Shown one piece after another: positions 1-64,000 of a stretch of 64,000 nt of DNA. Under the pieces are notes generated by a model, which had not been told where the DNA came from, ran no database searches, and worked only from the letters and a program-made list of their open reading frames with translations. The stretch's first letter is position 1; every line of letters begins with the position of its first letter. Origin of the DNA: Pavona decussata (Eukaryota); assembly GCA_977016875.1 (NCBI GenBank), contig CDRNST010000143.1, positions 1,922,001 through 1,986,000 of the forward strand, in the 5' to 3' direction. The translations under genes were made by a program, and so were the position numbers.

Positions 1-13472: not shown

Positions 13473-16282
13473 GTACAGGGTGGCCCATCGGAGGCAATGG
13501 TCAACCGTCATGCATCTACCTACCTAGAAATTGATGTTTCTATTTATTAATTACTGTGACTTGAATTCATTTGGGCGAGTTGAAGGGGGAAGTTAGCTCA
13601 ATATAAAGAAAATTAACGTAAAAGAGAAAGTAAATTTTCCTAATGAAGGAAATTAACGCAAGTGTGGAAGTCTTGTACTCCTTCAAAAAGGTGTTGATGA
13701 TTCCAAAGCAGTTTTTTCATTCAGTCAACAATTTAGCAAATTTACTGATAAATACATCATTCTCAATTTAGCGAATGTAGGGAAAGCGATTTGTAATAGC
13801 AAGAATTATTGACTTCGTAATTTTGTATCAAACTGTAAAAATATTCTAGACGAGGAGAGCCGCTTAGCTTTTTTGAAGTGACCCCGCCTTATAAGGATAG
13901 GTGTCAAAATCTGGGGTGGCAGCGATAAAAATGAGCGTTTTCCACGTCCCAGTTTATTAGAATCGTGGAAATTAACATCTCACGAACAAAACACGAATAA
14001 AAATTAACGCGAGTTTTGGAAATTTGTTCTCGTTTTGTTTTGTGGAGCATAAATTTCCTACAATAAGATGTTACGAAAATAATCGAATATTCTAGAAGCG
14101 TAGTGTAGCATTTGTGGTACAGGCTTTCGTGCCCTCCTTAGTCTCTGTTCTCGTCTGCCCGTGAATTATAAGGCTCTTCGGACTGCTACTTTTTCATGCG
14201 ATTCATTAGATCTGCACCAGGCTTCTCCGCAAGTTCCTTCCGGTGTCATTGTAGTAAGCACATCCAATTTTAATAGCCCATACTCGGACAAACACAGCGA
14301 ATGGACGTTCAAAACATCGCACCACGAGGTATAAGAACTACTCAAAGTAGATCTATATTTTACTAGCCAAGTCAATAAAATATCCTTGTCTTTACTAGAA
14401 GTTTCTTTTAAGATTTTGTATGAGTGTCCTCCATGCACGGAACAAAAGCATGAACGGCCATCAAAGGGGATCAGTGACTATATATGCCACCATATAACAT
14501 TTTTGCTGATACATTGGACGACCCAACGTTTAGATCCGTAGGGGGTGCTTAAAGCTCCGCATGTCCATAAATTATTTCTTGGCCCAAAAAGTTGATTAGT
14601 TTAAGTAAAAACTTCGTGTCCAGCTGTAAATACTGGACCAGTGGCAATGCCTGAAGAGGGCCGTGTGAAAGAATTAAAACTCTTTATCCCATGAGAGGGC
14701 AAAGTACAAGTTTGTTAAAATATCCACTTCGAAAAATTAAAAATCGAATATCGCAGCTGAAAAGAACTCCCCCTTGAATTTATTTTCTAAATGGGCACAA
14801 TGTATAATTTTAACTTCAAGCTTAGAAATAGGAACCTGCGAACGAGCACATTGCTGGTTTAGAATTTTGGCTGTAGGAGGGGCTGGGTGCCACGTCGAAT
14901 CGAGCTGTTTCACACTTATGGTGCATAACAGCAAAGGCTCATTTCGTGACTTCGGAGAAATTTCCTCTGTGAAAACTGCAACCCTGTTTTTTATGCCGCC
15001 CCTCGCTTTGAGGTGTTCTCAGCAAGCCCATGCACGGCTACTTCACTCGTGCTCCACTCACGCACTCACGGCCACCTGCAGGGTGTACACCCAACCTAAT
15101 ATAGCCGACCTTTCAAGGGGGGATTATGCAACGGTTTACAATATAGCACGGTAAACACCAATCCGATATATTAAGGTAAGCCAGGGCTGGATCGAAGTTT
15201 CCAGCTTTCGTGCACAAACACGCGAGCTCGATTTGGAAACTTCCTGCCTTTTAAATGTCCTTTAAAAATGTCGGATATGCTATATTGTCACCGAAGGGGT
15301 TTAATCCCTATTAAGGAAATGCCTGCATTGTAGTCAACTGATTGAAAAACCCTAGGTTCAAAGGTGTTATTGAGGTCGAATATTCCTAGGGAAGATTAAA
15401 ATCGTCTCCAAACTCGCTATCGCGTTTATTTCTCCAAATGAGTAAGCTACGGTGTGTAAAAAGCCGGGTTTTTGTGCGTAAAACAAAATCTGATTGAGCT
15501 ACCAGGGTGTTAAATTAATGTTGTTTGATCTTCTGATGTCCTCTAGAATTCGATCAATATTGTTCCGAGCTTTCATTGTTAATCAAACTTACACCAGTAA
15601 GTATACGAGTTGGTTTCACTGTGTGACTATCACATGAGAATCGTAACCGAGTAATTAAAATTTCTTCTCATCAAATATATTCTCGAATAGTTCTTCTTGA
15701 AACCCTTGGCCAGTGGCGCTCAAGGAAACAAGTTTTAAAATGTTGTTTCTTGTGTTACCATACAGTTCGTTTTTTAAAAGGCCAATTAAAGGAGTAATTG
15801 TTCTTGGAGCCTGTTTTTAAGGTGAAAATTTAAGCCCCATAAAATTGTAGGGAACGAACTTGTATTCAACGAATTTGGGAGATATTCATGGTTTTCAAAG
15901 ACGCAAAGCAGACTTTAATTTCGCGTCTTTTAGAAGCAATAATTTCCTCCCTCAGAAAAGTTTGTCCTCTAATCCAACAAGAACTTTGTTGTCGAATTCT
16001 TATGACCAAAGCATACGTAGAGATGCGCACGATTACCAGGCTTTTGAGATGAAATTTGTACACCGCACCTTTTTTGTTTTTGTAGCGTCCATATCTATTC
16101 TTACCCTAGAGTGTCTGATCAATCTTGAAGAAAAAAAAGTCAATTATATATGAATAAAACCATTAGCGTGGTTTATAAAACAGCAGTTAAAAATTCAAAC
16201 TGCAGGACACTTCATTCTCTTCACGTGATTACCAATGTACAGTGTTTGAAATTCGTCCTTTAGATGCATAGAGAGATTGATT

Positions 16283-16353
16283 ATCGAGTTGGTCTGCTCA
16301 ACTGAAGATTTGACTTGGCAAGTTGAATCTTCAGTTGATCAGACCAACTCGAT
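16283..16353. repeat. Near-perfect 71-bp inverted repeat (hairpin)
   Basis: atcgagttggtctgctcaactgaagatttgacttg-g-caagttgaatcttcagttgatcagaccaactcgat. Confidence 0.9.
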
Positions 16354-18080
16354 TATTAACGCTCTAGTCCTTCTATTGAGCACTCTTGCCAACAGGCGTG
16401 CATATCAACTAGTATAGATAGATTGATAGATAGATTTGTTAATGTAGCATATAGGATTTTCATTATTTTGATAGTTATTTTGCTTCTGGTTTTGGTTCGT
16501 GAATATATTAGTTTTCAGCTACTCGACCTGTAATTCAGAGGTGAATAACGTTTATGCATGCATGTAAAAACCATTTTTGTTGACCACGCGATCAGTAGTA
16601 TCGAAGGTTGAATTTTAACCGGTGTTCGCATTCGTCCAAGAGGAAGAAATCTCTTTTCGTGCCTTCTATGTGTCTGCAGCTTGCTAACAGGATGATTTGT
16701 GGTCCAAGAACAACCTTACCTGAGGACATAAAGGCAGTTCAGCTCAGTTTTCTGATTTTATGGTAGTAGCGTGATAAAAAGACGACACTTCCAGCAAGAT
16801 TTCAAACGGCCATTTCGCCATTGGTTTTGCTTGTATCCTGTCACCTGCCCACTTCGCGCCACGTGGTACAAGTGACCTTAAGTTTTATTACTCGATGCAA
16901 AATTGTCTAACAGGCCAATTTTAACCGACATGTATCCCATCCTGTTGGTAATTTTTAATGTTTTAACACTTTTCCCGCTGTTGTGCCAGAACTGCAGTCT
17001 AAGATTTTGCTTAAGCGGTGGCCATTTTGAATTTTAATGTTGAATATTTATGCTCAGCCGGGCTCTGCATGATGCTTTTCTTTCTAATAAACACAGCTGC
17101 ATTCTCTAGCTATAGTTGCCCATTGCAAAATTATCTCATGCGCAATATGTCAAAACGAAAGTCTCTTTATTCAAGAATGTTTAACAGTTAAAAATCTGCC
17201 CTACAAAAGCCAGTGTCTTTATTTAGTGAATTTAACGTTTAACGCTTTTCATCTACTGTATATCTATCTCTCCAATGAGACTTTGCCCGTTGCAGAATCA
17301 TCTTATGCCAACTGTGAACCCAACAAGATCATAACTTTGCATTTTTAACGTTACAAAATCTCTTCGAGTAATATTTTCACTTACCATACATACGCGTCTT
17401 CTATTTTTAGTATCCTTTATAAACTTCCCAAGTAAAAATGTCAGAATGCTACACGATAAGTTTTAGATCGTTGCAAAATCGTATCAAGCGCTAAACTCGG
17501 AATTCTGTGAAAATCGTTACTTTGCAACTTTTTGTTTTTGAATATCTCAGACTAATGTTTATTTGACGTATGCGAGCACTATCTAATTGTTATTTATAGT
17601 TCTTACTCTTTCTCCGCATGTAATGTGTCAGTTGCAAAGTCAGATAGCCGTTGCAAAATCATACCTTGCCCAACTGATTTAACTATTACTATTATTGTTA
17701 TCAAGTCTATCGACGGTTTGCATTTTTAAACTTCTTGAAAAAAAAATCTCTCTTACTGATAACGTAGACGTGCGTTATTTGAATAGTTATTTTAAGTGTT
17801 CCAATACTTTTCACTCAAAAGTGCCAAAGTTGCGTTGTATGTCAAACAACGCGCGCCATAGATAGAGCGTACTCCACCTTCTAAAAAAAAAAATTAGTAT
17901 TAGTTTTAACTGAAAAACACAAGTCTGGAAAGTATAAACGATTTCGCACACAGCAGTCTATTTCAGTACATGGTATGGTAAGGGACAAAACCTTATTTTC
18001 AGCTGAAGTCGAATTTACTTGTCAATTATTGCTTATATTGAACTCACAAAACACAAACAAGATCTTATAGGAAGTATACT

Positions 18081-18086
18081 TTTATT
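18081..18086 (-). terminator. Candidate polyadenylation signal of the FoxQ2 gene
   Basis: AATAAA on the minus strand ~465 nt past the stop codon. Confidence 0.4.
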
Positions 18087-18549
18087 TTGGTTTCCCCTAA
18101 ATTTTCCAATATAGTTCACCCATTTTTGAACCGTGACATAACGTGATGCTTCATCCCTTTTTTCCTTTAATACAAATAATGATTTATAGCCGCAGACCGG
18201 AATAAAATACAATATGCACGATCGTTAACTTACATAAACAAATGCAATTTTGTGGTTATGGAGCTGTGTTCATGAATTAATATCATTCGTCCGCACGCAA
18301 CCGAAAAATTGCGTTGTTTGATTACAACTTGCAAATGATAAAACGAATCTCGGTTTTTGTTAAAGGTCGGCTTTCTCATTCAGTAAGAATTAGGATGAAA
18401 GTCATCCGCGAGTATTCAGAGAGGACAATAACCAGATTATAGTTTTGAAAGATCTTGAATACATAAAATTAAATTATCATAATCTAGTTGTTATATAAAT
18501 TATGTTCTAAGTCTCTAATTCAAGTCTTTGTTCTATCGTCTTTAGTCCA

Positions 18550-19383
18550 TTAATGCTGCGATGAGAGCAAGTTCTGAACATCAAAGCTTCTTCTTCGTCC
18601 TGGATCGTGTTCGAGCGAAGACGGTTCGATCTTAACACAGTCAACATCTCTGATTCTAACTTCATCACGTTCGCGTTCTTCATATCTTGGTTGAGTCTTA
18701 ACAGTTTCGGTTTGGGCAGGTACGGTGGTCTTCGCTTCGTCACTGAAGAAAGCGAAATAACGATGTGAATCGCTTAGAAGGCGCTCTGCTGGTTTCAAGT
18801 CCAATTTGATAACCTTTCCAGCTCTTCTTCGGCGATAGTCCCCGTGCAAGAAATCTTCGTAGTACATGGGACAGATCGTCCAGAAATGCCCCTTACCGTT
18901 TGGACTGCGACCTGCCTTGACGAAGCAATCATTGAGCGATAGATTGTGACGAATGCTGTTTCTCCATCCACTTCCTTTGGTCCTGAAGTACGGGTAGCGG
19001 GTCAGAATGTAGCTGTAAATGTCACTTAACACAAGCTTCTTCTCCGGAGAACTGAGGATCGCCTCCGCGATCAATCCTATGTACGACTGACTCGGTTTTT
19101 CGTACGACCTGGCCAAGGAGCTTCCTGACGGAAGGAAGAAGCCACAGCTTCCCAGGGAAGGAACAGTAGGCCAAAAGCTTGCATAGTCCAGTGGAGCGAC
19201 AGCAGCAGGCGCTGGAGGGCCGTGACAGCTTAGCTTTGCCGAGTGTAGGCCCCATGAATACCATGGTGAAAGCTCGTACGCTGAAGGAACAGCGCTGGGC
19301 CAAGATACTGTGCTAACGGACGGAACAGATGGATAATAATCTGGCGCCTTCTCATAGCATGACACAGGACTGAATGCTGACAT
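18550..19383 (-). CDS. FoxQ2: Forkhead transcription factor, FoxQ2 class, single exon, 277 aa, C-terminal eh1 (Groucho-binding) motif
   Basis: Forkhead domain KPSQSYIGLIAEAILSSPEKKLVLSDIYSYILTRYPYFRTKGSGWRNSIRHNLSLNDCFVKAGRSPNGKGHFWTI. The SYIGLI, LVLSDIY, GRSPNGKGH and DFxxGDYRRRRA segments are FoxQ2-type. C-terminal SFDVQNLL matches eh1. Confidence 0.92.
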   Translation of the reverse strand: MSAFSPVSCYEKAPDYYPSVPSVSTVSWPSAVPSAYELSPWYSWGLHSAKLSCHGPPAPAAVAPLDYASFWPTVPSLGSCGFFLPSGSSLARSYEKPSQSYIGLIAEAILSSPEKKLVLSDIYSYILTRYPYFRTKGSGWRNSIRHNLSLNDCFVKAGRSPNGKGHFWTICPMYYEDFLHGDYRRRRAGKVIKLDLKPAERLLSDSHRYFAFFSDEAKTTVPAQTETVKTQPRYEERERDEVRIRDVDCVKIEPSSLEHDPGRRRSFDVQNLLSSQH

Positions 19384-19473
19384 CTTCTTTGTGTACGTGA
19401 AACACTGATCAAGTCACGACTCAATCGTTCGTTATCTAAGACAAGTGTGTTCGTTAGCTGCTCTCAGCAAAAC

Positions 19474-19543
19474 ACTATAACGTTTGGCACCGTACACTGC
19501 TAGTTATAAACGCTCGGCCAAAAAGCCACGTGACCGAGCCAAT
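19474..19543 (-). promoter_or_regulatory. FoxQ2 core promoter: CCAAT box, E-box, TATA, Inr
   Basis: CCAAT 19539-19543 and CACGTG 19527-19532. Minus-strand TTTATAA at 19510-19504. Inr-like TAGT with its A at 19476, 32 nt from the TATA and 93 nt before the ATG. Confidence 0.65.
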
Positions 19544-22500
19544 ACGGTCTTTTGTTCTAGAGTCGAGCTGAGTCGTGGGAAATGTAACATTACGACCACA
19601 TGCGAAGAATATTTATAGCGTTTATATTTGAAGAGGGGAAAAGAATGCGATCCCTGGAGTTGCACGCATGGCTAACAATCGACGTTCCCCTTTATTACCC
19701 TCGGCAGTTTAGAGAAAACAGTTTCTCGACCTGATTTTGTGTCTCAGCTTTCGTTAAGAAGCAGATTAAGTTCAGAGAAGTTTTCTTTGAATTGTTTAGG
19801 CTGGCTTGCGTGTTTGTAGTCTTGGGCCGATTTTTCTTTTAATCCCCCTCGTTGGTGATCTATTTATCACCCGTAAGCAACATCAGTAAGCCGCATGCGA
19901 TAAGTGCTTTAAAAAGTGTGTATATTTTGATCTTTTAGGGTTGGTTTTATCCTTTTAATTAGCCCATTGTCTAGAAAATTACAAGTCAGTCAATTAAATC
20001 CCTGAAAACAAAGCATGCATTTTCGCACGTTTTCACGGCTTTTCCACGGATCGTGAAATATATAATAAAGATAACCTTTTTATTCACTTCAAAATGTACG
20101 CAGTTGAACAATCGCTGAAAATTGCATAATCACTTTTCCGCATTTCGTGCCCAGCCTTACGGAGATAAGCTCTGTTTAATATCCAACATTAAAAATATAT
20201 TTTTGGCGGGAGAAATTTCCTCATAAATAAGTTGTATATTATGAGATCATACTCAAAATAAAGAAATCCCATTCTATCTTTGCGAGATACGGCTAAAAGT
20301 TAATTTTCAGTTTTTATCATACATAACTTGCACACATTTTGTTCCCCCATGGCGGTCGTCAAAAAAAGATAAATAAATAAAAATGAGGAAAATTAACCTT
20401 TTAGTTATCGACTTCAAAATTTAGGCAGTTTTCTGATCATTGAAAATTGCTTAATCATGTTCCCTTGTGCAAGCCTCACAGGAATGAGTTCTGTTTAAAA
20501 TTCAACGTCAAGAATATTTTGCTAGAAAAAAAGATTATCCACTGAACGAGAGGTTCATGATGAGACTGCAGTGAAATGAAAATATCCCATTCTAGCTAAG
20601 CGAGAACGTTAGAAGTACCTTCGCTTTACTGCGATATCGCCTCACGCTAAATGAACTGTTTCTAATGACAAAAAGTTGATTTAACGCAAAGAAAAAAAGC
20701 AAGCCAAGAAAGAAAAGGGAATGAATGTCTTCTGTTCTCTTCGAAGAAGTGAACAAAGGAGAAAAACGCGACTTAGGAGAAAAGAAAAGCAATGTTCGTG
20801 TGTGGAAAAAAAAAAACTCACGTATTTCGATAAAGCTTGATATTGGTTTATAATTTAAGCTAATACATAGTTGGTATCACAACACCATAAATTCAAAATA
20901 TGTCACGGAAGTTTACACAAACTAAACAAATCGATAGCATTATCGCAAGTGTAATAGCAGACTTGACACTAAATAAACAGGTGGTGTAAGCGTGAAATTT
21001 TGAGCTAAAAAAGTGGAAACGAACGTTGGATGGAAGCAAACTGCGTTTGAAAGTTGGGTGCTTAGCTTAGTGCTGCGAACTTGTCCTGCTTTGAATATAT
21101 TGGACGCGAGCGGACTATGGTTGAAAAGACGAGTATTTTAAATTCCGGAAACCTCTGGCAAATATTGCTCTCTTTCAAGTGCAAATGGAAGCATTTCTTG
21201 AAAGCTACCGGATATCATCAGAACTAATCCTGACTTATCGGAGTTAATTTGGCAGGAACTGAAATTCCATTGCAACAATACTTCGTACGTTGCTCGTCGT
21301 GTCTTTGAAGAAGGTAGATTATAGGCTTCCTTTCAAATCTTTCAAATCATTTGTTGTTTTTTAATCCCTAAGTGACCCATAGGCGATCATCATCTAATTT
21401 GCTCTCATAAGACCAATACATTACTAAAAAGCCAAGTCACGAGAAGTAAGCATATGATAAAAAACCCCAAGATGCATTGATACTAAACAAATTATTACAA
21501 CCATTTCTGAATGAAATGCATCGCAACTACAAAGCGAAACCTTTGTTCATTGTTTAAGGGATAATCATAAAGTTGCAGTTCATAGATTATGGTGAATGTT
21601 CCTATACAAAGCCATGTTTTTTTGTCTGACACTACCCAAAACATGCGTGCACACATAGCCTCTAACTTACAAACGTGATTTTCTCAAGGACTTACCAAGG
21701 GGGCCATTGCTGGCAGTTATTCCTGCAATATCTTTAAAAAAATAACATGGAACTGAGTTCATACTTCAGATCTTCAATATCGATTTGTATTGAAGTTAAA
21801 GCGCGCTGATTTCTCTTACGAACGAGATGATATCACTTAAGCTGAGTTAAAAACAATGTTATAATACAACTAAACCTCGTTGATTCGATCCGTGTAGGGA
21901 CTTTTGGGTTAGTTGCCTCTAGCTTGTGATCGGACTATAGCCCGGAAAACTGACACCTGTATCGCGAGAAAGACAAAGTTTTTATTTTAGCTAGTGTTGT
22001 TTTTAGTTACACGACGTAAAGCCTTAAATTCTCTCCTCTCAGAGAAAAAAAAACTGTTAATTGATCTGTATTATACAAGGGCACAATGGCCTGTACTGTA
22101 ACTGAAGCAGGACATTATTGAAACATTTCAGATTAAAATGGAAGTGAAGCGTTTTAAATTGCGAAACTTTGACAGAGTCAAGCTGGATTCTTGAAACGTT
22201 TTGTGGGCGGAGTGAAGGTGAAAACGAGCTGACATACCGGTCATTTAGACGACCACCAAGGGTGCACTATTACTGAAAAATCTGTCTTCTGTGAGAGCTT
22301 GCAGTAACGTGCCGTTTTCTTATTTAAGGTTGACGGATAGCGCTCTAGCTTCGACTAGAAACTGTTTGACAGTGAAGGTATAGATAACGACCATTGCGTG
22401 TTTTTGCAGCAATGGATGATTGATCGTCAGTTTTTCATTAGAGATGGGAGCTTCACTGGAAGAGGCACACTTCGCCAAACATCAACGTTCAATAACCTTC

Positions 22501-22829
22501 GACAAGTTGAAGTTAACGAGTTCACAACAAAGCAAATAAAGTGGTTGCATTTCCTGTTCGTCAACCCATCATAACAATCTCTTTAGAAACTCACTTCCGA
22601 TTTAAATTTGCAGCAAAATAGCATGATAAGTTCAAAGAAATGACTGTGTTTTTTGTGTAAAAGCAAAGTTTGAGTATAATTGTCGCCGAGAGAAGAAAAC
22701 GGGCGTCAGAGCTGCAGAGGAAAATGATTCTTACTGACGACTTTCCAGCTCGTTTGCGTGAATCTAAAAATGTTACCGGAAGATACTGTTGACAACTGCA
22801 AGGTTAAGTATCCAGCCAGTTTCAGTTAT

Positions 22830-23020
22830 AAGTCTATTCCCACAGAGGTCGAAGGTTTTCTCTTGGCCTTGTGTTGTCTCCCATTTCCTTACGGTATCGG
22901 CTAACGCTCAGTGGGAAATTCACGGGTTCACTTTAGCACCTTAACATACATTGCAGAGTCAATTCTGTGATCTATCATTTGTGTCATCAGTGCTGCGGTA
23001 TACAATATTCATTGCATCTA
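22830..23020 (+). mobile_element. Degenerate SINE body
   Basis: attcccacagaggtc...ggctaacgctcagtgggaaattcacgggttcactttagcac resembles an anthozoan tRNA-SINE body recalled from memory; not verified by search. Confidence 0.35.
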
Positions 23021-24542
23021 TCACATAGCTTAGGACATAATGTATCGAAATGCAGGGATCCACGTCTCATAAAGATTATCGCAATGCTTTAAGAAGCAAC
23101 GAAAATTTCGTCGTTAACAGACTACGCGGAAAAAAGATATAGCGTCTTTGCACTTTTGCCGAATTTGGATATGCTATTTAAAAATGAAAGAAGAATTGTT
23201 TTGGAAACTGTTGCTATGTCACTTTTACAAAGTGAGTGTCACACTAAGCTAAAAGAGTGGATGACCTTTAATATCAAATAATTATCCTATGTTTGAGTGT
23301 TTAAGCCAGTTTAAGCACGTTAGCTTTTTAGAAGTTTGAAACACGCTACTTAATGACGTTGCTTTGAAATAAGCAAGCCGAAAAGCACGATAAGTACTAA
23401 GATATGGCCTTCAGTTTCGCAGAAAAGCGTGTAAACTAAAAGGGCTACTTAAAGAGTCACAATCGTACTTGTAATGCTTGAAAATTAAAAAAGAAATCAG
23501 TTGTTGACAAAGGAATAAATATGCGGCATACTTTGGTTGAAACATGGGTACAAATATCTCTTGCCGGCATATTGTGAAAGTGAAATGTGTTTGTACGAAT
23601 ATCGTTGAAACTCATGTTGATCGAGATGTAAAGTGCCACTCAAATGAGAAGTTTTAGGATTCGAAAAGGCGGAAATTCTTTGTTTAGAGTTGATTGTTTT
23701 GTAAAACGGTTCTTGGTGAACTAAAAGCATGAAATTCACGCGAAGGAAGGCGTTTGCTAAAATGGTTTTCTCAAGAAGGAAGTTGCATGCTAGGGGTTAT
23801 GAAATCACTGTGAGCCAAAATATCTTCCACGGAGTATGTCATTGATATTTTATCTCCCAGTTGGAGGCGAGTGTGATACTGTAAAAGACTATTTCTCTAT
23901 ATTGAATTGAACAGATCGTATGGACCAATTTGCTGGAAATGTAAGTAAACTGCAGGATCAGTAGAAATATACTGCTCGCTTTTCCTTATTTTTAAATCTC
24001 TTTCTCATCAACACAGGATCAAAGTCTATTATTTACAGCTTTTTCATCTCTAATCATGCGCTATTGTGCTGTATACAAATTATATGCCATTGGTAGCATA
24101 GGACGCATAGTATAGGAAGTTTATATAATGTAATGTAACGTTCGAAATCCAATACAAAAACTATGATGCAATTTTCTTGGAAGGAAGAAAAGTTCCCGGA
24201 AATTCCACAATCACACATGCCTCATCTTAATGCTAAAAGATCTATTTACGTTTCCTTTGGTCGTTTTACTCTTCAACTTCGTTTTGTTGCTTGGCAATCG
24301 ACGGAATAAAAATGATAATAGTTTCTTGCGGATTCATTTTGTTGAATAATTGTAATAGGCTCCATATAATATTTATTCCTTTACAAGATGGTGCATTTAC
24401 GAGACGTTTTGATAAACGATTTAAAACTTACAGGTTTCGCGACGCGAACTGTTTACTTAGAAATTTACAGAATCCTGTAAAAATCATATAAACATCATAT
24501 AAATTTAATCTGCAAAAAGGGCCACTGGTAAATATAATTTTC

Positions 24543-24730
24543 TACAACATAAAATTTTAGAATTTACAGGTTGTAAATTTAAATTTTCATGTACATGTAA
24601 ATTTTCAACTGGTGAGTGTCAATTGCCACACACTAAAATTTAGAATTTACAGGTTGTACGTAAATTTCAATTTACGCGTACATGTAAATTTTCAACTCGT
24701 AAGTATCAATTGCTACAACATAATTTACAT
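24543..24730 (+). repeat. ~86-bp tandem repeat, about 2.2 copies
   Basis: aaaattttagaatttacaggttgta...gtacatgtaaattttcaact...gt(g/a)tcaattgc occurs twice. Confidence 0.85.
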
Positions 24731-27678
24731 GTGAATGTAACTTTTTAACTTTGTCATTGGCATTTTAAATGTGTTAAGCACAATAAGCGCAGAACCAATC
24801 ATGATTACAAAATGAAGATATTTCGTTAGGTACATAGAAATAAACGATTGTTAGGAAAAACTATTAACAACTATTCCAAGTGATAAGAATTTAAGTTAGG
24901 ATTTATCATTTTTTATAAAAGATATATCTTTGATCACAAGACGAGAGTTTCAAATATTACTATTCTTGAATCAAGAATTAGAAACCTAAGTGAAAATAAA
25001 TAATTTTTTTCCAAGCAAATTTGAAATTCGAGCAATTAAATGTCAAACGTTTTAACTAAAAAACTATTTTTATATATTGACTCAACCAGAAAGAATTTAT
25101 TACTCAAACAAACATCGCTATGTTAAAGTTTATTTTTGGACCGGATATCAAAAATAAATCAAATATCATTGCAACAAAGAATTTTATGTTCTCATAAATT
25201 TAAATTTTATGAAGCCATACGTTTCGTGAAAACAATATATGATAATGAAGAAAAAAGAAATGTCAGGGCAGAAAGAAATTAATCGGAAAAAAGGTTTTTT
25301 TCTCTAAATAAACATACCGAAATATTTTTGGTTTTGAAACGAGCTTTTAAGGCAAATCTTTTGCCACAAAAATTCCAGCTGCTAACAAGGTTTCAAACAT
25401 CCACATTTTTAGCCATCCGACCGTCCCTTACTGTGGAAATCAGGGTTTGTTCTACTCCTAGATTTACTTTTCTCTACTCTTGAGCGGTATTAGACTAACA
25501 TTGCAATTTACGTAGCCAGGATGCGAGCAAACTGGTTGAAGTCAGTCCATGCTTCCATAATCAGAAAACTACGAACGAAAGGCAGAGAAGGTGCCTTCAT
25601 TACAACAAAGCATTTTCGACAACATGTTTAATCTTTACAATAACTAACGACATCAGAGTTTAAAAGTACTCTCCGGACGACCTTTCAAATGAGAAATCAA
25701 AAACACAAAGAAGTGAAACATGATGAATTTGTTAATTAACTTTAATGATTTTTGGTTAAAAAATCCCGAAATCTTGATTGTCGTCTACCCCGCTCCATTT
25801 TGAATTCTATTTTAGATTAACAAATGTTATAATTTTAGCAAATACTTTAAAAATTGCTGAGAAGTGGGTTTCTGTCATGCAAACTTCTCAATAACAATAC
25901 GGGTGTCCGTTTTGGTGATTAATTTTCTCTTCGAGTTCAAAGTACAAGTATCCATACGGCAGTTTAAAGAGGTGAGAGATCAAGGGTAACGTTTCTTAAG
26001 AGCGAACAGTTCGTTTAATGAAAAGCAGTCAGCTTTTAAATTGGGTACACGATTCACGACATAAAGTTCTTTTATTGCGTCATTTTAAATCATTTTAAAT
26101 ATTGCATTACAATTTTTAGACAGTTTTTGGCAAAAGGGTGGAGTTGTTGCTTCGTGTTTTGATTAACAGCAAATTTTCCTTAATCAGTTTATTTTTTAAA
26201 CAATAACATTGATTTTCAATCAACAGGAAAAACGAGGAGATGACTGATCGCGTGATAAAATGAGGTCTTTCAATAGAAACTAATGGACTGAACCTCTACG
26301 GTCTTAAATCACGCACAACAAACGTAAGGCAAACTGCACAGTCACTGCATGTTTGAGTAAACTAATCGATTTGTTGTATTTATTGACACTACTCTCTTTA
26401 TGCCAGCGTTAAAAAGAACAACTTTTAATTTTAGTTTTAAAATTGAATCTGCTGTGTCCGTGTTTCATCTTTTTCCTTTTTCACTGAGAGCTGATAAGTG
26501 TTTTAGACGATAGTGGCTTTCGAAAGAAAAAGAAGTAATGGTTTTTGTAAAATAATTAGTTCTTAATTATTTTATTTCCTTGGTTAGTATATTCGATAGT
26601 TAGGCAAGCATGACGTCGTTTCATTGTATTTCCATATTAGCTCTCCAGATAAAGCTTTTCTTTGCTGGATTAGTTCAAGGTTTTGGCAATCAACTCAGTG
26701 ACATTCAATTTTTGTGGATCATTCAAAAGTTGATTTGGAAATCAAAAATTAATAATATAGATGAAACAGATGAAATATTGTTCTTTTACTTATTTATGAC
26801 CTCAGAAAGCAGAAAGAGCAGTTGGTAATTATTCTCAAAAAGCTAAGCAAAATGTTCATAGTGAGATCCTTAATAAAGCCACACACTTTAAATCATACAT
26901 TTTCAATCAAGAGTGATATCATTCAATAATTGGACTTCTTAACTGCTATTTGGTCTGCCGTGTTCCTGTCGCTCAGTTTACATTATTCAGTTCTAAGTTT
27001 TCAAGCTTATGACACGTTACTTTTACAAATTTGTAGAAAACATTCTTGTCGGTTTGATGATCGCAATACGTAGAGGAAAGCAAATATCCGACTTTAAGAA
27101 TTTCTGTGAGTTTAAAGGCAGCAAAAACAACCACTGAAGAATCTAATAAATGTGTTTTGCCAGCACGTGATTTTAATTCTTTGTTCCGTCAATAAAAGGA
27201 TATGTATGATCAGAATAATATCTTTAGAAACATGTTACTCAAATGTCCATGAAAAAGAACTGAAGCTAACATAGTTAAGCTAGAGATTTGTACACAGCTA
27301 TTTCATTTCCAGCCATAAAAAGACAATATAAACGTATGTTATTTGGTGTGTTAGGACAATACTAAATTCACAGAATGGAATTTGTACTCACGTGAATGCT
27401 TGCAATGTGACGTCATTAGGAAACTATTTTAAAAGTTGAATGAACGGTGATCGTTGTTGTAGAGAAGAAACGCTTCGTTTGTTTCGTCGAAGACATGTCC
27501 GAGACTTCTATTTGATATCCTATTTTGTCCCTTTGTTCACCAAATAGCTTGTTTGTCGTTCAACCGATTTTCAACTGACTGCACAATGTTTGTGTCAAAG
27601 TAAGTAAAAGGATGACTGGATTTCGCTGTAAGACTCATGATTCCACAATGAGAATAACTAACATTAAACTGAACTGAT

Positions 27679-30600
27679 AAGCCTTTCAAAGCATCATTTA
27701 ATCATTTAATATTTAAAATTGTTCCCTCCAAACGAGCCCTAAGGCAAGTTGAATATATCAGCAGACGTTATGAACTCGACTTCAATGCCAAAGAACAAAA
27801 TTTACAGTAACAGATGTTTTGTCTTAGAGACTCGAATCCAAAGAAAACAAGACCACAAATGAAAGTTTGTCCTTGGACTTGCTAAGAAGTTGATGATTCA
27901 TCGAGCAAGCCTTGTTGTTCTATTCCATTTCCTCTCATTATTTTGCGTTGTTCGGTTATTTCTTAGGGATCATTATTGCATTGTTATATACTTGTCTTTA
28001 CGATGATCTTTAGTGCTCATAGACTGAAAAAGGCCGCCCCCAATAATATCATTTTGCCTTGTCGTACAAACCAGAAAAACAATTCTGTTAAAAATGTAAC
28101 ATGGCAAATTTCAAAGTACGTCTTAAAAAAGGATGAAGCTCGAGGTCTTAGAAGCGGTTATTCCCTGGGATTAAGAGGAAATTAGTGACATCTTGAATTT
28201 TCCTTGGCGTAAGAGATGTGAAGACGCTAAAGCGAAGAGCAAGGTGCCGCTATATTTGTGTTCTGAAAAACAGAATTACTTAATTAAGTTAAAAGAAGAA
28301 AGAAGTCTGCGTCAAAATGCAAGAACTAAGGTTTTTAAAGGCACGAAAGGAGAGCTTTCAATTCAGCGGAAAGTACGATATGCATGACCTGAAGAATGCA
28401 AAACCTATTTCTTCTTTTATTATTGCTTCTTGTCAAATTAAGGGAAAATAAACCCTGGTATGAGATATATGTTATGTTTTCTCACCCTGAACCTGCCATT
28501 ATTTATATCGCGAGAAAAAAGACTATTATTTCATCAAAGAAATTGAGTTTTGTTCCTTGATCTCCTCAAATGAAATCAGTGTCTATAAAACGGAGCAACA
28601 TTCCAACGAAACGACAAAAGCGAAGACAGTGTTTTCAACTGAGACACGAAAATGAAAATTTGATCACTAAAAACTACGTTAGCGATAACTGATAAATGTT
28701 GCACAGGTAAAACAATAAGTGGAAGAGCGATAGACAACAAAGATAAAATTATATTGAACGAGAGATGATTCAGTGTGTTGAATTTGCATGGCTACTCAGT
28801 TGTAATAGAAAATACCAACCTTATCACGTGGATATTTTAAAATAACCGTGAAATCGTTACCTTGTACTCCGCTCCTTTCTAAGGCATTGTTTAAGCTCAA
28901 AATGAAATATCAAAGATTTAATTACTATTTCTATTAAACTGCTGAAAAAGCAATTCACTATTTGTCATGCAAACGTCTTATTGGCGTTATGATGTCTGCT
29001 CGCCTGAGGCTATTTCTTAATCAGCAATATTTTGTTTTTAATTATTAAGTAACAATTGTTTGAATCACTGGATGAAAGCAACCAAGAAGTCTTGAACAAA
29101 AGATAATTTTTATGTCGCCATTTAGTTGTTTTCAAAGTTAAGTCAAGAGTTACTTCCAAACGATTAAATCATGTTCGGCAAGTTTGTTTATATCTTGTAA
29201 AAACAGTTTAGTTTGGAAATATAAACTTCTCGAAGAGAAGACTAATTTTTAAAAATAAGGCAAAAAGTACAAGCACAGCGATTTGCCGATTAAATTATGA
29301 TTAAAATTAACAAGATAGAATTCTTCCTTCCATTTCACAAGTAAAGACTGTAAAGAATAGAGTCATCGGTTTCGTTTGAGTTGCTGAAGTAAAAAGGAAG
29401 GTTCCTGCACTACATGTTTTCAAAAAATTAAGCATTGCTTGACAGAATATCTTTCAAGCCTTTCAAAGCATCACTTAATCATTTACTATTTAAAATCGTT
29501 TCCTCCAAACTAGCCCTAAGGCAAGTTGAATATATCAACAGACGTCATGAACTCGACTTGAATGCCAAAGAACAAAATTGTCATAATTCTTACAGTAACA
29601 GTTTCTTTGTCTTGGAGACTCGAATCTGAAAAAAGCAAGACCACAGATGGAAGTTTGTTCTTGGACTTGCTAAGAAGTTGCTGATTCGTCGATCAAACCT
29701 TGTTGTTCTACTCCATTTCCCCTCATTATTTTGCGTTGTTCTGTTATTTCTTAGGGATCATTGTTGCATTGTTGTATACTTGTCTTTACGGTAATCTTCA
29801 GTGCTCATAGCTGAAGAATGCAAAACCTATTTCTTCTTTCATTATTGCTTCTTATCAAATTTAAGGGAAAATAAACCCTGGTATGAGATATATGTTATGT
29901 TTTCTCAGCCTGAACCTGCCATTATTTATATCGCGAGAAAAAAGACTATTATTTCATCAAAGAAATTGAGTTTTGTTCCTTGATCTCCTCAAATGAAATC
30001 AGTGTCTATAAAACGGAGCAACATTCCAACGAAACGACAAAAGCGAAGACAGTGTTTTCAACTGAGACACGAAAATGAAAATTTGATCACTTAAAACTAC
30101 GTTAGCGATAACTAATGAAGGTTGCACAGGTAAAACAATAAGTGGAAGAGCGATAAACAACAAAGATAAAATTATATTGAACGAGAGATGATTCAGTGTG
30201 CTGAATTTGCATGGCTTCTTAGTTGTAATAGAAAATACCAACCTTATCACGTGGATATTTTAAAAAACCGTGAAATCGTTACCTCGTACTCCGCCCCTTT
30301 CTAAGGCATTGTTTAAGCTCAAAATGAAATATCAAAGATTTAATTACTATTTCTATTGAACTGCTGAAAAAGCAACTCATGCACTATTTGTCATGCAAAC
30401 GTCTTATTGGCGTTATGATGTCTGCTCGCCTGAGGCTATTTCTTAATTAGCAATATTTTGTTTTTAGTTAGTAAGTAACAATTGTTTGAATCACTGGACG
30501 AAAGCAACCAAGAAGTCTTTAACAAAAGTTTTTTTTGCTTTCGTCATTTAGTTGTTTACAAAGTACGTCAAGAATTACTTTCAAACGATTAAATCATGTT

Positions 30601-30897
30601 CGGCAAGTTCAAAAAAAAACTTGGAGTTTGGATTAATTACTTGCTTGTTAATATCTTCTAAAAACAGTTTAGTTTAGAAAACATAAACTTCTCGAAGAGA
30701 AGACTGATTTTTAAAAATAATGCAAAAAGTACAAGCACAGCGCTTTGCGGAAGAACAAGATAGAATTCTTCCTTCACTTTCACAAGTAAAGACTGTAAAG
30801 AATAGAATCATCGGTTTCGTTTGAGTTGTTGAAGTAGCAAAGAAGGTTCCTGCACTATATGTTTCCAAAAAATTAAGCATTTCTTGGCAGAATATTT
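27679..30897 (+). repeat. Recent tandem duplication (27679-29452 vs 29456-30897)
   Basis: Long near-identical stretches, e.g. 28390-29100 vs 29812-30525. Copy 2 lacks ~28025-28385. Confidence 0.93.
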
Positions 30898-33800
30898 TGT
30901 CTTTAGAAAAACTAACAATACTACATATTAGATTAATAAATTATTTTTTTTTAATGTTACTTTAAAAATTTCTAAGAAGAGGGTTTTGTCATGCGCACTT
31001 CTCCATAACAATATGGTGTCCGTTTTTGGCGGTTAATTAAACTTTTGAGTTCATAGGTAATGCAAAGAGGTAAGCTACGAGGCGCACCTCTTTTAAAAGA
31101 GCAAACAGTTGTGTAAATGAAAAACAGTCAGCCTTAAATTGGATCAAATTATTTGATTGCACAGCACATCTTTTCTACACGATTCACGAAAGTTCTGTAA
31201 TTGTGTTCAAAGTCGTTTCAAATATTGCTTTACGATTACAGTTTTTGCAAAAAAGCTAAAACGTCGGGATCAACATTGCGTGATAAAATAAGTTCTTTCA
31301 ATAGAACCTGATAGACTCAATGAACTTCTGTGGTCTTTAACCACGCACCAAACACGTAAAGCAAACTGCACAGTCACTGCATGTTTGAGTGAACTAATCG
31401 GTTTGTTGTATTCATTGACTCTACTCTACGAGCGCCAACCTTGTGAAACAGCAAATTATAAATTCAAAATTGAATCTGCTGTGGCCGTGTTTAATCTTTT
31501 TCCTTTTTCAGAGTTGACACGTGTTTCAGACGATAGTGGCTTTTGAAAGAAAAAGGAAAAAAAAACAACAACAATAAATAAATAAAAAAAAAAACGATGA
31601 TAAATAAATGTGATTTTTTCAGCACGTGATTTTCTTTGTACTGTCAATATATGGTACAGTGAATGCTGAAAACAATATTCAGTAATGTTACTCAATTGCC
31701 CATGGAAAAGAATTGAAGCAGAAAAACTTTAGCTATGGCCGGATTTGTCAGAGCTTTTTCAATAAATGGTGATCAAACGAAGTCCATTCTTGATTGTAGA
31801 CATCATAAACGTGTTTCTGCTCGGAAAATGCTTGGAATGTGACGTAATAAAGAAAATATTTCGAAATTTGATTGTTGCAGAGAAGCGTTTCGTTTCGCTC
31901 GTAGCCCAGTTACACTGATATTCGTCTTCCGTAGCTCAAAAGCACTATGTGCAAAGGTTGTAGTTTATGTCGTGTTTTGTTCCCTTTGTTCACCAAATAA
32001 CCAGTTCGTAGTTCAAAAACTGATGCCAGATATTTGTGCCCTCTGTAAGTAGAGGAATGAATGAAATATTTTCTAACGACTCCTTAATGAGAATTACTGA
32101 CATAAACAGGAATTTTTAAGCCGTTCTAACTATTGATTGATCCTTAGACATGCTAAATACATAAAATTCTATATTAAACAGACCTTAAGGTCAAAGAAAA
32201 AATTGTCATTCTACTTTAAAGTTTCGTTGTAACCCCGAATTCCTGAGAGAGACTGTATCATACAAACATTTTTACAGACGTTTCTCCTTGGAGTCAGTTA
32301 GACTTTCCTGATGCATGTATCGAACAACTTAATTGCTCTTGAACTAAAAAGGGTCGCTTGAAAGAATACCGCTTTGCTTTGTCATACTTAGTAGGACAAC
32401 ACTTTTGTAATAAATGCAATAAATTCAAAGTGAGTTGAAAAACTCTCATTTGGCGTGAAATTGTTGAAGGTTATTAGTTTGTTGAGTCATACCCCATCAT
32501 GCGATCAGAACCACCTTTCATTTCTAAGATGCGTAGTAGAATTAGAAAAATGTGTGCGTTCAAATGCCAGATCTCATTTTTCAAACCATGCACTTTCAAG
32601 CTGGTCAACCAGCTACAGAGTCCATAAGGAATATAGCAGTAACTACCTAGCCTCTCACGCAGTCACTTTTAGGGGAATCGTTTTACTCCTTAAACCGCCT
32701 CCTGCGTGAGAAAATAAGCGGTACTGAGACGCACACTGATCTACTTAAAATCAACAACTGATAGACAGATACATAGCTTTATTGCTTGTCTTAAGTCAGG
32801 GTCTAAGTCGGGCTTCGTTCCAATGTGAAGAGATTTGACGTCATTTTAAAGTGACGATATTGTTGTCTGTTGAATTTAATGGTTTGTTTGCGTGTTTAAG
32901 ATACTTTGTCATATATTAAAATACCATTCTGCTTTGTCATGATAAGTCGGAAAAAAAAAAAACGCTTTTATGGTAAATTACAAATGAAGGAAATTTCCGC
33001 CATCAAAAACTGTACAGTTTGACTTTACCATAAGGCGTGAGACTCATAGTTATCAATCTCACTAGAGCTTCACAACTTGTTCAATAATTGTTGTTACTTT
33101 AGACGAAAGTCACCAAAATAACACTGAGAATTTTTGTGACTCTCAGTGCTGTTCAACGATGCCCTCTAACGAGCAACATGGTAGCTACCCTTGTCCTCCA
33201 GTGGAGGAAGTTATTCGACAAAAGAAGGTCACGTCTTCTGCCGGATATGGTAATATTTATCTGCCTTAGCTTAAGTTCTAAACACACTTTCTATCGATAT
33301 CACGGGTTTGGCTCGGTACTTCTTCATGGAAATTGTCTAAAGTTACATTCAGTTTGAGTTGGACCAAGGCCGGAACATTTTGTAGTTAAACTACGCGGAA
33401 AAATATATAGGGTCATTGCATTTTTGCCTAATTTTGATATGCTATGTAAAGGAAACAAGTAATGTTTTGGAGCCGACTGTTGCTATGCCACATTCACGAG
33501 GTGAATGCAATAAGTAACCTAAAAATAAGACAAGCTTTAATATCATATAAGTATCCTATTTTAAGGCGTTTCAGCACGTCCATACTTCTAGGAAGTATGA
33601 AACACGCTAATTAATGATGACCAGTCCGTTGGAATCAACTGTAGATAAGAAGGAAACTACTAACGAATGACCCTCACTGAGTTTTATTGACAATGTACAA
33701 GTTGTCATTAAGTCTACATGAAGATTTCAACCGTCAAAACGTACTGTAATGCTGCAAAAATTGAAATACCTGAATTGTTGCGTGCTTTAGTTGAGACATG

Positions 33801-34072
33801 GCTACGGATACTTCTTACCATATCGTAAAGATTAAGTGTGTTTTTACGAATATCATTAAAAACATGTTGATTAAGATGTAAAGTAACACCCGAGTGATAA
33901 GTTTTAGCATTCATAAGAAAAGGAATGTATTTGCTCGAAATTCAAGCGGCGAAAGGCGTTTTCTAATTTGTTTTTTCAAGAAGGAAGTTGAATGTTTATG
34001 GTTATGAAATCATCACCAATTTTGAGTTGCATAGATTCAATGTATTACTTTGTGGAAATATAAGAAACAAGC

Positions 34073-34169
34073 AAGATAAGATAAGATAAGATAAGATAAG
34101 ATAAGATAAGATAAGATAAGATAAGATAAGATAAGATAAGATAAGATAAGATGAGATAAGATAAGATAA
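34073..34169 (+). repeat. (GATAA)n pentanucleotide microsatellite
   Basis: About 19 tandem AGATA/GATAA units; absent from the paralogous block near 23.9 kb. Confidence 0.95.
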
Positions 34170-36536
34170 CTTAACATAAGTAACCTGCAATATTATGAGT
34201 AGAACTCTAATGCTTTTCCTCATTTATTTAACATCAATATAGGATCAAGGTCTCTTGTTTACAGCTGTTTCATCTCCAGTCATGTGCGTTGCTCTAGATA
34301 CAGAACATACATGTACGGATGTTAGCTTTACTGAGTCGAACGCTTTTAAGCATGCCATGGAGAATGTTAATTTTGTAATGATTTGTTAGTTATTGATTTT
34401 GTTTTGTCGCTGCTGAAGCCATGCACCTCAGGTTAAAACTTACTAGAGGGTATACAGCGAGTTACAAGAAAGGAAGGAAGGAAGGACATTATTTGAATTC
34501 TCTAGTTTGGTAATGAAACTTGGTGATTTCGTCTATGTTTTGTTGTAAGTTCAGGAAATAATTTGGGAATAAGTCATCGTACCAATCAAATGTAGTTTTG
34601 AGAACAATATGTGTGTTTTAAAAGAGCCGAGGCACCACTCATCACAATCCAAAAATAGCTCTTGCACGCGCTGCGTGCCTATATTATATTATTTTCGTTG
34701 CGTGAACTTTGTTTTAATTAACTTTAAATTTAAATGATATTGCCCTCAAGCATAAAGAATTTATTGCTCAAACAAACATGCTTTTAATTATTGAAATTTT
34801 TTTTGGAAGGATATCAAGCGTAAATCAAATATCACATTATGAGGAGTTCAATGTTCACTGCTTTGTTTCCGGCATACGTTCAAAGTAGTAATAAAAATGT
34901 TTCTTCCGTAAAACAAGAGAGAGAGAGAGCAACCAAACAGAAACAAGTTTGTTCTCATTTAACAAATGGCGTTTTTAGTTTTTCGAGAAACTATGATGCA
35001 TGCAGATATGTTTCCATGATAACAAAACAGTTTGAAACAAAATGTCTTATCGTTGCGACAACAAACGATACTACAGTTTGAAATGGAAAACCTTAAACAA
35101 AACAACTGAAACACAAAACTGCCAATAAACATGAATCATATTTTGTTTAAACATCCCAAGTCATGATTGTGTCTACCCCGCCCCATTTTAAAATCTATTT
35201 TGGTTTAACAAAAGTGATAATTTTAGCTAATACTTTAAAAATTGCTTGAATGGCGGTTTTTGTCATGCAAACTTCCGTTTTTGGCGATTAATTAGCGTTT
35301 TGAGTTCAAAGTGTCTATAAGGTCATTCACCGGAGGTAAGCGATCAGGGGTACCCTTTTTAAGGACAAACATGTAGATTATTGTGAAACATTCAACTTTA
35401 AATTGAGTCAAATCAGTTGACTATAAAGTAGCCAACCTTTTAAATTCATTCAAATCATTTGATTACAAAGGACATATATTTTTGCACGATTCACGAAAAT
35501 TCTTTGATTGGATTTCAAGTCGTTTCAAATATTGCATCACTACTTTTCAGACAGCTTGGCTAAAAGGGAGGAGTTGTTACTTGGTGTCTTGATTAACCGC
35601 AAATTTCCTTAATCAGTTTATTTTTTAAACATAAACATCTCGGAAATCAATGCATAGGTTTTTAAACAACAAGCCAAAACGTCGGGAACATCATTCCGTG
35701 ATCAATTGAGTTCTTTTCATTGGAAACTGATGGACTGAACATGGGACTTTGGTCTTAAATCAAGCACAAAAAATCTGACGCAATTCAAACTGCACAGTCA
35801 CTCCACGTTTGAGTGAACTTATCTGTTTGTTGCATTTATTGACACTACTCTCTTTATGCCAGCGCTAAAAGAACAACTAATTAATTAATGAATCTACTGC
35901 GGCCGGGGTTAATCTTTTTCAGTTCCTTTTTCAGAGATGACAAGTGCTTCAGACGATAATGGCTTTTGAAATTAAAACAAAAGAAGTCACGAGTTTTGTA
36001 AAACCATTAGTTCTTTATTGTTTTATTTCCTTGCTTAATATATGCGATAGTCAGTGTGCATTACGCAGCCTTGTTCATCGTATTTCAATATTGGCTCTTG
36101 CTTTCTTTGCTGGATTATTTTAGTCAGTGTCTTGGCAAATCAACTGGCATTCAATTTTTTGTCGATCATTCAAAAGTTGTTCTGCATTGAAAATCAAAAA
36201 TGAATAAAAGGGACGAAATTAATCCATGTATTTTGTCTGGCATCAGAAAACAGTTATCATATGTTTTATTTAAAAATCCTGAATATTGCCGATTACTTCG
36301 CCCCTATTCCAAGAGCTCTTTTGTAGCACTAAATGCGATAATTTTGACTACTACTTTTCCAAATTGCCGAGAGGAAGTGAGAGAGGTTCTGTTTGTCACG
36401 AAGACTTCTCATTGACAATTTGCGATTTTAAAATTTAATCTTTTGAAGTCAAAGTGTGCATAAGGTTAGGAGAAGATGGAAAGAAACCAGGAGCAAATTT
36501 TGAGGAACAAATAACTAGATTTGGGAAAAAGGAGTA

Positions 36537-36706
36537 CAGTCAACTCCCTCTATCGCGGACACCCTCGGGACCGCGATTTAGTGTCCTTAATAGCAAGAGT
36601 CCGTAATAGCGGGAATTCAGTCAAACGTCTGTAATTTATTTTTCCGGGGATCTAGCTGCTGTCCGTGTTCGTAATGGCGAGGTGTCTGCAAGGCGAGAGT
36701 TGAATG
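36537..36706. mobile_element. Tc1/mariner-type MITE
   Basis: TA|CAGTCAACTC...GAGTTGAATG|TA, with TA TSD. Confidence 0.8.
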
Positions 36707-38410
36707 TAGTCTTGACCCAAATTAATTGATTGCACAGTACAGCTATTTCAAAACGAAACACGAAAGTTCTTTAATTGTGTTGAAAGTCATTTTAAATATT
36801 GCATTACGATTTCTCAGACAGTTTTCTTGTGGGATTGTTGCTTGATATTTTGATTAACGGTAAATTTTCCTTAATCAGTTTATATTTTAAACAAAAACCT
36901 CTTTGCAAAAGCATGCAATAGCTTATTAGTATATAAGCTTAAATGTTTCATCATAAAATAACTTCAAATTTGCAATGCAAAGATAGAGTCCTTATTGTCA
37001 AGTTCTAAAGTTACGCTTAAAGAATCTTTAGTCAAAGAAAATTGCACATTTGAGCGAGTTAGTTGTTTGTTATATTTATTTTCTATCCATTTCTATACGG
37101 CCAGTCTTAAAAGAAAAAATCTCGACTTATAGATGAAATGTTCAAGCTGCCCTGATCTTATATATATTTTCTGCTTTTTAATTGCTGACAAGTGAATGAA
37201 GGAATTAAGTGGCTTTTGGAGGAGAAAATGATGTCATTATTGTCATAAAATAATTCCTTCTTCATTGTTTTATTTCATCACTTAATATATTCAATTGTTT
37301 AGCGAGTGTCTGACGTCCATCTACCGTGTATATTAGCTCTCCTTTTGTTCTGCATTAATTCTGTGTTTTTTGCAATTGAGTGGCATTCAATTTTTGTTGA
37401 TCATTCAAAAGTTGTTCTGAAAAATCAAAAAGACGAGAAAATAGGCCAGACCGGCGAAATAGACTTGCTGCGTCTGAAGTCAGAAAACAGAGAAGAACCA
37501 TAGATATGATACCGAGCTTAACATTCCAAAACACGCATGACGTCATTCAATATGGCACTTGCTCCTGTCTCTGTTCATTTCTAAGTTTATAACTTAAGAC
37601 ACGATAGAGGCTGTATGTTTTTAGAAAAAGTCTTCTTCAGGGTCTTTTTGGGTCGAGGTACTTAAAGCTGAAGCAAATATTTCACTTCCAGGATTTCAGT
37701 CAATTTAGAAGCAATAAAGATACAACCAAGGTCAAATAAACGTCTTTCATCAGCACGTGATTTTCTTTGTCTCTCAATATTTCGTTTAGCTAGTAAAAGC
37801 TGAAGGACAATATATTCAGAAATGTTACTCAATTACCCATGAAAAAGAACTGAACTGGCTATAGCAAATGAGTCCAGCCATAACAGACGATGTAAACGTG
37901 CGTTTTTTGGCATGAATTGAAGAAAATTCCAACAACGAAATTGGAAGAAGGCTTGGAATAAGACGTAATGGAGAAACATAATTCACGATTTGTCTGCAAA
38001 CATTTCATTGGAGTTATGATGTCTGTTCGCTGGAAGCTCGTTGTTAACCAGCAATATTTTATTGTTAATTAGCAAACGACTACTGTTTGAATCGAGTCAC
38101 TAGTGTAAAGCAACTCAAACGTTTTGAACAAAATATTTTTTTCGTTATTTATTTGTTTAACAAGGCACGTTAAGTCTAATAGTTTTTCAAACGATTACAT
38201 CATGTTCGGCAAGTTCTAAAAGAAAGTTGGAGTTATGGTTTACTGTTTGAAATAATTATTTGCTTGTAAAAGTCTTAAACAGTTTATTTTAGAAAACATA
38301 AACTTCTTCAAAAAGATTACCTACAAAGAATATAGCGGAATTTTGTGAAAGCACAACAGAACCCTCCCGTAATTTTAACATGTAAACATTGCAAAAGAAA
38401 AGTGAACGAT

Positions 38411-38577
38411 AGGGACCCGACTATATGGTGAATTTCAGCCCGGGCTGAGGTTACAGCCTGCTTAAGGGGCCTGAGAATTCAACCCGGATTTGCTAACAAA
38501 TAGAACAGGGTTTGTACTGATATGGAGAAAGTTCCAACCCGGGTCGAAACTCAGTCCAGGTGTAATATTTGGTCTTA
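38411..38577. mobile_element. MITE remnant with CAGCCCGGGCTG-type internal palindromes
   Basis: Repeated ttcagcccgggctga / caacccggg motifs, GC-rich in an AT-rich context; interrupts a duplicated block. Confidence 0.5.
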
Positions 38578-40517
38578 AGCACACCAGGCAGCCTGGCGGT
38601 TCTTTGGTGGTTCTCCACAACAACTTTATTGTACAGCATTCTGTGTACTTAATATATTACACCCAGGCAGTGAAAGTCAAGTTATCTTTATCGTGGAGAA
38701 GAAGTGCTCCATTCTTACCCCAATTACGATGGTTACAACACCTTATTCATATTGCCTGGCTCGTTGAAAACGTGTTCAAGACTTGTATTTAATGCTGTGT
38801 TTTGTTCCCTTTGTTCAACTGATCCAAGATATATGTGTCGTAATAAGTAGAAGAATAACTGATATTCTCTCTAACGATTCCATAGAGAGAAAAGCCGACA
38901 TAAAAGCGAACTGATAATCTGTTCAAAGTATTCTTCATTATTAATTTACTATTAAAGATGGTTTTTTCCAAATGAACCCTAAGCCACGTTATGCATATAA
39001 AAAATATAGTTACCGTGACCGGCTCAAGGCTATAGAATAAAATTAATCGTTTTCCGTTGCTGAAGGTTTCCCTGTTCCTAAACGTCAGTTGAAGACAAAC
39101 GTTTGTCCTCATAGTCAGTTAGAATTTGTTGATTCATCCGGAAAAAACCCTATTGTTTGAATCCATTTGCGCTAATAATTTGGGTCGTCAACTGTTTTTT
39201 CTAATAGATCGTAATTTCATTGCTATGTGCTGGAATTTATGAAATGTCATTATCCATGAACTGAAAAGAAATACTACTTTGCCTCGTTCATTCCTAGTCA
39301 AAAAACAGTTCTGTTGTACATGCACCGTCATTGAGTTCAAAGTCTTCAAAAAGCATTAAGAAATGCAAATAAAGCGTTAACTGCAATATATCGAACTTAC
39401 AAATTAATTAGAAATACAACTGATGTAGATTCAACTAAATTTCGTGCATCAATTACAAAAATCGAGTCTATTTCGGGCTTTGGTTTCTAACAGTTTTTTT
39501 GTTTCGCTAGAGAATACGTACAAAATGGTACCGTCATCGAGAAACAGGAAGACTATTAAAATGGCTAACAACTTGATCTTGGCATCGTGTGTTAGCGATT
39601 AGTGGCCATTACTTTCCAGCTACATGTCATCGACAATCATAAGTTCCGGTTGTGTCTTTACATCTCGAGTTGCAAATAGTTTGGCCAGTCAGATCAGAGT
39701 TGTGTATAAACGTCCAAATAAACTCAGTTGAACGATAAAATACAAAAAGCAGAAAAATGTGACGATACAACTCCTCATTCTAACATGCTAACGATCGCAA
39801 AGCAATGGCAAACTGCAGACTCACCGGTTCAGTTTGACTGCCGTAAATAGAGTCTTCATTAGTTCACTCTGCTAGCTGGGTACATAAATAAAGGGCTTTG
39901 AGTTGTATCTATAGTCAATAATAAACAAGAATGTTCTCTAACAGGAAAAAATTTGGTCAATTTCCTCGGCCGGATTCTCTACTGAAACTAACTGACAAGT
40001 GATAGTGGCTTTTCAGGCAATAACTAATCGCCTGTTAAGTTTCATTCCGTTTTCACATACTTAGCCTCATACGCAACTTCCTTCTGGCTTCCCTCCTACT
40101 GATGACTGGCGATCCTGAATTTTCCATTTTAAATCGTGGACAGCCATTGAAAGAAAGCTGTCTTCATTCTTTTAGCCTACTACATTTGATTCTCGGAATA
40201 AAATAGCAACTTATAAAACAATAACTGTACCCACTCAGTTGTGCGGACTTTTTGTTAGAAATATTTACACGTATGCTTAGGTAATATTTTTTGCTAGAAA
40301 AAGGAATTAAAGATCGTTAAAAAGATTCTGGGGACCGGTTATTAAAACGAGGTCAATCCAGTTTATCTTAGTAGTTCGAATAGTCAAACATTTTACTGTA
40401 AATATTGCCAAGAAGGCAAAACGCAGTGACTAGAGTGTTTTTACTTGACCCGTGAAACAGAGAATAACAACTAGTACCAAATAACTACAAGTAAACAAAA
40501 GAAGACAATGGAATAAG

Positions 40518-40879
40518 CAGGGGCACCCAACGGATCGTTTCGGTAAATTATCTGCTCGGAAGGCCCTTAATCCCCTACAATTTTCTAAAAATAATTTTCG
40601 CCTCGAACTTTCGTGATATGGGAAATTTAAGGCCTGGTGTTTTCGGATTGATAAAAATGTCGTTTCGGTTTCCGAAAAAAGGTCAGCTAAGATTTTCGGA
40701 AAGGGAATAAGACCCAAGTTTAGCAATTTCGAAAAGACTCAAGTTCCCCTAGAATGACCGAACAGATAAAAATATTATAGCGCTGCTTTAAATGAATCTA
40801 CAGAGCTTTAAAGCCACTCCAGATAGCCTAAAATAGCGTCTCAAAGGATCTGAGAGAAAACTGCCATTGGGTGCCCCTG
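40518..40879. mobile_element. hAT-like MITE with a 6-bp TSD
   Basis: Perfect 13-bp TIR CAGGGGCACCCAA...TTGGGTGCCCCTG. AATAAG at 40512-40517 and 40880-40885. Confidence 0.85.
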
Positions 40880-42057
40880 AATAAGGGCTTGATAGCGGGT
40901 AGTATCCTACTACTTATTTCATGGGTTAAGTAAAATCACTCTATACACACATTGATCTACTTTAATAAGGCGAACAACTAATAACCAGATGCATTTATAG
41001 TTCTTAAGCCATGGTCTACCACAGACCTCATTCTAAATGAAAGAGATTGGACTTCGTTTCCAAATAACGATATTGTTATTTTTGAATTCAATGGTTTATT
41101 TGTTTGCTGCCGTTAATTGAAGATTTAAAATGGTTTTTCATTGAATATCATCCTGCTTTGTCATGCTGAACCGGAAACGGAGGACATTACTCGACGGAAA
41201 CTGTACGGATATCATTGCATTGCAAAAAAAGCAGTGACTAATCACTGATTGAGCAACTAATAACCAGATACATTTATAGATCCCATTCTAAATGAAAGAG
41301 ATTGAACTACGCTTTAAAATAACGATATCGTTATGTTGAATTTAATGGTTTGTTTGCATGTTGCCATTAATTAAAATTTTAAAATGCTTTTATATTCCTT
41401 AGAATATCATCCTGCTTTGTCATGCTCAACCGGAAACGGAAGACATTACTTGAAAACTAGCTTAACAAGTTGAAAACTGGTTCAACAGGTTGCAAAAGGT
41501 GATAACGGAGTGTTTCAACAGCACGTGATTTTTTTTGTTACGTCAATATGAAGGTTATGGATGCTGAGAACAATTTTATTCTTGATAAAACAATAACTGA
41601 CTCAGAAAGTCAGAACAAATAGATTGTGGGAACGAAATACTGTATTCAACGTTGTCTCAACGTCCTCTTTTAACAGTCATTTAATTTTGTTAATCTGTTT
41701 TGACCATTGTATAGCTGCTTTTTCCAGCGTTTCGATGCCGCCAAGATGATAAGATGACGTGATAAGTAAAAAAACTGCTGCACGACTGAAATTAGTCGGT
41801 TCAAGAAGTTGCTGCTTGAGTAATGGCGGAAGTATTTAACGTAGTTCGGACAGCCTTTATACTGGAACTGCTTGTCGGGTTGGCCTAAATTTAATCTCTT
41901 CTTGATTTTTAAGGTCTAAACTTTAACTCGAGGCCCAAAAAATCTCGTTAAAAAATTTTCGATTTTCGTCCCAGTTCCTCTTTACAAATAATTGTAGCTT
42001 GTGGGGACCGTGAGTAATAAGTTGTAAGTGTAATCCTTGCCCGAGGCTAGAGTCATT

Positions 42058-42058
<1 letters not shown>

Positions 42059-42100
<42 letters not shown>
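42059..42100 (+). repeat. Poly(A) tract (42 nt)
   Basis: Uninterrupted A run. Confidence 0.95.
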
Positions 42101-42102
<2 letters not shown>

Positions 42103-42190
42103 AGCGATATTGATCCCTGTGGAATTTTAATGGTTTATTTGCGTGATGATATAACTTGCAATTATCAATTGTGTTATTATATTTCTTTAA

Positions 42191-42487
42191 AGAGGAAGTG
42201 TCATGGGGTTTTTACCTATTTTGTTAAAAATGGTGAAACAAGACCTTCACTTCAGCTACAAATAATTCTAGAACAACAAGAGGAAAGAAGTCAACGCAAT
42301 TCTTGTAAAGAACAACTCATAATCTGTACTAGCGCATTTTGGACACAAATTTCAAATCCATTCCGACCTTTTATTGCAATGGGGTGATAATTTGTAACAT
42401 AACTAGACAATTATTTTTCTTGTTCCTGTTGACAAAAGAACATTTTTTGGGTCTTGTAATGGCACCAAATTCGCGTGATACTTTCCT
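42191..42487. mobile_element. Kolobok-like MITE
   Basis: TTAA|AGAGGAAGTGTCATG...CGTGATACTTTCCT|TTAA. Confidence 0.65.
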
Positions 42488-45400
42488 TTAATAGAGAGCA
42501 CAAGTTCTTTCGTGGGTCAACTATTTTTATTACTTTACTTAACTTAATGGCATTTCCATTACATTAGCGACAATTACGACATCAGTAATGGCAAGGCCAT
42601 GCAAAGACCCACAAAGAAAAGACTTTACTACGACTTTATGTCACCAGTATGGAACAAACAAACAAGAACAATAATAACAACGAAACACACTGTTCTTTAA
42701 TGTCTGTTAGTTTGTGTCCATGCCGTTATGTTATCATTTTGCTTTGTCATGCTCAACGGAAACAAAAATGCCAGCTAAGCAAGTTATAAATAAAGAAATT
42801 TCATCCGTTAATTACCCGGTTGTAAAATATGACTAAGTATAAGGTATGAAACTCACAAAGAACCAGTTTATCAAGTTCAGAAAACGTTTCTCCCTTATTT
42901 GTCTTTTATAGTTAAACTCCGTCCGTTCGTAAATCTATTTTCAAAATGTTTTTGTAAGTTTCTTTTCAGCAAAATTTTAACCTGATCATGTTTTTTTTTG
43001 TTCACCATGCACATGCAGTGTCATTAGTTAAAATATAGATCTTGTCTGATGAAATAATATATCACGTGCAAAATTCCTTTCTCTCAGAACAACAAAGTGG
43101 AAAAGATAACTTGAACAGCAAACAATAGAGTTGTCCGATCCAATCCGAAAACTAGGGGGTGGGGGGGGGGGGGTACTGGCCCCCTGATTTTCGTTCCTCT
43201 CGCTCCTTTGCGTTTCCCGGGGTACACCGAGAGCCTGGAACAGGCCAGATCCCTTATGGAGTTAATCTTGAAGGCCCTTCTATAGATGATATCTATACCC
43301 TAAAAGTAGACTTTATTTATGCTTCACGAAAGTTCCTCAATCTCATCACTTTATTACTTTTGGTGGGCTCTATTAGCTTGGACATAAAACTAAATTGTCA
43401 ATTGAGCTTTTAAGAAAATTTTGAGATCAATGTATCTAGAAATGGTAATAAATTCGCCATAAAAAAGAAATGGGGGTGTTTGTAAGCGAAATGAACACCG
43501 TAAAGATGCCACAGTTTATGTTCTAGGAAGGTAAAGATTTAAAGACTTATTTCCAAAAGTTGTCATGATCAGTGAATGAAGAGCGATCGTCATTGTGAAA
43601 AAGGGTCATTTCATCCGATTGTATTAACATCCACTGAATTTTAGGGTCACTGCAACAACAGTTAGTCACTATTGTACTAGTTTACTGACGAATGTTCAAA
43701 TGGCTCGGAAACTATTTGCGCCCTAATAGATAGTGTTTCTGTTATTCGTTAGAGAGCATACTGTTTTAGCTGTAACGTACTTGAATTTATGTCTTTTTCA
43801 TTGTTCACGAACTGAAAAGGACTCCTAGTACAAAGAAGTACTGTTTTGCTTTGTGAAACCTAGCATAACAAATTTCAAAGTTACAGTTAAAGTCAAATTA
43901 AACATCGTTCTAATTCTGTTGCTTTTAAATTGTATGCATAAGTCTTGTCCATGACATTTATTCTGAGAGCCCTCTTAATACTGACGGACACCCGGATAAT
44001 ATGGACACTTTTGTGTGTCCCTTTGGCGCTCATATAATAACCGGGTTCCAACTGTATTCATTTCTACTCCCCACCTATGCAGCTACACAGTTCCTTTGGA
44101 AACTAACCTCCTTATATATTTGATGATAAGACGAGTCATAAGAGCACAAAGTTATTTCCCTGAATGAATGTAAATATATGAAACATATATTTTGAACGGC
44201 GAATGAAAGACCAAATAGAAGGTTGCGAGGATCTTTCTTCTATTTGTTATTTCCCTGAGTTGGTTTGCTCATTCCTTTCAAATATCAGTTATCGTGACTG
44301 ATTAATAAGGCTGTGTACAGCCGCTAGCCGCGCCCATGCTGCGCAGCCTACTTATTAACCAATCAACTATTTTACACAGTCTTCTCTTCAAAATGCTCAT
44401 GAAAAGAGGGCACGACTGGCTTAGAACGTGCTACAAGTAGTGCTTCGGAAACTCGTATGTAGATGTTTCCAACCGACAAAAAATATTATTTAAAATCGAA
44501 TGTCATTGAGAGAAGAGTTGCATCTGACCGAAGCTCGGAAACTTGGCTAGAATCACTCAGGAGCCCATGCAGACGAGAGAAAGTGATCTCGTTGTTGTAG
44601 GCTCTACCGTTTTGTTAAAGCAAAAACCTATCAGGCTATTAACTAATTAAAATAACGACTGCAGCAAACCTTCCAATATGAATGTGACGCCACCTTAAGA
44701 AATCATCTAGTTTTATCGCTGTGTTATCACTCGCGACTGTTAAAATGTCAATCATCCCTTCCAGCTTAATTACCTGTAAGAGAGAGAGAATATATTAAGA
44801 ACACGAAAGATTTTGGGAGAACAGTTTCTGTATGATAGAAATCTTATGATAAACGGTAAAGAAGGTGTGAGATTTCAATATGAGTGTTAAGAGCGCGAAA
44901 ATGTTTATTATCTATATTAATTGCTGAGAATAAATAGGGCGGATCAAAACAAACTTTGTTTTTAGCAAAAAAGTGTCAATATTGGAGTGCAATCAATATA
45001 GATACTTTTTAGGTTTGTGGGTTGCACACCTCGTTACTATGTAATATTTCTGTTGCTCCAGGGCGTTGCTTGAACCGGACAAACACTAACGCCACGCCTC
45101 ACACAGGCTATTTGTGTGACACAACAGAAATTTCCTTTGGAAAACTTTCACCAGTGGTGACAAAACCGTGTAAATGATGTGCAAGTTTCTGTTTTCTCAA
45201 CTGTGTACACTGAGACATTAGACTTGCTTGAGGAAAGTGGGTCACGTTGCGACTAAATTTTTGTATTAGTCGATCCATAGTTTCACACCGAATGTTTTTT
45301 CGCTTGTAATATGCATGTGCATAGCGTCCACTACGTGTCCACTACGTGCAAGGTGACTTGCATGGAACAAACGCCATAACCTGGATTAGCTGAGGTCACC

Positions 45401-45510
45401 GGAATGTGAAGTAATACCGGAGGGAAGTTTTAAAAACAGACTGATTTCTCCGAAATTCAGGTATCCATATTGGACGTGACATATATGTGATAGTTACTAT
45501 CACTGATAGT

Positions 45511-46035
45511 CCGGGGGGGGGGGGGGGGGGGGAGGGGCGTGCTCTCCGTATAGCTCACTAAATGGAGAGCCCCAGCCCCGCACGAAAGAGGACAGGGCCC
45601 TTTTCGTCCTCGTAGTTTGCGAAAGGGTTGCAAAATTTGAATATTTCTTTTTTTAGTATTTTAATGAGTAGCAAAATTAGACCGTGAACCGAAAGGGCAG
45701 CAATCTGAAAGCCAAGTAATTGAATTAAATCTAAGCGTTTGAAAGTGTCACACAGAAAATAAGTAGACTTGTAGGGCTGGAGTTACCTCACAAAGATTCA
45801 GTCCTTAGCGCTGGCAGTAAAAAAGACGAGGCCTTGGTTTATCTTTGAAATATTAGAAAAGAGTATAATTTTTCGTTTTATGCATGTTAAAGTTGGGTAT
45901 CGATTCGGCCAAAAAATGGTTTGTGAAAGAGGTAAGGGGTAGACCTTCCGGGCGGTGCCTCCCCATATGAACATAATTAAGTACCGGCTACCCCTCCCCC
46001 CGCCCGCCCCCTCCGCCCCCCACTCGACTCCCGGG
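45511..46035. mobile_element. CCGGG-ended non-autonomous element just upstream of the paralog 1 promoter
   Basis: ccggggggg... left end and aagtacc...ccccc...cccggg right end. A similar right end lies at ~47530-47775 in intron 3. Confidence 0.55.
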
Positions 46036-46155
46036 CCAATAGTCAGTTAGCTATATTGCACGTGAAAGTTTTCTGGGAAAGGGCAAAAATTCGATAGTAC
46101 ATGAAAAGGCAATTCATAGAAAACGCAACCAAACGTGCTGTGGTGCATGCTGTCA

Positions 46156-46196
46156 TTGGCTATAAAAAGCACGGTATTGTCTTTCGGAGGTCAGTA
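46156..46196 (+). promoter_or_regulatory. Core promoter of secreted-protein paralog 1
   Basis: ATTGG next to TATAAAA (46161-46167). Inr TCAGTA at 46191-46196, with its A 32 nt from the TATA. ATG at 46240. Confidence 0.75.
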
Positions 46197-46239
46197 TTCG
46201 TGGATTTCGTAACGGACAGCAGAGATTTCATTGAGCAAA

Positions 46240-49200
46240 ATGGGAAGTTTTGCAGCGTTAGTTTTCAGTTCCTGCATTGTTGTAAGCTTCTGCTCGGTTC
46301 CTTTGGCGGTCGACGAAAACGACTTTATCAAGAAAAGGGAAAAATGTGGGGAGGTGAGTAAATTCAAGTTGAAACGTGAGAGGGCTCTACCGTACTGCTT
46401 TGAGAGCTGCATGAACTGAATAATTTGCATAAAACTTATCGAGGCACCGAGAGAAAGAAATTACACATAGATATGTTACTAATGGTTAAAAATCAAGACT
46501 AATCAGATACGACAAAGCTAACATTTATCAGAGGTAACGAAGGCTAAGTGAAAAGGGAAGCAGGTACTCTTTGCTCGATTCTGTTGTCAAATATATATCC
46601 CAGTTGTATCCTCTCAAGGCACGCTTTTCACTTTTCGGACAATCTTTCTGTCTCCGGTATTATTATCCTTCACAGTACACCGCCGCCTGAAGGGATATGT
46701 TTGCTAAATAAACACCTACTGGACATTATACCTTCCGAAATAACCGCCACGAGAAACGTGTCTACATCGAAGATCATCGAAGGTTTTACATTCGCCTGTA
46801 CATGTTTGTTTTTCAGTACCTGACCTACGAGGACTGTCTGAAGGAAGCGTACGCGGCGGCCGAAGAATGCAGGAATTTAAATGACTCACAGCTCACGGTG
46901 AACATTTACGAGATCTGCAGTGACTATCAAGACAAGTTAAAAAGGCTCTGTTTAGCTCACTGTGCCAAAGGTTTGTTGTCATTACTTCGTGACATTGCGT
47001 GACAGTTCGTGACGTTTGCGCTTCTCCCGTGCGCTTGGAAAGGAATTGAAACGACTGCTACGTAGGCTACTTCTAATTCCAATCGTAATTTAAAAAAATA
47101 AATTTGTAACGGCGTGTGCTCTCTTGATTAGAATCTGATAATCTTACAGTAAACGCCATGTCCTTACGTGACTTTGATTCATGACCGTGGTACCACGTGA
47201 CACTTTAATAAGGCTAATCTTTTTCTATTTGTCTGTTACCATCTTCAGCATCCTGCGTGGATTGTTTTCACAAAATGGAAAAGATTGAGGAAAGCTGCGA
47301 TATGTTTACCGAAAAGATAAACTGTGGCCTCAATGCTACAGCGAAGGAATGCAAAGAAACGAAGGTGGCCCTCGTCAAGTACTGCAGCCACAGTGAATGT
47401 GCAGGTGATTACAGTGGTTTGTTGTTCTATTCACTGTGAACTACTAATTGATTTTACCAATCACAGCAATGCAAATTACGCAATGAACCAATCAGACCTT
47501 GAAGAAAAACATTTTCGGATTGGGCTGTACATGTGCAACACGGTTCTCCAAACCCTGACACTATTTCAGACCAAAATATCTATTTTGCCGGTACCCTTTT
47601 CAGACCTGGTCTCTACAATCCATACCCGTTTCCGTAAAATTCTTATCCGTTTTCATACTTTCTGATCAAAATAGTTAAAATCTATACCCTAGCCAAAACG
47701 GCTCAAACACCAATACCCTTTAGCACCACAAGTATCTATATGTAACTTATATAGGGGAGTACCACCCCTCCCCGGAAAAACACAATGGGCGTCAAGCGCG
47801 GGAAAAACATAGACGGGCGGGCGCAAAAGCGCGCGAAAACATGTAATCCTTCACCGATCACCATAATCAAACACCTCTTGTAATACAGTAACACCCGCAT
47901 AAAGATTAAGAACCTCCAGGTTGAAATTCGTCATTTTAGAAACCTGTTATATAAGAACCTTACAATAAATAAATGGGACTTATTCAGGCTGATCTTAAAA
48001 TGTAGGTTCTTAAACGTGGGTTTTAACTGTACTACCAAAATGTGCTACATGGTAACCGACTAATTGTAACATGACAAGCGCCATCATTTGATGCGCACGC
48101 AGTACTCAACAATTTCTTTGTTAATGCACATTAATTTTCAAATCCCAGCCGATTTAATTAAAGCCGTGCCATGTGATTTCCACCTAATTGTACATGCAAT
48201 CCTGTATTTTTCAGTGTGCAAAGAACTTTACTGTCGCAACGGTGGGAAATGTGCCGGACCAACTGCCTCTTGGTGCGCATGCCCAGCAGGATATGGCGGC
48301 GCCTTCTGCCAAAAAAGTGAGAATGGCCTTGCCGGCTTTAGAATCACGGTTTTATCGCTTTTAAATAGAACTCTAACTTTTAAGTCTAGGGGTGGAAGTT
48401 TAAAGGTATATATCAAATACATAATATATTATATTCTATCGTGGTGTTGTTTCAGCCGTTTTCGATATTTTGAAAATGAATTTTGATTCTTGTTTTTATT
48501 TTTAAACTTGGTTAACGGTTATACTGCTATGATAAAAGTGCTTTTGATTGACATCAGCAATCATAGCAGATTTTCCTAGATTCATCAAATTGAACTAAAC
48601 AGAGACTGTAACTCTTAGCCAATGATGCGGTAAGTTGCTTTGAAAAAAGATGAACCTCCTCACTTGAATTTGTCAGTAGTGCCAAGAATGGTAACATTTA
48701 AAGAGATTTGGAATCGCCTTCAAGTCAATGCAGACGACAAACGTTATAATCAGAGATTCGCATTTATGTTTTCTTGATGAGCACATAGATGAGAATAGGG
48801 CAAAATAATTCTGACCTTTGATGCTAACTCAAAACCTCTCAATTTTACTGAGAAACTGAAAACAGCGAGCGCAAAATAAATGTACGATAAACACGTTGTC
48901 ATTTCTGCCGTTTTCAGTAAAAGTTATTCTAAATCTCTTTAATCGTAGCCGGCGGCCAGTAAGGTGTAAATTTTCTTCTAATTTTTCTTTTCCAGGCAAA
49001 TGTGCAGGAAACCCGTGCAAAAACGGTGGCTCGTGTATCGGCGAAAACCTCTGTAAATGTCCATCTCTTTATTCTGGTGCTCAGTGCCAGAAAAAGAGAC
49101 TGGGAACCAAAGAGAACCCCGCAGCAAACTCTCAGGCGATTCTCGACGCCGGCGATAGCCTGGGCAGCGGTATGTACTGGATCCAGCCCCCTGGAGAAAC

Positions 49201-49897
49201 AGTCCCGGCCGAGACGTACTGTGACATGAGCTTTGCTGGCGGAGCATGGATGCTAGCAAGTTATGGCTACGTTCACACAACCTCACTCAATGCTAACACC
49301 AAGGATATACCCAACATGAACAATCCGTTTGGCTACGCATGGCTTCCCACCCAACGGAGTTCTTTAAATGGTGTTATTAATCTCCCACACGGCGCAGTTA
49401 ACATGGCCAATAATGCCCGTTTCATGATCATGGCAGCGGGCAACAATCCAGCTAGCGGGGGCATTGATACATATGCATATGTGTACCGTATTTATCTAAA
49501 AAATAACCCCTACAAAATTACCTTTGCAAATCATAACCGCTATAATGGCGGCCAACCGGGTCGTATGCATGTTCAAGAGTTTGTTATTGAGGCCCTAAAG
49601 GGAGAGAGTGGGACATATATAAGACATGCGCTGGCGGAGTCTCTGGGGGTGACATGGGGCGACTCTTACCCTACTGGTTACGGGTTTAACGACAAAACCA
49701 CTCCATTTGCGGCCTTTGACAAGGGACCCTTTTTCCCAAGTGTTCATGCAGGGTCTGGACGTAGTCCCTGCAGTGGCTGCACCCCAACAAATTTTGACCC
49801 CGATGTGCCGGGTGGGTCTCCTCACTATACTCACCGTGGATGGTACACTGCTAACGGCTATGGAAAAACAGGTCAAACCTCCATTTGGTTTAAATAA
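46240..49897 (+). CDS. Secreted protein paralog 1 (475 aa): signal peptide, 2 twin-CX10C modules, 2 EGF, fibrinogen-like YCDxxxxGGxW domain
   Basis: Exons 46240-46353, 46817-46970, 47249-47404, 48215-48316, 48996-49897. All introns GT-AG, phases 0,1,1,1, total 1428 nt open. Signal peptide MGSFAALVFSSCIVVSFCS. EGFs CKELYCRNGGKC...CACPAGYGGAFC and CAGNPCKNGGSC...CKCPSLYSGAQC. Motif GMYWIQP...TYCDMSFAGGAW. Every exon has a counterpart in paralog 2. Confidence 0.9.
47886..48029. mobile_element. Tc1/mariner-type MITE in intron 3 of paralog 1
   Basis: TA|CAGTAACACCCGC...GTGGGTTTTAACTG|TA. Confidence 0.7.
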
Positions 49898-50364
49898 AGA
49901 CACATTTCTGAGCAACTAAATGTTAGCAATAAGTCGCTTCTACTTAAAGCATATATCTTTTTTGTTGAATTGGAAGAAGCTACATTGTAAACGGTTCTAG
50001 GTAAGGAGGTTGCCCAATCCTCCAAGTCAAGGGCTCATGTTTCAAATGTACTGGCGTGATCAGGTCTTTTCAGGTCAAACCTCCATTTCATAGAGGGGAA
50101 TTTTGATTACAGTAATTGGTCACTAAGACTGGTCTGCAAGTAAAGAATGTATTGGTAACTGAAAAAACGTTATAATACAAGCATATACTCATTTCATTGT
50201 TTTACCCTTTTTCTTGACTCCACTGATTAGTTTTCCTTTACGCCCAGATCCGCAAAAACTTACAATTGAAAATAATAAAAAGCAAGGATCTCTTTTTGTA
50301 TGACAGAGAAACGTAATATTTACCTGTTGCACGAGAAATGACGTTTCAATGGCCACTGGTATTT

Positions 50365-50770
50365 CTTTTTAAGCCTAGTGAACAAATGAGAATGATGTAT
50401 CATTCAGTAATGACACTCGGTGCAGCACTCGGAATTTCTTTTTCCGAGTGCTCCCATCAGGAGTTGAACCTAAGACCTTCCGATTACTAGTTCGGATGCT
50501 CTACCACTGAGCTACAGGAGACTCTTGGAAGCTAAGGCCATTAAACCAGCTTCGATTCATGGGCGAAAATCCTGCATACTGCAACGATTGGAATGTCAAT
50601 GAGTGGCATATGCGCAATGAAAGGAAATGTGATGTAATATTTTTTAACCCTGGTGAACAAATGAGAATAATTTATTACTCAGTAATAACACAGGCAAACT
50701 CAGAAAAAGAAATTCCGAGTGCTCCGATCAGGAGTCGAATCTAAGACCTTCCGATTACTAGTTCGGATGC
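50365..50770 (-). mobile_element. Tandem tRNA-derived repeat/SINE (~275-bp unit, 1.5 copies) with a tRNA-Thr(AGT)-like head
   Basis: Minus strand GTAGCTCAGTGGTAGAGCATCCGAACTAGTAATCGGAAGGTCTTAGGTTCAACTCC (A and B boxes), with no acceptor stem. 50365-50500 is repeated at 50640-50770. Confidence 0.75.
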
Positions 50771-51328
50771 AATTGAAAAAGAAAATTTCGTTAAGAACGA
50801 TCTGATAAAGAGTGATGCATACAGTCATTGACCCGGTAGCAATGAGCAGGATTCAGCAATCCGACAGCAACGGTATGAACATTTTTCCCGTCGTTCACCC
50901 TCCAATGTTAATGTTTCTTTCTCAAATTTCTTATTGCTACGTTTTTGTGTTCGTTTTCTATGTTGTAAAGTTAGCTATTTTACTCATACCTATTGCCAAG
51001 TCGCATTTTCAAATTGTAGCGGTTTTTTTTTTGTTAATTTAGCCTAAATTTTTATGGTATCTCATTTGCACCCCCCCGCCCCCTCCCTCTGTTTTGAACT
51101 GTGTGACGATAGGGTCAGTTTCTAAAATATCCTGAAGAAGAAAGGTCGTGCCTTTCGAAATATTGGAAGGGAAAAATATATTTCCCTGACCGTTAAATCA
51201 GCCTTGCCCTTTTTTGCAATATTAAATCAATAGACTATTCTTTCTCTTCTATTGCATTTTTTGGACTATCCCAGAAGGAAAGTTTAAGATTTGACACCCT
51301 TTTTTGACAGTGTTCTCTCTACCTTTGT

Positions 51329-51765
51329 AACTTAGCTGTAAAATCAAACACGTTTTGACACACCACTGATATTATTTCTAAGCCTGGTAAACAGCTCCAG
51401 CCTAAATTCTCAAGCCGGAGGATTGAAAATGAAGAGAACTTTCAAGATCGAGGAAAAACCAGCAATTGCAGTGTCAACAAGCAAAACATTTTGTATAGAT
51501 TTCCAGCTGAGAACCTGGCTACGAGGAAACACTTCTCGCCGCGGCAAACTTCCGAAATTCTCTTTATCCGGGACCTAAGCTAAACACTCAATCTGACTTG
51601 ATTCGCACGAAAATACTTACTCATGATAAAAAACAAAAGATTCTAAAAATAGTTAATGCACACTTAAACTGTTTTTCTCTACACTTAACTACCGCTCGCT
51701 AAACTACCTTTTTGTATTTTTAGAACTTGAAAATGATATCATGAGAACTTCGCCGAAAACGTTCA
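51329..51765 (+). mobile_element. Degenerate Penelope-like retroelement 3' fragment (GIY-YIG region) upstream of paralog 2
   Basis: Broken frames give QPKFSSRRIENE, VNKQNILYRF and EILFIRD..KLNTQSDLIRTKIL, matching the Penelope GIY-YIG C-terminal pattern as recalled. Confidence 0.65.
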
Positions 51766-52084
51766 ATGTCTACAAAGAAAGTGATAAATATCTCTTAGCT
51801 TTTTCATCTGAAATTTGCTTGTGTGGATTAGGCTTGAAGTTCTGAACGTGATGGAAGGACAGGTCCAGATGCTTCTAACCACTCAGGAATATTGACCCAA
51901 GGCGAAAGAGTGTATTAAATGGCATAGAACAGCTGGATTTGGCATGAGTAAACTGCAAATTCGACTCTTGTCATTATTGTTCTTTCTGGACTTAGAATGC
52001 GAAACACCCTGTTAGGTGGTTAGTTTTCTCTACTAGCCTTTGGAGTGTTGCTGGTACATGCAGGTGCCGAACAGTCAACTCACA

Positions 52085-55000
52085 ATGCACAGTTTTGCAG
52101 TCCTTGTTCTCAGCTCCTGTCTCGCTCTAAGCTTCTGCTCTTCATCTAACTCGTCGAGCCATCATACAGACGTTGCACAAGGAAACAAAACTTGTCAAGA
52201 GGTGAGTGCATGATTCAAGCAATAGTTTGCGGTTCACCTAACCACGTACCACCGCCTAGAAGAAGAAAATCTTTGTCCACGATTATACGTTAACTCTTGA
52301 TATAATGTGAGGAAAAAATCGGATCAGTATAATATGCACTTTCTTTGGGTAAAATAGGTTATTAACTTATTGGAGAAAGACAGTCATACTTACTGATACA
52401 GGCATACCGATATTCATTATGTTTGGCAGCCCTTTTCTGAATGATCTGGGAGACAGTTTTCTGAATGTTTCTTTTTGGGAGAATGTATCAGTTTTCTGAA
52501 CGTATCTTTTGGGAGACAGTTCTCTGGATGTATGTTTTAGGCGGCAGTTCTCTGAATTTATCTTTTAAGAGACAGTTTTCTGAAAGTATCTTTTGGGAGA
52601 CAGTTTTCTGAATGTATCTTCTGAGAGACAGTTTTCTGAATGCATCTTTTGGGAGACAGTTTTTTGGATGTATCTTTTGGGAGACAGTTTTCTGAAAGAA
52701 TGTTTTAGGCGACAGTTTTCTTAACGTATCTTTTACGACACAGTTTTCTGGGTGTATGTTTTGGGCGGCAGTTTTCTAAATGTATTATTTGGGAGACAGT
52801 TTAATGGATGTATCTTTTGGGAGACAGTTTTTTTGAATCTATCTTTTGGGAGACAGTTTTCTGGATGTATCGTTTGGGAGATAGTTTTCTGGATGTATTA
52901 TTTGGAAGACGGTTTTCTGGATGTGTCTTTTGGGAGACAGGTTTTTGCAGTTTTCTGGGTGTATCATTCGGGAGAAATTTTTCTGAATGTATGTTTTGGG
53001 AGAGAGTTTTCTGAATGTATTTTTTAGGAGACAGTTTTATGGATGTATGTTTTAGGCGGCAGTTTTTTGAATGTATCTTTTGGGAGACAGTTTTATGGAT
53101 GTATGTTTTAGGGGACAGTGTTTTGAATGTATGTTTTGGGAGACAGTTTTATGGATGTATGTTTTAGGCGGTAGTTTTTTGAATGTATGTTTTGGGAGAC
53201 AGTTTTATGGATGTATGTTTTAGGCGGTAGTTTTTTGAATGTATCTTTTGGGAGACAGTTTTATGGATGTATGTTTTAGGCGGCAGTTTTTGAATGTATG
53301 TTTTGGGATACAGTTTTATGGATGTATGTTTTAGGCGGCAGTTTTATGGATGTATGTTTTAGGCGGCAGTTTTTGAATGTATCTTTTGGGAGACAATTTT
53401 CTGGATGTATGTTTTAGGCGGCAGTTTTTGAATGCATCTTTTGGGAGACAGTTTTCTGGATGTATGTTTTAGGTGGCAGTTTACTGAATGTATGTTTTAA
53501 GTGGCAGTTTTTGAATGTATGTTTTAGGCGGCAGTTTTATGGATATATGTTTTAAGCGGCAGTTTTCTGGATGTATGTTTTAGGCGGCAGTTTTTCAATG
53601 TATGTTTTGGGAGACAGTTTTCTGGATGTGTCTTTGAGGCGGCAGTTTTGAATGTATGTTTTGGGAGACAGTTTTCTGGATGTATGTTTTAGGCGGCAGT
53701 TTTTGAATGTATGTTTTGGGAGACAGTTTTCTAGATATATGTTTTAGGCGGCAGTTTTTGAATGTATGTTTTGGGAGACAGTTTTCTGGATGTATGTTTT
53801 ATGCGGCAGTTTTTGAATGTATGTTTTGGGAGACAGTTTTCTGGATATATGTTTTAGGCGGCAATTTTCTGGATGACTTATCTGTTTTAGGCGGTAGTTT
53901 CCTGGGTGTATGTTTTAGGCGGCAGTCTTATGGATGTTTGTTTTAGGCGGCAGTTTTCTGAATGTGTGTTTTAGGCGGCAGTTTTCTGGATGTATGTTTT
54001 GGGCGGCAGTTTTATGGATGTTTCTTTTGGGAGACAGTTTTCTGAATGTATCTTTTGGGAGGCAGTTTTCTGGATGTGACTTTTGGGAGACAGTTTTGTG
54101 AGTGTGTATTTTGAGAGAAAGTTTTCTGGATGTATGTTTTGGGAGACAGTTTTCTGAATGTATCTTTTGGTAGACAGTTTTTTGAATGTATCTTTTGGGA
54201 GACAGTTTTCTGGATGTATCTTGTAGGAGACAGTTTTGTGAATGTATCTTTTGGGAGACAGTTTTCTGGATGTATGTTTTAGGCGGCAGTTTTATGGATG
54301 TTTCTTTTGGGAGACAGTTTTCTGAATGTATCTTTTGGGAGGCAGTCTTCTGGATGTGACTTTTGGGAGACAGTTTTGTGAGTGTGTATTTTGAGAGAAA
54401 GTTTTCTGGATGTATGTTTTGGAAGACAGTTTTCTGGATGTATGTTTTGGGAGACAGTTTTGTGAATGTATCTTTTGGGAGACAGTTTTCTGGATGCATG
54501 TTTTGGGCAGCCGTTTTTTGAAGATTTGTCTTTTGGGGCAGTTTTCTGGATGTATCCTTTAGGAGGCAGTGTTTTGAATGTATGTTATAGGTAGCAGTTT
54601 TCTATATTGATGTTTTTGGCGGCAGTTTTCTGAATGTATCTTTTGGAAGACAGTTCTCTGCATGTATCTTTTGGGAGACAGTTTTCTGGATGTATGTTTT
54701 GGGCAGCCGTTTTTTGAATATATGTCTTTTGGGGAAGTTTTTTGGATGTATCCTTTAGGGGGCAATGTTTTGAATGTATGTTAAAGGTAGCAGTTTTCTA
54801 TATTGATGTTTTTGGCGGCTTTTTTTCTGAATGTATCTTTTGGGAGTCTGATTTTTGGATGTGTCTTTTGGGAGGCAGTTTTCTGAATGTATCTTTTGGT
54901 AGATAGTTTTCTGAATGTATCTTTCGGGAGACAGTTTTCCAAATTTATCTTTTGGGAGACAGTTTTCTGGATGTCTCGTTCGGAAGACAGTTTTCTGTAT

Positions 55001-58000
55001 GTATATTTTGGGAGACAGTTCTGGAGGTATCTTTTGAGAGTTAGGTTTCTGAATGTATCTTTTGGGAGACAGTTGGGAGACGCTTTTCTGAATGTATCTT
55101 TCGGGAAACAGTTTTCTGAATGTATCTTTTGGGAGACAGTTTTTTGGATGTATCTTTTGGGAGACGGTTTTCTGGATGTATCTTTTGGGAGACAGTTTTG
55201 TGAATGTATCTTTTTGGAGACAGTTTTCTGGATGTATCGTTTGGGAGACGGTTTTCTGGATGTGTCTTTTGGGAGACAGTTTTTTTGCAGTTTTCTGGGT
55301 GTATCCTTCGTGAGACATTTTTCTGAATGTATGTTTTGGAAAGGTGTTCATTATTTATGGGGAGGGGGGGGCTGGCAAATGGGGAAACGGAACGCTTGGA
55401 ACTTTTTGCACCCCCCTCAATGATGAAGGATAACTTTTGTTGCCCCCCCCCCCCAGCTAGAAAATGTAAACGTTTTTGACCCCCCCCCCCCCCCCCAATG
55501 ATGCATTTATTATCAGACCATACTCTCATCCTCCACTTCTTGCTTTAATCACCTGCTTTTTGCTTGCTTCACTAGCAGTAGAAGAAACTATTACGTATGT
55601 TAATGTACAGGTTCAAGTGATACAGAGTGTAATCACTAGTCTGGAAAATACCACAAGGCAGCTAAAGAGGGTGTTTGTGCAACTGGCAAACACTAAAAAA
55701 AAGTGGAGTGAGTAGGAGGCGGAAAGAGGCAAAGAGAAAGGCAAAACAGAGGAAAGAAAAGAGAAAAAGACTGTGCCAAGCTGCAGTTGTGGAGCCCTTG
55801 ACTGGGCAAAGTGCAGAAGAAGTTATATTGCCACTGTCAGATGACATGATCTGCCTGCTAAACACTCACAGCCTTCACCCAACCGTTCTAGTGAAAGGCC
55901 TAGATCAACTTATTTCTGAGGGTGGCCTATCTGTTGATGCATCCAGTGAAATCGAAACATATCTAACTAGCAAATCCATTGAATGGAAACCATTTGCTGT
56001 GTAAACTATTGGTGTGACATTATGGTTTGATTTACTGTGGTATAAGTACATTAAATGTCATGCGGTTCTGGAGGAATTTAAAAAAACCCAAAACTAATGA
56101 TATCAACCTTCAAACTTTTTTGTCCCCCCCCCCCTCTTCCCCAGATCCAGAGCAAAACCTTTCTGACCCCCCCTAAATAGGGGAGTAAACTTTGCTTGCC
56201 CCCCCCTCCCATTTGCCAGCCCCCCCCCCCCCCCCTCCCAATAAATAATGAACACTCCCTTAGTGCGGCCGTTTTTTTAACGTATCTTTTTAAAGGCAAT
56301 TTTCTGAATGTATCCTTTGGGAGGAATTTTTCTGAATGTATGATTCGGGAAGCAATTTTCTGAATGTATCTTGCTGGAGGTAGGTTTCTCAATGAATCTT
56401 TTGGAAGGCATTTTTCAGATTGTATGGTTTGGGAGGCAGTTTCTCAATGTATCTTCCAGGAGGCGTTTGGTAAAGTAACAAATTGGCACGATATTGCCAG
56501 AGAGGAATTCCACGGAGACTTTCCTTATACCTTATTATGTTTTGTTGTTTATTCTAGTACTTGACGTATGAAGAATGTGAGCGGCAAGCAGCTGCTCTGA
56601 GCGGACAATGTCGCAAGTCTAACAGCTCAAGTCCAACCGCTGACAAGATTTGTGCCGAATTCGAAAGAAATTTGAACAAAATCTGTGTCGCTTACTATGC
56701 AAACGGTACGTGGTCAGGAAATCTGTATAAATTTGCAAGACAGTGTTAGGTCTAAGAAGTCGTAAAGGGTAATACTTTTGTACTTGGACTGGTGCAAGGA
56801 TTCCGGATCATGACTTTTGTGAACCAAAATATGTCAATTCACGTACCTGTCAGTCAGAACAGGGGACGGTCCGATAAGTATTTTTATTTTTTAAGTCCGT
56901 TCTCTATCGCGATTTGAGATAATTTTAAGTATAATTTCTGTTATTTGTTCATATCAGTAACGAAAAAGATTTTAATATGAAGCTTTCAGAATCGTGGAAT
57001 TTTGAAAAGCTATGGCCTAGTTAAAATCCATAACCGTATTACACCTAATGAATGTATGTTTCTGTGCGTTAAATTGAGCCGATTAAAAAAACAAAAACAA
57101 CAACAAAGCACATACACACACAAAACCCAGGATAGTGGATAGGATTTGGGCCAAGATGTGTCTGCAAGAATACTGAGCTCTCATGAAATGAATATTCTGT
57201 CTTCTGTGCCGGGGTCTGCAAATTCTGTTACGAGATTAATATAGCTCGCTGTCTGCATAGTACAAACTTAATGTCTCATGTTACTTTTGTTCATGATCTC
57301 CTTTTTAGCATCTTGTCTGGAGTGTTTCGACAGAATGGAAAATGTCGTGGAAAGCTGTAAAAACTTTGCTAAGTTAGTCAACTGTGAACTCAATACCACG
57401 GTGAAGGAATGCGAGGAAACAAAAAATGCACTTACCAAGTACTGTAGCAGTAACCAGTGCCAAGGTGATTATAAACCTCTAGTACCCTTAATAGTTACAC
57501 TGAAAGTTTCAGCTTACAGTTGTGTGACTGTATTTGGCTGGGGGAATATATACCTTCCCAATTTTTCCCATTGGGCTTCCGCGTCAGATGGCGCACACGG
57601 CTAGTTTAGCCTGAATGACTTTTTTAAGGATTCTTTCCATGCATAGTATTGTTTAGTTACCATATTGAATGATGTAACGATATTTGGACGGCACTAAACA
57701 CTCAGGTTCATAGTTCGAGCTGCACAACGATTCCCTTCTAGATGTCGTGAATATAAATTGGAAATATGCTTGTATTTTCCAGTGTGTAAAGATCTTTACT
57801 GCCGAAACGGAGGGAAGTGTGCCGGAGCCTCTTCTGGTTGGTGTAACTGCCCACCAGGGTACGGTGGAGCCTTCTGTCAAAGACGTGAGTAAACTATAAT
57901 TTCTTGAGTCATCTCAAGATGGCCCCCTAAAATAGTATATATCTACACTTGCAAACTAGTTACACTAAAGTGACCTTCCTGGGGACGCCTTATTTTCTTG

Positions 58001-59720
58001 TCTCGCGGTTTTTTGTTACGAAATTTCACAAGTGAGATACTTCCAATTGACCATCCGTTGTTTTTTGTATCGCAGGTATTTCCAATATCAGGCGCTTTGT
58101 TCCTTTTACTTTTAGGATTATCATACTAGGCCATTGTCATGAAAAAAAGTGTAAATTGTTTTGGCAATATTTCTGATTCATGCTTTGTTATCTCAAGCTT
58201 TCATCTGGGACTTTTTAAACCTCCATACCTTGTGAAAATAGCTTAGAGTATTGTGGGGTTGCTTAGTAGGTATTTCTAATATAACGTGATCTGTTCCTTT
58301 TACCTGTATACTGGGTTGCTCAGACAGTTTTTATCCCAAATTGGTTGTCTAATGTGTTATTTACAACACAAATTGAAAACAAGATGAAACGCGAGAAACA
58401 CGCTGTTAATTTAAGTGTTTTAGTTCCATGTATTGGCGCCACACAAAATTGAAATAGAGTGACATCATTCTCGACTCTCGAGAGCCTTTCGACTTGAATC
58501 CATCAGTCAGGCACAAAGGAAAGAGCTCTGAAAGAACTTTAGTCCAGAATGGCCCATGATTTCCTTTGAGCGTGCGCAGACTGCTAAGGAGTTTGTGATC
58601 AACGCCCGTGTGATTATACAAGTCATGATAAGAAGCCACCTTACAAAAAGTGAAGACTAAATTTCAAGCCATTAAGCCAAGTTTTGGCAATGAAGCAAGT
58701 AAGCACACTTTGTTTCGTAGCTCTCGAGGTTATAAAGGGTGACTAATTTCTGCGCGTCTGTCCTGATTAAATTTTCACGTCACATTGAAATATTTTGTTT
58801 TTTATTTGTTTAAAGATAAATGCACAAAAACTTCCTGTAAAAATGGAGGCACCTGTATTGGCGAAAACAGATGCAAGTGTCCACCCCGTTATTCTGGCCC
58901 CAACTGCTCTGTCATAAAAAGCAAACTGGGAACCAAAGACAACCCGGCTACAAATGCACAGGCGATCCTCAACGCCGGGGATAGTCAGGGCAGCGGCATG
59001 TATTGGATCCAGCCCCCTGGAGAAGCAGCACCGGCTAAAACGTACTGTGACATGAGCTTTGCTGGCGGAGCATGGATGCTAGCTAGTTATGGCTACGTTT
59101 ACGCATCGGACTTTAATGCTAATAACAAGGCGATACCTAATATGAATAATCCTCTCGGTTACAACTGGTCCCCCACCAATCGCAACTCCGCCAATGGTCT
59201 CATTAACCTCCCGCATGGCGCAGTTAAAATGGCCAACAATGCCCATTATATGATCATGGCTGCAGGCAACAACCCCGCCACAGGGGGAATTGATAAATAT
59301 GCTTATGTGTATCGTATTTCCCTAAAAAACAAACCTTACAACATCACCTTTACAAATCATAACCGCCTTAATGGCGGACAGCCGGGTCGTATGCACGTCG
59401 TTAACTTCATTGTCGAAGCATTAAAAGGAGAGAGTGGGACATTTTCAAGGTATACCTTGGGAGAGTCCCTGGGGGTGACATGGTCCGACACTTTCCCTAC
59501 TGGTTACGGGTTTAATGAACGGAATGCTCATTATACGGGCTTTGACAAGGGTCCTTTTTTCCCAAGTGTCCATTCGGGGTCTGGTGGAGGATATCCTGGC
59601 TGCACCGCTACAAATTATGTGCCCGATGTGCCAGGTGGGTGCCCTAACTACACTCACCGCGGATGGTACACTGCCAACAGCTATGGGAAAACTGGGCAAA
59701 CCTCCATTTGGTTCAAATAA
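52085..59720 (+). CDS. Secreted protein paralog 2 (475 aa), same architecture as paralog 1
   Basis: Exons 52085-52201, 56558-56705, 57309-57464, 57783-57884, 58816-59720. GT-AG, phases 0,1,1,1, 1428 nt open. Signal peptide MHSFAVLVLSSCLALSFCS. C-terminus GKTGQTSIWFK identical to paralog 1. Confidence 0.9.
52437..55340 (+). repeat. 28-bp minisatellite (consensus GGGAGACAGTTTTCTG(A/G)ATGTAT(C/G)TTTT), ~100 copies, in intron 1 of paralog 2
   Basis: Unit starts at 52511, 52539, 52567, 52595 and so on. Variant AGGCGGCAG units. Degenerate continuation at 56261-56470. Confidence 0.95.
55341..56260. mobile_element. TIR element (PIF/Harbinger-like MITE) inserted into the minisatellite
   Basis: Left gtgttcattatttatggggaggggggggctggcaaatggg and right cccatttgccagccc...ctcccaataaataatgaacactccct are inverted. 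The satellite resumes after 56260. Confidence 0.8.
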
Positions 59721-60098
59721 GGGGGCATTTTTCCAGAGGTGCAACTAAGTGTTTGAAAAAAGGGTTTGTAGCAGAAGCATATATATCTTCTAGTCAGTGT
59801 TTATCGTTTAATTGGACGAGACTGCATTGTATAACTTTTAGGTAAGGTGAGTGGTTTGCTTTCAGTAATGCACCGACGTTATCGGGTCAAACATTGAGGG
59901 ATTTCTAATAATTAAGACAGGGATAAATTACTAAGTATAAGCACAAAGCAGTTGCTTTTTTGTCAGAAGCCATGAATTGTAATCTGCGATTAAAGAGAAT
60001 AAATGTGCTGTTTTAATGTACCGCCGATATAATCGAATGCCGAATGAATTTTAAAAAAACAAACTTGATTTATCTCGAAAAGGAAACGAGAAAGATGT

Positions 60099-60211
60099 AA
60101 TAGGACATTTTCGAGTTGCTTTGCGGAACCTCACTATTCATCATTCATATGCAAATAAAACTAATTTGCTCTTTCATAATGAGGTTCACAGCAACTCAGA
60201 AATGGTCTATT
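60099..60211. mobile_element. Short MITE
   Basis: TIRs aataggacattttcgagttgct...agcaactcagaaatggtctatt. Confidence 0.7.
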
Positions 60212-61670
60212 TTCATCGCGCCAAGTCGTCCTGTTGGGACAGATTTTTTCTTTGCCACGCTCTCAACAAATCATTTGTGTCACCATTTTTCTATATTCCT
60301 CACGCCGTTGGACACTTTCGACATTGCTGATTCTAGGAGTACACAGGACTCATGGCCATTTCAGTACTGGGTAACGGACATGATATAACTAGTAATAATC
60401 GTAGATTAGAGAGTGCGTTCGATGTCATCAGGCTCTTAAGCCCAGGCCAATCTCGATCCCAGGTTCTCTCTCTCTCTTTGTGATGTCAGACGCCCCTGCA
60501 AAATAATCTGCGAGGGATGTCAGATGTGCGTCCCAAGATCCATCGACCCATCCATGACAAGTCCTATAAAATCTCGACTCAAATCCGTATTAGGAAGCGT
60601 TCTTCCGTACGTCGAACGCAACGAGAGCCCAGTAACCAAGTGGTAGAGCATTCGGCAGTTGTCAGTATAGACCATAAGTACGATTCCCGTTAGCCAATCA
60701 CATTTCTTCTTTGCCCTTGCTCCGTTACTCGTAACAAGATGAAAATTAGAAAAAAAAAAAAAAAAAAAAGATGAAAATTAGACAAATCTTTTATTATTTA
60801 AATTATCGATTTGGTGAAAAAGTCGTTAACTTATTAATTGAATCGATCAATTAAGTTTAAAGTTGTTTTAAACGGGACAAACAGCGTTCGTAACAGTTAA
60901 AAAGCTTAAGAAATCGGTAAGCGCAATTGCCGCCCGATTCTACTAAATTAACTAGTGATACAAGTTGTCGCTAAAAGAGTGAGAGTAAGTGGATTCCAAA
61001 TAGAAGACAAAAGAGAATAGAGAATAGCCTGTAGACTGCCTGTCATTAGACAGAGTAATGCTCACGATAAGAAATCTTCCAAAAAAGGAAAAAGGAAGAA
61101 AAATGCTGGAGATGCTGACATTGAGAAAACCAAAAACAAAGAAAGAAACATAACAGTGGGATCGGGGATAAAATCTTCGGCTCGGCAGCTGCGCATATTT
61201 TAATTTATTTTATTTTAACAGTCGATGGGCCTTGTTGGCTGACTCGTTTTAAAGATTTTAGATGCAGCGCACAAGGCCCATGGACTGTTAGCGGCGATAT
61301 CCAAATGGATCTTTTGCACAAGATGGAGGCCATCTTGAATTGCGATGTATCAGTAGAATCACATTAATCTCTGTGGGGCGCCCATGAAGCAAAGCCTGTA
61401 TCAGACAGAGAGTTTTTGGGTGGGATTCTGTGAATTTCTTGTTGAGAGTCCAAAAATATGGCACTTTTTGTAAAATTAGTAGATGAAACAAAAGCCACTC
61501 TCCATTGAGCATGTCCTTTCCGTGGTCAACTCTCATTTTGGTTACTCTGGTTTCTGCAAGAAAATTGGAGAGTTTTTTGGTCAAAAAGTAAGTAATTTAG
61601 TCTGCACTGCGGAATTCTGTGTGCTAAACCCAAGATGGCTTTGCCAATAAACATTCTGTCCCTAACAGAT

Positions 61671-61793
61671 CTGGGCCCAGTTGCTGGAAGCATGGTTAGC
61701 GCTAACCCGGGTAAAATACCATGACAACCTATAGGTTTTAATACCTCTCAACCAATGGTTAGCACTAACCATGCTTCGAGCAGCTCAGCCCTG
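61671..61793. mobile_element. Palindromic MITE
   Basis: ctgggcccagttgctggaagcatggttagcgctaacc...ggttagcactaaccatgcttcgagcagctcagccctg, with AT on both flanks. Confidence 0.75.
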
Positions 61794-62026
61794 ATGAATA
61801 GGGATATTGTAAGGTAGTAGCAGGGTAACTCATTCACGGAGCTAAATTCTCAAAAAAGCACAGCCTACACTCAGTTAAATTTGAAACTCGTGTAGCAGCC
61901 GATTCATCATTAATCTAGACTTGAAGAATGTTTAATACACGATTTGTAACCTTTGTGATTTAGGACCTTTTGCAGCGATTTCTAATAATTTCTAATTATA
62001 AATGAGTTTGGCTATTTTGAACTTCA

Positions 62027-62411
62027 AGGAGCACTGTCATGGAGATTTTGCTGCATTTTGACCAAAACTACTCAAATATTTATCGTAGAACTTTTTTTCT
62101 AACATGAAATTGTTCATAGAGCACCGGGAGGAAAATATCAACTGATTTCTTCGATGACGAACAAACTATAAACCTATTTTCAGCAATTTCTCCAAAATAC
62201 ACAGGAAGAACGTGAAAAAACTGGCCAATTTTTTCAAGTTGTAATCCATTTCCATCCAAGCCATCCTCAGCAAGAGATAACAAATACTAGCTTATCTTTA
62301 CTTGTAGGGCAATTGTTAACAATACTGAACCACTATTTTAACATTTCTTATCGATACAAATATGTTTTTACGCTATTCAAAGGCACGCTAAAAGTTGGTG
62401 ACACTGCCCCT
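62027..62411. mobile_element. Kolobok-like MITE
   Basis: ttca|AGGAGCACTGTCAT...GTGACACTGCCCCT|ttaa. Confidence 0.65.
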
Positions 62412-62802
62412 TTAATAAAGTGTAAAATACAGAAGCACCAGGGGCAAAAAATACCGCAATTCTCATCCCTTGAGCCCGCACGTATTTTAAAATTGTTCCA
62501 ACCGAAGACCAAAAGATCGTAGGCTCTGGGAACGAGGATGAAAATTACCCCGTACTCTAATAACGCCGTGCGCATGTTCGTTATGGTACTATACGAACTC
62601 GTCAATAAAATCTTATTCTCTAAATAATTAGAAAATGTTAAAGAAATTTTTAGCAATTACTTGGAGTTTAATCATAAGCTGTAGACCAAGAAATTAGAAA
62701 TGTGCTATACTCGTTTCCTTTGTATATGACAGTGTATTTGCCAAAGAGGCTTTTCTTTCCAGAAAAGACATGCGTTTAAAAAGTTTGTCATATCTCCTTA
62801 TT

Positions 62803-63245
62803 AACTTAGCTGTAAAATCAAACACGTTTTGACACACCATTGATGTTATTTTTAAGCCTGGTAACAGCTCCAGCCTAAATTCACAAGCCGGAGGATTGAA
62901 AATGAAGAGAACATTCACGGATCGAGGCCAAGGAGAAATCATCAATTGCAGTGTCAACCAGCAAAACGTTTTGTATAGATTTTCCCAGCTGACAACCTGG
63001 CTACGCGGAAACACTTCTCGTCGCCGTAAACTTTCGAAATTCTCTTTATCCGAGACCAAAGCTAAACACTCATTCTGACTCGATTCGCACGAAACTACTT
63101 ACTCATGATGAAAAACGACAGATTCTAAAAATGGTTTATGCCCCACTTACATATTTCGCTATACTTAACTACCGCTCGCTAAACTACCTCTTTGCAAGTT
63201 TAGAACTTGAAAATAATATCATGAGAACTTCGCCGAAAACGTTCA
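62803..63245 (+). mobile_element. Degenerate Penelope-like 3' fragment upstream of paralog 3
   Basis: QPKFTSRRIENE (from 62871), VNQQNVLYRF, GYxGNTSR, FEILFIRD (63033), LNTHSDSIRTKLLT (63062). Homologous to 51329-51765. Confidence 0.7.
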
Positions 63246-63699
63246 ACGTCTACAAGGAAAGTAATGAATATCTCTTGAAATCTGTAATTTGCTTGTGTGG
63301 ATTTGGCTTGAGGTTCTGAACGTGATGAAAATACAGGTCCAGATGCTTCTAACCGCTCAGGAATATTGACACAATGCGAGAAAGAGTATATTAAAATTAA
63401 TGGAATAGAACAGCTGGGTTTGGCTTCAGCATGAGTAAATTTAAACTGCAAATTCGACTCTTGTCATTATTTTTTAAATTCAAATGACAACTGCAAATTG
63501 GAAAAGGTAAAAAACGACAGAACATAGAATCCAAAGTTGCTAAATTCTCACGCTGCCGTATTTGCTCACGGTGATGACCTAAGTGATTCTGTTGTTCTTT
63601 CTGGACTTATAATGCAAAACACTCTGTTAGGTGGTTAGTTTTCTTTACTTGCCTTTGGAGTATTGCTGGTACATGCAGGCACCGAACAGTCAACTCACA

Positions 63700-63816
63700 A
63701 TGCGTAGTTTTGCAGCCCTTGTTCTCAGCTCTTGTATTGCTCTAAGCCTCTGCTCTTCACCTAAGTCATCGAGCAATTTTACAGACGTTGCGCAAGGAAA
63801 CGAAACTTGTCAAGAG
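63700..63816 (+). CDS. Secreted protein paralog 3, exon 1 (gene continues beyond the window)
   Basis: MRSFAALVLSSCIALSLCSSPKSSSNFTDVAQGNETCQE followed by donor GTGAGT. 117 nt, the same length as exon 1 of paralog 2. Confidence 0.85.
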
Positions 63817-63879
63817 GTGAGTGTATGATTCAAGCAATAGTTTGCGGTGAATTGTCCATGACAAGTTGCGTTTTCCGTT

Positions 63880-64000
63880 TTCCAGCATGTTTGTAATTTA
63901 CTGTAATTTTTTTTTGTCTTGTCCCGCCTCGACTAGCTTTGTGGCTATTTGCGGGACAAGCCCTTTATGTACTCTGAATCTGTAAATAAATTGTTGTTGT
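63880..64000 (+). mobile_element. LINE 3' end (stem-loop, AATAAA, (TTG)n tail)
   Basis: Inverted repeat cttgtcccgc (63918-63927) / gcgggacaag (63951-63960), then aaataaattgttgttgt. Confidence 0.5.

Follow-up and report, generated by a model that had tools for sequence, protein, structure and literature searches.

Two complete genes and the first exon of a third lie in tandem in the 64,000-nt stretch of Pavona decussata DNA that was analysed here (the window). Each of the complete genes combines a signal-peptide-like N-terminus, two Cys-rich modules and two EGF modules with a C-terminal head domain, which, judged from its predicted structure, belongs to the fibrinogen/intelectin (X-type lectin) fold class as a subfamily of its own that has no name yet. 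The intelectin-like predicted fold, together with approx. 40% identity to a phage fibre tip, makes a stalked lectin the most likely product. We put the probability that these proteins are stalked lectins which bind glycans and form a subfamily new to the fibrinogen/intelectin superfamily slightly above even.

Gene organization and splicing

The genes occupy positions 46240-49897 (gene 1) and 52085-59720 (gene 2) of the + strand, and each model consists of five exons with a total length of 1428 nt, corresponding to 475 aa (Table 1). Every intron is bordered by GT..AG, the intron phases are 0/1/1/1 in both genes and one terminal stop closes each reading frame. Thus, the two five-exon genes of equal length and phase that an earlier note on this DNA had rebuilt by hand are confirmed, and the same applies to the first exon of a third gene. 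Exons 2-5 of gene 3 are intact on the same contig just outside the window (C143, 1986467-1996072), and exon 5 is approx. 91% identical between genes 2 and 3. The window contains no N.

Table 1. Features of the tandem genes within the window
Feature	Position	Strand	Evidence or remark
Gene 1, 5' untranslated region (minimum extent)	46118..46239	+	Start of spliced contig X4 record 19
Gene 1, exon 1: start codon, signal-peptide-like hydrophobic N-terminus, first Cys	46240..46353	+	Junction 46353/46817 in contigs of 3 studies
Gene 1, exon 2: Cys-rich module 1, C-x10-C ... C-x10-C-x3-C	46817..46970	+	No Pfam match
Gene 1, exon 3: Cys-rich module 2, C-x2-C-x10-C-x8-C-x8-C-x10-C-x4-C	47249..47404	+	Spliced contigs; no Pfam match
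Gene 1, exon 4: EGF module 1	48215..48316	+	Pfam EGF_2 match; junctions in contigs
Gene 1, exon 5 (48996..49897), first part: EGF module 2	48996..49093	+	Pfam EGF_2 sub-threshold; PDB Notch EGF matches
Gene 1, exon 5, remainder: 267-aa C-terminal head domain ending in GQTSIWFK, stop codon	49094..49897	+	AF2 model, NF040941, homologues
Gene 2, upstream region	51489..52084	+	Copy upstream of gene 3 (62971-63699); repeat families D5, D6, D8
Gene 2, exon 1: signal-peptide-like N-terminus	52085..52201	+	Gene model
Gene 2, exon 2: Cys-rich module 1, Tyr in place of last Cys	56558..56705	+	Gene model
Gene 2, exon 3: Cys-rich module 2	57309..57464	+	Gene model
Gene 2, exon 4: EGF module 1	57783..57884	+	Pfam EGF at cut-off
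Gene 2, exon 5: EGF module 2, C-terminal head domain, stop codon	58816..59720	+	Pfam; six-frame match, 76% identity to gene 1 head
Gene 3, exon 1	63700..63816	+	Exons 2-5 past window end

Gene 1 is transcribed and spliced as modelled. Its four introns (46354-46816, 46971-47248, 47405-48214 and 48317-48995) are exactly removed in assembled contigs from three separate studies, the runs of which are probably RNA; this evidence, which the earlier note had asked for, covers gene 1. An 896-nt contig lists exons 1, 2, 3 and 5, and, going by the coordinates of its record, 105 nt remain for exon 4. The upstream regions of genes 2 and 3 share 83-91% identity, which indicates that the promoter was duplicated along with the gene. 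Secretion is suggested by the signal peptide predicted from the sequence, and the tandem array of genes of secreted type that the note described is real.

These data also bear on the possibility that the genes encode a venom or toxin component, or that they entered the assembly as phage or bacterial contaminants. A Cys-rich secreted layout and the close phage kinship of the head would fit such an explanation, but no toxin family match was obtained, and the genes reside on a 4.8-Mb coral contig, contain four spliceosomal introns, encode EGF module 2 and the head in a single exon and have orthologues in many coral genomes. Contamination is refuted by the spliced transcripts, and we consider the venom or contaminant explanation as a whole highly improbable.

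The Cys-rich and EGF modules

Database searches were performed exon by exon, and full-length work was based on the database orthologue P0009 from Acropora. In both genes, exons 2 and 3 plainly show twin CX10C spacing, and neither exon matches Pfam. In the full-length AlphaFold model of P0009, the N-terminal modules are helical with low confidence (mean pLDDT 45), and a word search with these modules retrieved acroporid orthologues only. As far as sequence comparisons indicate, stony corals appear to be the only group with the twin-CX10C modules and with the complete architecture.

The six-Cys pattern of EGF-like modules (PF00008 / PF07974) was found at the Pfam threshold. EGF module 1 scores 23.2 bits with EGF_2 in gene 1 (cut-off 22.1) and 21.5 bits with EGF in gene 2 (cut-off 21.5). 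EGF module 2 reaches 22.1 bits in gene 2 (cut-off 22.1), while the EGF_2 score in gene 1 is 20 bits and just below the same cut-off; this module matches Notch EGF in the PDB.

The C-terminal head domain

Sequence likeness of the approx. 265-aa head to known models is confined to the first ~50 residues, which contain a YCDxxxxGGxW motif. The Fibrinogen_C model PF00147 yields 16.5 bits for gene 1 and 18.0 bits for gene 2, compared with a gathering cut-off of 22, and only positions 8-46 of its approx. 220 positions align to the head. The coral head passes the NCBIfam model NF040941 with 49.4 bits (cut-off 30, residues 14-54), a model that comprises 46 residues and represents the opening segment only. 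Hexacoral copies do not have the A-subdomain disulfide of Fibrinogen_C, which is formed by the first Cys and the Cys of YCDM, and read NAQAILD where octocoral heads read SCRDILD. Octocoral copies and part of the bacterial ones possess the first A-subdomain Cys, which phage copies lack.

The AlphaFold model (AF2) of the head has a pLDDT of 91.6. The known structure closest to this model is human intelectin-1 (4wmq_A; Z 13.3, 228 of 267 residues, rmsd 4.0), followed at a clear distance by FGL1, H-ficolin and Angptl3 (Z 8.1-8.7) and the procollagen C-propeptide (Z 5.2). Foldseek searches with this model also placed XEEL and intelectin-1 on top, with a TM of about 0.48, and the overall fold of the model is that of the intelectins or X-type lectins. 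Whole-domain sequence kinship to intelectin was not detected by phmmer and a profile search, which align only ~50 residues of intelectin-1, XEEL and the lamprey lectin. The designation as a fibrinogen-like domain in the earlier note is therefore appropriate for the first ~50 residues by sequence, whereas the domain as a whole is intelectin-like in its predicted fold. Assignment to the fibrinogen/intelectin fold class supports a lectin-type reading. Members of the head family align over their full length and share the motifs IPNMN, GNNP, NHN, DSYPTGYG and GPFFPSxH as well as SIW[FV][KR] at the extreme C-terminus; 29 columns are invariant among the 36 sequences of alignment A1.

Distribution and relatives of the head

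The family was initially considered to be lineage-specific, but the head is found throughout Anthozoa, including octocorals and sea anemones, in the brachiopod Lingula, the choanoflagellate Salpingoeca, phages and bacteria. In phages, homologues that are 38-45% identical over the full head make up the C-terminal tip of tail-fibre-like proteins with N-termini of the tail-fibre or virion-protein type (PHROGs). One of them is encoded in a structural module with Phage_tail_APC and Gly_rich_2, and further homologues occur on IMG/VR viral contigs. Bacterial relatives show 29-34% identity and carry the head at the end of secreted fibre-like proteins with MopE repeats in Myxococcota-type MAGs. Elsewhere, the head is carried by choanoflagellate coiled-coil proteins and by a brachiopod PAN-EGF protein, and in all of these homologues it is placed at the distal end of a stalk or fibre. 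The Lingula protein matches a bulb-type lectin domain below threshold only, and this domain is not claimed. In an exhaustive search, every full-domain match among the 150 listed extends to the last residue of its protein, and 88 cluster representatives were found at E<=1e-30.

Members of the Acropora cluster and other named members are all annotated as "uncharacterized" or "hypothetical", except for one evident "glp-1" mislabel. Thus, the domain combination, which the earlier note did not recognise, carries no functional name in any source examined. A literature search by gene identifiers returned nothing, and when intelectin or fibrinogen was searched for in connection with corals, phages and choanoflagellates, no title or abstract was retrieved that bears on the head family.

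Phages appeared paraphyletic and Lingula nested within Anthozoa in a quick tree, but neither placement is robust: the AU test rejects neither a phage clade (p 0.615) nor anthozoan monophyly (p 0.785). Because the phage clade is not rejected, no donor is claimed. We propose only tentatively, and with some doubt, that the head is one homologous, putatively cell-surface-binding module which is shared at approx. 40% identity by phage tail-fibre tips and a holozoan gene lineage (choanoflagellate, brachiopod and anthozoans), with bacterial fibre tips as outgroup. Corals and choanoflagellates might use a phage- or bacterial-type tip, acquired in an ancient transfer, for binding bacteria, or phages might have borrowed an early animal lectin head.

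EGF modules and fibrinogen-class heads are common in matrix proteins, and the genes could encode a structural or adhesive component of the extracellular matrix, the skeletal organic matrix or the egg coat instead of a soluble lectin. PDB matches show that EGF modules with a globular C-terminal head resemble tenascin- and MFAP4-type proteins. Fibrinogen-related subdomains have been reported for the coral skeleton protein USOMP-5 (PMC6824150), which would also fit a matrix role. However, the Acropora millepora cluster members have no skeletal-matrix name, and the cluster names lend no support to identity with USOMP-5, as no listed Acropora cluster member is so named. In a profile-profile comparison with an ORF from the C204 array elsewhere in this genome, presumably a member of a USOMP5-like family, only the first 55 columns of the head align. 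Moreover, the head family is present in non-calcifying anemones, octocorals and a choanoflagellate, and its closest relatives are receptor-binding fibre tips. A matrix function thus appears unlikely.

Divergence and selection

The 602-Mb genome contains three copies of the gene. Identity between genes 1 and 2 increases from the N-terminal modules (16/39 in exon 1, 19/51 in exon 2, 28/51 in exon 3) towards EGF module 1 (25/33) and exon 5 (222/301). This recount agrees within one residue with the graded divergence noted before (exon 2 ~19/51, exon 3 ~29/52, EGF1 26/34). The two variable patches recognised at that time (HTTSL/YASDF and DKTTPFAA/ERNAHYTG) are real, and a third one reads RSPCSG/GGY-PG. 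The dN/dS of the head is 0.20 between genes 1 and 2 and 0.45 between genes 2 and 3, which indicates that the head is under purifying selection. Change is concentrated in the three short patches, as one would expect of a surface involved in binding.

The localised variable patches in the heads of these tandem paralogues could alternatively reflect a diversifying innate-immune or allorecognition repertoire, in which positive selection drives the copies apart towards different targets. Such a repertoire would be consistent with the fast-evolving N-terminal modules and with the tandem copies that are also found in Montipora, Oculina and Porites. In a per-exon analysis of genes 2 and 3, dN/dS rises to about 1.15 in exon 2 only, but this value is derived from 49 codons and would be explained just as well by relaxed constraint, and the head stays well below 1. 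Three copies genome-wide and a head dN/dS of 0.2-0.45 are not those of a large diversifying repertoire; the earlier description as a diversifying array is therefore not sustained, and we regard this explanation as rather improbable.

Proposed function

According to the stalked-lectin reading, the gene product would be a secreted protein of approx. 50 kDa that consists of a stalk and a head. The stalk would comprise the signal peptide, two disulfide-stapled helical modules of ~50 aa with twin CX10C spacing and two EGF modules, and would present the 265-aa globular head at the extreme C-terminus. The head would putatively bind cell-surface carbohydrate, probably of microbial origin, and the coral proteins may be soluble lectins, probably assembled into oligomers, that act in the mucus or in extracellular fluid. 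Their oligomerisation and glycan binding are inferred, as is a part in immunity, if any.

This provides a probable fold and a working hypothesis for a family that is called only "uncharacterized" across the coral genomes examined. It also defines a distinct branch of the fibrinogen/intelectin class that has its nearest non-eukaryotic relatives in the receptor-binding fibre tips of phages and bacteria. Should bacterial surface glycans be bound by the head, one recognition module would be employed by phages, predatory-type bacteria, choanoflagellates and corals, which would bear on microbe recognition by early animals and on coral-microbe interactions.

Comparison with known systems

Intelectin-1 binds exocyclic 1,2-diols via a calcium-coordinating ligand site. 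Intelectins and other X-type lectins (human intelectin-1, Xenopus XEEL, lamprey serum lectin) resemble the coral head in size (~270 aa), in their fibrinogen-like opening and in secretion, which is predicted for the coral proteins. In contrast, identity is only 9-12%, the N-terminal stalk of the coral proteins is different, and the C-terminal strand motif GQTSIW[FV]K marks the coral head as a separate family. Fibrinogen-related domains (ficolins, angiopoietins, FGL1, tachylectin-5A; PF00147) share the opening YWI...YCDM..GGxW and the general fold class (Z 7-8.7), but the head has no match to their B/P subdomains.

In Bdellovibrio, the tips of mosaic adhesive trimer fibres bind prey glycans, and the combination of a stalk with an exchangeable adhesive tip is reminiscent of the coral proteins, although a fibrinogen-like tip is not described in that study (PMC10769870). 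One bacterial relative of the head shows a weak, sub-threshold match to the N-terminus of these fibres (24.5 bits versus a cut-off of 60). NF040941 is the model of bacterial proteins with a "fibrinogen-like YCDxxxxGGGW domain"; bacterial relatives have the whole head in common with the coral proteins at approx. 30% identity. Cultured cyanophage proteins, as detected by tblastn, match the first ~60 residues only and show a weak fold match (TM about 0.45). In fibre tips of uncultured phages (P0085, P0091, P0095, P0099, P0105; IMG/VR loci L004-L009), on the other hand, all 265 aa are homologous, and the terminal motif and the C-terminal position are alike. Fibre N-termini (PHROGs 1325, 24138, 15727, 18673) and a single Cys distinguish these phage proteins, whereas the coral proteins combine the head with a putative signal peptide, Cys-rich modules, EGF modules and introns.

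Gene models and tandem array

Exon boundaries of genes 1 and 2 were taken from an ORF map and from direct reading of the sequence, and were then checked by script. Both genes total 1428 nt (475 codons plus stop), and all their introns have GT..AG ends and phases 0/1/1/1. Exons 2-5 of gene 3 are all open and lie within the 20 kb of contig C143 directly past the window, with an intron 4 of approx. 7.3 kb.

Exons of the three tandem paralogues, in window positions
Feature	Exons	Strand	Basis
Gene 1	46240-46353, 46817-46970, 47249-47404, 48215-48316, 48996-49897	+	ORF map, sequence reading, script
Gene 2	52085-52201, 56558-56705, 57309-57464, 57783-57884, 58816-59720	+	ORF map, sequence reading, script
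Gene 3, exon 1	63700-63816	+	sequence

The identities between genes 1 and 2 for exons 1-5, calculated by script, are 16/39, 19/51, 28/51, 25/33 and 222/301, which essentially reproduces the per-exon values of the earlier note. Genes 2 and 3 arose by a recent duplication; their exons 5 are approx. 91% identical and the duplicated region takes in at least 600 bp upstream. Most of the 4.3-kb intron 1 of gene 2 is occupied by a minisatellite (window 52367-55283) of about 100 copies of a 28-bp unit, for which periods of 56 bp and 84 bp were scored as well, with 77-87% matches, a strong strand skew (GC skew +0.3 to +0.4) and many spurious ORFs on both strands. Intron 1 of gene 3 is only about 650 bp long and lacks the minisatellite.

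Tandem copies also occur in other corals. Two Montipora paralogues share a single contig, and the 914-aa Oculina and 947-aa Porites evermanni models each seem to combine two tandem genes. These apparent fusions are annotation errors in the database records, as is the name 'Protein glp-1, partial' for an Acropora cervicornis copy.

Transcription and splicing of gene 1

Nine sequencing runs from one organism each contain 22-34% of the words sampled from a 4-kb stretch around gene 1, with fractions of 0.32-0.34 in the runs X1, X3 and X4; the exons of gene 1 account for about 36% of this stretch. Four runs from four studies were compared with this stretch in detail, and assembled contigs from three of the four studies skip the four modelled introns exactly, at GT..AG ends. 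A single 896-nt contig starts at 46118, covers exons 1, 2 and 3 and enters exon 5; none of its listed pieces corresponds to exon 4, for which its coordinates leave 105 nt. The library type of the three splice-supporting runs is a guess ('RNA?'), and we consider them RNA-derived because spliced contigs come only from RNA.

Two short stretches of gene 1, one in intron 3 (window 47842-47975) and one in intron 4 (window 48780-48913), are covered by contigs to a very high depth in each of the four runs, peaking at approx. 16,000 in a coral metatranscriptome, and the loose ends continue in sequence that is unrelated. Both stretches are probably pieces of a dispersed repeat that is abundant and is transcribed from other sites.

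Modules of the stalk

Exon 1 encodes a short hydrophobic N-terminus that resembles a signal peptide, as judged from its sequence. A twin C-x10-C pattern is found in exon 2 and again in exon 3. Neither exon matched Pfam or gave a lead in the Atlas search, and a word search with both retrieved relatives only in acroporids. Exons 2 and 3 appear as long helices when the Acropora orthologue is modelled at full length, albeit poorly (pLDDT 45), and they probably, with low confidence, form disulfide-stapled helical hairpins. Exon 4 encodes one EGF module and the beginning of exon 5 a second, with Pfam scores at or slightly below the thresholds. The octocoral relatives lack EGF and carry two Cys-rich modules of a different kind.

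Sequence and predicted fold of the head

Pfam searches with the last 267 residues, i.e. the C-terminal head at window 49094-49894 in gene 1, returned only sub-threshold matches to Fibrinogen_C and COLFI, confined to the first ~50 residues, and PDB sequences likewise align only there in single-sequence and profile searches. The head passes the 46-position NCBIfam model 'fibrinogen-like YCDxxxxGGGW', and by sequence it is a separate family of its own. The AlphaFold model built from the 36-sequence head alignment A1 is confident (pLDDT 91.6, pTM 0.91). Foldseek put XEEL and human intelectin-1 (TM ~0.48) at the top, above angiopoietin and fibrinogen domains. Structural alignment against representatives gave intelectin-1 (4wmq) a Z of 13.3 (228 residues, rmsd 4.0, 11% identity), followed by FGL1, H-ficolin and Angptl3 (Z 8.1-8.7) and the procollagen C-propeptide (Z 5.2). 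Both rankings argue for a predicted intelectin-like fold within the fibrinogen superfamily.

The first cysteine of the fibrinogen A-subdomain is retained in the octocoral proteins P0053 and P0257 (SCRDILD) and lost in hexacoral, phage and many other copies. Cysteine positions also differ between the paralogues (window 49760-49800 versus 59590-59640; head alignment columns 225-245). Gene 1 has C-x2-C (SPCSGC), and in genes 2 and 3 one of the two cysteines is retained and a new one is present 15 residues later (GGCPNY), which suggests a rewired disulfide adjoining a variable patch.

Relatives in eukaryotes, phages and bacteria

A word search yielded 106 relatives of the head, including full-length 'uncharacterized' proteins of Montipora, Acropora, Oculina and Desmophyllum, partial models of Actinostola and Nematostella, and octocoral proteins of Dendronephthya and Paramuricea. 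Orthologues include LOC114961899 of Acropora and LOC125561390 of Nematostella. Exact look-ups added Salpingoeca rosetta PTSG_00460 (signal peptide, coiled coil, head) and Lingula anatina LOC106172899 (PAN, EGF, head).

One set from the word search is about 40% identical and has phage fibre-like N-termini, which PHROGs assigns to virion or tail-fibre families. One member lies amid co-directional small genes, together with a 2994-aa protein, Gly_rich_2 and a tail assembly chaperone, and six IMG/VR viral contigs encode the head at 38-43% identity over residues 3-267. The set is regarded as phage on account of the PHROGs families, the structural neighbours and the viral contigs. GTDB MAGs (Myxococcota, Patescibacteria and others) encode the head at 29-34% identity, where it terminates secreted proteins that carry MopE-type repeats, and one such protein weakly matches the N-terminus of a Bdellovibrio MAT fibre. 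An exhaustive profile search gave 88 cluster representatives at E<=1e-30; among the 150 matches listed, all full-domain matches extend to the protein C-terminus.

The giant proteins P0107, P0116, P0117, P0124, P0147, P0160 and P0227 (3,000-8,000 aa) contain nothing of the head but its ~55-residue opening subdomain (YWI..YCDM..GGGW), which occurs 7-15 times in separate copies, an unusual repeated use of this segment.

In a tree of 67 heads, the bacteria-like rows, which were assigned by their N-termini and may include a few non-bacterial ones, fall on one side of a branch. Phage-like and eukaryote heads form one clade (SH-aLRT 100), inside which the eukaryote heads are a single clade (support 100). 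An anthozoan clade was not rejected by the AU test (p 0.785). Phage paraphyly, as drawn in this quick tree, is not robust, since a phage clade was not rejected either (p 0.615). The clade supports and AU tests are therefore consistent with a single ancient lineage in eukaryotes, of holozoan age or older, with the phage group as its sister and with losses in many animal lineages. These data are compatible with movement of the head in either direction between eukaryotes on one side and viruses or bacteria on the other.

Copy number and selection

Six-frame protein and profile searches of the 602-Mb genome found the full head only in genes 1-3, and this head family is small. About 100 other places match the opening subdomain only, among them two separate arrays, one on contig C117 and one on C204. 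The dense C117 array (G000:C117:1266000-1442000) contains ~25 long ORFs of ~470-510 aa, LamG-like by eye upstream of the YCDM segment, and that on C204 (G000:C204:791000-1330000) contains ~15 ORFs of ~230-250 aa; only the opening subdomain is held in common, and a C204 ORF aligns with A1 over 55 columns only.

Nei-Gojobori estimates of dN/dS for the head are 0.20 (gene 1 versus 2) and 0.45 (gene 2 versus 3), compared to 0.12-0.14 for EGF1 in all pairs and 1.15 for the 49 codons of exon 2 between genes 2 and 3. Head differences among the paralogues concentrate in three short patches. Between genes 1 and 2, dS of the head (~0.74) is below that of the neighbouring exons 2-4 (0.94 to saturated), for which earlier gene conversion within exon 5, or a constraint on codons, could be the cause.

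Possible function

The proposal in the earlier note of a lineage-specific, diversifying secreted recognition array is only partly borne out: the tandem paralogues are real, but the head also occurs in phages, bacteria, Salpingoeca and Lingula, and three copies with a head dN/dS of 0.20-0.45 do not indicate diversification. Among the 150 matches listed, the head sits at the tip of the stalk in all full-domain relatives. The best-supported mechanism, for which we infer binding, oligomeric state, location and role, would be that of a secreted, stalked and probably oligomeric carbohydrate-binding protein. Carbohydrate binding is suggested by the tip position, the lectin fold and the kinship to fibre ends, as phage and bacterial fibres, at their receptor-binding ends, carry the closest non-eukaryote relatives of the head.
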